A stretch of 64,000 bases of DNA from an uncultured Candidatus Saccharibacteria bacterium (GTDB lineage Bacteria > Patescibacteriota > Saccharimonadia > Saccharimonadales > UBA4665). The stretch covers positions 2,043 to 66,042 of the forward strand of contig CAZRPP010000001.1 in assembly GCA_964602145.1 (NCBI GenBank). The letters are read 5' to 3'. Made by a program: the position numbers and the translations under genes. This document shows positions 1 through 64,000 of the stretch, one piece after another. The notes beneath the pieces are model-generated. The model saw only the letters and a list, made by a program, of their open reading frames with translations. It did no database searches and had not been told where the DNA came from. Position 1 is the first letter of the stretch, and each line of letters begins with the position of its first letter.

Positions 1-1
1 G

Positions 2-97
2 CTAAAAAGCAGGGGCAAGCCCTTCGCTAAGGGCGATATTGATAGCTTGAGTGCTGTCTATATTCTAGAAGATTTTCTAAAAGGGCTACCAGCATGA
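2..97 (+). CDS. ruvX: C-terminal fragment of a YqgF/RuvX-like Holliday junction resolvase (5' end outside window)
   Basis: Frame open from the window edge: ...GDIDSLSAVYILEDFLKGLPA*. The stop overlaps the mltG start (ATGA). The tail is RuvX-like and ruvX-mltG is a common gene order. Confidence 0.45.
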   Translation, partial: LKSRGKPFAKGDIDSLSAVYILEDFLKGLPA

Positions 98-1107
98 AAC
101 GATGGCTCTTCGTAGGCATACCGTTTATCCTTCTTGTCATTGTTGGCATTGGCCTTCGGTTGGCCTACGTGCACAACTTAGGTCCAGTCAGCTCCGATAC
201 GCGCACTCAGCTTGTAACAATAGAGAAGGGAAGTGGCGTAAAAAAAATCGCTGCCCAGCTAGCGGAAGTTCAGTTGATTCGTAGCCCTAAGGTTTTTGAG
301 ATATATGTGCATGGCCGCGGCGACTCTGCTAAGCTACAGGCCGGTGTTTACGCTTTGTCGCCCAGCCAAAGCCTGAAAGAGATTGTGGATACCCTGAGCG
401 GCGGTCGTGTGGCAAGTAAGCTGGTAACAATTTTGCCGGGTCGTCGAATCGATCAGATTAGGGCTGATTTCATTAACGACGGCTACAGCGTAGAAGAAGT
501 GGACGCCGCCCTGCGGCCTGCGCAGTACAAAGATATGCCCATCATGCGGCTTGTGCCGGCGGACATAACATCTCTTGAAGGCCTGTTGTATCCCGATTCT
601 TTTAACAGGACTCCGGTAACGCCTGCCACCGACATCATCAAGCAGTCACTAACAGCCATGTATGAGCATCTTACGCCCTCTTTGCAGCAATCGCTAGCTA
701 GCCAGGGTCTTAATCCGTACCAGGGGGTAATTATGGCATCAATTGTCGAGCAAGAAGTGTCCAATCAAACAGATAGAGCGCAGACCGCACAAGTGTTTCT
801 GAGCCGTCTAAAGCAGGGCATGAGTCTTGGGTCTGATGTAACTGCCTTCTATGGTTCTGTGGCGGCTGGCCAATCGCCTTCCTTAAAGTATGATTCGCCG
901 TATAACACCCTACTGCATCCTGGCTTGCCGATTGGCCCAATCAGCTCTGTGAGCAACAGTTCGCTCCAGGCTGTAGCCAATCCCGCAAATACAAACTGGT
1001 TATTCTTTGTTGCGGGTGACGACGGCACGACCTATTTCTCCAAGACTTTAGCTGAGCACCAAGCCCTTACCAATGCTCATTGTCACAAGCTCTGCGCGGC
1101 CCAGTAG
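94..1107 (+). CDS. mltG: Endolytic murein transglycosylase MltG (YceG-like)
   Basis: N-terminal TM helix followed by a YceG-like domain (GVYALSPSQSLKEIVDTL, LLYPDSF, ASIVEQE, YNTLLHPGLPIGPI). Confidence 0.85.
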   Translation: MKRWLFVGIPFILLVIVGIGLRLAYVHNLGPVSSDTRTQLVTIEKGSGVKKIAAQLAEVQLIRSPKVFEIYVHGRGDSAKLQAGVYALSPSQSLKEIVDTLSGGRVASKLVTILPGRRIDQIRADFINDGYSVEEVDAALRPAQYKDMPIMRLVPADITSLEGLLYPDSFNRTPVTPATDIIKQSLTAMYEHLTPSLQQSLASQGLNPYQGVIMASIVEQEVSNQTDRAQTAQVFLSRLKQGMSLGSDVTAFYGSVAAGQSPSLKYDSPYNTLLHPGLPIGPISSVSNSSLQAVANPANTNWLFFVAGDDGTTYFSKTLAEHQALTNAHCHKLCAAQ

Positions 1108-1215
1108 TTGCCCTCTGGGTTGATTTTTGATATGATACAGAGGTAGAAATGTGGTTTTTGGCCCCATTTTTACTCGGTACGAACGGCAGGTGGATATGCC
1201 GCACCCGTCCAAATT

Positions 1216-2346
1216 ATGAATAGTCTACAATCTACAATTCAGAAGGCAGTTGCTCCATTAGAGCCGCTGCGCGCCAAAGCAAATAGCAACCAAAACGTAT
1301 GGTTTGGTGGGGCGCTGCGTGCTGTTAAGCTTGTTGTCGTTCCCGCAGTTATCATTGGCACAGCCACTGTTTTCCTACTACAAGGTTCTCCGAGTACTAA
1401 ATCAGCGGCACCGTTGGCTGCTGCTCGACAGAATCAGCGAAGTGTTGTTAATCCGTTAGACCAAGTCGCTTCTGCCGGTATCGCGCGTAGTGTTGCACAG
1501 ATTACTGCCTTGCCGGAAGCTACGGCCGTTAGCAACCAGGCAGACAGCGAGACCACCCAGCTGGCAATGTCTCCAGTTACCAGTAACGTGGTAGCCAAGC
1601 CTCAGATTCCCGCTAAGACCACGTCGTTTGCGTCAAACCGCGATATTATTACCTACACTGTGCAGGCAGGTGATGGCGTTACGTCTGTTGCTAGTAAGTA
1701 CGGTGTTACCTCAGATAGCATTCGCTGGTCTAACAACATTACCGGCGATGCTCTTACCGTTGGCAACCAGATTTTGGTTCCGCCAGTGACCGGCATTATC
1801 TACACTGTAAAAGCGGGTGACACAGTGGCAAGCATCGCTTCAACCTACCAAGCAGATCAGAATAAAATTATTGCCTTTAACGATGCCGAAATCAGCGGCA
1901 TAAAGGAAGGTCAGCGCATTCTTATACCTGATGGTACTAAAGCCGCCGCTGTTGTTGTTGCCGCTACTCGTCCAGTTGCTACTTCTGGTAGCTCGTGGGG
2001 TGCGAGTGCAAACTATTCAGTGGCTGGTGGTTACAACGGCTATGATTATGGTTACTGCACCTGGTGGGTAGCCAAGATGCGGGCTGCCGCTGGCAATCCA
2101 GTCCCAACCAACCTTGGCAATGCTGCCACCTGGGGTTACCGCGCCGCCGCCATGGGCATCCCAACGGGCTCCACACCGCAGGTTGGCGCTGCAGTGGTAC
2201 TGGGCACCTACGGCTGGGGTCACGTTGGCTATGTCACCGCCGTTAACGGTGATGGTACTATTACAATTTCTGAGATGAACCATTTGGGGTGGAATGTGCA
2301 AAACTACCGCACGCTCTCCGGCGCCGGCTACCAATATGTCTACTGA
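1216..2346 (+). CDS. Cell-wall hydrolase with 2x LysM and a C-terminal CHAP domain
   Basis: Two LysM repeats (YTVQAGDGVTSVASKYGV; YTVKAGDTVASIASTYQ). CHAP-like C-terminus (GYCTWWVA...GHVGYVTAV). One N-terminal TM helix. Confidence 0.8.
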   Translation: MNSLQSTIQKAVAPLEPLRAKANSNQNVWFGGALRAVKLVVVPAVIIGTATVFLLQGSPSTKSAAPLAAARQNQRSVVNPLDQVASAGIARSVAQITALPEATAVSNQADSETTQLAMSPVTSNVVAKPQIPAKTTSFASNRDIITYTVQAGDGVTSVASKYGVTSDSIRWSNNITGDALTVGNQILVPPVTGIIYTVKAGDTVASIASTYQADQNKIIAFNDAEISGIKEGQRILIPDGTKAAAVVVAATRPVATSGSSWGASANYSVAGGYNGYDYGYCTWWVAKMRAAAGNPVPTNLGNAATWGYRAAAMGIPTGSTPQVGAAVVLGTYGWGHVGYVTAVNGDGTITISEMNHLGWNVQNYRTLSGAGYQYVY

Positions 2347-2520
2347 TCGGCCATTTTGGAACGGTTTCTGCAGCTTTTTATATCCGGTACTCTCTCACCG
2401 TACCTTTAGTACGGCTCACTCCGTTCCTCTCTAAAAAACTACATAACTCCGCCCCAAAATGGCCTCTGTCTTTTTCATTGGATTCTAGAATCTAGCTTCT
2501 ATCGTCTATAATCTATAGAG

Positions 2521-3801
2521 ATGAGTTTTGTAGATCGAGTTACGGTAACGGTGCAGGCGGGCGATGGTGGCCACGGCAAGCTAGGCTGGCGCCATGAAAA
2601 GTTTGTCTCTAAAGGCGGCCCGGATGGCGGCGATGGCGGCCACGGTGGCAACGTCATTTTAGTAGCCAGCCGTAACCAGGACACCCTAGCGCGCTTCCGT
2701 TTTGAAAAAGAAGTAAAAGCCCAACCCGGTCAGTCCGGCGGCGATTCCAATAAGCATGGCCGCAGCGGCCAAGACCTATTAGTCCAAGTGCCGGTGGGCA
2801 CGGTTGCTACCGGCCCAGAGGGCATTTTGGCCGATTTAACAGAGGACGGCCAAGAAGCTTTAGTAGCCCGCGGCGGCCGTGGCGGCTATGGCAACGCCCA
2901 CTTTTTATCCAGTACTCGCCAAGCCCCCAACTTTGCAGAAAAGGGCGAGCCGGGCGAGCGCCGCGAACTCAAACTAGAGCTCAAAATGATCGCCGATGTC
3001 GGCCTGATTGGCCTGCCCAACGCCGGCAAATCAACACTACTTAGCCGCATTTCCAATGCTCGTCCAGAGATTGCCAACTATCCGTTTACCACGCTGGTGC
3101 CCAACCTAGGCATGGCGCCGGTAGACAAAGACACTGCACTGTTGGTGGCGGATATCCCGGGCCTTATAGAAGGTGCCGCCGATGGCAAAGGTTTGGGACA
3201 CGACTTCCTGCGCCACGTTGAGCGTACTGCCGTGCTGCTCCATCTTATAGACGCCTACAGCGATGACCCCACCGGCTCCTATCAAACCATCCGCAAAGAA
3301 CTTGCTGCTTACAGCCCAGAGCTAGCCGCCCGGCCAGAAATTATCGTCCTCAACAAAATCGACGGCCTAGACGATGAAATTATTGCAGACATCAGCGAAC
3401 AGCTGCAGAAAGTAGCAGAGAGTGATGCACCGGTCATGCCCATTTCTGGCGCCGCTGGCACCGGCATTAAGCCGCTGCTCTACGCCGCCGCAAAATTAGT
3501 CCATGAAGAGCGTGCCGCCGCGGCAGCCCAGGCAGAGGAAGAAGCCAATAAACTACCCGTTATTACGCTGCCAGATACAGCGGCTGCCTGGCGCGTGGAA
3601 CGGCTTGGCCCCAAGACCTTCATGGTCACCGGCCGCAAGATAGAAAAATTTGCCCAGCGCACAGAATTTACCAACGATGAAGCCGTCCAGCGCCTACGCG
3701 ACATCCTCCGTAAAATGGGCATTATGCATAAGTTGGAGCGCGACAGTATTGAGGCTGGCAACACCATCAAAATCGCCGGCGTGGGTAAGCTCAAATATTG
3801 A
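2521..3801 (+). CDS. obg: GTPase Obg/CgtA
   Basis: Glycine-rich Obg fold (GGDGGHGG), G1 GLPNAGKST, G3 DIPGLIEGA, G4 NKID, and an OCT-like C-terminal domain. Confidence 0.95.
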   Translation: MSFVDRVTVTVQAGDGGHGKLGWRHEKFVSKGGPDGGDGGHGGNVILVASRNQDTLARFRFEKEVKAQPGQSGGDSNKHGRSGQDLLVQVPVGTVATGPEGILADLTEDGQEALVARGGRGGYGNAHFLSSTRQAPNFAEKGEPGERRELKLELKMIADVGLIGLPNAGKSTLLSRISNARPEIANYPFTTLVPNLGMAPVDKDTALLVADIPGLIEGAADGKGLGHDFLRHVERTAVLLHLIDAYSDDPTGSYQTIRKELAAYSPELAARPEIIVLNKIDGLDDEIIADISEQLQKVAESDAPVMPISGAAGTGIKPLLYAAAKLVHEERAAAAAQAEEEANKLPVITLPDTAAAWRVERLGPKTFMVTGRKIEKFAQRTEFTNDEAVQRLRDILRKMGIMHKLERDSIEAGNTIKIAGVGKLKY

Positions 3802-3872
3802 CAATTCCATAGCAAAAGACTACTATTCAGCTAGTGCAGCAGCCTGCGCTTTTCCCAATTTATTGGGGCTCC

Positions 3873-3900
3873 CCCCCTCCATGCGAGGGGGTGTAATTTT
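3873..3900. terminator. Hairpin between convergent obg and the MazF-like gene
   Basis: CCCCCTC-catgc-GAGGGGG, a 7-bp GC stem at 3873-3891, followed by tgtaatttt. Confidence 0.5.
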
Positions 3901-4291
3901 ATGAGAGCAATGTTTTGTTCAACCTTCTCTTGAGAGATTCAAATTGAAGATCAGATAATTTTCCAAGTTTTCTCTGCAGGCGCAATAGGTCAAGCGTTCG
4001 TATCTGATGGAGCATGGCATAACTGTCTCGTTTGTTGATAGTGCAGCGCATGTAGTATGTTCCCCTGTGCGGTATGCTCGTGAGGGGCACTGCCAGAAAA
4101 AGTTCCTTACTAAACACTCTAATGACAATTACCGGCCTGTAATAACCAACGTTTTTTCCGTCTTCTTCAAAGCCGATGTTGCTCCCCAGACATACCCACC
4201 AAACGTCTCCAACGTTACAACCAGTTGGTCGAATGCCATGGTTATGTAAATAGGCTTTGCGCTTTGTCCACGCAGTATAGTCTTTCATCAT
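3899..4291 (-). CDS. PemK/MazF-family toxin-like protein (solo)
   Basis: GDVWWVCLGSNIGFEEDGK...RPVIVIRV...AVPLTS...IRTLDLLRL matches the MazF/PemK SH3-like barrel pattern. Lower GC than neighbours. No adjacent small ORF. Confidence 0.6.
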   Translation of the reverse strand: MMKDYTAWTKRKAYLHNHGIRPTGCNVGDVWWVCLGSNIGFEEDGKNVGYYRPVIVIRVFSKELFLAVPLTSIPHRGTYYMRCTINKRDSYAMLHQIRTLDLLRLQRKLGKLSDLQFESLKRRLNKTLLS

Positions 4292-4382
4292 GCGCTAGCG
4301 TAGCACAAACCGGAAAATAAGTTATTAAATAATTATTAACTTTTATTTGCAAACAGGGGCGGTAAAAGTTACAATAAAGGGC

Positions 4383-5810
4383 ATGGCAGAGGGTAGCTTC
4401 TTTTTTTACGATCTTGAAACGTCTGGTATCCGGCCAGCCAATGCGCGCATTATGCAATTTGCGGGCCAGCGCACGAACATGAATCTGGAGCCCATCGGGG
4501 AGCCGGTCAATCTGTTGATTAAACTGGCACCAGATGTTTTGCCAGAGCCCGAAGCCATTCTGCTCACCGGTATTACGCCGCAGCAAACCCTGCAAGATGG
4601 CCTGACGGAATCGGAATTTTTGCAAGAATTTTATGACCAAGTCGTGCAGCCCGGCACCATTTTCATGGGCTTTAACAGTATCCGCTTTGACGATGAGTTT
4701 ATGCGCTACCTGCACTACCGCAATTTCTATGATCCGTATGAGTGGCAGTGGCAAAATGGCTGTTCCCGCTGGGATCTGCTAGACGTTGTGCGCATGACGC
4801 GCGCCCTCCGGCCAGACGGCATTGAGTGGCCATTTACCTCAGACGGCAAGCCGGCTAACAGATTAGAAATGCTCACCAAAGCCAACGGCCTGCTGCACGA
4901 TGCGGCGCACGATGCGCTGAGCGATGTACACGCCACTATCGCCGTGGCCAAACTTATTAAGGACAAGCAGCCAGACCTCTTTAACTATTTGCAAAATAAT
5001 CGGAACAAACAGGCCGTGGCCAAGCTGGTTAATGCCGGCCAACCATTTATCTATACCAGCGGCCGCTATCCCTCTGCTACGGGGCACACCACAGCTGTGG
5101 TTAAGCTGGTGGATCATCCGCAAAAAGATTCGGCACTGGTGTACGATTTGCGGCACGATCCCACGCCATTTTTACAGATGTCGCCCGCAGAACTAGCCGA
5201 TGCCTGGCGGTATAAAAAAGACCGCACGGCGGAAGATGTGTCGTTGCCCGTTAAGGTTATTAAATTTAATCGCTGTCCTACCGTGGCGCCGCTGGGCGTA
5301 CTGAAAGGAGCAGAGGAGCGCCTGCAGCTGAGCGTAGCGCAAATTGAGCAAAACCTGAAACTGCTTAAGGCTGGCCAAGCGGCCCTGACCACAAATATTC
5401 TCAAAGCCATAGAAATTTTAGATGCAGAACGTGGTGCCGCGCCGCAAGACGTTGATCAGCAATTATATGATGGTTTTCTGTCCGATACGGACAAGCTAGC
5501 CAGCCGAGCCGTGCGCGCCGCGGAAGCTAAAGACCTGCCGCAATTTACGGACAAACTCCATGATCAGCGATTGCAAAAACTATTGCCGCGCTATCAAGCC
5601 CGCAACTACCCGGCCAGCCTCAGCGGCGAGCAGCGGGAAGTGTGGGAAAACCACATTAAAGAAACACTCCTGGGCGGCGGCCCAAACAGCCGTTTGGCAC
5701 AGTACTTTGCCAAATTGCAAAAACTGGCCAGTCAGAATCTGACCAGCCAGCAAGAGTACATTCTAACAGAGCTGCAATTGTATGGAGAGTCGATTACGCC
5801 AGAGTTATAG
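4383..5810 (+). CDS. sbcB: Exodeoxyribonuclease I
   Basis: DnaQ-like exo motifs (FFFYDLETSG, FNSIRFDDEF, HDALSDV) plus an SbcB C-terminal domain. ATG at 4383 preferred over TTG at 4347. Confidence 0.9.
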   Translation: MAEGSFFFYDLETSGIRPANARIMQFAGQRTNMNLEPIGEPVNLLIKLAPDVLPEPEAILLTGITPQQTLQDGLTESEFLQEFYDQVVQPGTIFMGFNSIRFDDEFMRYLHYRNFYDPYEWQWQNGCSRWDLLDVVRMTRALRPDGIEWPFTSDGKPANRLEMLTKANGLLHDAAHDALSDVHATIAVAKLIKDKQPDLFNYLQNNRNKQAVAKLVNAGQPFIYTSGRYPSATGHTTAVVKLVDHPQKDSALVYDLRHDPTPFLQMSPAELADAWRYKKDRTAEDVSLPVKVIKFNRCPTVAPLGVLKGAEERLQLSVAQIEQNLKLLKAGQAALTTNILKAIEILDAERGAAPQDVDQQLYDGFLSDTDKLASRAVRAAEAKDLPQFTDKLHDQRLQKLLPRYQARNYPASLSGEQREVWENHIKETLLGGGPNSRLAQYFAKLQKLASQNLTSQQEYILTELQLYGESITPEL

Positions 5811-6026
5811 CGCACGTTCCAGCATGTGCTGGAGGTCGTTTTGAGTCTGGATAGGAGCGAGCGTGCGGTGCTCGTGACGACGATGTGCAGAAACGTATAG
5901 CGTGACAGCAATTAATAGTGCCATCAGCTGGAGCCACATCGTAAAATCAATCACTAAATTTGTGCCCGGAATCTGCCCTAAAACCATAATATCGTACACC
6001 GCTTTTTCTCCCTTTGTGAGCGGCAT
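5805..6026 (-). CDS. Small membrane protein, unknown function
   Basis: 73-aa ORF with one clear TM helix (FTMWLQLMALLIAVTLYV). Converges on sbcB with a 6-nt overlap. Confidence 0.35.
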   Translation of the reverse strand: MPLTKGEKAVYDIMVLGQIPGTNLVIDFTMWLQLMALLIAVTLYVSAHRRHEHRTLAPIQTQNDLQHMLERAL

Positions 6027-6138
6027 TATACGCTAAGATAGCATGTTTGTCAAGACTATGATATATTATTCTAATGCTTATAGCTCTTGTGATTACCGTA
6101 AAATCGTTCTACCATGAGAGCAAGGAGTCAAAATAAAG

Positions 6139-6786
6139 ATGTCTCATCCAACTGTCGCTGCATACGAACTCAAGGCAGTGAATGTTGCGCGGACACTGGA
6201 GATAAAGCAAAAAGCGGTGCCCGGATTTCTGGCGGCCCTGGGGAGGAATGTTCGTGGCGGTGTTGTTGTGCGTTCAATTGGCAGTACTCATGTAACATTC
6301 CTGGAATCGAGAGGGGTCAATAATTTCTTTAAACGCTATGGCTATAAAACGTCTGACGTAGATCGCTTTGCGCATGATATGGAGCATTTTCTGACACGCA
6401 AACATGGCGATAAAAACCAGTTAAAGATTCCGGTTGAACGGCATGAGCCACTCAGGTGGATTACCAAAAATCAGCTGGCACTCAATTTGGTCGAGACCGA
6501 CCAACTACTAGATGAAAGAGCGGATATTGAGCAATATGTGAGGGGGCGGTTTGGCGTGCTTCCAGAACTGACGCCCTTTAATCCACATGTTACGATTGGC
6601 GAGGTTAAGCAGCGGTCCTTAGCTCACCCTGATTTTCTACAAGATCCCAGCAGTTTTGTCACTGGAAGAATGCGGCCCGATGTCGTCGTTCTAAACGGTC
6701 TATCTGTGTATGTGGGTGGTATACACACTGATAGGCAAAGCGACAGGCGGCCAACATTGCCACCGCCGCAACCAGAAATCGACTAG
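6139..6786 (+). CDS. Putative 2H phosphoesterase superfamily protein (LigT-like)
   Basis: Two H-x-T motifs at the expected spacing (STHVTF ... NPHVTIGE). Confidence 0.45.
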
Positions 6787-6836
6787 AAAAAAACGCCAAA
6801 ATCCGCTATACTGACCTGACGCAAGTAAGGGGAATT

Positions 6837-9650
6837 ATGGCCGACGCAATCGTGGTTAAAGGTGCCCGCGAGCACAATCTGAAGAATATCGATGTATCTA
6901 TTCCACGCGATAAGCTGGTGGTGGTTACCGGTTTGTCTGGCTCCGGCAAATCAAGCCTGGCTTTTGACACCATTTACGCAGAAGGGCAGCGCCGCTACGT
7001 GGAGAGCTTGTCTAGCTACGCACGCCAGTTCCTAGGTCTTATGGAAAAGCCAGATGTAGACCAGATAGACGGCCTGAGCCCGGCTATTAGCATCGATCAA
7101 AAATCCACCTCCCGCAACCCGCGCTCCACTGTGGCTACGGTTACGGAAATTTATGATTATCTGCGTCTTTTGTACGCCCGGATTGGTATCCCGCACTGCC
7201 CCGTAGATGGTACGCCCGTAACGCGTCAAACCAGCACCGGCATTGTGGATCAAATTGTGGCCTCTACGAATGGTCAACGCATTATGGTTCTGGCGCCCGT
7301 GGTTATAGATAAAAAGGGCGCTTTTGAACACATTCCAGAAATGTACCAGCGGGCCGGTTTTGCCCGCGTACGCGTGGATAGCGTGGTCTATGCTTTAGAT
7401 GAATTCCCGGAACTAGACAAGGCGAAGCGCCACCGCATAGAAGTGGTGGTAGACCGTTTGGTCAACGATGAAGCCAGCCGCGGCCGCCTGGTCCAGTCCG
7501 TAGAGCAAGCCCTAGAAGTGGCCGAAGGCCGGGTGGTTGTTTTAGATGCAGATAAGGACGAAACGGTGAGCTACAGCCTCATGTACGCCTGTCCACAGCA
7601 CCCAGAAATCACCATTCCAGAGCTAGAGCCCCGAACGTTCTCATTCAACTCGCCGCAGGGAGCCTGCTCTGTTTGCACCGGCCTGGGTAACAGGTTAGAA
7701 GTGGACCCAGAGCTGGTTATTCCAAATGGCCGACTGACGATTGCGGAAGGTGCCATAAGGCCATATAACCGAGTTAATGTAGACAACTGGTACATGAAAA
7801 AAATTCAGGCCGTGGCAGACAAGTATAACTTTAGTTTGCACGTGCCAACCGGCCAGCTCACGCAAGATCAGCTTGAAAAACTACTGTATGGTACTGGTAA
7901 TGAAACGTACCGGATTAAACTCACGGCTGGTCGTCATTTTGACACCACCTACGAAGGTGTTATTCCTAATCTAGAGCGCCGCCACAAAGAGACGGAAAGC
8001 GATTTTATCCGGCGTGATATTGAGCGCTTTATGCAAGAAAAACCCTGTCACGCCTGTGGTGGCCTGCGCCTCAAGCCAGAGGTTTTGGCTATATCAGTGC
8101 AGGGCGCGTCAATCATGGACGTTTGCCAATTAGATATAGACAGTGCGCTGGACTGGTTCCATTCATTAAAACTTAATGAAAAAGAAGCCACCATTGCGCA
8201 GATGATCTTAAAAGAAATTGGTGCTCGTTTGCAGTTTCTGCAAGACGTGGGGCTTAACTATCTGAATCTCCTGCGCGCCGCCAATACTTTAAGTGGTGGG
8301 GAAGCGCAGCGTATCCGTTTAGCTACTCAAATTGGCTCTGGTCTGATGGGCGTTTTATACGTGCTGGATGAGCCAAGCATTGGTTTGCACCAGCGTGATA
8401 ACGGCCGACTTCTGAATACCCTGCAGCACCTGCGCAACTTAGGTAACACCGTTCTGGTGGTGGAACACGATGAAGACACTATCCGCGCCGCCGACTACCT
8501 GCTAGATATTGGCCCCGGCGCCGGTATCCACGGTGGCCACGTGGTGGCTGCGGGCATGCCCGCAGAAGTCATGAAGGTCAAAGACAGCCTGACTGCTCAG
8601 TACCTGAAAGGCACCAAAACTATTGCCGTGCCATCCAAGCGGCGCAAAGGTAATGGCAAAAAACTGAGCATTGTGGGCGCTAAAGAAAACAACCTGCGTA
8701 ATGTCACCGTTGATATTCCCCTGGGAGAATTAGTGGTTGTTTCTGGCGTGTCCGGATCTGGCAAATCATCGCTCATTAACGACATTTTGGCAAAAGAATT
8801 ACAGGCTCGCTTGCACCGCGCCAGCACCGTGCCCGGTAAGCACGAAAGCATTGAGGGCATCAAAGAACTAGACAAGGCTATTATTATCGATCAGTCCCCA
8901 ATTGGCCGCACACCGCGCTCCAACCCCGCCACGTACACCGGTTTATTTGGCCCCATCCGTGAGCTGTTTGCCAGTCTACCAGATGCTAAACTGCGCGGTT
9001 ACACGCCCGGACGCTTCAGCTTTAACGTTAAAGGCGGCCGCTGCGAAAACTGCGCCGGCGATGGCATTATTAAGATAGAAATGCACTTTCTGCCGGACGT
9101 TTATGTCCCGTGCGAGGTCTGTCACGGCAAGCGCTACAACCGCGAAGCACTAGAAATCCATTACAAAGGCAAAACCATCGCCGACATTTTGGCCATGACC
9201 TGCGAGCAAGCGCTAGACTTCTTCAAAAATCAACCGGCCATTGCTCGTAAACTGCAAACTTTGGTAGACGTGGGCTTGGGCTACATTAGCTTGGGTCAAT
9301 CCGCAACCACGCTGTCTGGCGGCGAGGCGCAGCGCATTAAACTCAGCACAGAGTTAAGTCGCCGGCCCACCGGCCGCACCCTCTACATTTTGGATGAACC
9401 CACCACCGGTCTACACATGGCCGACGTGGACAAACTGCTGGGCATGCTACACGCCCTGGTAGATGCTGGCAACAGCATGGTAGTGATTGAACACAACCTG
9501 GATGTCATAAAAAATGCCGACTGGCTGATAGACATGGGACCCGAGGGCGGCGCTGGTGGCGGTATGGTGGTGGCAGAAGGCACGCCAGAGCAAGTAGCCA
9601 AGAACGACAAGAGCTACACTGGGCAATACCTGAAAAAGCTACTTCTTTAG
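6837..9650 (+). CDS. uvrA: Excinuclease ABC subunit A
   Basis: 937 aa, two ABC modules ([18 protein letters not shown], 2x LSGGE), zinc-finger Cys pairs. Confidence 0.97.
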
Positions 9651-10277
9651 GACAGAAATAATGCGGTTAAAGCGGGCATTTAATCGGGCGCGAATCTTAG
9701 GGTCTTTTAGGGCGTGGTAGATAGTAGGCAGTAGCGTAGCAAGGATGATTATTAGGAGAATCGGCTCGACATATTTCTGGACTCCTGGAATGCGTGATCC
9801 AACAAAGTAGCCCAGTAGGATGATGCTGGCGGCCCAGACCGTATCGCCAATCGCGTCAAAAACAACGAATTGTTTGTAGTCCATTTTGCCGGCCCCAGCT
9901 GCAACTGGTACAAAGGAGCGCACAACAGGTATAAAATGCGCAATTAGCATGGTTTTTGTGCCGTATTTTTCGTAGAATTTTTCTGCCTTTAGAATTAAAT
10001 CTTTGCGGAAGATAATACCGTCTTCTTTGCGGAATAAACGAGGGCCGAGCTTGCGGCCAATGTGGTAGCCGGTGTTGTCGCCAGCTATCGCGGACAAAGC
10101 AATAACGGCGATGGTTGCCACAATCGGCAAGTGACCAGCTGCGGCTAGGATACCGGCGCTGAATAGCAAGGTATCGCCCGGCAGGAAGAAGCCCACCATC
10201 ATGCCTGATTCTAGGAAAATAATAATTGCAATTAGCAGCAAACCACCAGACTGGACAATATGGGCAACATCAAACAT
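9639..10277 (-). CDS. DedA family membrane protein
   Basis: Typical DedA pattern ([22 protein letters not shown]...GYHIGRKLG...FIPVVRSF). Confidence 0.85.
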
Positions 10278-10374
10278 ACCACCCTAGTATAGCAACCTTC
10301 GGCAAAAAAGCAGATTATATTCCCAACCAGCGACGTAATCTGTTATAATAGCCTCAAACAAGGAGATATTTTTC

Positions 10375-11076
10375 ATGTCTAACGACAGAATTGCGGTCAC
10401 ACTGAGCCCGCGCAAAGTAACTGGTAAAGCCGTAAAGCACCTGCGTAAAGAGGGTGTAGTGCCAGCTGTTATCCACAACCACGGCAAAGATTCCATTATC
10501 GTCCAGGGCGATGTGCGCGAGCTTACCTTGGCCTACAAGGGCGCCGGTCGCCACCACCCCGTAGAACTCACGGCCGATGGCAAAAAATACACCGCCATGA
10601 TCAAAGAAGCAGAGTTTGAACCCCGCAAACAGGCTTTAGTACATATGGTCTTCAACGCGGTAGACGCTGACCAAGTTGTTGACGCTATTGTGCCAATCAA
10701 ACCCCAGTACAATGAGGGCAATGAATCCAGCCCAGCCGAGCGCAACAGCCTGATTGTCATTAACAACCTAGATGAAATTACCGTCTTTGCCTTGCCAGCT
10801 AAATTGCCAGATGGCCTCTACTTTGATGCTGAAAAATTAGTTGAAGTAGGCGACAAAGCTACCGTGGCAGACCTAGTCTTGCCAGAGGGCGTAGAGCTAG
10901 ACCCAGAATTAGACGTAGACCAGGCCATTGCCACCGTCTACGAACCAAGCGCTCTAGCTGCCGCTAACGATGCCGCCGGTGGCGACTCAGAAGATGCAGA
11001 TGCCAGCGCCGTCCCAGCTGCCGAAGGTTCTGTAGAAGCCACAGAATCCGAAGCCGCGCAGAAGACCGCTGAATAG
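10375..11076 (+). CDS. rplY: 50S ribosomal protein L25 / Ctc form with acidic tail
   Basis: KHLRKEGVVPAVIH...HPVEL pattern. AAGGAG RBS and a TGTTATAAT promoter lie upstream. Confidence 0.85.
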   Translation: MSNDRIAVTLSPRKVTGKAVKHLRKEGVVPAVIHNHGKDSIIVQGDVRELTLAYKGAGRHHPVELTADGKKYTAMIKEAEFEPRKQALVHMVFNAVDADQVVDAIVPIKPQYNEGNESSPAERNSLIVINNLDEITVFALPAKLPDGLYFDAEKLVEVGDKATVADLVLPEGVELDPELDVDQAIATVYEPSALAAANDAAGGDSEDADASAVPAAEGSVEATESEAAQKTAE

Positions 11077-11116
11077 GCTTTGCAATATTAACGCAAAAGT
11101 CGTATAATATATCTTT

Positions 11117-12370
11117 ATGCGACGTGAATTGATTGCCGGTTTAGGTGTTGCGCTAGCAGCAAATATTTACGCATCAGGTGTTGCACAAGCTCAACCTCCT
11201 CAGGAATTTGCTCCGGTAAGTGTATTGCCGCGGAACCCAGAAAGCTACCCAATACTCGTAGTGGACCCTGCAGTCCCGCCTATAACCAACCTAGATGTTA
11301 TTAAGGGTGGTTTTACTTTTGCAAACAAAAATATTCAAAGGGAGACCAATAATACTTACGGCTATAAACAAAATCCTATCCTGACGGTCACCGAATCGGC
11401 AGCCGGGAAAAACGCTGGAGTGCCATGCTACACCAGCAAGCAGATTGAAAAGTTTGCCAACAGGTTTCCGGTAAAAAAAGTTGGTCAGCGGGTGGTGGAT
11501 ATATTCTTAAGCCAATACACTACATGCGACATGATGCAAGGCCCAAATGTTTTGGCAGGCGCACAAGCCTACACTGGCCCAAAACAGCGGTATATTGTCT
11601 ATGGGCCATACAAGGATCCAGCATGGCTTGGCGGCGCAATCATCCATGAAAATAGCCATTTGCAGGGCTTGTCACATGTTGCGCTTGTGATGTGCGGGGG
11701 GGAGAATACAAATGAAATCCTTGGTATTAAACAGCAAGACATTGCAGAAAATGTTGCTTGCGGGGTTAAGAAAAATAATATAACGCAGCAGCCTGATTAT
11801 TACAGTGGAAGCGGCGTAATGGGATCGGGGCTCTCTCCGGAAGGAGTGAGTGCTTTTACGCCATCTCAGATGAATAAGCTCATGCCAGAAGCGTATCGAG
11901 TCGTTGCGGTACCGCCTATTGAAGGCGATTATGAAATCACGGCCAACAAAAATGGTGCTAATTCCATTGCGCTGGCAATTCCAGATGTTCATCCACTCAA
12001 AAAGCTAGATGCATCCATGCGCCAGGTAGTTTTTGGGCTAAGAAAAAACAATCTTTCATCGGGCAGCAACGGGGAAGAAACCTACTCCATTAATGTCCAT
12101 GCCGTAGCCGATGCGCAAGAATATCAGCTGCCATTTATGCCTGTATGGACGGAACACGCCGCGGGCCAAGAAATTCAGCGCTCAGTACTTTATGTAGATC
12201 AAGCGCTGGGCGTAGTAGTTGTTTTGGACTCTCCCCAGCCTCAGCCCCGTGCTGCCGCCAAGCAGCTGCTGCAAATCATCCCTTACCATACAGCCAAACC
12301 ATTTCTAGACAAGCAAAACGATACAAACGACGCATATAACCGACAGTTCAACTTGCGTGTTAGTAATTAG
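11117..12370 (+). CDS. Secreted protein with an HExxH motif (putative metallopeptidase), otherwise unknown
   Basis: Signal peptide (LGVALAANIYASGVAQA). Single HENSH motif (AIIHENSHLQGLSH). Confidence 0.4.
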   Translation: MRRELIAGLGVALAANIYASGVAQAQPPQEFAPVSVLPRNPESYPILVVDPAVPPITNLDVIKGGFTFANKNIQRETNNTYGYKQNPILTVTESAAGKNAGVPCYTSKQIEKFANRFPVKKVGQRVVDIFLSQYTTCDMMQGPNVLAGAQAYTGPKQRYIVYGPYKDPAWLGGAIIHENSHLQGLSHVALVMCGGENTNEILGIKQQDIAENVACGVKKNNITQQPDYYSGSGVMGSGLSPEGVSAFTPSQMNKLMPEAYRVVAVPPIEGDYEITANKNGANSIALAIPDVHPLKKLDASMRQVVFGLRKNNLSSGSNGEETYSINVHAVADAQEYQLPFMPVWTEHAAGQEIQRSVLYVDQALGVVVVLDSPQPQPRAAAKQLLQIIPYHTAKPFLDKQNDTNDAYNRQFNLRVSN

Positions 12371-14142
12371 TCTTCTATGAACCCACCGCTTTGGTGCGCC
12401 CACAGTTTTGCGTAAACGCCGTTTTGCGCAAGCAGCGCTTTGTGCGAGCCTTGCTCCACCACGCGGCCGCCGTCCAGCACCAAAATGCGGTCCATTTTTT
12501 GGATGGTGCTTAGGCGGTGGGCAATCACGATTGCCGTGCGACCGTCCATGAGTTTCCAGAGCGCGTCCTGAATCAAGACTTCGCTTTCTGAGTCCAGGGC
12601 CGATGTAGCCTCGTCCAAAATTAAGATGGGTGCGTTTTTGAGCATGGCACGGGCAATGGCGATCCGCTGGCGCTGGCCGCCGGACAGCTTGGTGCCGCGT
12701 TCGCCCACCAGCGTGTCGTAGCCGTTTGGCAACTTCTCTATGAACTCGTGGGCGTTGGCTAGGCGGGCGCAGGCGCGAACGGCTTTGTCGGATGCATCCA
12801 ATTGACCATAACGAATGTTGTCGCTAATGGAGCGGTGGAACATCAGCGGCTCTTGCGGCACATACGCCATAGCGCGGCGCAGACTTTGCTGCGTTACCTG
12901 CGCTATGTCCTGGCCATCTACTAAAATCTGGCCGGACTGAATATCCATGAAACGCAGCAAAAGTTTGGTGATGGTGGTTTTGCCACCGCCACTAGGCCCA
13001 ACTAGGCCAATTTTTTCGCCGGGGCGGATGTGCAAATCTAGGTCTTTAAACAATTTTTTAGATGAATCTTTGTAGCCAAAAGATACGTTTTCTAAGCGCA
13101 AATCGCCGCGTCCTGCTTGCATAGTTTTGGCGCCAGGTACGTCTGCAACTTCTGGCGGAATTTGCAGGATGGCCGTCATGTCGCGGGCATCACCAATGAC
13201 GCGGTTAAGATTTCTAATCACGCTGTTTAGGTCCCACAGCCGCCGAGAAATATTCAAAGTGTAAGTCAAAATTAGGTACACTAATCCCACGGAAATATGC
13301 ATGGTTATGCCTAGGTAGACGCCCGCTAAAATTGAGAAGGCGTTAATGGCACGCTGGCTGGTGGTGGTGTAGCGCTCGTTGTCCAAGACCTTGCGCATGG
13401 TTTTAAGCGAGATGTCCAGCACATCCTTGGTACGGTCGTCGTACAACTTTTTCTCAAGAGCCTCGTGGCCAAAGGATTTTACCGCCGTTATGTTACTGAT
13501 GGTGTCAGATAGCTGACCAGTGCGGGCTGATTCCAAAGAGGCCCACTCCGCGTTCAAGGCATTTTCTGATTTTTTGACATGTAAGAGCACCGCCACGTAG
13601 ATAGCGCTAAATACAACCAGAACCAGAACATATAATGGTGCGGGCTTCACTAGTATGGCAATTGTCAGAATAAAGCTAATAATCAGCTTGTAGATACTCC
13701 AGATGAATGTATCGGATAGGCGCTCAAAACTGCCGGTAAACTTATTGACTTGGTTTACGAGCGAGCCAGCAAATCGATCTGAGTAAAAGCGATAACTCAT
13801 CTGCATAAGGTGCTGGAATGACGTCTGCTGTAAGCGGCGCATAACCAGCTCTTCAAATGACCAAACAATCTTTATGTAGGGGCGCCACATAAAGTTAATC
13901 GATAATTCCAGAATTAATATGGCAGCAATTGGCGCATAGAAGTCCTGTAGCTGTAGATGGCCGTTGCTTTTAACCAGTTTGTTCAAGACCTGGCTGGTAA
14001 TTAATGGCACAGCAAAATCGTCCAGAAGTTGGATAATGGGCATGAGCACGAGCAGACCAGTCAGATGCCGCGGATACTCTTTGGCGTGGCGCCAGTAAAT
14101 GTCCAGTGTCTGCCGGACGGTTGTTTTTGGTAGATTTTTCAT
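12367..14142 (-). CDS. ABC exporter, fused permease/ATPase (MsbA/multidrug-like)
   Basis: Six-TM domain plus NBD (GPSGGGKTT, LSGGQRQR, ILILDEATSALD). Start placed at MKNLPK because GGAGG lies 8 nt upstream. Confidence 0.9.
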   Translation of the reverse strand: MKNLPKTTVRQTLDIYWRHAKEYPRHLTGLLVLMPIIQLLDDFAVPLITSQVLNKLVKSNGHLQLQDFYAPIAAILILELSINFMWRPYIKIVWSFEELVMRRLQQTSFQHLMQMSYRFYSDRFAGSLVNQVNKFTGSFERLSDTFIWSIYKLIISFILTIAILVKPAPLYVLVLVVFSAIYVAVLLHVKKSENALNAEWASLESARTGQLSDTISNITAVKSFGHEALEKKLYDDRTKDVLDISLKTMRKVLDNERYTTTSQRAINAFSILAGVYLGITMHISVGLVYLILTYTLNISRRLWDLNSVIRNLNRVIGDARDMTAILQIPPEVADVPGAKTMQAGRGDLRLENVSFGYKDSSKKLFKDLDLHIRPGEKIGLVGPSGGGKTTITKLLLRFMDIQSGQILVDGQDIAQVTQQSLRRAMAYVPQEPLMFHRSISDNIRYGQLDASDKAVRACARLANAHEFIEKLPNGYDTLVGERGTKLSGGQRQRIAIARAMLKNAPILILDEATSALDSESEVLIQDALWKLMDGRTAIVIAHRLSTIQKMDRILVLDGGRVVEQGSHKALLAQNGVYAKLWAHQSGGFIED

Positions 14143-14197
14143 GGGAGCCGCCTCCAAGCGGGCCCTTAGATTAGTAGATAGATTTTAGAAGTTAGAT

Positions 14198-14245
14198 TCT
14201 AGAGAGTAGCGCCGGTGACGACACTGCCAGATTTATAGGTATACA
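14198..14245 (-). CDS. Possible 15-codon upstream ORF (MYTYKSGSVVTGATL) ahead of the ABC exporter
   Basis: ATG preceded by GGAGGCGGC, the same string that forms the exporter RBS. No other support. Confidence 0.2.
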
Positions 14246-14353
14246 TTTTTTGCCGCCTCCGGTTATCTAAACTTGCGTTTAGAGAGCTAATATTATGTTA
14301 TCATAGTACAATAAAGTTTTTTAAAGCGCAAGCGTTTGGCATAGAATAAGAGC

Positions 14354-16027
14354 ATGGAACAATTTGGTAGCCTCATGGATGCGCCGGAAAAGCCGGACAA
14401 ATCAATCAAGAAAAAGAAGAGCGCGGAATCTGTGGGCAGCCTCTTAAGTTTTGATGCCAAAAAAGAGCAGGCCGGCGCCGATTTATCTACCTTGTTTAGC
14501 AAAAAAGCCAATCTCCTGGAACCCGACAAACTGCCCAAAAGCGAGCAGGCAGACGTGGCGGCTTTGCCGGAACGCCCCAAAGACACGATTAATAAATCCT
14601 TAGAAATTACACCCGCGGAAACGCAGTACGTCCAATCTACCATTGCTAGCGAACACTTGCGCGATCTGGCGGAGGCGCCAGAAGATGCCGCAGAAGACCT
14701 TGAGCCAGCACGCGATTTTTTGGAGCGCGTGCAAGCCGGCACAGATGCGCAAGAAGCCTATGATGATATTGCGGCTAGCCTGCCTACGCCAGAAGAATTA
14801 CCAGAAGAGCCCGAGGAATCTGCGGAGGAGCCGCCCGTAGACGATGTGGAAGAGGCTCCAACACCACTTGATGATGAGGACGAAGTTGACCTTGGCGGCC
14901 CGCCGAGCGGCAATGGTGGTTCCGGTTCTGGCTCAGGCTCTGGTTCGGGCGGAGGCTCGGGTGGTTCTGGCTCAGGCGGTGGTTCGGGCGGAACGCCTCC
15001 GGGCGGGGGCGGCGGACCTGGAGCCGCTGGTCCAGGTGGCCCCGGCAATCCCAATGTGCCGCCACCAGGCCCATTCAATCTGCCGCCACAGCCTCCAAAC
15101 CCCAATCAGGCGCCGCAGAATCCTAACGTGCAGTCGCAGGCGCCTAATGTCTATTACGTCAATCGGCATATTTTGGGCGATGCGCTTTTGGGCGGATTAG
15201 TCGGCTATTTGATTGGCCGTCGGCGCGGTCGGATTAAGACAGAAAAACGATTACTGCCAGTTCAGAAAAAACTTGAGCAAAATGTGCGCCAGTTGGAGCA
15301 GGACATAACGCGCAAAGAGCAGATGCTCGTGGCGGCCAAACGTCAGCAGCGGCAAGAGCAGGCTGCAAAGCCAGCTGAGCGGCCACAGACGCGCCGCGAA
15401 AAACAGCCAGAAAAACCCATCACGCCAGAATCGCGGCTGGCATTACAGAAGCCTAAAGCGGAGCGGTTGGCCAAAGTTATTTTGGCTGCGGAAGCACCGC
15501 GCGTTATAGAGAAAAAAGCGCCAGAAATCCGCAGCACCATCAAGCAAAATATCCGGCCCGAGCAGGCCAAAACAATGCACCGCGCGGAGCTTATGGACGT
15601 GGCGGAGAAAATTATGGTGGAGGGCGCGTCCCTCAGGCAAATTTATGAAACGCGGTTGATTGGTGAGCATCAACTGCGCTTCTTGGTGTCGGAATTTTTG
15701 CAGGGCAAAGACATTCGTAATGATTTGCGCAAAGAAATGATTGAGCACGAAATTGATTTTGAGCGCGACCCGATTATGCGCGATCGCGTTCGCAGTATGG
15801 TGCAAAGCAGCGGCGCCGGCAGCGGCCTATCGCAATTATTGGCCAGCGCGGGTGCTTTGCCCGGCGATGCTATCCAGAAAGAAGAGCGCTACGACCCCTG
15901 GAAAACCCCGCACCCACAGGACATCCAGGACGAAAAAGACCGCAAAGAAAACTACGCGGCAGATGTGGCGTTGGCTACGGCTGTGGTTGTTTTAGGGGCA
16001 ATAGTAGCGTGGCTGCTGCTACACTAA
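14354..16027 (+). CDS. Low-complexity membrane-anchored protein, unknown function
   Basis: Acidic N-terminal region, a (GSG)n/Pro-rich tract, TM helix (ALLGGLVGYLIG), K/R/Q-rich coiled-coil-like region, C-terminal TM helix. Confidence 0.5.
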   Translation: MEQFGSLMDAPEKPDKSIKKKKSAESVGSLLSFDAKKEQAGADLSTLFSKKANLLEPDKLPKSEQADVAALPERPKDTINKSLEITPAETQYVQSTIASEHLRDLAEAPEDAAEDLEPARDFLERVQAGTDAQEAYDDIAASLPTPEELPEEPEESAEEPPVDDVEEAPTPLDDEDEVDLGGPPSGNGGSGSGSGSGSGGGSGGSGSGGGSGGTPPGGGGGPGAAGPGGPGNPNVPPPGPFNLPPQPPNPNQAPQNPNVQSQAPNVYYVNRHILGDALLGGLVGYLIGRRRGRIKTEKRLLPVQKKLEQNVRQLEQDITRKEQMLVAAKRQQRQEQAAKPAERPQTRREKQPEKPITPESRLALQKPKAERLAKVILAAEAPRVIEKKAPEIRSTIKQNIRPEQAKTMHRAELMDVAEKIMVEGASLRQIYETRLIGEHQLRFLVSEFLQGKDIRNDLRKEMIEHEIDFERDPIMRDRVRSMVQSSGAGSGLSQLLASAGALPGDAIQKEERYDPWKTPHPQDIQDEKDRKENYAADVALATAVVVLGAIVAWLLLH

Positions 16028-16031
16028 AGCT

Positions 16032-16943
16032 ATGGAAAAAGATAATTACACCCGAGCAGAAACTCGCCTCAAAGTTAGCGATGGCTTTGAACTCTATGTA
16101 CAAGATTGGGGCAACCCGCATGCCAAAACGTCGATTATTTTTCTAAAAGGCGGACCGGGCGGCTACTGTAAACAGCGGGACAAAGGTAGTTTTGATCCCG
16201 CGCGCGATCGAGTAATATTTTTTGACCAGCGCGGCTGCGGCCAGTCCACACCGTATGGCCAATTAGAACACAACACCACGCAGAAAATGATTGCAGACAT
16301 CAGCGCGGTGGCGGACCATTTTGGCCTGAAAGCGTTTGCGCTGCGCGGCACATCGTGGGGCTCATGCTTGGCGTTGGCCTACGCGCTGGAGCACTCCAGC
16401 CGCGTTGCTACATTGTTTATTGGCGGCGTTTTCACCGGCTCTCAAAAAGAAATCGATTGGTTAGATAACGGCCGCTTCAAGACTTTTTATCCAGAGGTAT
16501 GGCAGCAGTTCTTAAAGGGCACACCAAAACAATTCCAGCATGACCCGGCCGCCTATCATTATGAAAAGGTCTTGAAAGGCACGCCAGAAGAAATCAAAAA
16601 ATCCGCCTATGCCTACGCTTGTTTGGAAGGCGGCGCAATAAAATTAGACGATCGGTTTATCCCAGAAGACTTTGCAGATTTTGACCCCATTCCCATGCAA
16701 ATTGAAATGACTTATTTGGCAAATCGCTGCTTCTTGCCGGAGCGCCACATTTTGGATAATGCGCACAAATTGACCATGCCGGTGTACATTGTGCAGGGTC
16801 GCTACGACATGGTCTGCCCGCCAGAAACGGCCTGGGAACTGCATCAGAAACTGCCCAACTCAGAGTTGTACTGGACGTTGGCGGGGCACCTGGTAGAGCA
16901 CGAATCCGTCAATATTTTTAAGAGTTTATACGGCAGGCTGTAG
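16032..16943 (+). CDS. Proline iminopeptidase-like alpha/beta hydrolase
   Basis: GGPGG, FDQRGCGQS and a GTSWGS nucleophile elbow. Confidence 0.8.
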   Translation: MEKDNYTRAETRLKVSDGFELYVQDWGNPHAKTSIIFLKGGPGGYCKQRDKGSFDPARDRVIFFDQRGCGQSTPYGQLEHNTTQKMIADISAVADHFGLKAFALRGTSWGSCLALAYALEHSSRVATLFIGGVFTGSQKEIDWLDNGRFKTFYPEVWQQFLKGTPKQFQHDPAAYHYEKVLKGTPEEIKKSAYAYACLEGGAIKLDDRFIPEDFADFDPIPMQIEMTYLANRCFLPERHILDNAHKLTMPVYIVQGRYDMVCPPETAWELHQKLPNSELYWTLAGHLVEHESVNIFKSLYGRL

Positions 16944-17504
16944 ATGGCGCATATTCACGACCAGCCAAACCAGCACGATTTGACTGCCTGCGCGTTTATT
17001 ATTCGCAAAGTCGGAAATAACTGGTTATGTTTGGTGCACATGCATAAAAAGCTGGGCAAGTTGCTGCAAATTGGTGGACACGTAGAACTGCATGAAACGC
17101 CCTGGCAATCGGTTGCGCATGAGCTGCGCGAAGAGGCTGGCTACGAACTATCTGACCTGCAGTTATTGCAGCCAAAAATGGTCCGGCCAGTGCGGCCAAA
17201 TTCTATTCAACACCCTCTGCCAATCGATATAAATACGCACCGTTTTAGCGCCGACCACTTCCACACGGATTTGGCTTACGGTTTTGTAGCTACGGCTGAG
17301 CCGCGCTTGCAGCCACTAGAGGACGAATCGCTTGATTTGCGCTGGCTGACTGTTGACGAGCTAAAGGCTTCAGCCGCCCGCGGCGAGACAATTGAGGACA
17401 TTGTGTCACTATATGAATATTTAGTGAATGACAATGTAAAAAATTGGCAGCTAGTTGATCCGCTAAGTTTTTCTATAGAAAATTTTGGACCCAAAAATGC
17501 CTAA
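16944..17504 (+). CDS. NUDIX hydrolase
   Basis: Nudix box GGHVELHETPWQSVAHELREEAGYE. Confidence 0.8.
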   Translation: MAHIHDQPNQHDLTACAFIIRKVGNNWLCLVHMHKKLGKLLQIGGHVELHETPWQSVAHELREEAGYELSDLQLLQPKMVRPVRPNSIQHPLPIDINTHRFSADHFHTDLAYGFVATAEPRLQPLEDESLDLRWLTVDELKASAARGETIEDIVSLYEYLVNDNVKNWQLVDPLSFSIENFGPKNA

Positions 17505-18048
17505 AATATTACCAATTACGCGCTTTGGTAATCCAATTCTGCGGCAACCTGCGCGGCAGCTAACACCCGCAGAAATTTTAAGCCAAAAAACTCAAATTTT
17601 GATTGCTGATATGCGCCATACCTCCAAAGAAAAAGAGTATGGTGTTGGCCTTGCAGCAGTGCAAGTGGGCCAGCCGTTAGCACTCAGTCTTATTGCGATA
17701 AAACCTAATAAACTGCGGCCAGAGCGACAGCCGTTTGATAGTGTCATTATCAATGCTTGCTACCAGGGAATTGGTAAAAAAGTTTTGCTCTGGGAGGGCT
17801 GTATGAGCTGCGGCAATGGGGATGATATTTTGTTCGCGCAGGTGCCACGCTTTGCCAAAATAAAAGCCCAGTGGCTGGACCAAAACGCGGTGAGCCATGA
17901 AGAAATTTTAGAAGATTTTGTAGCACATGTGTTTCAGCATGAAACAGATCATCAACAAGGAGTTTTGTTTGTCGATAAAGTAGAAGATCCAAGTAGCTAC
18001 ATGATGGCCGATGAATATAGGAAGCGAATCCTTGGACAAGAAAAGTAA
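17497..18048 (+). CDS. def: Peptide deformylase
   Basis: Motifs GVGLAAVQVG, EGCMS and HETDH. ATG at 17497 preferred. Confidence 0.9.
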   Translation: MPKILPITRFGNPILRQPARQLTPAEILSQKTQILIADMRHTSKEKEYGVGLAAVQVGQPLALSLIAIKPNKLRPERQPFDSVIINACYQGIGKKVLLWEGCMSCGNGDDILFAQVPRFAKIKAQWLDQNAVSHEEILEDFVAHVFQHETDHQQGVLFVDKVEDPSSYMMADEYRKRILGQEK

Positions 18049-18667
18049 AACAATCGCCGTACTTGGTGCCTCCGGCGCAACTGGCCAGGAAGTTGTGACC
18101 GCGCTTTTAGCCAAGGGCTATCAAGTTAAAGCGGGCGTACACAATCGGAATAATTTTAAGGCTAAACCTGGACTTACCGTTGTGAAAATTGATGCTCGGG
18201 AAACAAAAGATCAGAGCAAGTTGCTAGCAGGCTGCGATGCAGTGGTGAGCCTTTTAGGCCACGGCAGAAAAACGCCGCCCACCATGCAGCAAGATGCCCT
18301 GAAAGCAACACTGGCTGCCATGAAGGGTCAAAAAATTAAACGCGTTATTATGCTCACCGGCACTGGCGTGCGCCAGCCGGGCGATAAGCCAAATTGGTGG
18401 AATAATCTACTCAATGCATCAATAAAAACCATCGACCCAGCCAGGATTAAAGATGGGCAAATGGCTTCGCACTTGCTGCAAACAAGCGACACAGATTGGA
18501 CGTTGCTGCGCGTGCTCAAACTGACCAACCAAACAAGTCATAAGCCAGTGAAACTGACGGCTCATGGCCCGGCGGCGTGGCTGACGCCGCGGCGGCAAGT
18601 GGCGGCAGCCGTCGTCATGCTGCTGGAGTCAAAAAGTCAGATAAAACAATCGCCAATTTTGTCCTAG
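18011..18667 (+). CDS. NAD(P)-binding (NmrA/SDR-like) protein
   Basis: Rossmann motif IAVLGASGATGQEVV. The start is uncertain because it overlaps the def 3' end. Confidence 0.7.
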   Translation: MNIGSESLDKKSKTIAVLGASGATGQEVVTALLAKGYQVKAGVHNRNNFKAKPGLTVVKIDARETKDQSKLLAGCDAVVSLLGHGRKTPPTMQQDALKATLAAMKGQKIKRVIMLTGTGVRQPGDKPNWWNNLLNASIKTIDPARIKDGQMASHLLQTSDTDWTLLRVLKLTNQTSHKPVKLTAHGPAAWLTPRRQVAAAVVMLLESKSQIKQSPILS

Positions 18668-18684
18668 CCAGCTATACTAAGCGC

Positions 18685-20769
18685 ATGAAGCAACAAGCAA
18701 AAAACAGATTATGGATTTGGGCGGCATTAGCCGTATTGGTTTGGTTGGCTGGCATGGGCATTGGCGGGCCGTACTTTGGCAAGATTAACGATGTGGTTAG
18801 TAATGACCCAGCAACATTTCTGCCAAAACAGGCAGAAGCAACCAAGGTCAATACTGCAATTGGCCAGTTTACTAACAGTAAAACAGTGCCGCTATTAATT
18901 GCATTTGAGAATACTGATCAGCAACCAATCACGCCAGAGCAGCAGCGGAAACTAGCGCAACTGTTGCCAGAAATGAAAAAGGTGCCGGACGTGCAGATTG
19001 CTGGCCCGGCACAACTGTCGCAGGACGGACAGGCGGCACTGCTCATCTTGCCAATTAACAGAGATGCAGAGCTGCCAGAAATTTTCCCGGTTATCAAGGA
19101 AAAGCTCCGTAGGGCTGACCTTGGTATGCAGTATCATTTGGGTGGCCCGGCATCGTTCTTTAAAGATCTATCGGCCGCATTTGCTGGTATAGATGGGACG
19201 CTCCTATTTGTTGCACTGGGCGTTGTACTGCTAATTTTGCTTATTGTATATCGGTCTCCAATTTTACCAATCTTAGTACTTATGAATTCCATGGCTGCGC
19301 TATCTGTCGCGATTATGGTGGTCTACGAACTAGCTAAAAACAATGTGGTGCAGGTCAATGGACAGGTGCAAGGCATTTTATCAATTTTAGTGATTGGAGC
19401 GGCTACCGATTATTCACTCCTCTACATAGCGCGCTACCGCGAGGAATTGTCTGAGTATGCCAGCCGATGGCAAGCCACCAAAGTGGCCTGGCGGGCGTCA
19501 CTGGAGCCAGTGGCCGCTGCCGGGCTGACCGTTTGCGCTGGGCTCCTCTGCTTGCTGGCTTCCGAGCTGCAGTCAAACAAAGCCCTTGGCCCGGTGGGTG
19601 CAATCGGTGTTGTGCTGGCTATGTTTGCAACTATGACCTTCCTTCCGGCAATGCTGGCGCTGATTGGTCGGCCGGTTTTCTGGCCACGTAAGCCCAAGTT
19701 TGCCCCCGCAGATCACCACACAATTGGCAAACTGCACCCAGTTTGGTCTAAAGTTGGCCGGCTTGTGGGCAGGCATCCACGGCGCTTGTGGGTTGGCAGC
19801 ACACTGCTGCTTATCGTGGGTTGTCTGGGTCTATTCCAGCTGAAGGCAAGTGGCGTGCCACAGGACCAACTCATAATTGGTAAGTCAGAAGCGCGCGATA
19901 GTCAAAAGGTGATTGACAAGCACTTCCCTAGTGGATCAGGCTCGCCTATGTACGTGCTGGCGCCAAGTGCCCAAGCAGAAAAGGCGGCTGAAATTATCCA
20001 AAAAGACGCTGGCATTGTGTCCGTAGTTGCAGTGGGTGAGCGTGGCCCAGCACCGGTAACAATGGGCAAAACAGTAAACGGCCAAAAGCTGCTTCAGGCT
20101 ACACTGGCCAATGATGCCTATTCCGCCAAAGCAACAGATACCGTCATGGGACTGCGCGCAAAATTACATGCATTATCACCACAAATCTTGGTTGGTGGCA
20201 CCACGGCACTGCAGCACGATAATAATCAATCATCTCGCCGCGACCTCAAGGTCATTATCCCGCTGATTCTACTAGCAGTTACTATAATTCTAGTATTTTT
20301 GCTGCGTTCCGTATGGGCGCCGCTGGTGCTCCTCCTAACCACGCTATTGTCTTTTGGGGCCACTATGGGAGTTGCTGCGTGGCTGTTTAACCACGTCTGG
20401 CACTTCCCGGGAGCAGACCCATCGGTCGTTATTTTTGGCTTTGTGTTCCTGGTGGCACTGGGGATTGACTACAACATTTTCCTTATGACCCGCGTGCGTG
20501 AGGAGATTGTTAAGACCAACTTGCGCGCAGGTGTGCTGAAGGCGCTGGTGGTGACTGGCGGCGTGATTACATCGGCTGGCATTGTCCTGGCGGCCACCTT
20601 TGCGGCCCTGGGGGTGATTCCAATTCTGTTCCTGGTGCAAATTGCCTTTATTGTGGCGTTTGGCGTGCTACTAGATACATTACTGGTGCGCTCGCTGTTA
20701 GTCCCGTCGCTCAGTCTGGAGCTGGGGCCTAAAATTTGGTGGCCAACAAAAGTAAAGAAGGGAGAATAG
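18685..20769 (+). CDS. MMPL/RND-type membrane transporter
   Basis: About 12 TM helices in two blocks with large loops; MMPL-like GATDYSLLY and GIDYNIFL motifs. Start taken at MKQQAKNRLW. Confidence 0.85.
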   Translation: MKQQAKNRLWIWAALAVLVWLAGMGIGGPYFGKINDVVSNDPATFLPKQAEATKVNTAIGQFTNSKTVPLLIAFENTDQQPITPEQQRKLAQLLPEMKKVPDVQIAGPAQLSQDGQAALLILPINRDAELPEIFPVIKEKLRRADLGMQYHLGGPASFFKDLSAAFAGIDGTLLFVALGVVLLILLIVYRSPILPILVLMNSMAALSVAIMVVYELAKNNVVQVNGQVQGILSILVIGAATDYSLLYIARYREELSEYASRWQATKVAWRASLEPVAAAGLTVCAGLLCLLASELQSNKALGPVGAIGVVLAMFATMTFLPAMLALIGRPVFWPRKPKFAPADHHTIGKLHPVWSKVGRLVGRHPRRLWVGSTLLLIVGCLGLFQLKASGVPQDQLIIGKSEARDSQKVIDKHFPSGSGSPMYVLAPSAQAEKAAEIIQKDAGIVSVVAVGERGPAPVTMGKTVNGQKLLQATLANDAYSAKATDTVMGLRAKLHALSPQILVGGTTALQHDNNQSSRRDLKVIIPLILLAVTIILVFLLRSVWAPLVLLLTTLLSFGATMGVAAWLFNHVWHFPGADPSVVIFGFVFLVALGIDYNIFLMTRVREEIVKTNLRAGVLKALVVTGGVITSAGIVLAATFAALGVIPILFLVQIAFIVAFGVLLDTLLVRSLLVPSLSLELGPKIWWPTKVKKGE

Positions 20770-20770
20770 T

Positions 20771-21166
20771 ATGAACTGGTTGATTAAACTTGTAGCCGGC
20801 GGCGCCGTCATGGGCCTAGCCGACTTTTTGTGGTTGGGCACCATTGCCAAAAAACTGTATCATGATGTGCTGGGCGAGCTGGTAACTCCTAAACCGCGCT
20901 GGTACGCGGCGCTATCGTTCTACTTTGTGTACCTGGTGGGCGTGATTGTGTTTGCCGCCAACCGAGCGGGAAGTTGGCGCCAGGCGCTTGTCTACGGCGC
21001 TGGTTTTGGCTTTGTAGCCTACGCAACGTATGATTTGACCAACTTAGCAACGCTGAAGGCATTTACACCCAAACTAGCGGTAATTGATATTGTCTGGGGC
21101 ACATTTCTGACGGCTGCAGTCACCTTGGCAGCGTATGCTGCCGGTAGCTGGTGGGCTGGCCGTTAA
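20771..21166 (+). CDS. DUF2177-like small membrane protein
   Basis: Four TM helices; the N-terminus LADFLWLGTIAKKLY resembles DUF2177 from memory. Confidence 0.55.
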   Translation: MNWLIKLVAGGAVMGLADFLWLGTIAKKLYHDVLGELVTPKPRWYAALSFYFVYLVGVIVFAANRAGSWRQALVYGAGFGFVAYATYDLTNLATLKAFTPKLAVIDIVWGTFLTAAVTLAAYAAGSWWAGR

Positions 21167-22047
21167 TGGGTCGTTTGCCTCACGCTAAAACTGTCCTAGT
21201 TCTGGCTGCAATCTACACCACATTGTGCGTTTGGACATTGCATAAATATCAACTTTTTGCCAGCGTGTTGGGACGTATGACATTATGTGGGCTGGCCGCT
21301 TTGTTTGTCATGGTTATCATGTTTTATGTGGCCCGTAAAACGGATCGGCTAGACATTGTGGATACAGGCTGGGGGCTGAGCTTTGTTGCCATTGCTGTGA
21401 CTGGTTTGCTGCTTCAAAATGGCCGATTGTTGCAGTGGGACCCCCAGGATTTGGTCGTTGCTATGGTCTGCCTATGGGCGTTCCGCCTGAGCTGGTTTAT
21501 TTTTAGCCGTTGGCGCCGGAGCGAGCAAGAAGATGTTCGCTACACAGACATACGCAAAAAATGGCCAACAAAAAGGGTTGGTCTTCGGGCACTGATGAGT
21601 ATATTTGTGCTGCAAGCGTTTCTAGCGGTTTTAGTGAGCATACCCGTCATACACATAACTTTATCGCGCGACGTGGCATGGTCGGGCTGGATGCTGTTAG
21701 GCGCCGTCGTTTGGGCAAAAGGACTGATTCTGGAAACAATTGCAGATCAGCAAACAGCACAATATTTGCGGCAAAAAAATCGGCCGGAGCTTCTAACGAC
21801 TGGACTTAGAAAATATGTTCGGCATCCAAACTACCTAGGCGAATTGCTGGTATGGTGGGGTTTTGCCATTATGGCGTTAGGCACGCCGCACGGCTGGGTT
21901 GGGCTAGGTGGCGCCGCAGTCATTACGTATCTATTGGTGTTTGTCTCCGGGATTCCGCTTAAAGAAAAACGACTCAGCCGGCACGCGGGCTGGAAAGAAT
22001 ACCAGAGTAAAACGCCTATGTTACTGCCTGGGTTCAACAACTGGTAG
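21166..22047 (+). CDS. DUF1295 / steroid-5-alpha-reductase-like membrane protein
   Basis: RHPNYLGELLVWWGFAI motif. Start overlaps the upstream stop as TAATG. Confidence 0.7.
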   Translation: MGRLPHAKTVLVLAAIYTTLCVWTLHKYQLFASVLGRMTLCGLAALFVMVIMFYVARKTDRLDIVDTGWGLSFVAIAVTGLLLQNGRLLQWDPQDLVVAMVCLWAFRLSWFIFSRWRRSEQEDVRYTDIRKKWPTKRVGLRALMSIFVLQAFLAVLVSIPVIHITLSRDVAWSGWMLLGAVVWAKGLILETIADQQTAQYLRQKNRPELLTTGLRKYVRHPNYLGELLVWWGFAIMALGTPHGWVGLGGAAVITYLLVFVSGIPLKEKRLSRHAGWKEYQSKTPMLLPGFNNW

Positions 22048-22272
22048 TGCGTCTACGGGTAGATTCATGGCGCTGGCAAATCGGTCTAGCTGCTGGAATT
22101 TGCAGAATTTAATTGGCCGGTCGTGGGCGTCATACACGCGGTAATAATGGTCGTAGCGAACTTTCTCGCCATTAAAGCGCTCGGCCACGGTAGGCTGGTT
22201 AATTTGCACGATGTACCAACCGGGAAAATCGGCTAAAATTCGTTTCATTTTGGCATAGTGGTTGAAAGCCAT
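22021..22272 (-). CDS. Hypothetical protein (83 aa)
   Basis: ORF MAFNHYAKMKRIL...; a TATCAT -10 box lies 7 nt upstream. The 3' end overlaps the convergent gene by 27 nt. Confidence 0.35.
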   Translation of the reverse strand: MAFNHYAKMKRILADFPGWYIVQINQPTVAERFNGEKVRYDHYYRVYDAHDRPIKFCKFQQLDRFASAMNLPVDALPVVEPRQ

Positions 22273-22295
22273 TAGAGCTATGATACAATACCCGC

Positions 22296-23315
22296 ATGAA
22301 AAATAAATTACTCCTTGGTGCACTGGCAGTTTTAGTTATTTTTAGTGGCTTTACGCTGTATAATCGGCTTTGGCCCGGCGACTGTACCAAGTACGAACAG
22401 TACGATTGGAAAACCGGCTCATGCTACTTTGAATGCGACACGGAAAAGCAGTGCAGAGCATTGACTGACAAGGTTAACCAGGAGCTGGACGGATATTTTG
22501 AGGGCTCGCAAAGTAAGCTGGCGCCGCCCGCTGCCAAGCCTGCCGCCCCTAAAACAACGCCGGCGCCTGCTCCCGCACCAACGCCCACAGCGCAGCAGCC
22601 ATCTGCACCCGCTAAGCAATACACTCGCGATGAAACCGGCACTGAAACAAACGGCACTATTTACACGATCCAGTCTGATTTAAGCTTGGCTCCAAAGCCT
22701 AATGCCGCCAACCAGGCTCTGTGGGACCTCTTTAGAAAAGTAGCCGGCGACTCCGACATTAAGCAGTACTTACAGACGTTTGAAGTCTTTAGCGACGGCA
22801 ACAATGACTCTGCTGCTTCCGTTTGGTCCAGCCAAACTCCCGGAAAATGGCACATGAATGTTAACGCCGCATTTGCATCGGATCGGAAAGATTTAATCCA
22901 CACCATGGTGCATGAATACGGCCACATTGTTACGCTTAATAACACACAAATTAACGGCGTAAATGGCAGGTGTCCTAACTACGAAATACCAGATGGCTGC
23001 TCGCGTGCAGATTCGTATCTCAACCAGTTCCACAGCAAGTTCTGGGCTAAATACGGGCAAGATATCCCTAGCGAAGGCGCCGGCCAAGATGAAGTACAGA
23101 GCTTTTACGATGCCTATAAAACAGACTTTGTGACGGAATATGCCGCCAGTAGTCCCGGTGAAGACATTGCCGAAAGTTGGGCTTTCTTTGTCCTGCGCGC
23201 CAAGCCAAATGGCAATAATGTATCGGATCAAAAAATGCAGTTCTTCTATGGCTACCCGCAGCTTGTGCAAGCGCGTGAGCAAATTAGGGGCCGCCTGGCC
23301 GGTGAAGTCCTCTAG
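22296..23315 (+). CDS. Secreted putative zinc metallopeptidase
   Basis: N-terminal TM/signal segment, Pro/Ala-rich linker, HExxH (TMVHEYGHIV) and a downstream EDIAESWAFF. Confidence 0.55.
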   Translation: MKNKLLLGALAVLVIFSGFTLYNRLWPGDCTKYEQYDWKTGSCYFECDTEKQCRALTDKVNQELDGYFEGSQSKLAPPAAKPAAPKTTPAPAPAPTPTAQQPSAPAKQYTRDETGTETNGTIYTIQSDLSLAPKPNAANQALWDLFRKVAGDSDIKQYLQTFEVFSDGNNDSAASVWSSQTPGKWHMNVNAAFASDRKDLIHTMVHEYGHIVTLNNTQINGVNGRCPNYEIPDGCSRADSYLNQFHSKFWAKYGQDIPSEGAGQDEVQSFYDAYKTDFVTEYAASSPGEDIAESWAFFVLRAKPNGNNVSDQKMQFFYGYPQLVQAREQIRGRLAGEVL

Positions 23316-23348
23316 CCTCCGTACATTGCCGCGTGTATAGTTAAAGGC

Positions 23349-24971
23349 ATGTTACAACCACAACCACTTTTGACGCAAAGTAAAACCTGGCAAGCGCTGC
23401 AAAATCGCCAGTTGCCAACAATTAAAGAGCTGTTTGCGGCGGATCCGCAGCGCGGCCGCAATTTCTCAGATTCTGCTGGCGATATCTACCTAGACTTTTC
23501 CAAAAACCAGCTAGATGGTCCCACGGCGCAGCTTCTGCTAGAGCTGGCGCGCGAGCGAAACGTAGAAGCCTGGCGCGATGCCATGTTGAGCGGCCAAAAA
23601 ATCAACACCACAGAAAACCGAGCGGTGCTGCATACAGCGCTCCGGGCTCCAGCGGATGCTGTTATTGAGGTGGATGGCCGCAACGTGGTACCAGACGTGC
23701 AGGCAGTGCTTACCAAAATGGCAGATTTTGCCAATAAAATTCGCTCCGGCGAGTGGCGCGGCCATACGGACAAGCCCATAAAAAACATTATCAATATTGG
23801 CATTGGTGGCTCAGATTTAGGGCCTGTCATGGCCGTGGAGGCGCTCAAATTTTACAGCCAACGGGATCTGCACGTTAGATTTGTTTCTAACATAGACGGC
23901 ACGCACCTAGCGGAAGCCGTTCGTGGCCTAGCCCCGGCGGAAACGCTGTTTATCGTGGCTAGCAAAACATTTACCACCGACGAAACCATGACCAACGCTC
24001 GTTCGGCACGTCAGTGGTTGCTTGAAGACTTGCACGATGAATCGGCCGTGGCCAAGCACTTTGTAGCGCTCAGCACCAATGCGGAAGAAGTGGCCAAATT
24101 TGGCATAGACACGGCCAACATGTTTGAATTCTGGGACTGGGTGGGCGGCCGCTACTCCCTGGATAGCGCCATTGGCCTGAGCATCATGATTGCCATTGGT
24201 CCCGATAATTTCCGCGACTTTTTGGCGGGCATGCATACAATAGACGAGCATTTCCGCACGGCACCGCTAGAACAAAATCTACCCGTCATTATGGCGCTGG
24301 TGGGTATTTGGAATGGCCTACAGGGCGCTGAGTCTGAATCGATTTTGCCATATGATCAGTACCTACATCGGTTTGCGGCCTACTTCCAGCAGGGCAACAT
24401 GGAGAGCAACGGTAAGCGCGTGACGCGCAGTGGCCAGGCGGTGGACTATGCCACCGGTCCGGTCATTTGGGGTGAGCCCGGCACTAACGGCCAGCATGCC
24501 TTTTACCAACTTTTGCATCAAGGCACGCGTAAGGTGGCCTGCGATTTTATTGGCTTTGCCCAGAGTCTGAATGATCCCGATGGGCAGGGCACGCATCACC
24601 GCAAACTAACGGCTAATTTGTTGGCACAAACGCAGGCTTTGGCATTTGGAAAAACAGCAGAAGAAGTGCGCGCAGAAGGCGTGCCAGAAGAGCTAGTGCC
24701 ACACAAAACGTTCCCCGGAAACCGACCCTCTAACACCTTGCTTGTTACAAAATTGACCCCCAATACACTGGGGCAGCTGATTGCTTTGTATGAACATAAA
24801 ATCTTTGTCCAGGGTGTTATTTGGGATGTGAACAGTTTTGACCAATGGGGCGTGGAGTTAGGCAAAGTTTTAGCCAAAAATTTGGATCAAGATTTAGCAA
24901 ACGATACTGCAGAAGCGGCAACCGATAGCTCCACCGCGGCGCTTTTGGAACAAGTTAAAAAATGGCGCTAA
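23349..24971 (+). CDS. pgi: Glucose-6-phosphate isomerase
   Basis: Full-length PGI ([39 protein letters not shown]). Confidence 0.95.
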
Positions 24972-24994
24972 CAGCCCAAGATTTTTAGGCTGCT

Positions 24995-25660
24995 TTGCGG
25001 GAGCATGCTACGCCCGCACAAGCCAAAACGGCAGCCTGGTTTTTCAAAACCGGTCCCGGTCAATACGGCGAGGGAGACCAGTTTATTGGCGTGCGCGTGC
25101 CGCAAATTAGGGCTGTTTGTAAGCAGTTTAAAGAGCTGACACTGAAGGAAATCACCAAACTTTTGCAAAGCCCAATCCATGAACATAGGCTGGCGGCAGT
25201 TATTTTGCTAAACGGTCAATACGCACAGCAGCCGGATCAGGTGCTTAAACTATATTTACAGGCACTGGACAATGGTCATATAAACAACTGGGATATTGTG
25301 GATGCCAGCTGCGAACACATCGTGGGTGCGCATGTCCGCCTGCATGGCGGAAATCTGCTGGAAGAGCTAGCCGGCAAAGATTTGTGGCACAAACGAGTGG
25401 CCATGGTCAGCACTTTTGCCTGGCTTAAAAACGGTGAGCAAGGTCCTACAATCGATATTGCAGAAAAGCTGTTCCACGAAAAACACGACCTACTGCAAAA
25501 AGCCGTGGGCTGGATGCTGCGCGAAATGGGCAAGCGTGTGGACGAAACGCTATTAACTGATTTTCTTGACCAACACGCCCACGAAATGCCGCGGACGCAG
25601 CTGCGCTACGCCGTGGAGCGATTGCCAGAACATAGGCGCAAGCACTATATGAACGTATAA
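24995..25660 (+). CDS. DNA alkylation repair protein (AlkD/AlkC-like HEAT repeats)
   Basis: WFFKTGPGQYGEGDQFIGVRVPQIR...NNWDIVD...WMLRE pattern. TTG start. Confidence 0.75.
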   Translation: MREHATPAQAKTAAWFFKTGPGQYGEGDQFIGVRVPQIRAVCKQFKELTLKEITKLLQSPIHEHRLAAVILLNGQYAQQPDQVLKLYLQALDNGHINNWDIVDASCEHIVGAHVRLHGGNLLEELAGKDLWHKRVAMVSTFAWLKNGEQGPTIDIAEKLFHEKHDLLQKAVGWMLREMGKRVDETLLTDFLDQHAHEMPRTQLRYAVERLPEHRRKHYMNV

Positions 25661-25668
25661 TAGGTTTC

Positions 25669-27153
25669 ATGAACGAAGCCCTGGCCGCAAAGTTAAAGCA
25701 GCTGCCCAAAGACCCCGGCGTCTATTTCCACAAATCTAGGGACGGGGAAATTATTTACGTTGGCAAAGCGGCGCGGCTCAATAACAGGGTGCGGCAGTAT
25801 TTTCAAAAGTCGCGCACGCGGGATCCTAAAACGGACGCGCTCGTCCAAGAGATTCATGACACGGATTGGATGGTAGTGGAGTCGGAGCTGGAGGCGCTGT
25901 TTTTAGAGGCGGAAATGATCCGGCGCTACATGCCGCGCTACAACATTTTGCTGCGCGACGACAAGGCGCTGACCTACATTAGAATTGACTATAGTAGCGA
26001 TTATCCAACAGTGTCCACAACGCGGAGGCCACTGGACGATGGTGCACGTTATTTTGGCCCCTATTTTTCCGCCGGTGCAGTGCGGCAGGCACTCAAAACA
26101 CTACGGAAGATTTTTCCGTTTGCCACCCGGCGAGTGGCCGGGCAGAAGCGGGCCACGCTGCATTATCACCTAGGACTTGATCCCGGGCTGGAAGATGGGC
26201 GCACTAGCTTGGAGGACTATCGGCGTAATTTACGGCGGCTCATGTCCGTGATTCAGGGCAAAAAAGCCGGCATCAAAAAGGACATAGAAAAGGACATGTT
26301 GGCGGCTGCCAAGGCGCAAAAATTTGAGGAGGCAGCGCACTATCGTAACCAACTGCGCTGGCTGGACGGCCTGGCAAAGCAGGTGATTTTTAGCGACAAA
26401 GAATTTCTGGATATTTCTAAAGATCACGCGCTGAATGAACTGGTAGACTTGTTGGGCCTGGCAGATTTTCCGCGGCGGATTGAGGGATATGATATATCGC
26501 ACATGCAAGGCACGGACGTGGTGGCCAGTATGGTCGTCTTTACCAATGGCGTGTCCGACAAGGCGCAGTACCGTAAATTTAAAACCAAGCGCGACCACAA
26601 CAACGATTTTTACAATATGCACGAGACGCTGAGCCGCCGTTTGTCGGAGAAAAACCGCAAGCTGTGGGGGCTGCCATCTTTGGTGTTGATTGATGGCGGT
26701 AAAGGCCAGTTAGACGCAGCGCTACGGGCGCGCGATGAGCAAGGGCAGCAAGGCTTGCTGTTTATTGGCCTAGCCAAACGCGAGGAGCAAATCGTGATTG
26801 CGCCAAGCCGCAGCAACGTCACGCTCAACGAACAAATCTTGCACAAATTGGGCGGATTTACCACCGTTACGGACGACTTTATTTTGGTAAATGTGCCGCA
26901 TAGCACCAACCTGGTTAAGCTCTTGCAGCGGGTGCGCGATGAGTCGCATCGGTTTGCGGTTAGTTATCACAGTACTCTCAAACGCAACCGACAGACGCAC
27001 TCGGCCTTGGATGATATTCCCGGCATCGGCCCGGCCACAAAGAAAAAACTACTGAAGGCATTTGGCAGTCAGCGCGGCGTTATGGCAGCTACGGAGCAGG
27101 AGCTGGCGGCGGTGGTTGGTCAGAAATTGGCCATGCAGATTGCGCCCAAGTAA
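25669..27153 (+). CDS. uvrC: Excinuclease ABC subunit C (compact, 494 aa)
   Basis: GIY-YIG (GVYFHKSRDGEIIYVGKA), UVR motif (FEEAAHYRNQL), endonuclease domain (IEGYDISH), C-terminal HhH (IPGIGPATKKKLL). Confidence 0.9.
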   Translation: MNEALAAKLKQLPKDPGVYFHKSRDGEIIYVGKAARLNNRVRQYFQKSRTRDPKTDALVQEIHDTDWMVVESELEALFLEAEMIRRYMPRYNILLRDDKALTYIRIDYSSDYPTVSTTRRPLDDGARYFGPYFSAGAVRQALKTLRKIFPFATRRVAGQKRATLHYHLGLDPGLEDGRTSLEDYRRNLRRLMSVIQGKKAGIKKDIEKDMLAAAKAQKFEEAAHYRNQLRWLDGLAKQVIFSDKEFLDISKDHALNELVDLLGLADFPRRIEGYDISHMQGTDVVASMVVFTNGVSDKAQYRKFKTKRDHNNDFYNMHETLSRRLSEKNRKLWGLPSLVLIDGGKGQLDAALRARDEQGQQGLLFIGLAKREEQIVIAPSRSNVTLNEQILHKLGGFTTVTDDFILVNVPHSTNLVKLLQRVRDESHRFAVSYHSTLKRNRQTHSALDDIPGIGPATKKKLLKAFGSQRGVMAATEQELAAVVGQKLAMQIAPK

Positions 27154-27193
27154 AGCCTAGGATATGCTGAAAGCATAACAAGGAGTTACTTAA

Positions 27194-28018
27194 GTGATGC
27201 AGCCCAAAAAAGTGCCTACCAGTTTGCCAGATTTTAAGATGCCATCGTTCCAGCGCAAATGGGCGGTCTATGGCGCAGGAGCAATCCTGGTTTGGTTTCT
27301 TTTAGCATCTTGTGTGCGCACAGTGCAGGCCGGTGAAATCGGCATAATCACTCGTTTTGGGGAGGTGAACCGCGAAGCCCACAGCGGTATCGCACTGAAA
27401 TTACCGTGGCCAATCGAAAATATGTACCGCATGGACACGCGGATTCAAAAAGAACAGCAGGATACAACAGCAGCCACTGCTGACCTCCAGGACGTAAAGG
27501 CCACACTTGCACTTAACTATGCGCTCAACCAGCAAGATGCGCTCAAGGTATTCAAAAATATCGGTATGGAATACAACGATCGTGTGGTAACACCGACTGT
27601 GCAGGAAAGCTTTAAAGCGGCCACCGCCAAGTACACTGCGAGCGAACTGTTAACGCGCCGCGCAGAAGTAAAAAATGAAGCGCTCACCGCTATCAAAAAG
27701 CGCCTTGAGCCGTATGGAGTAAAAATTGAAGACCTGAACATTGTTAACTTTAGCTTTAGCCCAGAATTTGCTAAAGCAATTGAGGCCAAACAAGTGGCCG
27801 CCCAGCAAGCAGAGCAGGCTAAATATAATGCAGAAAAAGCCAACGTGGACGCCCAGGCAGAAATTAACCGCGCGCGCGGCCAAGCCGAGTCGCAGCGTCT
27901 CATTCAGACGACAATCACCCCAGAAGTGCTGCAAAAACAAGCAATTGATAAATGGGATGGAAAAATGCCCAGTTACACCAGTAGCGGCACAGTTTTTAGC
28001 ATCCCGGTTAATCGTTAA
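27194..28018 (+). CDS. SPFH/Band 7 (prohibitin-like) protein
   Basis: TM helix plus an SPFH domain (VQAGEIGIITRFGEV...) and an A/Q/E-rich coiled coil. Confidence 0.85.
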   Translation: MMQPKKVPTSLPDFKMPSFQRKWAVYGAGAILVWFLLASCVRTVQAGEIGIITRFGEVNREAHSGIALKLPWPIENMYRMDTRIQKEQQDTTAATADLQDVKATLALNYALNQQDALKVFKNIGMEYNDRVVTPTVQESFKAATAKYTASELLTRRAEVKNEALTAIKKRLEPYGVKIEDLNIVNFSFSPEFAKAIEAKQVAAQQAEQAKYNAEKANVDAQAEINRARGQAESQRLIQTTITPEVLQKQAIDKWDGKMPSYTSSGTVFSIPVNR

Positions 28019-29229
28019 TGCAAAAACTAAACGCCGATTTTTTTCGTGGTAACCGCGAGCGTCTCAAGGCCGCGCTGCCGACTGATTTGCCAATCATGAT
28101 TACGGCCAACGGCCTGCAGCAGCGTGGCGCGGACAGTCCGCACCCGTTTGCGCAGGACGCCAACTTTTGGTACTTAACTGGCATAGACGAACCAGACGTA
28201 ACGCTGGTCATGGATGGCGCCCGTGAGTTCTTGATTGTGCCGCTGAGAGAAGGTGTACGCGCTACATTTGATGGCGCGGTAGATGTAAAAATGCTAAAAA
28301 AACAATCAGGCGTAAAAGAAATTGTGAACCAAGCCGTAGGCTGGAAACGGCTGGATGAACTATTGGGAAAGACTGGGCGCGTAGCCACGGTTGCCGCTGC
28401 GCCAACCTATATTGAAGAGTATGGCTTGTACGCTAATCCGTCGCGGCAGCGGCTGCAGGAGCGGCTCAAGCAGCACTTGCCAGAGCTGGATTTAATCGAT
28501 TGCCGGCTGGAGCTGGCTCGGCTCCGTATGGTCAAACAACCAGCTGAAATTGTTGCTATCCAAAAGGCAGTTGATATTACAGCCGCGTCACTAAAAGATG
28601 CGTTTAAGCAGAAATATAGGTATGAATATGAACTTGAGGCGCAGATTGCACAGGGTTTTCGCGCTAGAGGTGCCAAAGGCCATAGCTTTGAGCCAATTGT
28701 TGCTGGGGGGCAACGAGCCTGCACCCTGCATTACCTGGCTAACCAAGCAAAACTCCAGCCTGGCGAATTGATTATTTGCGATGTTGGCGCGGAATATAAT
28801 CATTACGCAGCTGACATAACGCGCACGATTAGCCAGACTAAGCCAACCCAGCGCCAGATAGATGTATATACGGCTGTGCAACGGGTACAGCAGCAGGCCA
28901 TGTCACTTTTAAAGCCAGGCGTTAAGCTCCGTAGCTATGAGAATAAAGTGGCAGACCTCATGGCCCAGGAGCTCAAAAAACTCGGCCTTATAAAACGCAA
29001 TAAAGACGTGCGGAAATATTTCCCGCACGCTACCTCTCATTTCCTAGGGCTCAACGTACACGATGTAGGCGATTATCAGCAGCCCCTGCAGCCTGGCAAC
29101 GTTTTAACAGTGGAGCCCGGCATTTATATTCCGGAAGAGGGCATTGGCGTGCGGCTGGAGGACAATGTGCTTATTACCGAAGATGGCGCTCGCAATTTGA
29201 GCGCTAAACTCAAGCAGAAACTGTGGTAA
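28018..29229 (+). CDS. Xaa-Pro aminopeptidase (M24B)
   Basis: M24 metal ligand blocks (DVGAEYNHYAADITRT, HFLGLNVHD, VEPGIY, RLEDNVLIT). Confidence 0.85.
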   Translation: MQKLNADFFRGNRERLKAALPTDLPIMITANGLQQRGADSPHPFAQDANFWYLTGIDEPDVTLVMDGAREFLIVPLREGVRATFDGAVDVKMLKKQSGVKEIVNQAVGWKRLDELLGKTGRVATVAAAPTYIEEYGLYANPSRQRLQERLKQHLPELDLIDCRLELARLRMVKQPAEIVAIQKAVDITAASLKDAFKQKYRYEYELEAQIAQGFRARGAKGHSFEPIVAGGQRACTLHYLANQAKLQPGELIICDVGAEYNHYAADITRTISQTKPTQRQIDVYTAVQRVQQQAMSLLKPGVKLRSYENKVADLMAQELKKLGLIKRNKDVRKYFPHATSHFLGLNVHDVGDYQQPLQPGNVLTVEPGIYIPEEGIGVRLEDNVLITEDGARNLSAKLKQKLW

Positions 29230-29241
29230 AATAGCCTCTAT

Positions 29242-29619
29242 ATGGATACTGTTATTGCTAAATTTGGCCTACGTTGGCTTGTTTGTTCGTTGGGATTGTG
29301 GATTTCTGCCGGTTTGCTGAGTACAAACATTAGCTATGGCCAAGAAGGTTCAGTCATTGTTATTGCTGGGCTCGTGCTGGCGCTCATAAACATGGTCATT
29401 AAACCAATTTTGGTACTGTTTTCTTTGCCAGCGTTACTTGTCACACTTGGACTATTTATGGTTATTATCAACGGGGCAACTGTCTACCTAGCAAGCAAAT
29501 TGTATGGGCCGCTCCATATTACAAATTTTTGGGCTGCGATATTTGCCGGCCTAGTCATAGGTCTGGTAAACTACCTAGTAAGCGCCATTTTGGAGCGTAA
29601 CGGAGAAAAAACGACATGA
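29242..29619 (+). CDS. YvlD/Phage_holin_4_2-family membrane protein
   Basis: 125 aa, four TM helices; ALINMVIKPILVLFSLPALLVTLGLF pattern recalled for this family. Confidence 0.55.
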   Translation: MDTVIAKFGLRWLVCSLGLWISAGLLSTNISYGQEGSVIVIAGLVLALINMVIKPILVLFSLPALLVTLGLFMVIINGATVYLASKLYGPLHITNFWAAIFAGLVIGLVNYLVSAILERNGEKTT

Positions 29620-29831
29620 GTTTCTATAATTGGCTAACATTTGGCAGTGCGATTTTACTAACAATTCTTATCATCTTTACGCAAACCCGTGGGGCGAGCG
29701 TGGGTGCTGGCATTGGCGGTGCAGCAGAGGTTAACCTTACGCGCCGTGGTACAGAAAAAACTTTTTTCCAGATGACCATTATCTGCGCAATTGTTTTTTC
29801 GCTATCCCTGATTCTTGGTGCGCTGGCATAA
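29616..29831 (+). CDS. secG: Preprotein translocase subunit SecG
   Basis: 71 aa, two TM helices with a Gly-rich loop (GASVGAGIGG). Confidence 0.7.
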   Translation: MSFYNWLTFGSAILLTILIIFTQTRGASVGAGIGGAAEVNLTRRGTEKTFFQMTIICAIVFSLSLILGALA

Positions 29832-29855
29832 CATTAAATAAAGGGTGGAAATTCC

Positions 29856-31634
29856 GTGGTTAAACGCATTCCCGGTCTGGTAAAACGGCAGCTGGAACGA
29901 CAGAGCCAACAGGTGCAAGATTTTGGCCAGTCAGCTGAAAAGAGTTTTGAACGTAATTTCTACAAAAAATGGGAACGTCTTAAGGATGTTCGCCGTTTTA
30001 TGGCTGCCTGGATTGGGCTGTGCCTATTGCTGCTCACGGCGTTAGTAATGCAAATCGCTCAGCTCGGCAGTTTCTTTCAGGCGCAGCAGGCAGTGGATGG
30101 CGGCATTTACGAAGAGGGAACACTCGGCTTAATCAGCAATATTAATCCCATTTATGCCACCAGCGGAACCGACACCAGTCTCTCACGGTTAGTGTACGCA
30201 GGCCTCCTTACTTACGATACTCAGAATCGCTTGGTTAGTAATCTGGCCAAAAGCTACTCTGTGAGCGATGACGGCAAAACATATACCGTTAAACTCAAGC
30301 CAGGCCTAACTTGGCACGACGGAAGACCAATCACCAGTGCGGACGTATTGTTTACATTCCAAACTGCCCAAAACCCGGATGCTCGTTCGCCGCTCCAGGC
30401 TAGCTGGCAGGGAATAACCATGTCGGCGCCAGATGCGCACACTGTTTCCTTTGTACTGCCGGCGGCGTTGGCATCATTCCCGTCGAATTTAACCACCGGG
30501 TTACTGCCTAAGCATGTTCTGGGAAAAACAAAAATGGCCGATATGCGCTCGGTAGACTTCAATGCGGTGCCGCCACTTGGCGCCGGTCCGTTTATGTGGC
30601 ATGGAATAGAGGTGAGCGGCACTAATCCTACCAATGCAGAAATGCGCGTGGGTCTGCGTCCGTTTGAAAAATATGCTGGCGGTAAACCCAAGCTCAGCGA
30701 ATTTATTTTGCATGCCTATGCCTCAGAAAAATTACTTAGCCAGGCCTTTAAAGACGGGCAGCTCACGGCCGTTAGCGGACTCTTGTCTGCGCCAAATAAT
30801 TTAGGCAAAGACCACATAGCGCACAGCCTTATTCTGACAGCCGGAACATACGTATTTTTCAAAACTACCAGCCCTATCTTGAGCGACTCCAAGGTTCGAC
30901 AAGCATTAGTTGCGGCAAGTAATCCGGGCGCAATTATCGATTCTCTTGGTTACACAACTCGCGCAGTTTCTGGGCCATTGTTGCAGGGGCAGTTAGGACA
31001 AGACTCCAAGTACAATCAAAAAACAAACGACATTGCGGGCGCAGAAAAGCTACTCGATGATGCTGGCTGGAAAATTGATCAAAAGGACAACAAACTACGC
31101 AAAGATGGGAAGCCGCTTCGTTTTGGCTTGGTAGCAGTGGACACGCCAGAATATCGCCGCGTGATCGATCGGCTGCAACGGCAGTGGGCTAAAATTGGTG
31201 TTCAAACAGATGTCCGGCTGGAGTCCGCCACAGATTATGCTGCCACACTTTCTAGCCATAGCTATGACGCAACGCTGTATGGCATTTCCATTGGCTCGGA
31301 CCCGGATGTCTTTGCCTACTGGGATAGCTCCCAGGCTGACGTACGGGCGTCTAACCGGCTCAATTTATCTGAATGGAAAAGTGGCACTGCTGATGGTGCT
31401 TTGCGCGGCGGCCGGACACGGCTTGATCCCAAGCTGCGCGTAATAAAATATGCACCGCTGTTGCAGGCCTGGCAGCAGGACGCGCCGGCGCTAGGGCTGT
31501 ACCAGCCGCGATACCTCTACATTACGCGCGGCACGGTCCATGGCCTGCCAACGGGGATGATTAACAGCGGCGCGGACCGCTTTAACGATGTGCAGAATTG
31601 GCGGATTCGGTCGGCTATGGTAACGCAGGAGTAA
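29856..31634 (+). CDS. ABC transporter substrate-binding protein, family 5 (peptide/nickel type)
   Basis: N-terminal anchor. SBP_bac_5 pattern (LVYAGLLTYD...YTVKLKPGLTWHDG.PITSADV.F). GTG start. Confidence 0.8.
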   Translation: MVKRIPGLVKRQLERQSQQVQDFGQSAEKSFERNFYKKWERLKDVRRFMAAWIGLCLLLLTALVMQIAQLGSFFQAQQAVDGGIYEEGTLGLISNINPIYATSGTDTSLSRLVYAGLLTYDTQNRLVSNLAKSYSVSDDGKTYTVKLKPGLTWHDGRPITSADVLFTFQTAQNPDARSPLQASWQGITMSAPDAHTVSFVLPAALASFPSNLTTGLLPKHVLGKTKMADMRSVDFNAVPPLGAGPFMWHGIEVSGTNPTNAEMRVGLRPFEKYAGGKPKLSEFILHAYASEKLLSQAFKDGQLTAVSGLLSAPNNLGKDHIAHSLILTAGTYVFFKTTSPILSDSKVRQALVAASNPGAIIDSLGYTTRAVSGPLLQGQLGQDSKYNQKTNDIAGAEKLLDDAGWKIDQKDNKLRKDGKPLRFGLVAVDTPEYRRVIDRLQRQWAKIGVQTDVRLESATDYAATLSSHSYDATLYGISIGSDPDVFAYWDSSQADVRASNRLNLSEWKSGTADGALRGGRTRLDPKLRVIKYAPLLQAWQQDAPALGLYQPRYLYITRGTVHGLPTGMINSGADRFNDVQNWRIRSAMVTQE

Positions 31635-31640
31635 AAACCA

Positions 31641-32300
31641 ATGGAGCAACTAGTGGCTATTTTTGGACTAGCAGCCGTAGATAGCCTTAACCCGTCGGCA
31701 CTGGCTGTAACACTTTATTTGCTAACAAAAAAAGATTTTTCGCCCAAAGTTCTGGCGTATATTTCTGGTATTTTTTGCACTTATTTTACAATCGGAATTT
31801 TGCTGACACTTGGCTTGGGAAAAATTTTTACAACCTTGGGCACGGCTCTTGAAAGTGATGCTGCTTATGCGGGTCAATTGATAGTTGGATTACTCATGTT
31901 TGGCTACGCTGTTTTTGGCGGCCGGTTTACATCCAAAAAAACAAAGTCAGAAAAGATTCCATCGTCCCAGAAATTAGGCGCACTTTTTATGCTGGGAGTT
32001 GTCATAACATTTGTTGAATTTGCCACAGCTTTGCCGTACATTGCGGCAATTGGTATTCTAGCCAAATCTCAAATGATCTTTAGCCTAAAAATAGCTATTC
32101 TTTTTGCCTACAACAGTATTATGATTTTGCCCCCGCTCATGTTGCTGGTATTGGCACAGCGAAAATCTGAAAAAATGCAGGCTACTTTTGACCGTTGGCG
32201 CCTGAAAATGCAAAAGGGCGCTAGAGAAGCAGTTTACTGGATTTTTGGAATTGTGGGATTCTTGCTGGTTAGTGACGCGGTCCGGCATTTTAATTGGTAG
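31641..32300 (+). CDS. GAP/Sap-like membrane protein
   Basis: Six TM helices; N-terminal AAVDSLNPSALAV motif. Confidence 0.5.
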   Translation: MEQLVAIFGLAAVDSLNPSALAVTLYLLTKKDFSPKVLAYISGIFCTYFTIGILLTLGLGKIFTTLGTALESDAAYAGQLIVGLLMFGYAVFGGRFTSKKTKSEKIPSSQKLGALFMLGVVITFVEFATALPYIAAIGILAKSQMIFSLKIAILFAYNSIMILPPLMLLVLAQRKSEKMQATFDRWRLKMQKGAREAVYWIFGIVGFLLVSDAVRHFNW

Positions 32301-32306
32301 GGTTTT

Positions 32307-32397
32307 GGATGAGAGGACTAGCGGCCTGGCGGCCTTTATCCGCTCAGCTTTCTCGGAGTAAACTCCTGCGAGAGCTTCGCTCCAAGAACCTCCACGT
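32307..32397 (-). pseudogene. Displaced tRNA-Leu(CAG) 3' segment, split in the T-loop by a 66-nt structured insert
   Basis: 32307-32319 is identical to 32488-32500 (13 nt). 32386-32397 is identical to 32502-32513 (12 nt). The two blocks are contiguous in the intact tRNA and are separated by 32320-32385 here. Confidence 0.6.
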
Positions 32398-32448
32398 TGA
32401 TTCGCTTCGCTCATGACGTGGAGAACCAAAGCCTAACTCATCGCAACT

Positions 32449-32478
32449 AAAAAGCACCCCTTTTGTGGGGTGCTTTTT
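32449..32478. terminator. Bidirectional rho-independent terminator
   Basis: AAAAAGCACCCC-ttttgt-GGGGTGCTTTTT, with A/T runs on both sides. Confidence 0.8.
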
Positions 32479-32481
32479 AGT

Positions 32482-32567
32482 TGGTGCGGATGAGAGGACT
32501 TGAACCTCCACGTACTTGCGTACACTAGTACCTGAAACTAGCGCGTCTACCATTCCGCCACATCCGC
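32482..32567 (-). tRNA. tRNA-Leu(CAG), type II, CCA encoded
   Basis: Manual cloverleaf: acceptor GCGGATG/CATCCGC, anticodon loop TTCAGGT, long variable arm. Near-identical layout to E. coli tRNA-Leu(CAG). Confidence 0.9.
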
Positions 32568-32650
32568 GCGGTATAACAGGGGATATTGTACGGTATTTTT
32601 ATTGGGTAAACAAGGCGGCACGTAAGCATAAGCTGTGCTATCATAAAATA

Positions 32651-34276
32651 ATGAGTAAGATTGCGGGTTACCTTCAAGAGCACCTCAGCGGCGAGGTTAT
32701 GACCGGCGTGGACGCGCGTCGTTATTTTGCAACTGATAACAGCATGCTTAATTTGCCGCCAGCAGCCGTTATTTATCCAAGAAATGAGCACGATGTTCGT
32801 AAAGCCGCTCGGTTTACTTGGCAGCTGGCTGAGCGTGGCCGGGTAGTGCCAATGACCGCCCGCGGGAGCGGCACTGATCAGTCAGGCGCGCCGCTAACAG
32901 ATGGGCTGGCAATCGTTTTTCCCGCACATCAAAACAGAATTTTGGAGCTGGATAGCAAATCTGGCGCCGTTACCGTGGAGCCAGGCATCAATTTTGGCAA
33001 GTTGCAGCAGACATTGCAAACGCATGGACGCTGGCTGCCAGTGGCACCGGCCAGCGCCGAATATTCCAGTGTGGGCGGGGCTGTTGCCAACAACTCTGTG
33101 GGCATGTATGCCTTAAAGTACGGCGACATGGGGGCATATGTCCGCGGCTTGCGCGTTGTTTTAGCCAACGGGGAAGTAATCAATACGGGCAGATTATCCA
33201 AAAGAGAGCTCAGCAAGAAGCTTGGATTGGCAACATTTGAGGGCGAAATATATCGACAAATCGATACGCTCATTGAAGAAAACAAGGAATTAATTGCTAC
33301 ACTGGAGCGTGCTACCACGCGTAATAGTGCTGGATATAACCTGTTAGATGTGCGCCGTAAAGATGGCAGTTTTGACCTGTCGCCGCTGTTTATTGGCAGC
33401 CAAGGCACACTGGGAATTATTACGGAAGTTATCTTAAATACGGAGCCGCATGATCCTGGTAGTACGCTGTTTATGGCCGGATTCGATAGCCCACAAGCAG
33501 TGCAAAATGCCATAAATGAATTGCGTGCTCAGAGCACTATGCCGGCCGCAATTGAATTTGTTGATAAGCATCTACTGACGCAAGTGCAAGCTGCCAACCC
33601 CAACGTTCTAGGGGGGATTGTTCAGCCACCGTTCCCGGCTATTTTGCTGCTTGTGGAGTACGATAATGCGGATGCGCATCTCAAGCGCAGTTTGAAGCAC
33701 GCCCAAAAAATCCTTGAAAAATATTCGCTGCATGTGGTTTCAGAAACAGAGACCGCCAAACAGGATCAGTTCTGGAAACTACGACACGCCTCTACCTGGC
33801 TGCTGACACAGAACGATGGCCAGCGCCGAGCGCTGCCGCTGTTTGGCTCCGCCATTGTACCGCCAGAAAACTGGTCAAAACTTTTGCAGGGCGTCTACGA
33901 CATTTTTGCTCGCGCCAAGTTGCCGGTTGGTGCATGGGGGCACGCCGGCGATGGACAATTATCGGTTGCGCCACTGCTGGATTTATCACAGGTGGGAGAT
34001 CGCCAAATTGCTTTCCGTATGCTGGACGAGTACGTTAAATTAGTCATAGCTTTAGGCGGCAGTACCTCTGGCGATGGCCGCCTACACGCGCCGTACTTAG
34101 AGCAAGTCTACGGCACGGAGGCGTATAATCTCCTACGTAAGGTAAAGCAAATTTTTGACCCGTATGGCACATTGAACCCCGGCGTAAAAATCGGTGTTTC
34201 CATGGACGATGTCAAACCGTTGCTACGCAGCACGTTCAATCTTGAGCATCTGTATGATCATTTGCCTCGCAGCTAA
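32651..34276 (+). CDS. FAD-binding oxidoreductase (GlcD/FAD-linked oxidase family)
   Basis: FAD_binding_4 pattern (PAAVIYPRNEHDV..., RGSGTDQSG) and a C-terminal oxidase domain. ATG at 32651 avoids overlap with the tRNA. Confidence 0.8.
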   Translation: MSKIAGYLQEHLSGEVMTGVDARRYFATDNSMLNLPPAAVIYPRNEHDVRKAARFTWQLAERGRVVPMTARGSGTDQSGAPLTDGLAIVFPAHQNRILELDSKSGAVTVEPGINFGKLQQTLQTHGRWLPVAPASAEYSSVGGAVANNSVGMYALKYGDMGAYVRGLRVVLANGEVINTGRLSKRELSKKLGLATFEGEIYRQIDTLIEENKELIATLERATTRNSAGYNLLDVRRKDGSFDLSPLFIGSQGTLGIITEVILNTEPHDPGSTLFMAGFDSPQAVQNAINELRAQSTMPAAIEFVDKHLLTQVQAANPNVLGGIVQPPFPAILLLVEYDNADAHLKRSLKHAQKILEKYSLHVVSETETAKQDQFWKLRHASTWLLTQNDGQRRALPLFGSAIVPPENWSKLLQGVYDIFARAKLPVGAWGHAGDGQLSVAPLLDLSQVGDRQIAFRMLDEYVKLVIALGGSTSGDGRLHAPYLEQVYGTEAYNLLRKVKQIFDPYGTLNPGVKIGVSMDDVKPLLRSTFNLEHLYDHLPRS

Positions 34277-34314
34277 TATTGCTCTATCATGACAACATTC
34301 AAATAAGGAAAAAT

Positions 34315-35079
34315 ATGGCACAAGACAAAAGCCGCTTTAGCACACTAATTGAGCGAGCAGATGGTAAAGATTTTCCGTTCTATAATGGCAAGCCTTATTC
34401 ATTTTCTGGACAGCAGTGGTGGCTGATTTTTGGATCTGTTATTTTAGCATTCATTGTCCTGTCTGGATATAAATATGTTCTGCCAGGGCAGTGGTCTCGA
34501 ACCGCCGCAGGCATATTATTTGCGGTCATACCTCTGGCGGTCATGCACTATATTAAGCCCGGAAGTTGGCGTAAACTTTTTAGCAAGATTAGGCCGTCTG
34601 ATGTACTCCTTATGATAGGCTTTGCCGCCCTAAATCTTGTAGTGACTATTCTTGTTAATCATGTGGTGCATGCTGTATTTGGCAGTAGCGCAAACCCAGC
34701 TGCTGGGGCTTTATCCGGTGGCGATGCATTAGCAAAGGCATTGTTCCTGGGTGGTGCATTTGTATCGCTGATAGGTGAAGAAATTTTTACGATTCTGCCA
34801 TTCTTGGGGCTGCTGTATTATTTTTATCAAAAACAGGGCATGAGTCGCAAGCGAGCCATAATATTAGCCTACCTCCTGTCGGCAATTTTCTTTGGCGCTG
34901 CCCATCTGCAAACCTACAACTGGAATATTGCGCAAGCCATTGTCACTATTAGCGTTGCCCGTCTTGTGCTGTCTTTGGCCTATATCAGAACGAAAAACCT
35001 CTGGGTATCTGCCGGCGCCCACATTATGGTGGACTTCTCGATTTTCTTGAGCGTGATATTTTCTGGCGTAAAGCTGTAG
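34315..35079 (+). CDS. CPBP-family intramembrane protease (CAAX prenyl protease-like)
   Basis: Motifs GEEIFTILPF, FFGAAHL and AHIMVD. AAGGA RBS before the ATG at 34315. Confidence 0.75.
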   Translation: MAQDKSRFSTLIERADGKDFPFYNGKPYSFSGQQWWLIFGSVILAFIVLSGYKYVLPGQWSRTAAGILFAVIPLAVMHYIKPGSWRKLFSKIRPSDVLLMIGFAALNLVVTILVNHVVHAVFGSSANPAAGALSGGDALAKALFLGGAFVSLIGEEIFTILPFLGLLYYFYQKQGMSRKRAIILAYLLSAIFFGAAHLQTYNWNIAQAIVTISVARLVLSLAYIRTKNLWVSAGAHIMVDFSIFLSVIFSGVKL

Positions 35080-35086
35080 CTTAAAT

Positions 35087-35112
35087 AAAAAAGACCTTTG
35101 CCAGGTCTTTAA
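35087..35112. terminator. Hairpin terminator between the CPBP gene and tRNA-Val
   Basis: AAAGACC-tttgcca-GGTCTTT flanked by A and T runs. Confidence 0.7.
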
Positions 35113-35189
35113 TGGTGGGTGATGAGGGACTCGAACCCCCGACCCTCTCGGTGTAAACGAGATGCTCTAGCCAACTGAGCTAATCACCC
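35113..35189 (-). tRNA. tRNA-Val(TAC), CCA encoded
   Basis: Acceptor GGGTGAT/ATCACCC, anticodon loop TTTACAC, T-arm GGGGG-TTCGAGT-CCCTC. Confidence 0.9.
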
Positions 35190-35270
35190 CTGTTGTCATA
35201 GCCAAAAACTACAACGCTTTAGACAGTATAACACGTGGTCCCACCCCTGTAAACAGGTTATAATAGTGGT

Positions 35271-35927
35271 ATGCAGAGAGGAATCAATAACAGGCAATAT
35301 TCATGGTCAAATGAGATAGCGTATTTGGTTGGGCTATTTGCTTCTGACGGATGTCTTTCGCCTGATGGCAGACACTTAATCATGACATCAAAAGATCCAG
35401 ACATAATTGCTGCAGTATCAGACATCACCAAGACAAATGCTAAGTTCAGGCTGAAACGTGGTTCCTATGCTCAAACCTTGAGTATGGAATTGCAGCTGGG
35501 AGACGTGGCGTTGTATGATTTTTTCCTTGAAGCCGGTTTAACTCCAGCAAAAAGCAAAACACTCAAAGTTAAAAATATACCCGATGAATACTTTGGTGAT
35601 TATCTTCGCGGTTTATTCGACGGCGACGGTACAATATTTGGATTTAGAGACAAACGCTGGCGCAGTAGCTACATGTTCTACACTACTTTTTACAGTGCAA
35701 ATAAAGATTTTCTCATAAAGCTGCAAGCAGATATTGCTCGGCTTTATGGTACGGGCAAAGGTACGCTTTGTGCAGGCGCGCGTGTTTTCAAGCTCAGCTA
35801 CGCCAAAGCGGACTCTAGTAAAATTTTTGCAGCCATGTACGCTGCGCCAGAATCACCAAGGCTAACCAGAAAATACGATAGATTTCTTGCTTTATTGCAA
35901 CAAAATCCGTATGCTTATAACAGATAA
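35271..35927 (+). CDS. Free-standing double-motif LAGLIDADG homing endonuclease-like protein
   Basis: Two LAGLIDADG motifs (LVGLFASDGCL; LRGLFDGDGTI). Appears AT-richer than its neighbours by eye. TATAAT lies 6 nt before the ATG. Confidence 0.8.
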   Translation: MQRGINNRQYSWSNEIAYLVGLFASDGCLSPDGRHLIMTSKDPDIIAAVSDITKTNAKFRLKRGSYAQTLSMELQLGDVALYDFFLEAGLTPAKSKTLKVKNIPDEYFGDYLRGLFDGDGTIFGFRDKRWRSSYMFYTTFYSANKDFLIKLQADIARLYGTGKGTLCAGARVFKLSYAKADSSKIFAAMYAAPESPRLTRKYDRFLALLQQNPYAYNR

Positions 35928-35931
35928 AAAT

Positions 35932-36016
35932 GCGCACGTGGCGGAATCGGTATACGCGTATGCTTGAGGTGCATATGCCGCAAGGCTTGGAGGTTCAAGT
36001 CCTCTCGTGCGCACCA
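35932..36016 (+). tRNA. tRNA-Leu(GAG), type II, CCA encoded
   Basis: Acceptor GCGCACG/CGTGCGC, anticodon loop TTGAGGT, long variable arm. Confidence 0.9.
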
Positions 36017-36018
36017 TG

Positions 36019-36048
36019 ATCGACCTTTCACGGGTCGATTTTTATTTT
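36019..36048 (+). terminator. Rho-independent terminator after tRNA-Leu(GAG)
   Basis: ATCGACC-tttcacg-GGTCGAT followed by TTTTTATTTT. Confidence 0.75.
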
Positions 36049-36115
36049 GCCTCAAACGGCGTGTATTTTCAAAGCTCTTATGCTACATTAAAAGCAGCTT
36101 AAGGGGGCCAAAGGT

Positions 36116-38950
36116 ATGACTGTGCTACTGCTCATTGTTATTGCGGCGTTACTGATTGCATTATCTAAAAAGGGCTCGGTGCAAACCCCTCCGCCGCCGC
36201 AAAATGCCAACCAGGGTTGGGTAGATTTTATCGCCGGTTATGCGCTGCTGGCCAAGACTAAATCGGAAAAAGCGTTGCTGGCCCGGATGCTGGCCGATTT
36301 GGTGCAGCAAGGCATGCCCATGCCATCGCAACCAATTCAAGGATTACCAGAGACCAAAGAGGTGCCTGTGGCAGCCGTGCCGGTACGAGTTTATGAACCA
36401 GTAATAGAAACAAAACCACCAACCAAACCGCTCGATAACGCTACGCTTCTCCTCTACTTTGGCGCCTTCCTCTTCCTGGCCGCCGCCGGTTTGTTTGTGG
36501 CCTTTGCGGGCGCTAGCGGGCTGGTGCGCGTGGCTGTGGTTTTCATCGCCATGGCCGTATTGTACATCGGAGGTTTCTGGCTGAACGATAATAAACCAAA
36601 GCTGGCATCGGCTGGCAAAACGTTTATTGGCATGGGCATGATGTTGGCGCCACTGGTAGGGCTGGCAGCCCATTCTTATAGCTTGCAGGGGCGGCCGCAG
36701 CTGGTGTGGCTGTTAACGTCGCTGCTGTGTTTTGGACTCTATTTCCATGCGCTCAAACGGCTTAAAACGCCGCTGCTGGAATACATCTTTATTGGCAGCT
36801 TTGTGTCGCTGTTTGAATCTGGTATTTCCGTGCTGCACGCGCCGCTGTATTACTACGCGTGGGGACTGGCTGTTACTGGGCTAATCGTGCAGGCTTGGGC
36901 GCTTATGCAAAACAAGTCGCTGCGCATGGAGGGGTCGGCCGGGCAGAGTTCTAATCTGTTATTGCCGTTGTCTGTCATGGGATCGTTGTTCTTAACGGGC
37001 CAACATGGCTTTTTGCAATTGGCGATTTCTTCGCTGCTGGCCGCGTTATTTTATGGTTTACAGGCCTGGCGCGGTGAGTTAGGTCAGCGACCAACCAGCG
37101 CAGTTACTGCACAAATTGCTTTGCTAGGAAGCGTGGCTAGTTTTGCCTATGCCGCCCGCGGCGATCTAACAGATGTGGCACTGGCGCTTTCGGGTGCCGG
37201 AGTGCTGCAGTTACTAGTCAGTATGTTTGCGCCCTTATCAGACTACCTGGAGCGATTTGCCTACGTGGCCGCCGCCTCATTAATCGTTGCGCCCGCGCTC
37301 GCCTGGAATGGTCCGTACCTGAGCGTAGCGGCCTTGCTATTCCTAGCGTTATTTAGCTTGGTGACGTGGCGCCGTTTTCAAAAACCAGATCTGTACGCGC
37401 TGGGTATTGCCGCGGGTGTGTTGTCGATTTTTGTGGCTGCCGGCCACGCTGCGCAGCCCAACTGGCCCGTCAAGCAGCTGATTGCCGTTACCTTCGTGGC
37501 TGCACTTGGGCAAATTGGTCTGTTCTGGTTGGCACGTGGTAAGTTGCTGGATTCAGACAACTGGCGGAATGTTTGGCGGGGAAGTCTCTTGGTCACATTT
37601 GCGGTTATTTGCATGCAGGCGCTTGATGCTTCGCATGTCGTGTCGCTGGTATGCGCACTGGTGATTGCCATCATTTGCTACGGCCTATACGCGCAAGACG
37701 GGTTACAGAAATTGTGGCTGATTGCCAGTAGTGGTTTCAGTTTTTGGCCAGTCTTTGTGGCGTCTAGCAATCACGACTGGTGGCTCGTGGCGCTGCTGAT
37801 TGCCTTTGGCTGGAACCTTATCCTTGTGCTGCACAAGCAGCTAGAGGTAGCGCGCTGGCTAGGGAGTATTGCCTGGATTTTGTTGCCGGCCGCAGCAGTG
37901 CCTATGTTTGCTAATCAGAATCGACCGCAGTGGTATGCTGTCAGCTATCTTTTAGCCACTGCTGGTTTTGTGGCAGCACGGGCAATTGCTCAAAAGCGCA
38001 TCGCCGGTTTGCCGGTAAGCCTGACAGAACTCCAGGCGCGCTTGCAGACAGATAGTTTAGTTTACGTGATCGGCTATGGTTTGGCCGCTGCCGCCAGTAT
38101 ATTTAAGGCATTAGAGGCCGGACATAACACCGCGGCAATACTATGCGCTATGCTAACAGGTCTACTCTATTACGTGGGCAAATATGTAGAGAAGCAGCCG
38201 TTGCTGCTTGCGCTCGTGCCATTTGGTATGCAGGTTGCACTGTGGCTAACGCGGTCACCAGAGTTATCCTTGGCAATGTATGCGGCGATTAGCTCGGCGC
38301 TAGCGGTGATACTGTACGGTTATTTGTGGTTGGTCAATGCCGACCAGCGGTCCGCGCCGTATCACCAACAGCTTGTGTATGGCACGCTATTGACGCTGTA
38401 TATCGCGCCGGCCAGTTTTACGTTGGGTCATACGTTTATGGTTATGCCAATCAGCCTTATGATTGCTGGTTTGGTCACACTGCACGCCGTTTGGCCACGA
38501 CAGCAAGCGTACCGCGAGGCGGCTGGCGCGGCAGTCGCTATGGGCGGCATGTGGCTGGTCTGGCATCTGGGCGTACACAATCTGCAAGTGTATACGCACA
38601 TTTTGGCAGCGCTCGCTGGCCTGTACTCCTACTGGCGCTACAAGTTGCTGGATAAGCAGGCAGGTTACGGCTACCTCATAACGATGCTGTTAACGGCGTC
38701 TGTGCCTTTGGCGTTACAGGTCCTGAGCGGTAGTGGTGGCGGGCTATACGGCTGGTGGTTTATCGGCGAGCAAATCGCCATAATGCTGCTGGGCATGGCG
38801 ATTTCTAACAAGCTTGTTACACGCTGGGGTTTATACGCCTCGGTGGCCGCCGTGCTGTATCAGCTGCGCGTGTTGCCCTGGCTGTCGCTCAGTCTTCTAG
38901 CGGCATTTTTAATTGGCCTCGCTATTTACCAATTACAGAAACAGAAGTAG
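36116..38950 (+). CDS. Very large polytopic membrane protein (944 aa), unknown function
   Basis: More than 20 predicted TM helices along the whole length. No catalytic motif recognised. Confidence 0.6.
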   Translation: MTVLLLIVIAALLIALSKKGSVQTPPPPQNANQGWVDFIAGYALLAKTKSEKALLARMLADLVQQGMPMPSQPIQGLPETKEVPVAAVPVRVYEPVIETKPPTKPLDNATLLLYFGAFLFLAAAGLFVAFAGASGLVRVAVVFIAMAVLYIGGFWLNDNKPKLASAGKTFIGMGMMLAPLVGLAAHSYSLQGRPQLVWLLTSLLCFGLYFHALKRLKTPLLEYIFIGSFVSLFESGISVLHAPLYYYAWGLAVTGLIVQAWALMQNKSLRMEGSAGQSSNLLLPLSVMGSLFLTGQHGFLQLAISSLLAALFYGLQAWRGELGQRPTSAVTAQIALLGSVASFAYAARGDLTDVALALSGAGVLQLLVSMFAPLSDYLERFAYVAAASLIVAPALAWNGPYLSVAALLFLALFSLVTWRRFQKPDLYALGIAAGVLSIFVAAGHAAQPNWPVKQLIAVTFVAALGQIGLFWLARGKLLDSDNWRNVWRGSLLVTFAVICMQALDASHVVSLVCALVIAIICYGLYAQDGLQKLWLIASSGFSFWPVFVASSNHDWWLVALLIAFGWNLILVLHKQLEVARWLGSIAWILLPAAAVPMFANQNRPQWYAVSYLLATAGFVAARAIAQKRIAGLPVSLTELQARLQTDSLVYVIGYGLAAAASIFKALEAGHNTAAILCAMLTGLLYYVGKYVEKQPLLLALVPFGMQVALWLTRSPELSLAMYAAISSALAVILYGYLWLVNADQRSAPYHQQLVYGTLLTLYIAPASFTLGHTFMVMPISLMIAGLVTLHAVWPRQQAYREAAGAAVAMGGMWLVWHLGVHNLQVYTHILAALAGLYSYWRYKLLDKQAGYGYLITMLLTASVPLALQVLSGSGGGLYGWWFIGEQIAIMLLGMAISNKLVTRWGLYASVAAVLYQLRVLPWLSLSLLAAFLIGLAIYQLQKQK

Positions 38951-38951
38951 T

Positions 38952-40196
38952 CTACCTGCCTAAGGGGTGTATGAGCCGCCACAAAATGCTGGGCTTGGCC
39001 GGCGCGTCTTTCAGAACGATGGGAACTGATAGTTCATCGCTGAGAGCTGTTTTATCGACATGAGCGCTACCAACCTCCTGGGACGCGCGCGCGTCGTATT
39101 TGATTGTGTTAAGAGCCAGCTTGGCTTTAATTGTGTCGCCGCGCAGAACCGTGATATGTAAGTCTGCGGCCGCTACCGCCTGGATGCGTCCACCGGCAGG
39201 TGGGTTATAGTTGCCCAGCACATCACCTTTATGAATAATGACCGTGTCGGCGGTTGTGGTGCGGGCGGCAGCTAACAAGCTATTAGAGTCAATCAGGGCC
39301 CTATCTAGTGAGGGTGCCCCCATAATGGCTGTCAGTAGTGTGGTGGTCTTGCCGTTAACAGTTGCCGTGGTAGCACCCATAAAAGCGCCGGGATTTTGAT
39401 CGTTGTTACCAGTTTTTATGCCGATAATGCCATTTTTGCCCAGCAGCCCATTGACGTTATAGACAACTCCAGCATTAGGGATAGTGGCCTCTTTAAGACC
39501 AACAATTTCTCTAACTACTGGATTGTCCATGGCAAGTGCGCCAAGCTTTACCAAATCATGCGCCGTGGAAGTACTATCTGGCGCTAAACCGCTGGCATCG
39601 CTGCCAACCTGGGTTTGCGTGAGACCATGCTTTTTAAGATAGGCACGAGCCGCCGTTTGATAATTGGCCAAAGATCCGTGACTCCAATTAGTGAGCGTAT
39701 CGGCAATATTATTGGCGGAGGGCAACAGTAGTGCTTCTAGCATCTGACGTTGCGTCAGTGAACTACCAGCCAGGACCGGCGTAACGGAGCCGTCTTGCGC
39801 GACGTAATTGTTATAAATGGCTACATCTGCCTCTGTAATGGGGATTGCAGGCCCATCTTCATTTATGGCTAAGGGTTTTTTCTCTAGTACAACCAATGCG
39901 GTTAACACCTTGGTGGTGCTGGCAGTTGCCAGCGGCGATTGGGCACCATGGGTGGCCAAAACTCGGTCCGGCCCAGTTGCCCCAAAAGCCGCCTGGCCAT
40001 AGGCAGGCCAGGGCAAGTTAGCTACCGGGGTGGTTATGGCTAACTGATTTTCTGCCTGCTCTGGCGCAATAGTGTGCCACGGCCAGAAAATTGCCCCAAG
40101 CGCATACAAGACAACAGGCAGGACCAGCCATAATCGGTGTCTTTTATGTCTGTTTCTGGCCCGGTAGGAGGGTCGTTTGTTTCTTCTGATATTCAC
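38952..40196 (-). CDS. D-alanyl-D-alanine carboxypeptidase (S11, PBP5/6-like)
   Basis: SxxK (ASTTKVLT), SxN (PSANN) and KTG (IKTGNN) motifs, with an N-terminal anchor. Confidence 0.85.
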   Translation of the reverse strand: MNIRRNKRPSYRARNRHKRHRLWLVLPVVLYALGAIFWPWHTIAPEQAENQLAITTPVANLPWPAYGQAAFGATGPDRVLATHGAQSPLATASTTKVLTALVVLEKKPLAINEDGPAIPITEADVAIYNNYVAQDGSVTPVLAGSSLTQRQMLEALLLPSANNIADTLTNWSHGSLANYQTAARAYLKKHGLTQTQVGSDASGLAPDSTSTAHDLVKLGALAMDNPVVREIVGLKEATIPNAGVVYNVNGLLGKNGIIGIKTGNNDQNPGAFMGATTATVNGKTTTLLTAIMGAPSLDRALIDSNSLLAAARTTTADTVIIHKGDVLGNYNPPAGGRIQAVAAADLHITVLRGDTIKAKLALNTIKYDARASQEVGSAHVDKTALSDELSVPIVLKDAPAKPSILWRLIHPLGR

Positions 40197-40239
40197 TAGA
40201 ATTATGATACACTAAAAGTACTTACTAAGGAGGCTCCCT

Positions 40240-40806
40240 ATGTCACTAATTGTTATTCTTGGAATTGTTCTAGCAGTCATTGTTGTTGCCGGCGTTGTTA
40301 TGTACAACGGCTTGGTGCGTCTTAACCAGCGCGTGGAAGAAGCTTGGTCCGATATTACTGTCCAGCTCAAGCGCCGCTACGACCTTATTCCTAACCTGGT
40401 AAACACCGTTAAGGGCTACGCCGCACACGAAAAAACTGTCCTAGAAGATGTTACCAAAGCACGCACTGATGCCATGGGCGCTCAGGGTGTAGAGGCTACT
40501 GCTAAGGCAGAAAACGCCTTTGAGAGCACGCTAAAAAGCCTATTTGCCGTTGCAGAAAGCTATCCAGACCTAAAGGCCAGCCAAAACTTCCAGCAGCTGC
40601 AGGCAGAATTGGTAGACACAGAAGACAAAATCCAAGCTGCTCGCCGCTTCTACAATGGCGCCGTTCGGGACTTTAACACTAAGCGCAAAGTATTCCCAAC
40701 CAACATTTTTGCCAGCATGCTCGGCTTTAAAGAAGACAAAAAATACTTTGAGCTGGATGAAGCGGGCAGCGCTGCCGTAGCTAACCCAGTTGACGTTAAG
40801 TTCTAA
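40240..40806 (+). CDS. LemA family protein
   Basis: TM helix plus YNGLVRLNQRVEEAWSDITVQLKRRYDLIPNLV. Confidence 0.9.
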   Translation: MSLIVILGIVLAVIVVAGVVMYNGLVRLNQRVEEAWSDITVQLKRRYDLIPNLVNTVKGYAAHEKTVLEDVTKARTDAMGAQGVEATAKAENAFESTLKSLFAVAESYPDLKASQNFQQLQAELVDTEDKIQAARRFYNGAVRDFNTKRKVFPTNIFASMLGFKEDKKYFELDEAGSAAVANPVDVKF

Positions 40807-40814
40807 GAGGCTTC

Positions 40815-41696
40815 ATGTACTCAGCTATTGCCGCTAACAAGCGTAAAACAATCTATATTATGGCCGTTTTCCTGGTGTTTATCGGCGGCTTACTCTGGCT
40901 GTTCGATAAAATGTACGCCGGCGGCCAGCCCACTATTTTCTATGGTTCTTTAGTTGGTTCATTGGTCTACGTTGTGATTAGCTATTTTGCCGGCGCCCGC
41001 ATGGCCACGGCCGTCAATGGTGCACAGGAAATCCAGAAATCGGATAATCCACGACTCTGGCGCATGGTAGAAAATCTGGCCATAACAGAGGGTTTGCCCA
41101 TGCCAAAAGTCTACATTATGGACGATTCAGCGCCCAATGCCTTTGCCACCGGCCGCAACCCAGAAAACGCGGTGGTTTGCGCTACCTCAGGCATCTTAGA
41201 AATCATGAATGATACAGAGCTGCAAGCCGTCCTGGCGCACGAAATGGGCCACGTTAAAAACTATGATATCCGCGTTACCATGATTGCCTTTGCGCTCACC
41301 TCCGTCATTTCCTTAATTGCCGATTTTATTCTGCGTGCCACCTGGTTTAGTAGTAACGATAGGGAAAACAAAAGTCCCGTTTTCATGATTGCCGGCATTG
41401 TGGCTGCCCTTGTAGCGCCACTGGTTGCAACCATGATTCAGCTGGCAATTTCCCGCCAACGCGAATATCTGGCCGATGCCTCCAGCGCCATGGCCACCCG
41501 CCACCCGGACGGTCTCATTAGTGCGTTGCAAAAGTTAGAAGAGTACGGCACCACGCTGCAGAAGCAGAACACCGCCACTGCGCACTTGTTTTTTGCTAAC
41601 CCGCTTAAGCCCGGCATGCTGGCTGGCCTGTTTAGCACGCACCCGCCAATTCCAGAACGGATTGCTCGTTTGCAGGAAATGGGTGGCAAATTGTAA
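40815..41696 (+). CDS. htpX: M48 zinc metalloprotease HtpX-like
   Basis: HEMGHV motif, four TM helices, and EYLAD downstream. Confidence 0.85.
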   Translation: MYSAIAANKRKTIYIMAVFLVFIGGLLWLFDKMYAGGQPTIFYGSLVGSLVYVVISYFAGARMATAVNGAQEIQKSDNPRLWRMVENLAITEGLPMPKVYIMDDSAPNAFATGRNPENAVVCATSGILEIMNDTELQAVLAHEMGHVKNYDIRVTMIAFALTSVISLIADFILRATWFSSNDRENKSPVFMIAGIVAALVAPLVATMIQLAISRQREYLADASSAMATRHPDGLISALQKLEEYGTTLQKQNTATAHLFFANPLKPGMLAGLFSTHPPIPERIARLQEMGGKL

Positions 41697-42595
41697 TGGC
41701 CAAGGCTGTCAAAAAAAAGCCTGTCACTCCAAAAAAAGCTCCTGCGATACAGCCCATTTTGCCTACTAGAGTGCCATCTGGTCGGCAAACTATTGCACGA
41801 GCCGTCAAACTAGTTGGTCACAGCAAACTATTGTTTAGTGGTATCATCGGGTGGTATTTACTTATGAACTTGTTATTTGTACAGACGCTAGCCAATGGCC
41901 AAAACATTAGCACGCTGCAAGCCAACCTCAAGAGTGGTAATGGCACTGTTATGGCCGATTTTAGCCGACTAATCGCCGGTAGCGGCGCCAGCAACACTCC
42001 CGCCGGCGGCGCCTACGGTTTATTCCTGACCATTATTCTGAGCCTAGCAATCATCTGGACACTGCGCCAACTGCTGGCTGGCCGCATCCCTCGCGTGCGG
42101 GATAGCTACTACCGCGGCATGTTCCCGCTGGTGCCATTTGTGCTCGTTTTGGCGCTCATTGGTCTGCAGCTGTTGCCGCTGCTAATAGGCGCCACACTCT
42201 ACAATATTGCCGTTACTAACGGGATTGTGGTCAATCTGTTCCAGCAAATTGTGGCTGGGCTATTAGCGCTGGCTTTAGCGCTACTCAGTTTTTACTGGAT
42301 TGCGTCCTCCAGTATGGCGCTGTATATCGTAACCCTGGCCGATATGCAGCCTCGCCAAGCACTCAAGTCTGCCAAGGACTTAGCAAAAGGCAAGCGCTGG
42401 GCAATTGTGCTCAGGATTATTTTCTTGCCGGTGGCGTTATTGCTCGCGGCCGCACTGCTGTTGATCCCGACTGTTCTGATAGCGCCGGCACTGGCTAATA
42501 TTCTCTTGTTTATCCTGGGTGCCGTGGCGCTGTTAATTACCCACGCCTACCTATTTAGCTTATACAGGGGATTGCTCCCAGATGAACAAAACTGA
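41696..42595 (+). CDS. Membrane protein, unknown function
   Basis: Basic N-terminus followed by about six TM helices. Translationally coupled to htpX (ATG overlaps the stop). Confidence 0.5.
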   Translation: MAKAVKKKPVTPKKAPAIQPILPTRVPSGRQTIARAVKLVGHSKLLFSGIIGWYLLMNLLFVQTLANGQNISTLQANLKSGNGTVMADFSRLIAGSGASNTPAGGAYGLFLTIILSLAIIWTLRQLLAGRIPRVRDSYYRGMFPLVPFVLVLALIGLQLLPLLIGATLYNIAVTNGIVVNLFQQIVAGLLALALALLSFYWIASSSMALYIVTLADMQPRQALKSAKDLAKGKRWAIVLRIIFLPVALLLAAALLLIPTVLIAPALANILLFILGAVALLITHAYLFSLYRGLLPDEQN

Positions 42596-44585
42596 CGCCG
42601 GCGCGCGCATCGTCAAACTGCGCGAGCTGATTAACGATTATCGCTATCACTACCATGTGCTCAACGAGTCGCTCATGTCGGAAGAAGCGGCCGATAGCTT
42701 AAAGCACGAACTAACGCTACTGGAAACCGAATTCCCAGATTTGATAACCGCCGATTCGCCCACACAGCGCGTGGCCGGTGCCCCCGCCGCCGGTTTTATT
42801 AGTGTGCCACATTCGCGCCGCATGCTCAGCCTAAACGATGTTTTTGACTACGATGAAATCCGCGCCTGGGTAGCGCGCCTCCAGAAGCTATTGCCAGACA
42901 CCAAGCTCAGCTACTTTGCCGATATAAAAATGGACGGCTTGGCTTGCGCACTCATCTACGAAGATGGCTTGCTAACCCGCGCCATTACCCGCGGCGACGG
43001 CTTTACCGGCGAGGATGTGACGCTCAATGTCCGCACAATAGAATCCGTGCCGCTCCGGCTGCGGACGTTTGATGGCCTGGAAAAAGGTCGCACGGAAATC
43101 CGTGGCGAAATTGTCATGTACAAGGAAGATTTTGACAGGCTCAATAAAGAACGGGCCACTGCTGGTCAGTCGCTGTTTGCAAATCCACGCAACCTGGCCG
43201 CTGGCACGATCCGCCAGTTAGACCCAGCCTTGGTGGCCGCCCGCCCGCTGCATTTCCGCGGCTATGATTTGCAACGTGAAAACCTAGCAGAAACGCCCAG
43301 TAATACCTATGAATATAAGGCTATGCACGCCTTGGGTATTTTGGTAAATCAGAAAACCTGCACTACCAATAACCTAGACGACATCTTTGCCTACATAGAA
43401 AAATGGTCAGACCGGCGGCACGATTTGCCCTACAACACGGACGGTTTGGTCATAAAAATTGATAACCGCGAACTGTATGAGCGTCTGGGTGTGGTGGGCA
43501 AAGCGCCGCGCGCCGCCGTGGCGTTTAAGTACGCTGCGGAACAAGCAACCACCCGCGTGAAGGACATTTTTATTAGCATTGGCCGCACCGGCTCTGCCAC
43601 ACCGGTGGCAATGCTAGAACCAGTGGTCGTGGCGGGCAGCACCGTGCAAATGGCCACCTTGCATAACGAATCAGAAATTGCTCGCAAAGACATCCGCGTG
43701 GGCGACACGGTCATTGTTCATAAAGCTGGCGACATTATTCCAGAAATTGTCGAGCCGCTGCTTGCCTTGCGTGATGGCTCAGAAAAACCCTTTGTCATGC
43801 CCGTGGCGTGCCCAGATTGCGGTACCCCGTTGGCCAAAGCAAAAGCCGAAGATGCTGCCTGGCGTTGTCCCAACGTAAACTGCCCGGCCCGCGCCTGGAA
43901 ACGAATCGAACATTATGCCAGCAAAGGCGCGCTGGACATTGAAGGCCTGGGCGAGAAAAACGTGATTGCACTCCTAGACGCCGGATTAATAGAAGACACG
44001 GCCGATATTTATAGCTTAACTGCTGACCAGCTGCTCAATTTGGATCGCTTTGCGGAAGTATCGGCCAACAAATTAGTGGCCGCCATTCAGGCCAAGACCC
44101 AGCCGCCTTTGGCGCGTTTTGTCTACGGCTTGGGCATACGGCACATCGGCACGCAAACTGCCATAGATTTAGCCAATCATTTCCGGTCTTTGGAGGCTTT
44201 GCAAACCGCTACTATAGATGAGCTTTCGAGCGTGGACGGGGTAGGCGAGGTAGTTGCAGAATCAGTCGTAGAATTTTTTGCGGAAGACGCCACGCACGAG
44301 CTTCTGCGCAAATTTAGAGAGCATACTGTTTGGCCGCTGCCGGTAGAGCAGGTCGGTGGGCCGCTGGCCGGCCAGAATTTTGTGATTACCGGCTCTTTGC
44401 AGTCCATGAGCCGCGACCAAGCCGCGGAAAAAATCAGGGCGTTGGGCGGGACATTCCAATCATCTTTAGGTAAAGATACGGACTTTTTGGTGGTGGGCGC
44501 TAATGTGGGCGCGTCCAAACTGGCCAAGGCGGCTAAGTACGGCACCAAGCAGCTGTCAGAGGTGGAGCTTTTGGAACAATTATGA
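42582..44585 (+). CDS. ligA: NAD-dependent DNA ligase
   Basis: Adenylation KMDG, OB fold, Zn Cys4 (CPDCG...CPNVNCP), HhH repeats and BRCT. Confidence 0.95.
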   Translation: MNKTDAGARIVKLRELINDYRYHYHVLNESLMSEEAADSLKHELTLLETEFPDLITADSPTQRVAGAPAAGFISVPHSRRMLSLNDVFDYDEIRAWVARLQKLLPDTKLSYFADIKMDGLACALIYEDGLLTRAITRGDGFTGEDVTLNVRTIESVPLRLRTFDGLEKGRTEIRGEIVMYKEDFDRLNKERATAGQSLFANPRNLAAGTIRQLDPALVAARPLHFRGYDLQRENLAETPSNTYEYKAMHALGILVNQKTCTTNNLDDIFAYIEKWSDRRHDLPYNTDGLVIKIDNRELYERLGVVGKAPRAAVAFKYAAEQATTRVKDIFISIGRTGSATPVAMLEPVVVAGSTVQMATLHNESEIARKDIRVGDTVIVHKAGDIIPEIVEPLLALRDGSEKPFVMPVACPDCGTPLAKAKAEDAAWRCPNVNCPARAWKRIEHYASKGALDIEGLGEKNVIALLDAGLIEDTADIYSLTADQLLNLDRFAEVSANKLVAAIQAKTQPPLARFVYGLGIRHIGTQTAIDLANHFRSLEALQTATIDELSSVDGVGEVVAESVVEFFAEDATHELLRKFREHTVWPLPVEQVGGPLAGQNFVITGSLQSMSRDQAAEKIRALGGTFQSSLGKDTDFLVVGANVGASKLAKAAKYGTKQLSEVELLEQL

Positions 44586-44681
44586 TTACTAACGAAACGC
44601 AATTTCAGGCAGAACTCGAGCACGTAGTGGCAGAAGCGGGGCGGTTGGTTAGCTAAACTTGTCCTTGAACAGGAACTGGCA

Positions 44682-45038
44682 GTGGACACAGCATGTTTTT
44701 TCAGTTCAAGTCCCGAAGAATACACGCTTCTTCTAAAAAAGGTTATAGCGGCCGGTCCGGTTTCTGAGTTTAGTCATGGCGTAACCACTTATGTTAATGT
44801 TGACATGCAGGTCGCCGGCCAACACTTGGGCTTGCTAGGCGTGCGGCAGCCCGATGTCATCAGGCAAGAACGCGGCTACGGCGACTATTCGGTTGATTTT
44901 TTTGATATTCTCCTAGGGCAAATTGACAAAAATCCCTATGCCCAACCAATCACGAGCGGCCGCGGCAAAACGCTCATAGAGCTCAAGCACCCAGATTTTG
45001 ACGTACGGGGTTATGTCGTTAACGCACACGATCAATAG
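44682..45038 (+). CDS. Hypothetical protein, possibly the 3' part of a frameshifted gene
   Basis: GTG-start ORF. A 24-codon ATG ORF (44582-44656) in another frame, coupled to the ligA stop, overlaps the upstream open part of this frame. Confidence 0.35.
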   Translation: MDTACFFSSSPEEYTLLLKKVIAAGPVSEFSHGVTTYVNVDMQVAGQHLGLLGVRQPDVIRQERGYGDYSVDFFDILLGQIDKNPYAQPITSGRGKTLIELKHPDFDVRGYVVNAHDQ

Positions 45039-45111
45039 GCACGTTGTAAATAATACCCAATCTGTTAATTTCAAAAGTTAATAATTATTTCATGACTCGA
45101 TTCCTGAGCCG

Positions 45112-45120
45112 TGCTACTAT
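45112..45120 (+). promoter_or_regulatory. Extended -10 box (TGCTACTAT) for cassette copy A
   Basis: TGnTAnnnT lies 9 nt before ATG 45130. The same box (TGTTACTAT) precedes copy B. Confidence 0.5.
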
Positions 45121-45129
45121 GCGCGGGCT

Positions 45130-45546
45130 ATGGAGTTCAGATCTAAACATAACCGTTACGGACAGACATCGTATGTTGATGTCGTTAAATGGGCGAGAGC
45201 AATATATAAGCCCATGGCAGACAAAACAAAACGTCAGCCATATGTTAGGTCCGCCTATTTTGATAATCAAAAGATCTTATTAGCCACATTTTGGTTGCAT
45301 ATCAAGCCAAAGAACTCCACTGATAAGGCAAGGCGACTGAGGTTTTACTTGGCAGCAATCGATCTTATTGCTCATACAAAAATAGGGCCAGAGCTCAAGA
45401 AAAGTACAGGAGCTACAACGGCATACTATCGATTTTTTGGACGAACAAAAGATGGACATCCATTCGTAGTTCAAATTAAAGAAAACACAAAAACAGGCAG
45501 AAAAGATCTGATTTCAATATTTCCGGCATCAAAAAAAGACTTCTGA
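45130..45546 (+). CDS. Basic 138-aa protein of unknown function, paralog of 62954-63376 (copy A)
   Basis: Aligns end to end with copy B (RRQPYVRS, FW.H, AAIDLI, YYRFFGRTKDG..F.VQI, RKDL.S.F). Appears AT-richer than its flanks by eye. Confidence 0.7.
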   Translation: MEFRSKHNRYGQTSYVDVVKWARAIYKPMADKTKRQPYVRSAYFDNQKILLATFWLHIKPKNSTDKARRLRFYLAAIDLIAHTKIGPELKKSTGATTAYYRFFGRTKDGHPFVVQIKENTKTGRKDLISIFPASKKDF

Positions 45547-45620
45547 CCAATTTGTGGTTCAAAAGCCCACGGCCGAAAAGTCTTTAATGGTATTCTAGCA
45601 CGCCCAAGTATTGTGTCAAT
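45531..45620 (+). repeat. Structured 3' unit A1
   Basis: Outer stem AAAGACTT (45535-42) / AAGTCTTT (45578-85); inner stem GTGG (45554-57) / CCAC (45567-70). CACGGCCGAAA core. Tail ends in TGTCAA. Confidence 0.6.
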
Positions 45621-45705
45621 AAAAAAGACTCTCCGCCAGGTTATGTAACGTATTACACGGCCGAAAGCCTTTAGCTAATAATAACTAAACGCGAGAGCTG
45701 TCAAC
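45621..45705 (+). repeat. Structured 3' unit A2
   Basis: Outer stem AAAGACT (45624-30) / AGCCTTT (45666-72) with one A.C mismatch; inner stem TGTAA (45644-48) / TTACA (45653-57). Same CACGGCCGAAA core and TGTCAA tail. Confidence 0.6.
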
Positions 45706-45727
45706 AGGGGCTCGCTTACCGTATACT
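45699..45727 (+). promoter_or_regulatory. Putative corA promoter (TGTCAA-17-TATACT), leaderless
   Basis: The -10 box ends 6 nt before ATG 45734. The -35-like hexamer is the tail of unit A2. Confidence 0.4.
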
Positions 45728-45733
45728 AGAGGC

Positions 45734-46663
45734 ATGATCAAGTATTTCTACAAAAGCCTCCGCGCGGGTGATTTACAGGATTTGCCTATAAGCCGTCGCG
45801 GCGCGTGGGTACATGTAGAAACACCCACCAGCGAAGAGCTGGCGGAAATTCAGCAGCAATTCAACCTAGATCCCGGTATGCTTCAGGACGCCCTGGATGA
45901 AGACGAGCAGCCGCGGCTGGAAAAAGAAGATGGCATAACCTATGTCTATGTGCGTTTTGCGTACCGCAAAGCCAATGGCGATTTTGATACCGCGCCGCTG
46001 CTGCTCATTCCGCTGGCAGAAAACCTGGTTACTATTACGCCGCGGCCGTTGCCGGTGCTGGGGCAATTTACCAGCGGCCGTAAAGCTTTTGCTACTACCC
46101 AAAAAGCTAAATTGTTGCTGCAGATTTTGAGCAGCATTAGCGACCAGTACGACGTATTTATTAGCCAGACGACGCGCAGGATTAAAGGGGTGCGCGGTCG
46201 GCTCAAAGGGCACGGTATTACTAATCAGGACTTCTTAGATTTTGTAACCATTGAAGACGAGCTCAACGAGTTTTTGAGTGCGCTGCAGCCCAATAATGCC
46301 ACGCTTAGACGGCTGCTGGCCGGCAGACACTTGCCGCTGCACGAGGAAGACCAAGACCTAGTAGAAGACCTGCTGCTTAGCAACGAACAATCCATTGAAG
46401 GGTCGCGTGCCAACCTAAAGTCTATTACTAACATTCGCGATGCCTACACGGCCATTAGCTCCAACAACCTAAACCGCACCATTGAAATCCTGACCATGAT
46501 TACCGTAGCAGTGCAGATTCCTAACCTGTTCTACGCCATGTTTGGCATGAACGTACATGTGCCGTGGCAAAACGAGGTACGCGGTTTTTGGGTGGCAATA
46601 ATAATTAGCCTGGTCCCGCTGATTTTACTCTGGGTAATTGCTAAAAAACGTCGAATTCTATAA
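45734..46663 (+). CDS. corA: CorA-family magnesium/cobalt transporter
   Basis: YAMFGMNV (GMN motif) followed by two C-terminal TM helices. Confidence 0.85.
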   Translation: MIKYFYKSLRAGDLQDLPISRRGAWVHVETPTSEELAEIQQQFNLDPGMLQDALDEDEQPRLEKEDGITYVYVRFAYRKANGDFDTAPLLLIPLAENLVTITPRPLPVLGQFTSGRKAFATTQKAKLLLQILSSISDQYDVFISQTTRRIKGVRGRLKGHGITNQDFLDFVTIEDELNEFLSALQPNNATLRRLLAGRHLPLHEEDQDLVEDLLLSNEQSIEGSRANLKSITNIRDAYTAISSNNLNRTIEILTMITVAVQIPNLFYAMFGMNVHVPWQNEVRGFWVAIIISLVPLILLWVIAKKRRIL

Positions 46664-46699
46664 AAAAAGAACCCCGGGTTGGAGTTCTAGAAAACAATG

Positions 46700-46776
46700 T
46701 GGTGGAGCATATCGGATTCGAACCGATGACCTCCTCGATGCCATCGAGGCGCGCTAGCCAACTGCGCCAATGCCCC
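46700..46776 (-). tRNA. tRNA-Ala(GGC), CCA encoded
   Basis: Acceptor GGGGCAT/ATGCTCC with G3:U70, anticodon loop ATGGCAT. Confidence 0.85.
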
Positions 46777-46866
46777 CTAAAAGGTAACAGAGAGAGTATA
46801 GCAAAAATCCTTCTGTTTGCATAGGGCGCGGCGGGGCACTACAATAGAAGGATAACAGGAGGCACT

Positions 46867-47631
46867 ATGGAAATCGTTTGGATTACGCTACTAGTGATTA
46901 TAGGAACAATCATTGCACAGGGCATTCGCATTATTAACCAATATGAGCGCGGTGTGGTCTTCCGCCTGGGTAAAGTTAGGGCAGAGGTCAAGCAGCCCGG
47001 CTTGCGCCTTATTATTCCAGTTGTGGACCAGATGCGCAAAGTCAGCATGCAAATCGTGACTCTGCCAGTAGACAGCCAGAAAATCATCACCAAAGATAAC
47101 GTCTCGATTGACGTTTCCGCAGTGGCTTACTACCAGGTGACTGACCCGATTAAATCAGTGGTAGAAATTCAAAATGTGGTGTCTGCTATTTATCAGATTG
47201 CGCAGACCACGGTTCGTAATATTGTGGGCCAGAGCTCCTTGGATGAAGTTTTGAGTGAAACCACCGTCATTAACGAAAAGATTAAAGTCGTCCTAGAGCA
47301 ACAAACGGAGAAGTGGGGTATTTTTGTTAGCACGGTAGAAGTTAAAGATATTCAGCTGCCGGAAAGCATGCAGCGCGCCATGGCTAAGCAGGCCGAGGCC
47401 GAGCGTGAAAAGCGCGCCAAAGTTATCGCCGCTGAGGGTGAGCAATTATCTGCCGCCAAACTTGGTGAAGCTGCTGATATTATTGCCGCTCATCCAATTG
47501 CTTTGCAGCTTCGGAATCTGCAAGTCTTGTCCGACATTGCGGTGGAAAAGAACAGTACCATAGTTTTCCCGTCGCAGTTTATGGACACCATTTCTAGCGT
47601 TAAGAACTTTATGGCCAAAGAAGTTAGATAG
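46867..47631 (+). CDS. SPFH/Band 7 (stomatin/slipin-like) protein
   Basis: TM helix plus [16 protein letters not shown]... and a C-terminal AEAEREKRA coiled coil. Confidence 0.85.
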
Positions 47632-47634
47632 CCC

Positions 47635-47952
47635 ATGAGCTTATCACAAATACAAAAACAGATTGACGATACAGTTCAGCCCTACGCTAAGCCCTATTGG
47701 GAGCCGCTTAGTATACTAGCGCGCATCACTGAAGAGGTGGGTGAGATTGCACGAATTTTAAATGCACAATATGGTGACAAACCGCTGAAAAAAGATGAAT
47801 CTCCGGAAGAGCTTTCAGGCGAGATTGCCGATGTTATGTACGCCTTATTTTGTCTGGCCAACAGAGAAGGAATTAACCTAGATCAACCCATGCAAGACTG
47901 TATCAATAAACTATTGACTCGTGATAAAGATCGATTCGACAAAAAATCATAG
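47635..47952 (+). CDS. MazG-like nucleotide pyrophosphohydrolase
   Basis: EEVGEIARIL ... ELSGEIADVMYALFCLAN (EExxE/ExxD helices). Confidence 0.7.
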   Translation: MSLSQIQKQIDDTVQPYAKPYWEPLSILARITEEVGEIARILNAQYGDKPLKKDESPEELSGEIADVMYALFCLANREGINLDQPMQDCINKLLTRDKDRFDKKS

Positions 47953-48091
47953 AACTCCTCCCAAATCGCAAAAATCTTTGATTTTTGTTCCTCCATGCGC
48001 TGCTCGCTAAAAACAAAGGTATTTGTTTTTAGCAGCGCTGCTCCTCAGCCGAGCTGCTTTGCAGTTTGGATCTGGGAAGATACTTACCAAA

Positions 48092-48123
48092 GTAAAACCC
48101 CCAAATTTCTTTGGGGGTTTTAC
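48092..48123. terminator. Bidirectional hairpin terminator next to tRNA-Phe
   Basis: GTAAAACCCCCAAA-tttc-TTTGGGGGTTTTAC, a 14-bp perfect stem. Confidence 0.8.
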
Positions 48124-48125
48124 TT

Positions 48126-48201
48126 TGGTGGCTCCTCCCAGACTCGAACTGGGGACACAAGGCTCTTCAGGCCTCTGCTCTACCAACTGAGCTAAAGAGC
48201 C
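48126..48201 (-). tRNA. tRNA-Phe(GAA), CCA encoded
   Basis: Acceptor GGCTCTT/AGGAGCC, anticodon loop CTGAAGA, T-arm CCCAG-TTCGAGT-CTGGG. Confidence 0.9.
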
Positions 48202-48264
48202 ACGCTAGGCTAGATTATTAAAGCAAAGCTCACATCAGGCTCGCATAATTATACCGCAAACAGG

Positions 48265-48369
48265 CTACTGGGTAAACACGCTATTGATGCCGTGGTTTAG
48301 ATACCATAGCAACGCTAGGCTAAGAATTAGAATAAACAAAAGCACAAAGAACTTTGTACGGTCGGTCAT
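48265..48369 (-). CDS. Possible 34-aa membrane micro-protein coupled to the sortase stop
   Basis: MTDRTKFFVLLFILILSLALLWYLNHGINSVFTQ. The ATG overlaps the sortase TAA as TAATG. Confidence 0.3.
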   Translation of the reverse strand: MTDRTKFFVLLFILILSLALLWYLNHGINSVFTQ

Positions 48370-49055
48370 TATTCACCCAATCCTTCCTGGAGTTTAGCTG
48401 TTACTACGAGCCGGTGGTCTGGTTTCCAGAGCGGCGTGCAGGTGTATAGGGTAAGCATAGGGCTGTCGCTTGCCTTCAGAATAGATGTGTCGTTTGGACT
48501 CACCACAAATTGGCGTTCAACGGTATAGGTATAGAGCTTGCCGTGCCACCAGAGCCCAATAGTGTCACCAGACTGCATTTGATTTAAAAAATAAAAATGC
48601 CCACGAGGCTGGGTGTAGGTAAAGCGATGAGCCGCAATGACCGTATTGCTCTCTTTGTCCGGTGTGCTGGCGGCGGGCGTTAGCCAGGCCCCCTTGGCCA
48701 GCCACCAAGAGCTGCGCTCGACTGAACCAGTAATAATAGGCACTTGTAATGAGATTCGAGGAATAATTAAGCCATCATGCGTGGCATCCGCCTGAAAGCC
48801 CTGTGCCTGGGGCTGGGTTGATGAGGTCTGCGCTACAGGGCCGGTGCTGGCTGATTGCTTCTTGGCAGCTTGCTGCAGTTGACTAGATAGCTTCTGAGGT
48901 GTGTTATTGCCGTATCGATGGTCCCACCAGAAGGATATGCCCGGCCAAAGCGGCAGCATAATAATATAGCCGTTAACAAGTATGATTGCCAACAGTAGAA
49001 CAACATTAAGTCGCCAGTACACCCTATGACGCATATATTTTATTGTACCATGCAA
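48369..49055 (-). CDS. Sortase family transpeptidase
   Basis: N-terminal TM helix, catalytic His (VIAAHR), TLYTCTP (TLxTC), and a conserved Arg downstream. An alternative start lies at 49034. Confidence 0.8.
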   Translation of the reverse strand: MHGTIKYMRHRVYWRLNVVLLLAIILVNGYIIMLPLWPGISFWWDHRYGNNTPQKLSSQLQQAAKKQSASTGPVAQTSSTQPQAQGFQADATHDGLIIPRISLQVPIITGSVERSSWWLAKGAWLTPAASTPDKESNTVIAAHRFTYTQPRGHFYFLNQMQSGDTIGLWWHGKLYTYTVERQFVVSPNDTSILKASDSPMLTLYTCTPLWKPDHRLVVTAKLQEGLGE

Positions 49056-49072
49056 AAACGAAGCCTCTGGCG

Positions 49073-49210
49073 TTAACGAAAATCGACTTCGCGATTGTAA
49101 TCAACGACATACCGGGAGATTATTCTATCGCGAAGGGAGCCCACATTAAAAATAAGCATGCCCTCAAAAATCAGCACTGCCAAAAAAAGGAAGATAAAGA
49201 CCCAGGTCAT
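49073..49210 (-). CDS. Possible 45-aa membrane micro-protein upstream of the sortase
   Basis: MTWVFIFLFLAVLIFEGMLIF... has one TM helix. Not in the ORF track because it is under 60 aa. Confidence 0.3.
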   Translation of the reverse strand: MTWVFIFLFLAVLIFEGMLIFNVGSLRDRIISRYVVDYNREVDFR

Positions 49211-49239
49211 AAATGAGGTCTTGGCTCGAACCATACCTA

Positions 49240-50586
49240 CTAGTATGGCATAGAAACCGCAATAGCGGTTATTGTTCTGCCAACGTAACTTTTATTCAGC
49301 CAAAAACATTTTTTAGGCTCCATGACTCCTTGGGGTGTCGGAAGCTTATCCTGGGCATTTTTGCCTTTGGGGCGAACATGCGCTACAAAGCTTTCAGTAG
49401 ATTTTGGGAGGTTACTGGCATCGATAGCAACGCGGCGCTTCGTTTCCTCCCAGACGCGCTGTGCTTCCTCACGGTCCGCAAAAGGCATGTTCCAATAGCC
49501 CACTTTTTCAAATCGATATGCGCCAGGCTCATATTCACGGAAGACAACTAATAAAAATTTCTGCTCAATTTTGGCAAAAAACGTACTATCCTCCCATTCC
49601 TCGTTGACAATATCTATGTAGCTAAAGGCAGGGAAAGACATAGCTTCTTTTGGTGCCCAATTTTTCCCAACCCGGATAGTCTTTACTTCCACGCCAGCTT
49701 TCTCAAGCTCGGGAATAGATCGCTTGGTCGTTCCGAGCATGCGCATAGTCAGATTCCGATAAAAGCCCTTATCGTTTTTACCTTTTTTATGGAAGCTCAG
49801 CATGTCGGAAATTTCTGCTACAGTTTTGCCTAGAAACGGCCTAAATTTGTCCTGGGTCGCCTCTTCAATGGTAAGCTTCCCACTCCCTTTTAGTAGCCCG
49901 GCCCCTGAAGCATGACCAGCAATAATCCTGTTCACATATGTTGGCTTGAGCGAAAAAGCCCGTGATTTAGCTAGTGTGTCAGAAAAAGGTTGGTGTCTCA
50001 GCGGCTCGTTAACTCCGCCCGAACCCTTGCGGCAGGCACCGAGATAGTAGGTATCACCCTCAGATAATTCATGCGCTTTACCGTCCAAAATTTTTTGCCG
50101 GATTGTCTCCCAGTCGCGCCTAATAATCTTTAAATCTTCAGCCGGGAATTCAAATAGCAGGGGATTTAATACGAATCGTCTGTCGTAAACAGCGACCCCT
50201 TTTTCGTACAGATAGAACAGAATCAGCATCAAACGACATTTTTCCATGAGCGACGATGTGTCCCACTGCTCATCGGCCAGCTGTAAATAATTAATCATGG
50301 TTAGCACTAGCCGCTCCTTGGCTCTATAACTACCGTCCGAGCGCTTTAGAACGCCGGTGGTTTTGAGCTCCACGCCTGCTTCTGGAAAGTCGGGCAGATG
50401 CGTTGTGTTATCGGGCCGGTAATGGTAGTAGTATTTTTCCACCATGTTGCCTAGATCGCCTTTATTGCTAATATTTTCAATTATGTGGCTTAAATCTACC
50501 GCCTCCGCCAAAGTTTTACCAGACAAACCATGGGCAAAATCTAGCAACGATTGAGGGGAAGTAATATCGTACAAAAGCTTTGGCAT
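49240..50586 (-). CDS. Type II restriction endonuclease, MutH/Sau3AI family (predicted GATC)
   Basis: Blocks shared with Sau3AI from memory: EAGVELKTT, KERLVLTMINY, GKAHELSEG, QPFSD..AKSRAFSLK, AMSFPAF, NEEWEDS, HVRPKG, KCFWLNKSY. Start taken at the second ATG (TGTTACAAT -10 box lies 7 nt upstream); alternative start at 50595. Confidence 0.85.
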   Translation of the reverse strand: MPKLLYDITSPQSLLDFAHGLSGKTLAEAVDLSHIIENISNKGDLGNMVEKYYYHYRPDNTTHLPDFPEAGVELKTTGVLKRSDGSYRAKERLVLTMINYLQLADEQWDTSSLMEKCRLMLILFYLYEKGVAVYDRRFVLNPLLFEFPAEDLKIIRRDWETIRQKILDGKAHELSEGDTYYLGACRKGSGGVNEPLRHQPFSDTLAKSRAFSLKPTYVNRIIAGHASGAGLLKGSGKLTIEEATQDKFRPFLGKTVAEISDMLSFHKKGKNDKGFYRNLTMRMLGTTKRSIPELEKAGVEVKTIRVGKNWAPKEAMSFPAFSYIDIVNEEWEDSTFFAKIEQKFLLVVFREYEPGAYRFEKVGYWNMPFADREEAQRVWEETKRRVAIDASNLPKSTESFVAHVRPKGKNAQDKLPTPQGVMEPKKCFWLNKSYVGRTITAIAVSMPY

Positions 50587-50608
50587 ATGCCTCATTGTAA
50601 CAAAAGGG

Positions 50609-50637
50609 TTGATCCCGCGCGCCAAAGTTGCTAAGAT
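50609..50637 (+). promoter_or_regulatory. Putative methyltransferase promoter TTGATC-17-TAAGAT with a GATC inside the -35
   Basis: Hexamers at 50609-14 and 50632-37. GATC at 50611-14 also falls in the spacer of the divergent endonuclease promoter (-10 box on the minus strand at 50594-99). Confidence 0.45.
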
Positions 50638-50647
50638 AGGAACATAC

Positions 50648-51892
50648 ATGGGGAAGCAGATAAGAATTGCAGAACTTTTTGCCGGCGTGGGCGGTTTTAG
50701 GATTGGCCTAGAAAACGCCGACAAATCTTTTAAGACTGTTTGGGCAAACCAGTACGAGCCGGCCACTACGCGCCAGCACGCCTCAGAAGTGTATGTGGCC
50801 CGTTTTGGTCCTGCCGGTTTTGACGGCCGCGACATAGAAAAAGTTATTGAGCGTGACTTTGATTCTATCCCTGACCATGATTTATTGGTGGGCGGCTTTC
50901 CGTGCCAGGATTATTCTGTTGCCAGCACTCTCAAAAATTCTCACGGGCTGATTGGCAAAAAGGGTGTTTTGTTCTGGTCTATTTACTCAATTTTGAAGCG
51001 CAAAGGCGCTGCTGCGCCGGACTACATTTTCTTAGAAAATGTGGATCGGCTACTCAAATCGCCTGCTAAGCAGCGCGGCAAAGATTTTGCGGTTATGCTA
51101 GCGGCCTTGTCTGATTTGGGTTATATCATTGAGTGGCGCGTGATAAACGCCGCTGACTACGGCTTTCCGCAGCGCCGCCGCCGGGTGTTTATTGTGGGTT
51201 ATAAAAAAGGTACCAAACTGCACGCCGCGGCTTTGGCCGCGGCTCGTTCTGATTGGCTGCTATCCTCTGGTGTTTTAGCCGATGCATTTCCGGTTGAGCA
51301 ATCACTAAACGCGCGCGAGTTTGTTTTAGAAGGCACGTATGCGGAAATCACCAAAAACTTTTCCGCGAGCAAACCTGTCGTGAGTCCATTTGAAAATGCT
51401 GGCATGGTGGTTGACCGGCAAGTTGTAACAGGTAAAGTCGCGCCCATGTACAGTGGCCCACGAACTGTGCTGGGTGATATTTTGATTCCAGAAGAAGACG
51501 TGCCCGCCGAATTCTTTATAGCTGACTCTGTCCTACCAACCTGGACTTATCTAAAAGGCGCTAAGAAGGAAGAGCGCACATCTGCTAGCGGTCACGTGTA
51601 TCACTATGCAGAGGGTGCAATGGTTTTCCCTGACGCATTAGATAAGCCCTCCCGCACAATAATTACCGGCGAAGGTGGTTCTGGCGCCTCCCGCTTTAAG
51701 CACGTTGTTCTAACGCCCTCTGGACGTTTGCGACGTTTGACGCCACTGGAGCTAGAGAGGCTAGACATGTTCCCCGATAATCACACTCTGCTGGACGGTA
51801 TTTCAGATGGCAAACGAGCTTTCTTTATGGGGAATGCCTTGGTCGTAGGGGCGATTGAGCGGGTGGGGTGTGCGCTAATAAAGCGATTTTAA
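50648..51892 (+). CDS. DNA (cytosine-5)-methyltransferase, partner of the Sau3AI-like endonuclease
   Basis: C5-MTase motifs I FAGVGGF, IV GGFPCQDYS, VI ENV, VIII QRRRRVFIVG, X GNALVV. Confidence 0.9.
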   Translation: MGKQIRIAELFAGVGGFRIGLENADKSFKTVWANQYEPATTRQHASEVYVARFGPAGFDGRDIEKVIERDFDSIPDHDLLVGGFPCQDYSVASTLKNSHGLIGKKGVLFWSIYSILKRKGAAAPDYIFLENVDRLLKSPAKQRGKDFAVMLAALSDLGYIIEWRVINAADYGFPQRRRRVFIVGYKKGTKLHAAALAAARSDWLLSSGVLADAFPVEQSLNAREFVLEGTYAEITKNFSASKPVVSPFENAGMVVDRQVVTGKVAPMYSGPRTVLGDILIPEEDVPAEFFIADSVLPTWTYLKGAKKEERTSASGHVYHYAEGAMVFPDALDKPSRTIITGEGGSGASRFKHVVLTPSGRLRRLTPLELERLDMFPDNHTLLDGISDGKRAFFMGNALVVGAIERVGCALIKRF

Positions 51893-51907
51893 TACAAAAA
51901 TATATAA

Positions 51908-51936
51908 TTGACCAATAATAAAAAACAAAGTATAAT
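51908..51936 (+). promoter_or_regulatory. Consensus-like promoter TTGACC-17-TATAAT for the HEPN gene, leaderless
   Basis: The -10 box ends 6 nt before ATG 51943. The surrounding DNA is very AT-rich. Confidence 0.6.
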
Positions 51937-51942
51937 ATTATT

Positions 51943-52593
51943 ATGTCAAATCCGGAACTTTCTCCAGCACAGTCATTTTACGGATGTCCTTCGCGGGATG
52001 TTCATGAACAATTAGGGCAGGGTTTTCTGAATATTACGGCAAGGATAAAATGTGCAAAGTTCCCAGAGACAGTAGTCATTAAGGACTTAGTCTCGGGCAT
52101 AGGCGATACTGCTACTCAAACGAGAATCGCTGATAGGCTAGGTTGCCAGGGATGCCCTAATAAACGAGTAAATCCTGAAGTTGCCCACAAACAGCAGATG
52201 GTCCAATCTTTGCACCACAAAATCGCCAGTTATTGTGGTAACCTTTTTATTGACGGGCATTACATAAATGCAAGCCTAACATCCTTTATTATTGTGAAAG
52301 ATAGATTACGTGAAGTTTCAGGGTTTGAACGAGCTAATGATGCTGTTGGTAAGGGTCGTCTCTATTTCAACGGCGCGCCAAGTAAAAATGTTGATGATGA
52401 CTTCCAGCGTTCTGCTCAATTTGCACTTACGAGCATAGATTTTGCCAGAAACACGCTTGCACACTCTAACCTCACATTTCCCTCAGATATGCCCGAGGAA
52501 GAAAAGCTTAATACTACTTTCAGTGATTTAATGCTTTCATCAAGAGGCATGTGGCTTTTAGACGGCGCGGTGCAAAAACCTGTAGGTATGTAG
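51943..52593 (+). CDS. Cys-rich N-terminal domain fused to a Ymh/TIGR02391-like HEPN domain (RNxxxH)
   Basis: LHHKIASYCGNLFIDGHYINA...L.EVSG...FARNTLAHS matches the Hypoth_Ymh HEPN pattern. Five Cys in the first 75 aa (incl. GCQGCP). Appears AT-rich by eye. Adjacent to the R-M pair. Confidence 0.6.
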   Translation: MSNPELSPAQSFYGCPSRDVHEQLGQGFLNITARIKCAKFPETVVIKDLVSGIGDTATQTRIADRLGCQGCPNKRVNPEVAHKQQMVQSLHHKIASYCGNLFIDGHYINASLTSFIIVKDRLREVSGFERANDAVGKGRLYFNGAPSKNVDDDFQRSAQFALTSIDFARNTLAHSNLTFPSDMPEEEKLNTTFSDLMLSSRGMWLLDGAVQKPVGM

Positions 52594-52604
52594 TAGAAAA
52601 TCTC

Positions 52605-52632
52605 CGGGTTAGGAGACTCAAAACCCCTGACC
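52605..52632 (-). repeat. Displaced copy of the tRNA-Gly 3' part (T-arm plus acceptor)
   Basis: 52605-52622 is identical to 52752-52769 (18 nt). The next ~10 nt are similar (ccctgacc vs tcctggcc). Confidence 0.7.
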
Positions 52633-52653
52633 GCTGCCGCGGCCAGGGGCGAA

Positions 52654-52689
52654 TCCTGGCCTCATTTTGATTTTGAAGAGGCCAGGAGT
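52654..52689. repeat. Hairpin built from direct and inverted copies of the tRNA-Gly segment TCCTGGCCTC
   Basis: 52654-52663 is a direct copy of 52771-80. 52675-52689 is a perfect 15-nt inverted copy of 52769-83. Together they give a 10-bp stem. Confidence 0.65.
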
Positions 52690-52711
52690 CTAAGCTCTAC
52701 TCATATGCAAT

Positions 52712-52744
52712 AGAAAAGACCCAAGCTTTGCCTGGGTCTTTTCT
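52712..52744. terminator. Hairpin terminator abutting the tRNA-Gly 3' end
   Basis: AGAAAAGACCCA-agctttgcc-TGGGTCTTTTCT. Confidence 0.75.
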
Positions 52745-52746
52745 AT

Positions 52747-52822
52747 TGGTGCGGGTTAGGAGACTCAAACTCCTGGCCTCTTCCTTGGCAAGGAAGCGCT
52801 CTATCAACTGAGCTAAACCCGC
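52747..52822 (-). tRNA. tRNA-Gly(GCC), CCA encoded
   Basis: Acceptor GCGGGTT/AACCCGC, anticodon loop TTGCCAA, T-arm CAGGA-GTTTGAG-TCTCC-like. Confidence 0.9.
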
Positions 52823-53075
52823 ATGGCTACAGGAGATTATAGCAAAAAAATCGAGAGGGGCAAAGTCGTGTCTACAGATATCTATGAGCGAGTGTGCAGG
52901 ATTTCTTACTGCGCGCATGCGCGGGCGATGCTTAAATGGCAGGACAAAAAAGTAAAAGAGGGTATCATGGCAAAAAAGACAATTCTCCAGCAACAAAATA
53001 TCGCTTACAAAAAACCGATTCTGGCTCGCCGCATGATGATGCGCTAAAGACCTTTTCTCATGCTAAGCTAAAAGC

Positions 53076-53489
53076 ATGAAGCATCTCCTTGCAAAGCCAG
53101 GTGTCCGCTATCTTTTGGTTGGCGGCTCCGTTTACGTTCTAGAATTAGCCATTATTTGGGCCGCTCAAAAGGCTGGTCTGAGCGCCGTGGCCGCAGTGGC
53201 GGTGGCATTCATCGTGGGCACGCTTGTTTCATTTGCACTGCAAAAGCTGGTCACGTTTGGCGATAAGCGCAAGAAAGCGCGGATCGTGGGCGTGCAGCTG
53301 GCGGCCACTATCGGCCTGGTGATTTTTAACTTTGGCTTTACAGTCTTGTGTACGGCGCTGCTGCAAAAGCATTTGCCGGCAGTAGTTATTAGGACCGGTG
53401 CGCTGCTCATTACCACAATCTGGAATTTTTATTTGTATCGCACGCGCATTTTCAAGCCTGGCGCCGTGGACGAGCCGCTGGTATACTAG
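53076..53489 (+). CDS. GtrA-family membrane protein
   Basis: 137 aa, four TM helices; YLLVGGSVYVLELAI...WNFYLYRTRIF pattern. Confidence 0.75.
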   Translation: MKHLLAKPGVRYLLVGGSVYVLELAIIWAAQKAGLSAVAAVAVAFIVGTLVSFALQKLVTFGDKRKKARIVGVQLAATIGLVIFNFGFTVLCTALLQKHLPAVVIRTGALLITTIWNFYLYRTRIFKPGAVDEPLVY

Positions 53490-53497
53490 AGGAGCCT

Positions 53498-53571
53498 GGC
53501 GCGTTGGCGGAGTAGTTACGCAGCAGTCTGCAAAACTGTGTACATGGGTGCAAATCCCGTACGCGCCTCCA
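53498..53571 (+). tRNA. tRNA-Cys(GCA), CCA encoded
   Basis: Acceptor GGCGCGT/ACGCGCC, discriminator T, anticodon loop CTGCAAA. Confidence 0.85.
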
Positions 53572-53649
53572 AGTTTTGACGTGAATTTCACGTCATTTTT
53601 TATGTCCAAAAATCTAGCAAATAACAGGGGTCAGGAGTATAATAAAAGC

Positions 53650-54147
53650 ATGGGTAAAAGGTGTTCCTGGACCGATATGATGTTAGCCGCCGCGGTAGCC
53701 AAAAATAGAAGCTATCGAGCCGTTATTTTGGAGCTTGGGCTAGTGCCGGCCGGGGGTAATTATGTGCAGGTGCAGGAGCGATGCAAGATCCTAAAACTGG
53801 ATACTTCGCATTTCAAAGGCATGGGCTGGAACACCGGGGAAGATAAGAAAACTACTAATGTCGCGCGTTCGCTCGGGTCGATGTTACGTAAAGGGAGCGG
53901 CGTGCAGTCCTATAAATTAAAACTGCGACTGTTCCAGGAAAATATCATGCACCCTGAGTGTGTACTTTGTGGCTGGGCGGAGTGCAGTAAAGATGGTAGA
54001 ATTCCTGTAGAGCTAGATCATGTCAACGGGGACCACTCGGATAATCGTTTAGAAAATCTTAGAATTTTGTGCCCGAATTGTCATAGCTTACAGCCTACTC
54101 ACAGAGGAAGAAACAAAAAGAGAAGATTAATAAAAACACAAATTTGA
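53650..54147 (+). CDS. Free-standing HNH endonuclease
   Basis: HNH core ELDHVNGDHSDNRLENLRILCPNCH. TATAAT (53638-43) lies 6 nt before ATG 53650. Alternative ATG at 53602. The longer track ORF runs across tRNA-Cys. Confidence 0.8.
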   Translation: MGKRCSWTDMMLAAAVAKNRSYRAVILELGLVPAGGNYVQVQERCKILKLDTSHFKGMGWNTGEDKKTTNVARSLGSMLRKGSGVQSYKLKLRLFQENIMHPECVLCGWAECSKDGRIPVELDHVNGDHSDNRLENLRILCPNCHSLQPTHRGRNKKRRLIKTQI

Positions 54148-54156
54148 CAAAATTGT

Positions 54157-54242
54157 GCGCGGGTGTTGTAATCGGTAGCCAAGAAGCACTTAAAATGCTT
54201 TGCCCAAAAGGCGTGCGGGTTCGAGTCCCGCCCCGCGCACCA
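54157..54242 (+). tRNA. tRNA-Leu(TAA), type II, CCA encoded
   Basis: Acceptor GCGCGGG/CCCGCGC, anticodon loop CTTAAAA, long variable arm. Confidence 0.9.
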
Positions 54243-54250
54243 CTAAAATC

Positions 54251-55801
54251 ATGATAACCATAAAAAAATACATCCCCTGGGCGGGTACCGCAATTTTATC
54301 AATTTGGACCGTGCTGCGGCACATAACCAACGGCATCAACATGGACGTTACTGGCCAAATTGGATTAGTTGGGCAGTGGATGAGCGGTTTGAGCGGAGGG
54401 GCGGAGCTTGGGCCAACCAATTACGTCGTTAAAATGCCGCTGTATTGGCTCATGAATCACGCCACGTTTTTTAGCCCGCGGCTCAGGTTGCTACTGTTAG
54501 CCCTAATATGTAATCTAGCCGCTTTCGTACTGATTTACTGGTTGGGTGGCAAACTGCTCAAACAGCAAAATATCAAAAATGATACGCTTTGGCGCCTGGC
54601 CATCATGTGGCTCGGCCTCTTAGGCGGCCGCGTTTTTTGGGCGGACTATGCTAACTCACGCAACTTAGAAATTGCCGGCGGCCTGGCGCTGATGGTAATT
54701 TGCCTTGTACTCATAAAAAAACACAGCTGGAAAAAAGTGGTGGGCCTAACGGGCCTGGCGAGCCTGGTGTTTTTTGCCGATCCACTAGAAATGTATCTTT
54801 TACTACCACCACTCATGGCCTACGGAGTAGTCAGGGCTTGGCGACAAAAAGATGCGCGGCTGCTATTGCCAGGCGCTGCGCTGGTGGGGGGTGTTCTTGG
54901 GGCTAAGCTGATTACTGGGTTCACGAGTTGGCTGTTGCCCATACATTACGCCCAATTGCCGCGCGCTCAAATGGAGCTGAATTGGGTAACATTGCAGCAG
55001 ATTGTCAGAGGCATCATTACCAGTACACTGCGCTTGTTTGATGCAAACTTTGTCGGGCGAGCTATCGGGCCCAACACGTTGCGGCAGCTTATGAGTATTG
55101 TCATTCTTGGCGGTATCGTTGTGGTACTGGCGCGCGCCTGGCGACAGATTCAATCGTCGGTAAAGTGGCTGCTACTGGGAATAATCATTTGGAATTATGT
55201 TGTTTATGCGGTTAGCGGCAATGCGCTGTTTGAAGCCACAGAACGGTATGTTGTTTGGGTGGCAATCGGCCTACTGCTACTGGTTGGGTTAGCTAGCGAT
55301 GCGCTTAAGACGCAGCGCCGAGCTCAAAATAGTTGGTTGGCACTTATGACAGTCAGCGGCATATTGTTACTGGGCGCGCTGGCAATAAGTTGGCCGCAGC
55401 GCTTCAGTAAAGATGTACCTACGTTTGACACGGCGCAGTTAGCACACAGCAAACAATATGATTATATCATCGGATCATGGCAGCTGGCTGTGCCGGCTAA
55501 TTACTTTGCCGGATATAACGGTACGCCAATCCTGCCGGTGGTCTGTACGGCTGGGCAGCAGGTTACACTACGTGATATGTTCTACGATGCCGATGCATGG
55601 GCTAAGCTTGGCCAGACCAACGGCAAGACCCTACTACTATTGCCGGATACTGGGATAGATTCTGGTCCAATGCACTGTAGTAAAGAAAGCATTTTAACGC
55701 AGCTGGGCAATCCCATACCGGCTGGGCAGCTACCGTCGGTAGGCAATATGTACGAGTTGCCTAGTAATAACGCGGCGTTGCAAACTTTACGGTTGCCGTA
55801 G
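54251..55801 (+). CDS. Polytopic membrane protein with C-terminal extracytoplasmic domain; possible GT-C type (ArnT/PMT-like) glycosyltransferase
   Basis: About 11 TM helices. Context is GtrA, a GT2 enzyme and a PIG-L deacetylase. No catalytic motif confirmed. ATG at 54251 avoids the tRNA. Confidence 0.4.
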   Translation: MITIKKYIPWAGTAILSIWTVLRHITNGINMDVTGQIGLVGQWMSGLSGGAELGPTNYVVKMPLYWLMNHATFFSPRLRLLLLALICNLAAFVLIYWLGGKLLKQQNIKNDTLWRLAIMWLGLLGGRVFWADYANSRNLEIAGGLALMVICLVLIKKHSWKKVVGLTGLASLVFFADPLEMYLLLPPLMAYGVVRAWRQKDARLLLPGAALVGGVLGAKLITGFTSWLLPIHYAQLPRAQMELNWVTLQQIVRGIITSTLRLFDANFVGRAIGPNTLRQLMSIVILGGIVVVLARAWRQIQSSVKWLLLGIIIWNYVVYAVSGNALFEATERYVVWVAIGLLLLVGLASDALKTQRRAQNSWLALMTVSGILLLGALAISWPQRFSKDVPTFDTAQLAHSKQYDYIIGSWQLAVPANYFAGYNGTPILPVVCTAGQQVTLRDMFYDADAWAKLGQTNGKTLLLLPDTGIDSGPMHCSKESILTQLGNPIPAGQLPSVGNMYELPSNNAALQTLRLP

Positions 55802-56803
55802 TGCGGCGGGCTGGCTGTACTGCCGGTCCATGAACTGCTGGTAGGTGCCAATGCCATGTTCATGGCAGTACTCCACTGGCGTGCAAATTGCGGGATCACG
55901 CAGGGCGTAGGCAAAAAAGATATCATGTTTGAGCTGAGCCTGTTGCTCGGATAAGTTAACCGGCATAGTACGAGAGGGATAGCCAACAAAATAGTTTGTG
56001 GCAACTCGCTGCTGGGGCTGACTGCCGACATATCTGCGCACAGCAACCATAGTTAGCAGGCCGGTGGTTCGGTGGTCGCTATGGTCACCGCGGGGGCTGT
56101 CGGCGGTTTGAGAATTGATTACCGCGGGGTGATAGGCGCGCATAATAGTGGCCAATTTTTGGATTAAATCAGAGCGTGAAAGTCTAACCGTACTATTTAT
56201 TGGTGATATGCGCGATATTTTGCCTGACCATAATTTTTGGATGCTGTTGCCGCTGGTGCCAGCAAAGCCATTTCCGTCTAAGTTACCGTCTGGCAGTCTT
56301 AGAAAAATGAGCGAGACGGAATCGTTATTGACAGGAGCTGCAGCGAGTACGCTGAGAGTTTTGGTAATGATTTCTTTTTTGTAGTACCACGAAGTATCGC
56401 TGCCAAGCATGACGTTGTAGGCGGCAATTGCACCGTCTTCTCTGTCTTGCATGTAGCGATTGCCATACGAATGGTCACCGGCAGTAACATAGACGGTCCG
56501 GACGCACTTACCGGCGGCAATCGCATCGCTAATAGTGGGGTTAATAAACAGCATGTCGTCGTCCTGATGCGCCACGACATTCATGACCGTATTGTGTTTG
56601 CAATGAGCGGGCGACAAATCGTGCACGGGCTCATCCGGTAACAAGAAATTTTCCCAGTGCAGGGGTTTCTTTCCAGGCGAGTTAGCCGATATAAAGCTAA
56701 CCGTTTTCTGGGCGGGCGGCTCCAGCACTTGTTGACCAAAACTAATAGTGCCGATTGCAATCAGCCAAGCCAATGCAAGGATAAAGCTGAGCCTGGCGCG
56801 CAT
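55787..56803 (-). CDS. PIG-L/LmbE-family deacetylase, secreted or anchored
   Basis: VVAHQDDDMLF (H-x-DD) and GDHSDHRTTG (HxxH) motifs, with an N-terminal signal. Confidence 0.75.
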   Translation of the reverse strand: MRARLSFILALAWLIAIGTISFGQQVLEPPAQKTVSFISANSPGKKPLHWENFLLPDEPVHDLSPAHCKHNTVMNVVAHQDDDMLFINPTISDAIAAGKCVRTVYVTAGDHSYGNRYMQDREDGAIAAYNVMLGSDTSWYYKKEIITKTLSVLAAAPVNNDSVSLIFLRLPDGNLDGNGFAGTSGNSIQKLWSGKISRISPINSTVRLSRSDLIQKLATIMRAYHPAVINSQTADSPRGDHSDHRTTGLLTMVAVRRYVGSQPQQRVATNYFVGYPSRTMPVNLSEQQAQLKHDIFFAYALRDPAICTPVEYCHEHGIGTYQQFMDRQYSQPAALRQP

Positions 56804-57747
56804 TAGGCGTCCTTTGAACGTTCAGGGTCAATAATATAGAGTGGCCGATTCTGGGTTTCTGCATGAATGTGGGATAAATACAGTCCAATAATTCCTTGCG
56901 ATACTAACACGAGGCCAAGCAAGAATAATATCAAGACGCTTAAGTACGCGGTGCCGGTGGCGTGGAATTGAAGCGGGTCATGCAGCAGCCAGTTGCCGAG
57001 CATGCCAAGGCCAAGCAGAGTAGCTAACGGCAGCACCAGTGCACCAATGTAGGCAGTAACATACAGCGGCGAAATACTGAGCGAAATAGCGCTGTCTATA
57101 GCCAGCTTCATGAGCTTGCGCGTGCTATAGGTGGCGCTTCCGCTCTGGCGAGGCTTGGCCGTAAAATCAATGAATGTCTGCGGATAGCCCAGCCAGTCAA
57201 TCAGGCCGCGGGTAATACGATTTCTTTCAGATAGCCGACTAAAATCCTGTTGAACAGTCTGGTCTATGAGCCGAAAGTCCGTCGCGCCTGGCGTCAGCCG
57301 CACACCGCCAAATTTCCCATAAAATGCGTAAAAAGCTTTCGAGCCCCATCGTTTAATCAGGCCTTCTTTTTGGTTGGCGATGCGTCGTCCAACGACAACT
57401 TTGGCGCCTTTTTTCCACTGCTGCACAAACTGCGGAATGAGTTCTACGGGGTGCTGCCCATCGCCGTCTAGCGTCAGAATTGCTTTGCCCTTGGCAGCAT
57501 GGAGACCGGCCGTAGTAGCAATTTCTTTGCCAAAATTGCGCGTTAACTGCACAGCACGAACATCTTTGATGTTTTTTAGGATGTCGCCGGTATTGTCTTG
57601 GCTGCCATCGTTGACGTAGATGATTTCCACGTCGTTTTTATAGTGTTTCTGCAGCACTTTGCTAAGGTCTTTGTGAAACTGCGCTAGGCCGGCCGACTCA
57701 TTGTAGAGCGGCACAACAACCGACAGGAGCGGTTTTGACAAATTCAT
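56803..57747 (-). CDS. Family 2 glycosyltransferase, GtrB-like (polyprenyl-phosphate sugar transferase)
   Basis: LSVVVPLYNE, DGSQD and LDGDGQHP motifs, with two C-terminal TM helices. Confidence 0.85.
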   Translation of the reverse strand: MNLSKPLLSVVVPLYNESAGLAQFHKDLSKVLQKHYKNDVEIIYVNDGSQDNTGDILKNIKDVRAVQLTRNFGKEIATTAGLHAAKGKAILTLDGDGQHPVELIPQFVQQWKKGAKVVVGRRIANQKEGLIKRWGSKAFYAFYGKFGGVRLTPGATDFRLIDQTVQQDFSRLSERNRITRGLIDWLGYPQTFIDFTAKPRQSGSATYSTRKLMKLAIDSAISLSISPLYVTAYIGALVLPLATLLGLGMLGNWLLHDPLQFHATGTAYLSVLILFLLGLVLVSQGIIGLYLSHIHAETQNRPLYIIDPERSKDA

Positions 57748-57899
57748 AGTTATGTATTATAACATATTACTTAGCACTTGAAAAGCCGATTTTTACTGTA
57801 AAGTGACTCTAAAAACAGGTACCATCTGACACCTGTTTTTAGAAGGAGTTGCCAAAGCCCTGTTAAATCGGCACAATACAGTAGTAAAGCTTGCAAATC

Positions 57900-59165
57900 A
57901 TGAACGGTCTGAAGAAAATCGGTAAAAATTGGCTAGCGCTGCGCCTGGAAAAGCAGGTCATTAAGTTGCGTGCCAAGAACGATTTTAAGATTGTGGCTGT
58001 GGCCGGTAGTGTGGGCAAAACTACTACTAAGTTGGCGATCGCCAAGCTGCTGCAAGATTCGCTGGCCGTGCGTTTCCAGGAAGGCAACTATAATGACCGC
58101 TTAACGGTGCCGCTAGTAGTATTTGGCCAAAAAGAGCCAAGCATCTATAACATTTTTGCGTGGGCTAAAATTTGGGTCAGCAACCAGCTACAGCTGCGAA
58201 AGTCCTACCTCTATGATGTGGTCGTGTTAGAGCTTGGTTCCGATGGGCCGGGGCAAATCAAAGATTTTGCCTACCTTTGCCCTGAAATTGCAGTTATTAC
58301 AGCAGTTACTGATGAGCACATGGCCAACTTTAAAACGCTCGATGCAGTGGCAGCGGAAGAGCTGGGCGTGCTGGACTTTGCCCGGACATCACTGGTTAAT
58401 ACGGACAACACGGACACCCAATATTTGGCTGGCAGGTCATTTGACGGCTATGGCATGAGCGGCAACTACCGGATTGTCTCCCGGCAGTCCGCGGCTGAAG
58501 GCCAAGTCTTGCAGCTTAACTTAAACGGCCAGGAGCTGACGGTGCAAACACGTTTGCTTGGCGTGCAGGGCACACTGCCCACTTTGGCAGCTGCGAGCGT
58601 GGGGCAATTACTTGGTTTAAGCCAAGAACAAATCGTATACGGCGCGGGCCAAATTGAGCCGGCCGCTGGTCGTTTACAGATATTAAAGGGGTTAAAAAAT
58701 AGCACCATTATCGATGATTCCTACAACGCCAGCCCGATTGCGGTAAAAGCGGCCTTGGACGTGCTGTACGCGCAGCCAGCCAATCAACGCATTGCAATTT
58801 TGGGGAGCATGAACGAGATGGGTGAATTAAGTCCCGATATGCACAAAGACGTGGGCGCGTACTGCGACCCCGCGCGGCTCAATTTGGTAGTAACTATTGG
58901 CCAAGATGCCAAGCAATTTTTGGCGCCAGCTGCCAAAGCCCGCGGCTGCCACGTTGAGACCTTTGATAGCCCCTACGATGCCGGCCGCTATGTCCAGCGT
59001 CAACTAGAAGATAACGCTGCCGTGCTGGTAAAAGGTTCGCAGAACGGCGTCTTTGCGGAGGAAGCCGCCAAACTGCTGATAGATAATCCCGCAGAATCTG
59101 CCAAATTGGTGCGCCAATCTAGCGGTTGGCTGGCCGAGAAGCGTCGCCAGTTTCCGCGCGGCTAA
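57900..59165 (+). CDS. murF: UDP-N-acetylmuramoyl-tripeptide--D-alanyl-D-alanine ligase
   Basis: Mur ligase P-loop VAVAGSVGKTTTK, DDSYNASP and GSMNEMG. Confidence 0.85.
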   Translation: MNGLKKIGKNWLALRLEKQVIKLRAKNDFKIVAVAGSVGKTTTKLAIAKLLQDSLAVRFQEGNYNDRLTVPLVVFGQKEPSIYNIFAWAKIWVSNQLQLRKSYLYDVVVLELGSDGPGQIKDFAYLCPEIAVITAVTDEHMANFKTLDAVAAEELGVLDFARTSLVNTDNTDTQYLAGRSFDGYGMSGNYRIVSRQSAAEGQVLQLNLNGQELTVQTRLLGVQGTLPTLAAASVGQLLGLSQEQIVYGAGQIEPAAGRLQILKGLKNSTIIDDSYNASPIAVKAALDVLYAQPANQRIAILGSMNEMGELSPDMHKDVGAYCDPARLNLVVTIGQDAKQFLAPAAKARGCHVETFDSPYDAGRYVQRQLEDNAAVLVKGSQNGVFAEEAAKLLIDNPAESAKLVRQSSGWLAEKRRQFPRG

Positions 59166-60048
59166 GCGCCATTTGTACCAAGGCATCTACCAACTGTGGC
59201 ATGTCATAACCTGCCTGGGCGGCCATTTTTGGAAAGAGGCTGGTGGCGGTCATGCCGGGCAGGGTGTTGGTTTCCAAGATGACAATAGAATCGTCTGGCC
59301 GCACAAACATATCTGTCCGCGACAGGTCACGGCAGCCCATGAGCCGATGCGTCTGCAGCGCCAATTCTTGTGCTTTCTGCTGCGCCGCGAGGCTTACGTT
59401 TTGCGGCGGACACAGTTCCTGGGTGGCGCCATTATATTTGTTGGCGTAGTCAAACTCGCCGCTGGCGGGCGGGATAATTTCTATAACAGGCAGGGCTTTA
59501 TCGCCCAAAATACCAACGGTAATTTCCGTTCCATTTATAAGTTCTTCAAGGAGCAGCTGACCATGTGTTTTGAAGGCACCGTCAATTGCCGTCAGTGGCT
59601 TGTTGGCAGGCTGGCGAACAATAAATGTGTCGATGCTGGAGCCACCATTGTGTGGTTTTAAAACGTGGGGTCTTTGGTTTAATGCATGTGATTGATAGTC
59701 GTCGGCATTCACCAGCACACCCTCAGGGATTGGCATCTTGTCTTGGAGCATTTTTTCTAGGTATCGCTGCTTGTCAAACGTGAGACTGGAGGCTACTGCG
59801 TCTGAGCCCACATACGCTAACCGCAGCTTCTCAAGCCTTTGCTGAAACGTGCCATCTTCACCGCCCTTGCCATGCAGCACAGAAAAAATTACGTTGTGAT
59901 TTTGCAGGTCTTGGTCAGAACAGTTGGAGTCCAGTTGCACGGCTTGATAGCCGGCAGTAATCAGTGCTTGTAAAACAGCCGCGCCGGACCGCAGAGAAAC
60001 CTCGCGCTCATCGGAGGTGCCGCCGGCTAGGACTGCTACGGAAATCAT
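59119..60048 (-). CDS. ddl: D-alanine--D-alanine ligase
   Basis: VAVLAGGTSDEREVSLRSG, FSVLHGKGGEDG, and an ATP-grasp C-terminal half (EINGTEITVG, LETNTLPGMT). Confidence 0.9.
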   Translation of the reverse strand: MISVAVLAGGTSDEREVSLRSGAAVLQALITAGYQAVQLDSNCSDQDLQNHNVIFSVLHGKGGEDGTFQQRLEKLRLAYVGSDAVASSLTFDKQRYLEKMLQDKMPIPEGVLVNADDYQSHALNQRPHVLKPHNGGSSIDTFIVRQPANKPLTAIDGAFKTHGQLLLEELINGTEITVGILGDKALPVIEIIPPASGEFDYANKYNGATQELCPPQNVSLAAQQKAQELALQTHRLMGCRDLSRTDMFVRPDDSIVILETNTLPGMTATSLFPKMAAQAGYDMPQLVDALVQMALSRAETGDASRPANR

Positions 60049-60098
60049 AATTGTAGTATACCTTATTTTCTCTTGTCGCCTCTGTTATACTAGAGACC

Positions 60099-62867
60099 AT
60101 GAAGCGCTACAATCCCAAAGAAATCGAACCCAAGTGGCAGGCAGAGTGGGCCAAAGACAAAATTTATGAGGCCGCGGACAGCTCCGACAAGCCCAAAAAG
60201 TACATTCTGGAGTACTTCCCGTACCCCAGCGGCGCGGCCATGCACGTGGGGCATGTGCGCAACTACACCATTGGCGATGCGGTAGCGCGTCACGCTCGCA
60301 TGACTGGCCATAACGTGCTGCACCCTATGGGCTGGGACGCCTTTGGCTTGCCGGCAGAAAACTACGCCATTAAGAACAACATCAGCCCCCAGCAGGCGAT
60401 TGCGGAAAACACCACCAAGTTTAAAAAACAGCTCAGCCAGATGGGTTTTAGTTACGACTGGTCGCGCGAAGTTAACAGCTCGGACCCTAATTACTACCGC
60501 TGGACGCAGTGGTTTTTCCTGATGCTTTTGGAGCGCGGCCTGGCCTACCAAAAAGATAGCTTGCAGTGGTGGTGCGACACGGACAAAACTGTCCTGGCCA
60601 ACGAGCAGGTAGAAGCTGGCAAATGCTGGCGCTGCGGCAACACAGTGGTCAAAAAACCTCTGAAGCAGTGGTTCTTCAAGATCACAGACTATGCGGACCG
60701 ATTAGCAGCAGATCTAGACAAACTGGACTGGTCCGACGCCATTAAGACCATGCAGCGCAACTGGATCGGGCGCAGCGTGGGTGCGGAGGTTGATTTTACT
60801 GTCGATGGTACTAAAGACAAGATTACTGTTTTTACTACCCGTCCAGACACGTTGTTTGGAGCTACTTTCATGGTGTTGGCGCCGGAGCACCCGCTTGTAC
60901 AACGTATAACTACTAATGAGCAACGATCAGCAGTAGAAAAATATGTTAAAAAAGCGACTGCCAAATCAGACGTAGAGCGCCAAGAAAACAAGGAAAAGAC
61001 AGGTGTATTTACCGGCGCTTATGCAATTAATCCAATCAACCAAGCAAAAATTCCGGTCTGGATTGCCGATTACGTTCTGATGGGCTATGGCACCGGCGCC
61101 ATTATGGCAGTGCCAGCTCACGATGAGCGCGATTTTGCCTTTGCAGAAGCCTTTGGCTTGCCAGTTCAAGAAGTAATCGTTCCAGCCGAAGCCAAATACA
61201 CAATTATTGAGAAAAGCCTGAATTGTGAGCAGCCAGCACAAGATTTAGAGGAGTTTGGTAGGCTGACTGTTCGAGAAAAATCCAAGAATTGGGGAAATAT
61301 TTGGGAGCTTTTTGTTGCTCCAGAGAATGAGCCATCGCTTCGTGCCTACTTGGAGCAAAATATGGTATACGAATCGACTTCTACTGGGCGGTATGCCGAC
61401 AGTATGAGTACATCAAATTGGGTAGTTATCGCAGGTAAGTCACTGCGTCTAACAAACATAAAGGCATTTGATGATTTCAAAAAACAGGCAGTACAGATGG
61501 GTATTCCTGCTGAGCAATTAGATTTAGTTCAGCCAACAGTACTCCATGGTGAGGGTATCATGATTAACTCTGGCCGCTATAACGACTTAAAAAGTGCTGA
61601 GGCGCGTGAAAAAATCGTCCAAGACCTGGCCGCTGAAGGTAAAGCCAAAGAAGTTACAAACTATAAAATCCGCGACTGGCTGATTTCTCGGCAGCGGTAT
61701 TGGGGCGCGCCCATTCCTGTTATTCACTGTCCTAAAGACGGCGTCGTGCCGGTGCCGGCTAAAGACTTGCCAGTCACGCTGCCAGAGGTAGAAAGTTACC
61801 AGCCAACGGGGGAGGGGACATCGGTTTTGGCCAGCGTTAAGGATTGGGTCAATGTAGACTGTCCAAAATGTGGTGGCCCGGCCAAGCGCGAAACAGACAC
61901 CATGGACGGTTTTGCCTGCTCAAGCTGGTACTTCTTGCGCTTTGCGGACCCGCACAACAACAAAGAGCCCTTTTCCAAAGACAAAGTGGATTACTGGTGC
62001 CCGGTGGACGACTATATTGGCGGCGCCGAACATGCCGTAATGCACCTGCTGTACGCCCGCATGTGGACCAAAGTTATGTTCGATGCCGGCATGATCAACT
62101 TTGATGAGCCTTTCACCGCCCTAAGAAACCAGGGCATGATCCTGGCGCCAGACGGCCGCAAGATGAGCAAGAGCTGGGGCAACACCATCACCCCGGACGA
62201 AATTATTGAGCAAGGTTACGGCGCGGACGCCATCCGCCTGATGGAACTGTTTATTGGCCCCTGGGACCAAAAAGCCAACTGGAGCGTGGAGGGAATGGGC
62301 GGCTGTTTCCGCTTCTTGCAGCGTGTCTGGACACTGGTACAAGAATTCGCTTCCGGCCAGGCCGGAGAAAACGAGCAAACCGCCGCGCTACAGCGCGCCA
62401 CGCACACGGCCATTAAGCGCGTTAGCCAGGACATGCAAGACATGGGCTTTAACACCGCCGTGGCGGCGCTTATGGAATTTGTTAATGAAATGTACCGGCT
62501 AAAGGCCGCAGAAAAAGGCTTTGCAGACCGCGCCACCTGGCAATCGGCGCTGGAAAGTTTGCTGCTACTCTTGGCGCCGTTTGCGCCGCACATAACAGAG
62601 GAGCTGTGGCACGATTTAGGCAACCAAGAATCCATCCATTTGGCGGACTGGCCAGTGTTTGACCCAGCTTTGCTGGTAGACCAAACAGTCACCTACGCCA
62701 TTCAGGTTAATGGCAAGCTGCGCGGCGAAGTCAGCGTGGCAGTAAACACGGATAAAGACGCCGTGGCAGTCGCCGCTCAGGAACAGGTCCAGCAGCACCT
62801 AGCCGGTAAAGACATCAAAAAGACGATTGTGGTGCCGGGCAAAATTGTCAATTTTGTGGCCGCCTGA
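60099..62867 (+). CDS. leuS: Leucine--tRNA ligase with an extra ~100-aa insertion
   Basis: HVGH (HIGH) and KMSKS motifs, CP1 editing domain (TTRPDTLFGATF). Extra segment at about 61184-61550. Confidence 0.95.
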   Translation: MKRYNPKEIEPKWQAEWAKDKIYEAADSSDKPKKYILEYFPYPSGAAMHVGHVRNYTIGDAVARHARMTGHNVLHPMGWDAFGLPAENYAIKNNISPQQAIAENTTKFKKQLSQMGFSYDWSREVNSSDPNYYRWTQWFFLMLLERGLAYQKDSLQWWCDTDKTVLANEQVEAGKCWRCGNTVVKKPLKQWFFKITDYADRLAADLDKLDWSDAIKTMQRNWIGRSVGAEVDFTVDGTKDKITVFTTRPDTLFGATFMVLAPEHPLVQRITTNEQRSAVEKYVKKATAKSDVERQENKEKTGVFTGAYAINPINQAKIPVWIADYVLMGYGTGAIMAVPAHDERDFAFAEAFGLPVQEVIVPAEAKYTIIEKSLNCEQPAQDLEEFGRLTVREKSKNWGNIWELFVAPENEPSLRAYLEQNMVYESTSTGRYADSMSTSNWVVIAGKSLRLTNIKAFDDFKKQAVQMGIPAEQLDLVQPTVLHGEGIMINSGRYNDLKSAEAREKIVQDLAAEGKAKEVTNYKIRDWLISRQRYWGAPIPVIHCPKDGVVPVPAKDLPVTLPEVESYQPTGEGTSVLASVKDWVNVDCPKCGGPAKRETDTMDGFACSSWYFLRFADPHNNKEPFSKDKVDYWCPVDDYIGGAEHAVMHLLYARMWTKVMFDAGMINFDEPFTALRNQGMILAPDGRKMSKSWGNTITPDEIIEQGYGADAIRLMELFIGPWDQKANWSVEGMGGCFRFLQRVWTLVQEFASGQAGENEQTAALQRATHTAIKRVSQDMQDMGFNTAVAALMEFVNEMYRLKAAEKGFADRATWQSALESLLLLLAPFAPHITEELWHDLGNQESIHLADWPVFDPALLVDQTVTYAIQVNGKLRGEVSVAVNTDKDAVAVAAQEQVQQHLAGKDIKKTIVVPGKIVNFVAA

Positions 62868-62938
62868 GGTCAAACCGCTTGAATCTTAAATAAAGATTAA
62901 CTTTTGGGTTTAGGCGTTTGGCCTAGACGCTTTACCCC

Positions 62939-62947
62939 TGTTACTAT
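62939..62947 (+). promoter_or_regulatory. Extended -10 box (TGTTACTAT) for cassette copy B, leaderless
   Basis: Ends 6 nt before ATG 62954. Matches the box of copy A. Confidence 0.5.
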
Positions 62948-62953
62948 GCAAAG

Positions 62954-63376
62954 ATGGATTTTTATCAATCTAAACTTGGCAGGGTAGCGGGCACGGACCG
63001 GAGCGAGGTTATGGCAAAAGCCCGTCTGTATTTTCAGGCGCTACAGAAGCGAAATGCAAGACGTCAGCCGTATGTGCGGTCAAAATTCTTTTACGGTGAT
63101 AAAGTTTTCATAAACATCTATTGGAATCACCTGGTCCAGAAACGCAAGAGCGAACAGTTAAAACGCTCAAGGCTACTGCCAGCTGCTTTGGACCTGCTCA
63201 GGAATGCAACTATTTCACCGACTATCCTACAAAACTACTCAGACAAACAACACAAGTATTTTAGATTTAAGGGGAGAACAAAAGACGGAACTATATTCTA
63301 TGTGCAGGTACGCCAAAATCTCAGAACTGACCGAAAAGATTTTATGTCAGCTTTTATGGCAAAAGGATACAAATAA
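62954..63376 (+). CDS. Basic 140-aa protein of unknown function, paralog of 45130-45546 (copy B)
   Basis: Shares motif blocks with copy A (RRQPYVRS, YW.H, AALDLL, YFRFKGRTKDG..FYVQV, RKDFMSAF). Appears AT-richer than leuS and rpmF by eye. Confidence 0.7.
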   Translation: MDFYQSKLGRVAGTDRSEVMAKARLYFQALQKRNARRQPYVRSKFFYGDKVFINIYWNHLVQKRKSEQLKRSRLLPAALDLLRNATISPTILQNYSDKQHKYFRFKGRTKDGTIFYVQVRQNLRTDRKDFMSAFMAKGYK

Positions 63377-63460
63377 AAAAGACCTCCGCTGGGTGGCGTA
63401 AAAACCACGGTGCCGAAGCCTTTGCTAGTATCTTAACCAACCAGCGAGTAGTTGTCAAAC
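63375..63460 (+). repeat. Structured 3' unit B1
   Basis: Closest to A2: AAAAAAGAC.TCCGC..GG...CACGG.GCCGAAGCCTTTGCTA...CGAGTAGTTGTCAA. Inner stem GTGG (63393-96) / CCAC (63405-08). Confidence 0.6.
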
Positions 63461-63547
63461 AAAAGAACTTTTGACGCTAGGGTAGCCTTGAAACTACGGG
63501 CCAAAAGTTCATACATTAGTATGTGCGTATAATAACGCGGTGTCAAT
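63461..63547 (+). repeat. Structured 3' unit B2
   Basis: Outer stem GAACTTTTG (63465-73) / CAAAAGTTC (63502-10), perfect 9 bp. Inner stem GTAG (63482-85) / CTAC (63494-97). Tail ends in TGTCAA. Confidence 0.55.
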
Positions 63548-63552
63548 CGCGC

Positions 63553-63581
63553 TTGACCAACAGAGGTAGGCGCGGTACAAT
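63553..63581 (+). promoter_or_regulatory. Putative rpmF promoter TTGACC-17-TACAAT
   Basis: Good hexamers with 17-nt spacing. An AGAGGAGG RBS follows at 63611-18. Confidence 0.55.
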
Positions 63582-63626
63582 ACAGCTAATATTTATTAAC
63601 ATGCCCCCTAAGAGGAGGATGATTTT

Positions 63627-63767
63627 ATGGGTAAGCCCAAGAAGCGAACCAGCCCCCGGGCCACCGGTGCGCGCCGCAGTCATTTAGTGCTTAAATTAGC
63701 TCGTGCTGTCAACGCCAAGTCACCAGTTAAGGCTCGAACTACTAAAAAAGAAACTGGCAAAGCTTAA
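63627..63767 (+). CDS. rpmF: 50S ribosomal protein L32
   Basis: 46 aa, MGKPKKRTSPRATGARRSHLVLK... (typical L32 N-terminus). Strong RBS. Below the ORF-track length cutoff. Confidence 0.8.
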   Translation: MGKPKKRTSPRATGARRSHLVLKLARAVNAKSPVKARTTKKETGKA

Positions 63768-63812
63768 GCTTTTTGTCAGCATTGGCTGACATATTTAAAA
63801 AGGAATTAACAA

Positions 63813-64000
63813 ATGGCTTCAAATCGGCACCTGGGACGGATTATCGCATTGCAAACGCTCTACGAAGAAGAGTTCAGGGTAGATGCGGCGGATCCAGATT
63901 TTGATTTGTCTGCAGTTTTGGCTCGTAACGTAGAACGTTACAAAGAAATGGTAGACGACATTCAGTTCTTTGATGAGCTGGTGGCCGGCGTTTCCAAGAT
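63813..64000 (+). CDS. nusB: Transcription antitermination factor NusB (3' end outside window)
   Basis: MASNRHLGRIIALQTLYEEEF... is a typical NusB N-terminus. AGGA RBS. The ORF is open to the window edge. Confidence 0.7.
   Translation, partial: MASNRHLGRIIALQTLYEEEFRVDAADPDFDLSAVLARNVERYKEMVDDIQFFDELVAGVSK

Follow-up and report, generated by a model that had tools for sequence, protein, structure and literature searches.

The window, the whole 64-kb stretch of DNA from an uncultured Candidatus Saccharibacteria bacterium that was analysed, holds two paralogous modules, A and B, each consisting of a protein-coding gene and a predicted small RNA gene that converges on it from the opposite strand and is doubled in tandem. 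One protein gene together with one RNA gene makes up a module of ~0.55 kb. The features of both arrays are listed below, with the 5' ends of sRNAs A1 and A2 placed from their -10 boxes.

45092-45120, plus strand: copy A promoter read from the sequence, ATGACT, 17-nt spacer, TGc-TACTAT (extended -10)
45130-45546, plus strand: copy A gene, 138 aa, pI 10.3, of an uncharacterised Patescibacteria family (sequence relatives, AF2 model)
45531-45585, minus strand: predicted sRNA A1, hairpin and U-run with a "variant" core lacking the G.G mismatch (covariance-model match 45533-45591, 39.6 bits; MFE -18.3 kcal/mol, z -3.4)
45592-45619, minus strand: predicted sRNA A1 promoter, TTGACA (45619-45614), 16-nt spacer, TGc-TAGAAT (45597-45592), 11/12 matches with TG extension
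45621-45672, minus strand: predicted sRNA A2, hairpin and U-run with the canonical CGGC/GCGG core (model match 45622-45678, 50.9 bits; MFE -19.9 kcal/mol, z -4.0)
45675-45704, minus strand: predicted sRNA A2 promoter, TTGACA (45704-45699) with an ambiguous -10 in the sequence, TATTAT at 15 nt or TATTAG at 18 nt
45698-45727, plus strand: putative corA promoter, CTGTCA, 18-nt spacer, TATACT (the scan's preferred site, 9/12)
62918-62947, plus strand: copy B promoter read from the sequence, weak -35 (TTGGCC) and TGt-TACTAT (62942-62947)
62954-63376, plus strand: copy B gene, 140 aa, pI 10.6, 36% identical to copy A in sequence
63375-63423, minus strand: predicted sRNA B1, hairpin and U-run, canonical core (model match 63375-63430, 55.1 bits; MFE -20.2 kcal/mol, z -3.5)
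63430-63458, minus strand: predicted sRNA B1 promoter, TTGACA, 17-nt spacer, TAAGAT (10/12)
63461-63511, minus strand: predicted sRNA B2, hairpin and U-run, variant core (model match 63461-63518, 46.6 bits; MFE -16.7 kcal/mol, z -3.9)
63518-63546, minus strand: predicted sRNA B2 promoter, TTGACA, 17-nt spacer, CATACT (10/12)

Because its promoter ends 9 nt ahead of the ATG, the copy A mRNA would be leaderless or nearly so, and the copy B mRNA would be leaderless since its -10 box sits 6 nt ahead of the start codon. A TAnnnT box lies 4-11 nt ahead of the ATG at 29 of 50 family loci, versus 11.5% of random positions, and only 4 of the 50 carry a Shine-Dalgarno-like sequence.

The sequence-only reading had described two head-to-tail units, each with an A-run, an outer and an inner stem, a conserved core and a ~35-nt tail ending in TGTCAA, and all of these features are indeed present at 45531-45705. 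The A-run at 45531-45537 lies within the last codons of copy A (AAA AAA GAC TTC TGA), whose stop codon occupies 45544-45546; the outer stem is AAAGACTT/AAGTCTTT, and the inner stems differ in sequence yet stay complementary (GTGG/CCAC in A1, TGTAA/TTACA in A2). CACGGCCGAAA recurs exactly at a spacing of 88 nt and AAAAAAGACT at a spacing of 89 nt, and TGTCAA occupies 45614-45619 and, again, 45699-45704. The units at 63375-63547 form a second pair built on the same plan. With its predicted U-run, sRNA A1 extends over the stop of copy A into its final codons, Lys codons among them, and sRNA B1 abuts the copy B stop codon. As the unit copies are only ~60-67% identical to one another, Tandem Repeats Finder calls no array. 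The region 45547-45733, in which no ATG-initiated frame had been seen, holds no frame of at least 20 aa apart from one of 28 aa with a TTG start (45476-45562, minus strand) that reaches in from the gene end.

Strand, promoters and specificity of the hairpin

In an alignment of 40 related units, 92.6% of the cells in paired positions are indeed paired and compensatory changes occur in 13 of the 17 pairs (101 cells), a value reached by 0 of 500 shuffles, with slid controls at 46-56%. The covariation proposed for these units is thus genuine, but the structure resides on the minus strand, opposite to the strand that had been described: 73 distinct matches contain 130 G-U versus 18 A-C cells, which favours the minus strand, and the proposed folding of each unit holds there (-16.7 to -20.2 kcal/mol, z -3.4 to -4.0) but is about half as good on the plus strand (-8.5 to -14.8 kcal/mol, z +0.25 to -2.5). 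Hardly any variation is seen in the inner core (CGGC/GCGG, including a G.G mismatch), whose nucleotides are 92-100% conserved across phyla, and the outer stem covaries freely. At least five U in 11 nt are found in all family units but one. The predicted RNA consists of a single long hairpin with interruptions and then a U-run, so that on these signals the hairpin doubles as the RNA's own intrinsic terminator.

The supposed tail ending in TGTCAA is in fact a TTGACA -35 box on the minus strand, followed by 15-18 nt and a TAnnnT hexamer. Such a sigma-70-type promoter, often TG-extended, is predicted to drive the RNA of each unit. Our promoter scan returned sites at three of the four window units, the fourth having TTGACA but an off-spacing -10 box; the A2 unit and its promoter are kept in one relative (L015) and, as far as the contig extends, in another (L014). 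Across the family, 36 of 75 units match the promoter consensus at 10 or more of 12 positions, against 1.5% of random 75-nt windows, and TG precedes the -10 box in 35 of 75. Because each tail is the unit's own predicted minus-strand promoter, the units are separate genes, neither a structured 3' tail of the protein gene's transcript, with the fold selected on the opposite strand, nor pieces processed from a longer RNA. Judged by its sequence signals (hexamers upstream, a 3'-terminal hairpin and U-run), each unit of ~88 nt forms a complete minus-strand gene for a predicted ~50-55-nt small RNA of the sigma-70-promoted, Rho-independent class. In annotation, such units would be assigned to the wrong strand and taken for a terminator or a 3' UTR. 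Gene callers read through these RNA genes if TGA is taken as a sense codon (P0001).

We therefore see only the slimmest chance for the original proposal of plus-strand 3' UTR units that are processed into discrete RNAs while the array also donates a -35 element to the neighbouring corA gene. The units do begin in the gene's last codons, are conserved and structured, and overlap a plus-strand promoter-like site through the last TGTCAA, which lies 17 nt from the TATACT upstream of corA, as had been noted. Nevertheless, the G-U versus A-C asymmetry and the folding energies favour the minus strand, every "tail" is a minus-strand promoter, and the downstream genes differ at every locus, so that their promoters cannot explain the conservation. 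Donation of a -35 box is possible but weak, the plus-strand TGTCAA fitting TTGACA at only two of six positions; the putative corA promoter ends 6 nt ahead of the corA ATG (45734), stands back to back with the predicted A2 promoter and is a neighbour of the module, not a part of it.

To assess specificity we scanned the window, filters off, with a covariance model built from the 40 related units. Matches are confined to the four units (39.6-55.1 bits, E 1e-6 to 2e-10); next in rank, at 18 bits, comes a unit read on its opposite strand, and the ordinary, tRNA-side terminators of the window reach 14-17 bits. All four come after the two paralogous genes, which speaks against a generic REP or terminator family, and the many copies after unrelated genes in one genome that mark REP/BIME-like dispersed repeats are not what is found. 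Rfam 15 returned eight tRNAs alone for the whole window at the gathering threshold, no match for 45450-45760 at E up to 10, and, for a canonical unit at another family locus (L070), a best match of 32 bits against a gathering score of 70.

These data also bear on the simplest account, in which the element is nothing but a bidirectional intrinsic terminator or insulator that ends the gene's transcript and shields its neighbours, the inward promoter being incidental and the short RNA functionless. Like such terminators, the element places an A-run, a G+C-containing hairpin and a U-run where convergent transcription units meet, it always sits at the end of the protein gene, and a T-rich run follows the hairpin on either strand (on the plus strand, T at 4-7 of 12 positions in most loci). 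A terminator is not expected, however, to keep an internal motif nearly unchanged across phyla, to have a consensus promoter of its own pointing at itself, to be under structural selection on one strand or to be tied to a single protein family. The plus-strand hairpins of the window are moreover no better than shuffles (z -1.1, -0.6, +0.25), its ordinary terminators score poorly with the model and the second tandem units would serve no purpose, and we consider this account very unlikely.

The protein family and its association with the RNA

The family protein is ~136 aa long and very basic throughout (pI ~10.2), and its members form 1,482 clusters at 90% and 307 at 50% identity. Basic (R35, K48, R69, R101), aromatic (F44, F102, F112) and other polar residues (H57, Q115, S129) are invariant, together with G104. 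The AF2 model of copy A (pLDDT 95.2) is a mixed alpha/beta fold of four helices and six strands, with no long hydrophobic stretch evident on inspection. Searches of Pfam, NCBIfam, PADLOC and PHROGs with both window proteins and relatives, and of Pfam with 60 family members, gave only noise; a PDB profile search gave nothing below E = 0.13, and Foldseek found no PDB match below E = 0.1, ToxN-like and barnase/RelE-like RNases included. In BFVD, Foldseek found a weak likeness (E 7e-4 to 1e-2, TM ~0.5) to an inner segment of phage proteins of the "large polyvalent" and MuF types, which was not taken as homology. A candidate PD-(D/E)xK nuclease motif, E97...Q115-x-K117, was rejected, K117 being unconserved (Arg in copy B) and the fold giving no support; the pattern of E/R/H-type residues is no more than a hint of catalysis. 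Full-text literature searches found no description of this protein or RNA. The module is a compact two-part element found across Patescibacteria that matched no library searched.

At ~70 Patescibacteria loci the hairpin gene essentially always follows the protein gene, most loci having a single RNA unit. A scripted check placed it directly past the stop codon at 61 of 67 assessable protein-seeded loci, and at 63 of 67 once two loci (L057 and L061) are added in which the script overextended the stop and the model match lies at the protein-match end; the remainder comprise three loci with divergent hairpins and one pseudogene. Additional model matches come after additional paralogs. In an RNA-seeded metagenome scan, a family gene was adjacent in 57 of 79 loci, its end lying 21-71 nt ahead of the RNA core (21-48 nt in all but one), and 22 units were orphans; the strong promoter is kept in 9 of 20 orphan units. 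The dependence is one-sided: the protein practically never occurs without the RNA, and the RNA sometimes occurs alone. Distal tandem units lack complementarity to the proximal hairpin, but their promoter, fold and core are all retained, and the closest relatives have conserved them as well; this retention, with the 92-100% conservation of the core, suggests that the RNA does more than pair as an antisense.

Across Patescibacteria the module is conserved, often in several copies and in unrelated neighbourhoods, and a search across loci for a conserved neighbouring gene that might serve as a third component found none. Modules of 544-579 bp with 94-97% identity occur within otherwise unrelated flanks, the distribution is patchy, pseudogenised copies and orphan RNA genes occur, and close relatives are mosaic and divergent in sequence. 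The module is also frequently found among housekeeping genes (ligA, leuS, truB/rpsO), and IMG/VR holds no relatives on viral contigs.

Such a discrete unit in unrelated contexts might suggest a DNA-level element, in which the hairpin would be recognised as single-stranded DNA, like the ends of IS200/IS605, REP/RAYT or attC, and the protein would be its transposase or recombination factor. The strand-asymmetric G.T pairing would be compatible with an ssDNA hairpin too, the protein resembles TnpA or RAYT in size, and in one case (L069) a tyrosine recombinase gene is flanked by two modules. There is, however, a single hairpin per module, at one end, with no match upstream of the gene, and neither target duplications nor terminal repeats were seen. 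HUH/Y1 and recombinase families are unmatched (no Pfam match, no significant PDB fold match), unlike in IS200/IS605 or REP/RAYT elements, and no His-x-His motif is conserved, the conserved pair being W55-x-H57 with Trp at residue 55. The conserved promoter, in turn, speaks for transcription, and a DNA-level role appears extremely unlikely.

At the C-terminal "sensor" position of STAND NTPases with N-terminal HNH or Mrr-like nucleases, a divergent copy of the protein domain is found. R35, Y38 and H57, invariant in the free-standing family, are lost in these fusions, and no hairpin lies downstream of them. The placement is that of the C-terminal sensor domains of antiviral STAND NTPases (Avs/NLR-like; PMC13581612), from which the window's domain differs in being a free-standing protein with an RNA partner.

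A candidate protein-plus-RNA-antagonist module

The closest layout is that of type I toxin-antitoxin loci whose two genes converge on a shared bidirectional terminator or overlap at their 3' ends, such as par/Fst-RNAII of pAD1, Fst-Sm/srSm, bsrG/SR4 and yonT/SR6 (PMC7472228, PMC3543317, PMC5848175). Like these, the module is a compact, multi-copy two-gene unit at variable chromosomal sites in which a small antisense RNA, predicted here, has its own strong promoter convergent to the protein gene and a terminator hairpin whose sequence would be complementary to the mRNA 3' end or 3' UTR, should the transcript extend that far. A purely cis-acting antisense RNA, pairing with the mRNA 3' end (kissing loop, duplex, then RNase III decay) and involving no protein-RNA recognition, would account for the convergent arrangement, the full complementarity, the U-run over the stop and the leaderless mRNA, whose 3' end would be its sole untranslated handle. 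We nevertheless find it quite unlikely. Pairing of this kind is automatic and requires no conserved primary sequence, whereas the core is nearly invariant across phyla; the fold is selected on one strand only; and the distal tandem units and the 22 orphans have no cognate mRNA end and still keep the fold and often the promoter, which argues for action in trans. Nor is there cognate-specific pairing with the mRNA 5' end, the predicted energies for cognate and non-cognate pairs being the same (-17.26 versus -17.37 kcal/mol). The module further departs from convergent type I systems in an RNA that would be the terminator hairpin alone (~50-55 nt), with a phylum-spanning conserved core and no 5' direct-repeat pairing regions, and in an apparently soluble, very basic protein of 136-140 aa in place of a hydrophobic membrane peptide, usually of fewer than 60 aa.

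In its logic, the module rather recalls type III toxin-antitoxin systems, ToxIN, CptIN and TenpIN (PMC8860590, PMC12283969), where a protein of ~140-170 aa is paired with a small structured RNA that binds and neutralises it, a relation proposed here from the conserved core, the basic protein and the strict co-occurrence. Tandem RNA copies are possible in both, and the common logic would be an excess of RNA over protein. In contrast to the upstream, same-strand, terminator-separated arrays of type III systems, processed by the toxin, the RNA genes here lie downstream on the opposite strand with promoters of their own, and in the Pfam, PADLOC and PDB searches the protein shows no sequence or fold likeness to the endoribonucleases ToxN, AbiQ, CptN or TenpN.

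We favour, tentatively and at somewhat short of even confidence, an autonomous protein-plus-RNA-antagonist module, a conflict or toxin-antitoxin-like element whose genes are arranged as in convergent type I systems and whose mode of action would follow type III logic. The RNA would be the protein's dedicated partner and its antagonist, an RNA antitoxin-like molecule. The protein would probably bind it via the inner stem-loop and the near-invariant, G.G-mismatched CGGC/GCGG core. The strong independent promoter would keep the RNA in excess over the protein, and, being fully complementary to the mRNA 3' end, the RNA may also destabilise the protein's mRNA. A toxin-like role is weakened by the STAND fusions, since a domain at the "sensor" position beside nuclease effectors fits a binding domain better than a toxin. 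Other observations likewise speak against a toxin-antitoxin reading: the protein resembles no known toxin, housekeeping surroundings are common and viral ones absent from IMG/VR, and the A-run, hairpin and U-run could in part be those of a mere bidirectional terminator.

The same co-occurrence, conserved core and basic protein would serve equally well for a non-toxic ribonucleoprotein, in which protein and hairpin RNA form a stable complex that serves Patescibacteria in regulation or housekeeping, with the RNA as cofactor or scaffold or the protein as a dedicated RNA chaperone or stabiliser, and no addiction or conflict. The frequent housekeeping neighbourhoods, the sensor or binding position in the STAND fusions and the absence of likeness to known toxins are in keeping with it. 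The patchy, multi-copy distribution in variable neighbourhoods, the near-identical module within unrelated flanks, the pseudogenised copies and orphan RNA genes, and the mosaic, divergent sequence among close relatives are, however, patterns that selfish or conflict elements typically show, more so than core machinery does, and we regard the complex as unlikely. We hold equally modest confidence in the most far-reaching form of the antagonist model, which would combine a new protein fold that specifically recognises a short hairpin RNA via a CGG/CGG G.G-mismatch core, a new class of conflict module, antagonised by RNA and specific to Patescibacteria, that joins a convergent type I layout to type III logic, and the recruitment of the RNA-binding domain by nuclease-armed STAND NTPases as their C-terminal sensor.

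In the tiny genomes of Patescibacteria (CPR), most genes specific to a lineage lack an explanation, and to our knowledge almost nothing is known of the small RNAs of these bacteria. If the module is a ribonucleoprotein, it would provide a new RNA-binding domain with a defined target. If the far-reaching model is true, STAND immune receptors would be sensing an RNA or module components and not a phage protein. If the module is an RNA-antitoxin system, it would bring the toxin-antitoxin repertoire a toxin fold and an architecture that are both new, and would open a way into genome stability and conflict in episymbiotic bacteria, among them the Saccharibacteria of the human mouth.

Strand and layout of the units in the window

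Directly behind copy A, one of two paralogous plus-strand genes for a small basic protein, lie two units that the sequence-only reading had described as structured on the plus strand, and two further units follow copy B:

45130-45546, + strand: copy A ORF, 138 aa
45531-45619 and 45621-45704: units A1 and A2, ~88 nt each, head to tail behind copy A
62954-63376, + strand: copy B ORF, 140 aa, 36% identical to copy A
63375-63546: units B1 and B2, behind copy B

All sequence features listed in that reading are present: the plus-strand A-run lies inside the last codons of the protein gene, an outer stem encloses an inner 4-5-bp stem whose sequence varies while complementarity is kept, the core CACGGCCGAAA recurs exactly at 88-nt spacing in the array, and TGTCAA closes each unit; no ORFs of at least 20 aa were found inside the array. 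Because the unit copies are just ~60-67% identical, Tandem Repeats Finder does not call the array. The plus-strand units as given, however, fold no better than shuffled sequence and their reverse complements fold clearly better, with minimum free energies for the hairpins alone of -18.3, -19.9, -20.2 and -16.7 kcal/mol on the minus strand (z -3.4 to -4.0) versus -10.7, -8.5, -10.5 and -14.8 kcal/mol on the plus strand (z -1.1, -0.6, +0.25 and -2.5). TGTCAA, taken as the end of a unit tail, is on the minus strand the TTGACA of the unit's own putative promoter, followed 15-18 nt further on by TAGAAT, TATTAT, TAAGAT or CATACT; some 7 nt past this -10-type box comes an interrupted hairpin of ~50 nt, followed by 4-7 U in a row. 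With promoter, hairpin and terminator in place, each unit makes up a complete predicted small-RNA gene, convergent to the protein gene, its U-run (the plus-strand A-run) overlapping the stop codon and the final Lys codons. What stands of the earlier reading is a conserved structured RNA tied to the two paralogs; it erred on the strand, the origin of the transcript and the meaning of TGTCAA.

Promoter scores of at least 10/12 occur upstream of 36 of 75 distinct units versus 1.5% of random 75-nt windows, and 35 of the 75 carry a TG extension. In one subgroup of RNA genes (loci L019-L028, L030, L031, L037, L039, L045, L047, L052, L053, L082 and L086), a second, small hairpin (AGACA...UGUCU) sits 5' of the main one and past the -10 box, giving an RNA of ~80 nt. 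On the protein side, 29 of 50 loci have a TAnnnT box, often TG-extended, that precedes the ATG by 4-11 nt, versus 11.5% of controls, and a Shine-Dalgarno-like sequence precedes the gene in just 4 of 50, from which the mRNA appears to be leaderless. In both family genes and in corA (45698-45734, 62942-62956), a TAnnnT box stands 6-9 nt ahead of the ATG and a Shine-Dalgarno sequence is absent, and leaderless transcripts seem to be frequent in this genome; the putative corA promoter stands back to back with that of A2. Public calls of a protein identical to copy A (P0001, 172 aa, 45130-45650) read its TGA stop as Trp and add 34 aa across the small-RNA genes, which looks like an artefact of gene calling with a TGA-as-sense code.

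Two families and their one-sided association

In a minus-strand alignment of 40 units, 92.6% of cells in the consensus hairpin are paired and compensatory changes affect 13 of the 17 pairs (101 cells), a level reached by 0 of 500 shuffles, with slid controls at 46-56%. Among 73 distinct matches of the covariance model built from these units, 130 G-U versus 18 A-C cells show that the minus-strand RNA is under selection. Covariation is free in the outer stem but not in the inner core, 5'-CGGC/5'-GCGG with a G.G mismatch (C16 99%, G17 92%, G18 99%, G82 100%, C83 93%, G84 95%, G85 97%); conservation extends to an inner stem of 5 bp and a U-rich loop of 6-8 nt. Rfam returned no match for the units. 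With filters off, the model singles out just the four units (39.6-55.1 bits) in the 64 kb of the window, all behind the two paralogs; the next-best match is the plus strand of a unit (18 bits), and ordinary terminators beside tRNA genes reach 14-17 bits, so that the units do not behave as a generic REP or terminator family, the outcome that would have refuted the sequence-only reading. The weak 14-17-bit matches, found on both strands adjoining tRNA genes (35088-35116, 32449-32482, 52714-52747 and 46664-46696), consist of a short A-run, hairpin and T-run and look like ordinary bidirectional terminators.

Neither Pfam, NCBIfam, PADLOC nor PHROGs matches the protein. A single-sequence search found 8 relatives and a profile search 1,482 clusters at 90% identity, where all matches listed are unnamed or 'hypothetical' except P0096, which carries the JGI label 'acyl carrier protein phosphodiesterase'; when 1.84 billion representatives were searched exhaustively with the profile, 307 clusters came out at E <=1e-3, nearly all free-standing proteins of 130-145 aa. 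Genome matches fall almost entirely in Patescibacteria/CPR (Saccharibacteria, Peribacteria, Uhr-, Doudna-, Woese-, Falkow- and Parcubacteria), and no relatives were found in IMG/VR viral contigs. The family is very basic (median pI 10.2), with invariant R35, F44, K48, H57, R69, R101, F102, G104, F112, Q115 and S129. A confident AF2 model (pLDDT 95.2, pTM 0.88) places a helix, a beta-hairpin, three helices and a four-stranded antiparallel sheet in that order; Foldseek gave nothing below E = 0.1 against the PDB and otherwise picked out only a weakly similar region (TM ~0.5) inside phage polyvalent and MuF-type proteins, and a PDB profile search was empty.

The same element lies directly 3' of the stop codon in essentially every locus. 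A scripted check placed a model match right behind the stop in 61 of 67 assessable protein-seeded loci, to be read as 63 of 67 since in L057 and L061 the match sits at the end of the protein match and the script had set the stop too far; three of the remainder have divergent hairpins with promoters, and the last is a pseudogene, closely preceded by a hairpin gene. Additional model matches in L065 and L069 each sit behind an additional paralog. Conversely, the exact core CGGCCGTGGTTTATAYACCAC was found in 117 metagenome stretches, of which 80 were taken and 79 were assessable: a family gene ends 21-71 nt before the core in 57 (all but one at 21-48 nt), and the RNA genes of the other 22 are orphans, behind unrelated genes or in intergenic DNA, with a strong promoter in 9 of 20 versus 42 of 52 gene-adjacent units. 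The protein therefore depends one-sidedly on the RNA: it practically never occurs without it, and the RNA can occur alone. Some orphans stand directly behind genes that, read by eye without family search, look like those of an MqsA-like zinc-finger antitoxin-type protein (L118), an XRE-type HTH protein (L165), a MazG-like protein (L151) and a small hydrophobic membrane-like protein (L100/L105).

Possible mobility and divergence of the module

No conserved neighbouring gene was found across loci, the module lying between ligA and corA and between leuS and rpmF in the window and at truB/rpsO or in a GmrSD/type ISP restriction island elsewhere. In oral Saccharibacteria, a 544-579-bp stretch that starts ~40 nt before the ATG and reaches as far as the RNA gene's -35 box is 94-97% identical within otherwise unrelated flanks (L023, L024, L025, around 2946-3524), which suggests transfer or mobility. 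In locus L069 (171-1983), a tyrosine recombinase/integrase-like gene at 695-1510 has a complete module on either side, one with its gene at 171-584 and hairpin at 586-642, the other with its gene at 1514-1927 and hairpin at 1928-1983. Judged from these contexts, the module is autonomous. Several of the contigs from the oral Saccharibacteria assemblies are labelled Actinomyces, such as L028 (210 kb, from the assembly of an A. oris isolate), and are probably epibiont DNA. The leuS gene (60099-62867, + strand, 922 aa) appears to contain a long insertion when compared with typical bacterial LeuRS.

Most loci hold a single RNA gene; tandem pairs occur at both window loci, in L029 and L110, and in L014 and L015, the loci most closely related to copy A. 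Each window locus combines one canonical unit (A2, B1) with one variant without the G.G mismatch (A1, B2), in opposite order. The L014/L015 units are each ~93% identical to their window counterparts and keep their promoters. Over 44682-46110, nucleotide identity to these relatives is mosaic: 98.3% for the upstream ORF (L014), 98.9% for the spacer, 79.5% for the family gene (L014; first ~60 codons nearly identical, remainder diverged), 92-93% for the RNA units and 84% for corA (L015), a pattern that speaks for a recombination junction within the protein gene. The upstream ORF (44682-45038, + strand, 118 aa), which starts with GTG and lies between ligA and copy A, matches no family and is 97% identical in protein sequence to its positional counterpart in L014, where the adjacent family protein is just 73% identical.

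A proposed RNA partner of the protein

Comparative analysis thus characterises the predicted RNA by structural selection on the minus strand, a dedicated promoter, terminator features and a specific, asymmetric link to one protein family. We propose that the RNA would be a partner of the protein, recognised through the conserved core, and most likely antagonises it in a toxin-antitoxin-like manner; full complementarity between the RNA and the 3' end of the mRNA also makes it plausible that mRNA stability is affected in a type I-like way. Action merely by antisense pairing or as a terminator is argued against by the conserved primary sequence of the core, by selection on just one strand and by small RNA-mRNA 5'-end pairing that is not cognate-specific (-17.26 vs -17.37 kcal/mol). 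Orphan and distal copies, moreover, look functional: the distal units have no complementarity to the proximal hairpin and cannot work through pairing with the normal mRNA 3' end, yet fold, core and promoter are kept.

A role in conflict or addiction is favoured by the one-sided dependence, the patchy, multi-copy distribution, the variable contexts, the occurrence of pseudogenes and orphans, and the fact that close relatives have diverged in mosaic fashion. The main rival is a non-toxic ribonucleoprotein of protein and RNA, since the protein resembles no known toxin and a divergent copy of the 136-aa domain occupies the C-terminal, sensor-type position of STAND/NACHT-type NTPases (P0178, L089:203-2260; P0197; P0208) that bear N-terminal nucleases (HNH in P0178, Mrr-like in P0197), with R35, Y38 and H57 replaced and no hairpin behind the gene.

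In layout, the antagonistic pair we favour comes closest to convergent type I toxin-antitoxin loci with a shared bidirectional terminator (par/Fst-RNAII, Fst-Sm/srSm, SR4/SR6; PMC7472228, PMC3543317, PMC5848175), but its protein is not a small hydrophobic peptide; in logic, it is closest to type III systems (PMC8860590, PMC12283969), but its protein is not ToxN-like and its RNA forms no processed array and lies downstream of the protein gene on the opposite strand. As it lacks defining features of both, we assign the module as predicted to neither type. No Rfam or Pfam family matches it, and a full-text literature search found no description of the protein or the RNA. We therefore regard it as a large Patescibacteria module of a protein and a putative small RNA, unmatched in the libraries and literature searched, whose function we infer.

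What the first reader, a model, noticed from the sequence alone, without database searches (positions are those of the whole stretch)
51943..52593. Cys-rich N-terminal domain fused to a Ymh-type HEPN domain, next to the R-M pair
The C-terminal ~130 aa follow the TIGR02391/Hypoth_Ymh HEPN pattern (LH..I...LF.DGHY..A ... EVSG ... F.RNTLAHS), including the canonical R-N-x-x-x-H RNase motif. The N-terminal ~85 aa carry five Cys residues (GCPSRD, KCAKF, GCQGCP) and match nothing I know. The gene looks AT-rich, has its own near-consensus leaderless promoter, and lies immediately downstream of a Sau3AI-like R-M system and upstream of tRNA-Gly integration debris. This is a typical defence-island setting, so it is plausibly an abortive-infection-type RNase with a novel sensor domain.
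Basis: partly seen in the sequence, partly recalled or inferred. Interest (0 to 1): 0.6.

Follow-up and report, generated by a model that had tools for sequence, protein, structure and literature searches.

The report
Cys4-domain Ymh HEPN RNase gene
A real, probably RNA-cutting "HEPN" protein of the known Ymh family carries an undescribed four-cysteine (probably zinc-binding) front domain found only in Saccharibacteria; it lies beside a restriction-modification pair here, but its relatives elsewhere do not.

Summary
Window 51943-52593 (+) encodes a 216-aa protein. Residues 89-216 are a Ymh/Hypoth_Ymh HEPN domain (PF09509, 26.4 bits against a cut-off of 25) with an intact R169-N-x3-H174 motif that is invariant in 13 full-length homologs. 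Residues 1-85 form a separate domain with four invariant cysteines (C15, C37, C68, C71). It matches no Pfam family and no PDB sequence or fold. The fifth Cys lies in the HEPN part.

The architecture defines a small, fast-evolving family. It was found in 4 of 401 sampled genomes of the class; two more carry the N-domain alone. It was in none of 400 other genomes of the phylum.

The gene sits in a 3.4-kb accessory block with a Sau3AI-family R-M pair, next to a tRNA-Gly att-like scar. Neither the gene nor the endonuclease was found in three same-genus genomes. In nine other contexts the homologs are solitary genes with no defence neighbour, so the R-M adjacency is local, not conserved. The leaderless promoter is the genome's norm.

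Most likely it is a self-regulated HEPN RNase of the conflict or defence type, gated by the Cys4 domain. This is inferred, not shown. It is a new variant of a known kind and of modest interest. This scan has already noted Ymh proteins on other DNA (141 notes, at least 135 genomes).

The parts
51908..51936 (+). Sigma-70-type promoter: -35 TTGACC, 17-nt spacer, -10 TATAAT. The -10 box ends 6 nt before the ATG, and there is no Shine-Dalgarno sequence, so the mRNA is probably leaderless.
   Evidence: 11 of 12 consensus positions. One search shows the same layout at 22 of 52 genes in the window, so it is the genome's norm.
51943..52593 (+). Gene for the 216-aa Cys4-domain + Ymh HEPN protein (P0001).
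51943..52197 (+). N-terminal domain, residues 1-85. It has four invariant Cys (codons at 51985-87, 52051-53, 52144-46, 52153-55). The motifs are xCP(S/N)R, C(P/A)(K/R)(Y/F)P and LGCxxC. The predicted topology is alpha-beta-beta-beta-alpha followed by the CxxC loop.
   Evidence: Alignments. AF2 model (pLDDT about 70-77). No Pfam or PDB match.
52207..52590 (+). Ymh-family HEPN domain, residues 89-216. The predicted RNase motif R169-N-T-L-A-H174 is encoded at 52447-52464.
   Evidence: AF2 pLDDT is above 94 for this all-helical domain.
52605..52648 (-). Degenerate copy of the 3' half of tRNA-Gly (att-like scar). The first 18 nt are identical to 52752-52769. It starts 12 nt after the stop codon.
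52641..52661 (+). Terminator-like GC hairpin followed by a T-rich tract, downstream of the gene.
52747..52822 (-). tRNA-Gly(gcc). In the sister genome G003 a serine-recombinase/HsdM island abuts the same tRNA.
50648..51892 (+). C5 cytosine DNA methyltransferase (Dcm type). It is on the same strand as the HEPN gene and ends 51 nt upstream of it. No terminator was detected between the two.
49240..50592 (-). Sau3AI-family type II restriction endonuclease, divergent from the methylase.
   Evidence: Not found in three same-genus genomes.

Best explanation
The gene encodes a cytoplasmic two-domain protein. The C-terminal domain is a Ymh-family HEPN domain with a complete R-N-x3-H site. By analogy with characterised HEPN proteins, it most likely acts as a metal-independent endoribonuclease, probably as a dimer. 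The N-terminal 85 residues are a separate small alpha/beta domain held by four invariant cysteines, most likely a structural Zn(Cys)4 site. No conserved partner gene (antitoxin, MNT or ATPase) accompanies the family, so this domain is the only candidate for keeping the RNase silent and for switching it on. The trigger could be binding of a ligand or nucleic acid, a change in oligomer state, or loss of zinc on oxidation. The gene behaves as an accessory, fast-evolving conflict gene of Saccharibacteria, of the abortive-infection or toxin type. In this genome it landed next to a Sau3AI-type R-M pair at a tRNA-Gly integration hotspot, which gives a local two-layer defence block. Shown here: the gene, the domain identities, the residue conservation, the rarity, the variable-slot location and the fast divergence. 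Inferred: RNase activity, zinc binding, the regulatory role of the N-domain and the defence function.
For: Ymh identity: PF09509 scores above its cut-off. The HMMER search of representatives gave 121 hits with E<1e-10, and nearly all hits of the profile search carry PF09509. R169, N170 and H174 are invariant in 13 full-length homologs, together with H91, E129 and G136. Anantharaman et al. 2013 (PMC3710099) classify Ymh as a HEPN family with a conserved Rx4-6H motif, found solo or fused to variable N-domains, and in R-M operons. Makarova et al. 2012 (PMC3506569) also report the association with R-M.

N-domain: exactly four Cys in every member, all invariant, while the rest of the domain averages 26% pairwise identity against 40% for the HEPN part. 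The domain also exists alone as 82-aa and 113-aa ORFs in two genomes, so it folds independently. With a 16-sequence alignment AF2 gives pLDDT 85.5 overall.

Accessory and conflict behaviour: the fused architecture is in 4 of 401 sampled genomes of the class, spread over four families, and in 0 of 400 other genomes of the phylum. It was not found in three same-genus genomes. In two syntenic genomes the flanking genes are 61-86% identical but this gene only 41%. In a third genome of that genus the same maf-rarA slot holds other genes plus a duplicated rarA 3' fragment.

Local setting: a Sau3AI R-M pair, an att-like tRNA-Gly scar, and a recombinase plus HsdM island at the same tRNA in sister genome G003. 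Five of 16 Ymh proteins in alignment A7 weakly match PADLOC PD-Lambda-3_B.
Against: No defence model hits the protein itself (PADLOC, 0 families at E<=1), and PHROGs gives nothing. Nine other contexts of the family show no adjacent R-M or other recognisable defence gene. No tblastn hit was found in the phage or plasmid collections. The N-domain was never seen fused to another effector, which is the usual signature of a sensor module. It is near neutral in charge, which does not favour RNA binding. A solitary, constitutively promoted HEPN toxin with no antitoxin needs an auto-inhibition mechanism that remains hypothetical. Foldseek found no significant solved HEPN structure for the model. No Ymh protein has been tested biochemically in the literature I could search.
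Confidence: 0.5

Rival explanations
1. A selfish toxin or addiction-type element. The HEPN RNase, with intramolecular or RNA-level control, stabilises the small mobile block that carries it and gives no anti-phage benefit.
For: The gene is solitary, sits in variable slots and is patchy and fast-evolving. It lies next to an att-like scar. The same window holds other toxin-like cassettes according to earlier notes.
Against: No antitoxin gene and no conserved antisense element were seen. In the maf-rarA lineage the gene is retained at one position across genomes whose flanking genes have diverged to 61-86% identity, which suggests some benefit.
Confidence: 0.15
2. A lineage-specific RNA-processing or regulatory RNase with a cellular (non-conflict) role, for example stress-induced RNA turnover, with the Zn-Cys4 domain acting as a redox or metal switch.
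For: Most homologs lie among ordinary genes such as maf, rarA, ksgA, NUDIX and murL. The gene is a single gene with its own ordinary promoter. No defence model hits it.
Against: It is present in only about 1% of sampled genomes of the class and was not found in three same-genus genomes. It evolves much faster than its neighbours. The slots it occupies vary in content.
Confidence: 0.15
3. A PrrC/RloC-like guard of the adjacent Sau3AI R-M system. The RNase is held inactive by the R-M proteins and is released when a phage blocks restriction.
For: It lies 51 nt downstream of the methylase, on the same strand, with no detected terminator between them. The literature proposes such a role for Ymh fused to paraMORC ATPases inside R-M loci (PMC3710099).
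Against: It has no ATPase or other R-M-interacting domain. None of nine homolog contexts has an R-M neighbour. The gene has its own promoter.
Confidence: 0.1
4. A non-catalytic HEPN protein, for example a zinc-finger nucleic-acid-binding regulator that uses the HEPN fold only as a scaffold.
For: Some HEPN families are non-enzymatic (MtlR and others in Table 1 of PMC3710099). Foldseek gave no significant hit to a solved HEPN RNase.
Against: R, N and H of the catalytic motif are invariant across a family that is otherwise 40% identical in this domain.
Confidence: 0.05

Closest known systems
Ymh family of the HEPN superfamily (Pfam PF09509 Hypoth_Ymh / TIGR02391; Anantharaman et al. 2013, PMC3710099)
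   Same: The C-terminal 128 residues match the family model above Pfam's cut-off. The Rx4-6H motif is intact. Like other members, it has a variable N-terminal region, and in this locus it lies next to an R-M system.
   Different: The N-terminal Cys4 domain is not among the reported fusion partners (paraMORC, AbiJ-NTD1/2, AbiTii) and matches no Pfam model. The score is below NCBI's TIGR02391 naming cut-off. The subfamily was found only in Saccharibacteria.
Abi-type single-chain HEPN proteins with variable N-terminal domains (AbiJ, AbiTii-HEPN fusions)
   Same: One polypeptide, with a small N-terminal domain of unknown role followed by a C-terminal HEPN RNase domain. Solitary genes in variable regions.
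   Different: AbiJ N-domains recur on many different effectors (REase, TIR, kinases). The Cys4 domain was seen only with Ymh or alone. No phage-exclusion data exist for it.
PrrC / RloC anticodon nucleases and paraMORC-Ymh fusions embedded in R-M loci
   Same: A HEPN RNase encoded beside an R-M system. This suggests a second, suicidal layer of defence.
   Different: There is no ATPase domain, and the R-M adjacency is not conserved in homologs.
PD-lambda-3 (Vassallo et al. 2022; PADLOC models PD-Lambda-3_B)
   Same: Five of 16 Ymh proteins in alignment A7 give weak matches (best E 5e-4), so the HEPN domains are distantly related.
   Different: The window's protein gives no match. PD-lambda-3 is a two-gene system with a PD-(D/E)XK nuclease (PMC10952713), and no such partner is present here.
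Zinc-extended dsRBD of S. pombe Dcr1 (Barraud et al. 2011, PMC3199388). This is an architectural analogy for the N-domain only.
   Same: Both have a predicted alpha-beta-beta-beta-alpha core with one metal ligand after helix 1, one from the sheet and two in a short Cys motif just after helix 2. Foldseek gives sub-threshold hits to dsRBDs (3llh_B, target-normalised TM-score 0.50).
   Different: There is no sequence relationship (hhalign probability 0.2% against bacterial dsRBDs; no Pfam dsrm hit). All Foldseek E-values are above 0.1. The domain is not basic.

Membership tests
Ymh / Hypoth_Ymh HEPN (PF09509) | Score at or above Pfam's gathering cut-off (25 bits) | tested here: met
   26.4 bits, E 6.9e-6, residues 89-178. 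26.5 bits in the six-frame genome search. All 13 full-length homologs match, best E 5e-16.
Ymh / Hypoth_Ymh HEPN (PF09509) | NCBIfam TIGR02391 curated cut-off (39.45 bits) | tested here: not met
   32.4 bits, E 8.2e-8, residues 90-197. It is a significant but divergent member.
Ymh / Hypoth_Ymh HEPN (PF09509) | Conserved Rx4-6H (here R-N-x3-H) motif | tested here: met
   R169, N170 and H174 are invariant in alignment A2. Codons at 52447-52464.
Ymh / Hypoth_Ymh HEPN (PF09509) | All-alpha HEPN fold | tested here: inconclusive
   AF2 predicts helices with pLDDT above 94. Foldseek found no solved structure with E<0.1, and a profile search of PDB sequences found nothing.
Ymh / Hypoth_Ymh HEPN (PF09509) | Endoribonuclease activity | not testable with these tools
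   Needs a biochemical assay. I found no tested Ymh protein in the searchable literature.
PD-lambda-3 (PADLOC) | Match to PD-Lambda-3_A/B models and a two-gene layout | tested here: not met
   No PADLOC family at E<=1 for the protein. Only weak hits for 5 of 16 proteins in alignment A7. No nuclease partner gene is present.
PrrC/RloC-like R-M guard | ATPase (ABC or paraMORC) domain fused to the HEPN domain, and conserved embedding in R-M operons | tested here: not met
   Only PF09509 was found. Homolog neighbourhoods lack R-M genes.
HEPN-MNT toxin-antitoxin pair | Adjacent minimal nucleotidyltransferase gene | tested here: not met
   The neighbours are a Dcm methylase and tRNA debris. No conserved neighbour was seen in the homolog loci.
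dsRBD (PF00035) for the N-domain | Sequence or profile match to dsrm | tested here: not met
   No Pfam hit at E<=10 for 17 N-domains. hhalign probability 0.2% against 17 RNase III dsRBDs. Only the topology and sub-threshold Foldseek hits agree.
Zn(Cys)4 structural domain for the N-domain | Four conserved metal ligands | tested here: met
   C15, C37, C68 and C71 are invariant in 17 sequences with 27% mean column identity. Every one of the 13 full-length members counted has exactly four Cys in this domain.
Zn(Cys)4 structural domain for the N-domain | Bound metal and tetrahedral geometry | not testable with these tools
An Fe-S cluster cannot be excluded.

The most novel reading that the evidence does not exclude
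The Cys4 domain is a new zinc-stabilised, dsRBD-like (alpha-beta-beta-beta-alpha) sensor restricted to Saccharibacteria. It gates a single-chain HEPN suicide RNase, responding to double-stranded or foreign RNA or acting as a thiol/zinc redox switch. The stand-alone copies of the domain in other genomes act as trans-inhibitors (antitoxin-like). This would be a self-contained one-protein immune or stress module in ultra-small epibiotic bacteria, which have few known defences.
Probability: 0.12. Interest if true: 0.6.

Novelty: new variant of a known kind. Interest (0 to 1): 0.35.

Why it matters
Saccharibacteria and other CPR bacteria have tiny genomes and few recognised anti-phage systems beyond restriction-modification. 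The Ymh HEPN family has been predicted to be defensive since 2011-2013, but I found no biochemical test of it in the literature I could search and no solved structure. A compact 216-aa member whose only possible regulator is an 85-residue four-cysteine domain would be a simple system for asking how a solitary HEPN RNase is kept silent and then triggered. If it turns out to be only an ordinary divergent Ymh protein, the result still adds a domain architecture and a lineage to the family's catalogue.

Tried and rejected
- Single-sequence AF2 gave an unusable model (pLDDT 37).
- The k-mer-based homolog search with the protein alone returned only itself. The homologs came from the full HMMER search.
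Smaller alignments added only three loci carrying the N-domain (L028, L029, L047).
- The mixed alignment aimed at N-domain fusions to other C-termini found only known members.
- PDB sequence and profile searches found nothing relevant. The single phmmer hit is to a His-tag/TEV linker of an unrelated entry and is a chance match.
- Foldseek against PDB and BFVD found nothing with E<0.1. The sub-threshold dsRBD hits and one phage 'restriction alleviation protein' hit (target-normalised TM-score 0.53, E 0.6) are leads only.
- I tested the dsRBD idea by hhalign against 17 RNase III dsRBDs from related genomes. It failed (probability 0.2%).
- PHROGs gave no hit. tblastn against the phage and plasmid collections gave no hit.
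- I looked for a third att copy that would bracket the R-M/Ymh block. None was found with up to 3 mismatches or by local alignment, so the block is not delimited by the tRNA-Gly repeats.
- I could not measure Cys-Cys distances because model coordinates are not exposed.

Full report
**The thing itself.** Window 51943-52593 (+) is an open frame of 216 codons. It is preceded by TTGACC-17-TATAAT at 51908-51936, and the -10 box ends 6 nt before the ATG with no Shine-Dalgarno sequence. Pfam PF09509 (Hypoth_Ymh) matches residues 89-178 at 26.4 bits, just above the gathering cut-off of 25. A six-frame search of the genome reproduces this at 26.5 bits. TIGR02391 matches residues 90-197 with E 8e-8, but its 32.4 bits fall below NCBI's naming cut-off of 39.45. 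The motif R169-N-T-L-A-H174 is encoded at 52447-52464. The protein has five Cys in total.

**The organism.** The genome has 708 kb in 58 contigs and is about 76% complete. The window therefore comes from a Saccharibacterium (Patescibacteria/CPR).

**Homologs.** A word-based search found only the protein itself. A full HMMER scan of 1.84 billion representative proteins found 177 relatives with E<1e-3 and 121 with E<1e-10. Most align only to residues 85-216 and carry unrelated N-termini. About a dozen proteins of 202-224 aa align end to end at 28-39% identity. In a 13-sequence alignment of these, C15, C37, C68, C71, H91, E129, G136, R169, N170 and H174 are invariant. All 13 match PF09509 and none shows a Pfam domain in its N-terminal part. 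The catalytic motif is therefore kept in every homolog, and the Cys-rich region is a conserved domain, not a low-complexity tail.

**The N-domain.** I aligned 17 N-terminal regions, including two stand-alone ORFs. They show xCP(S/N)R, C(P/A)(K/R)(Y/F)P and LGCxxC, with only the four Cys, one Ala and one Gly invariant, and 27% mean column identity. Each of the 13 full-length members has exactly four Cys in this domain. Mean pairwise identity is 26% for the N-domain against 40% for the HEPN part, and net charge runs from -5 to +3. No Pfam model matches even at E<=10, and no PDB sequence matches a profile of the domain.

With a 16-sequence alignment AlphaFold2 gives pLDDT 85.5. The HEPN part scores above 94 and is all-helical. 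The N-domain scores about 70-77, with topology helix 8-13, strands 19-24, 31-37 and 40-49, helix 56-65, then the CxxC loop. Foldseek finds nothing with E<0.1 in PDB or BFVD. The best partial hits are dsRBDs (3llh_B, target-normalised TM-score 0.50) and a phage 'restriction alleviation protein' (0.53), all below significance. The ligand layout is one after helix 1, one in the sheet and two just after helix 2. This recalls the zinc-extended dsRBD of S. pombe Dcr1 (PMC3199388). However, hhalign against 17 bacterial RNase III dsRBDs gives a probability of 0.2%, and the domain is not basic, so I treat the resemblance as an analogy only. Four invariant Cys in a small cytoplasmic domain most simply mean a structural Zn(Cys)4 site. 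An Fe-S cluster is not excluded.

**Distribution.**
- A profile of the N-domain matched 6 of 401 evenly sampled genomes of the class, this genome included. Four carry the N-domain fused to Ymh, in four different families. Two carry it alone, as ORFs of 113 and 82 aa.
- It matched none of 400 other genomes sampled across the phylum.
- It was never seen on another effector.
- The full protein was not found in three same-genus genomes that are 75-93% complete.
- All members with a taxonomic label are Saccharibacteria.

**The local neighbourhood.**
- Upstream lie a Sau3AI-family endonuclease at 49240-50592 (-) (NF040973, 404.8 bits against a cut-off of 300; PDB 4pxg, E 7e-56) and a divergent Dcm-type C5 methylase at 50648-51892 (+).
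- The HEPN gene follows the methylase after 51 nt, on the same strand, with no detected terminator between them.
- Twelve nucleotides after its stop codon begins a degenerate copy of about 43 nt of the 3' half of tRNA-Gly. The first 18 nt of this copy are identical to the tRNA. An inverted tRNA fragment and hairpins follow, and then the intact tRNA-Gly(gcc) at 52747-52822.
- I found no third copy that would bracket the R-M/HEPN block.
- The closest relative, G001, is syntenic up to the sortase gene at about 49.05 kb and then differs.
- The endonuclease was not found in G001, G002 or G003.
- In G003 the same tRNA-Gly is abutted by a serine recombinase and an HsdM-type methylase of 817 aa.

The 49.2-52.7 kb stretch is therefore accessory DNA at a tRNA-Gly integration hotspot, and 'defence island' is a fair label for this locus. 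The gene's GC content (43.2%) is about 1.5 sd below the mean of genes in the window. The leaderless promoter layout is shared by 22 of 52 genes in the window, so it does not mark this gene out.

**Neighbourhoods of homologs.** I examined nine other contexts.
- Two genomes have ABC transporter - maf - X - rarA - ... - typA (L024, L028).
- One has tRNA-Leu/tRNA-Cys - X - DEAH helicase (L023).
- One lies between membrane proteins and a PAP2-kinase protein, a few kb from tRNA-Phe/tRNA-Gly (L025).
- One has NUDIX - G5 protein - X - ksgA (L005).
- One lies next to murL (L112).
- Three lie among unknown genes (L004, L047/L113).

None has an R-M system or a convincing PADLOC hit beside it, and there is no conserved partner gene.

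These are not plainly housekeeping positions either. Between the two syntenic maf-rarA genomes the flanking proteins are 61-86% identical, while X is only 41% identical. In a third genome of that genus the same slot holds a 222-aa and a 133-aa ORF plus a duplicated rarA 3' fragment instead. The family thus behaves as a rare, fast-evolving, solitary cargo gene of variable slots.

**What is known.** Anantharaman et al. 2013 (PMC3710099) place Ymh (PF09509) in the HEPN superfamily with a conserved Rx4-6H motif. They report it as a solo protein or fused to paraMORC, AbiJ-NTD1/2 or AbiTii domains, 'in operon with R-M', and they propose PrrC-like roles for the paraMORC fusions. Makarova et al. 2012 (PMC3506569) also note the link between Ymh and R-M. 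I found no biochemical study of a Ymh protein and no paper linking HEPN and Saccharibacteria in the searchable library. PADLOC has no model that hits this protein. Five of 16 Ymh proteins in alignment A7 weakly match PD-Lambda-3_B (best E 5e-4), which indicates a distant relationship to one component of an experimentally selected E. coli defence system. Earlier notes of this scan list Ymh-type proteins 141 times in at least 135 genomes, usually as two-gene cassettes. None of the eight shown has this N-domain.

**Mechanism.**
- Shown: the domain identities, the invariant residues, the independence of the N-domain, the rarity, the fast divergence, and the local R-M/att setting.
- Inferred from established HEPN knowledge: the RNxxxH domain is a metal-independent endoribonuclease that needs dimerisation.
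- Inferred from the absence of any conserved neighbour: control must be built into the protein, and the Cys4 domain is the only candidate. It might bind a trigger, set the oligomer state, or act as a zinc/thiol switch.
- Defence: the abortive-infection-type reading rests on the family's reputation, the evolutionary behaviour and this one locus. I give it about 0.5.

The rivals are a purely selfish toxin (0.15), a lineage-specific cellular RNase or redox-controlled regulator (0.15), a PrrC-like guard of the adjacent R-M (0.1) and a non-catalytic protein (0.05).

**Verdict.** This is a new domain architecture within a known, untested HEPN family, seen only in Saccharibacteria. Interest is modest, and it would rise if the Cys4 domain proved to be a genuine trigger-sensing module.

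Noticed in passing
window 53602-54147 (+), between tRNA-Cys 53498-53571 and tRNA-Leu 54157-54242: A free-standing HNH homing-endonuclease-like gene (phrog_10822, E 2e-42; PADLOC HEase, E 1e-19). A 60%-identical homolog sits at the matching place in same-genus genome G003 (L042 7077-7466).
   Followed up: partly
L042 (G003:C16) 1-4860: In a same-genus genome the DNA beyond the 3' end of tRNA-Gly(gcc) carries a serine recombinase (XisF/IS607-like) and an 817-aa HsdM-type methylase instead of the Sau3AI R-M/Ymh block. The tRNA-Gly is an integration hotspot in this genus.
   Followed up: partly
L026 7911-8252 (-) (G055) and L027 7950-8198 (+) (G276): Stand-alone ORFs of 113 and 82 aa consist only of the Cys4 domain, with all four Cys kept and no HEPN remnant detected. 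Their neighbours match no Pfam or PADLOC family.
   Followed up: partly
L111 (G336:C8) 440-1950, compared with L024 and L028: The maf-rarA intergenic slot varies within one genus. It holds Cys4-Ymh in two genomes. In a third it holds a 222-aa weakly methyltransferase-like ORF, a 133-aa ORF and a duplicated 95-nt rarA 3' fragment.
   Followed up: partly
window 52605-52746: The spacer between the gene and tRNA-Gly is built from tRNA-Gly pieces. It holds a degenerate direct copy of about 43 nt, a 20-nt inverted fragment (52675-52694 against 52764-52783) and a 19-bp terminator hairpin (52708-52748).
   Followed up: yes
whole window: 22 of 52 long ORFs have a TANNNT box ending 5-8 nt before the ATG and no Shine-Dalgarno sequence. 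15 have an SD-like motif. Leaderless mRNAs appear common in this genome.
   Followed up: partly
window 50592-50648: The longest-ORF calls for the endonuclease and the methylase overlap by 227 nt (50609-50835). Homology starts suggest true starts at about 50592 (-) and 50648 (+), which leaves a divergent control region of about 55 nt.
   Followed up: no
alignment A7 (Ymh proteins from metagenomes): Five of 16 Ymh proteins weakly match PADLOC PD-Lambda-3_B (best E 5e-4). One matches Aga_HEPN. This points to a distant link between Ymh and a component of a validated E. coli defence system.
   Followed up: no
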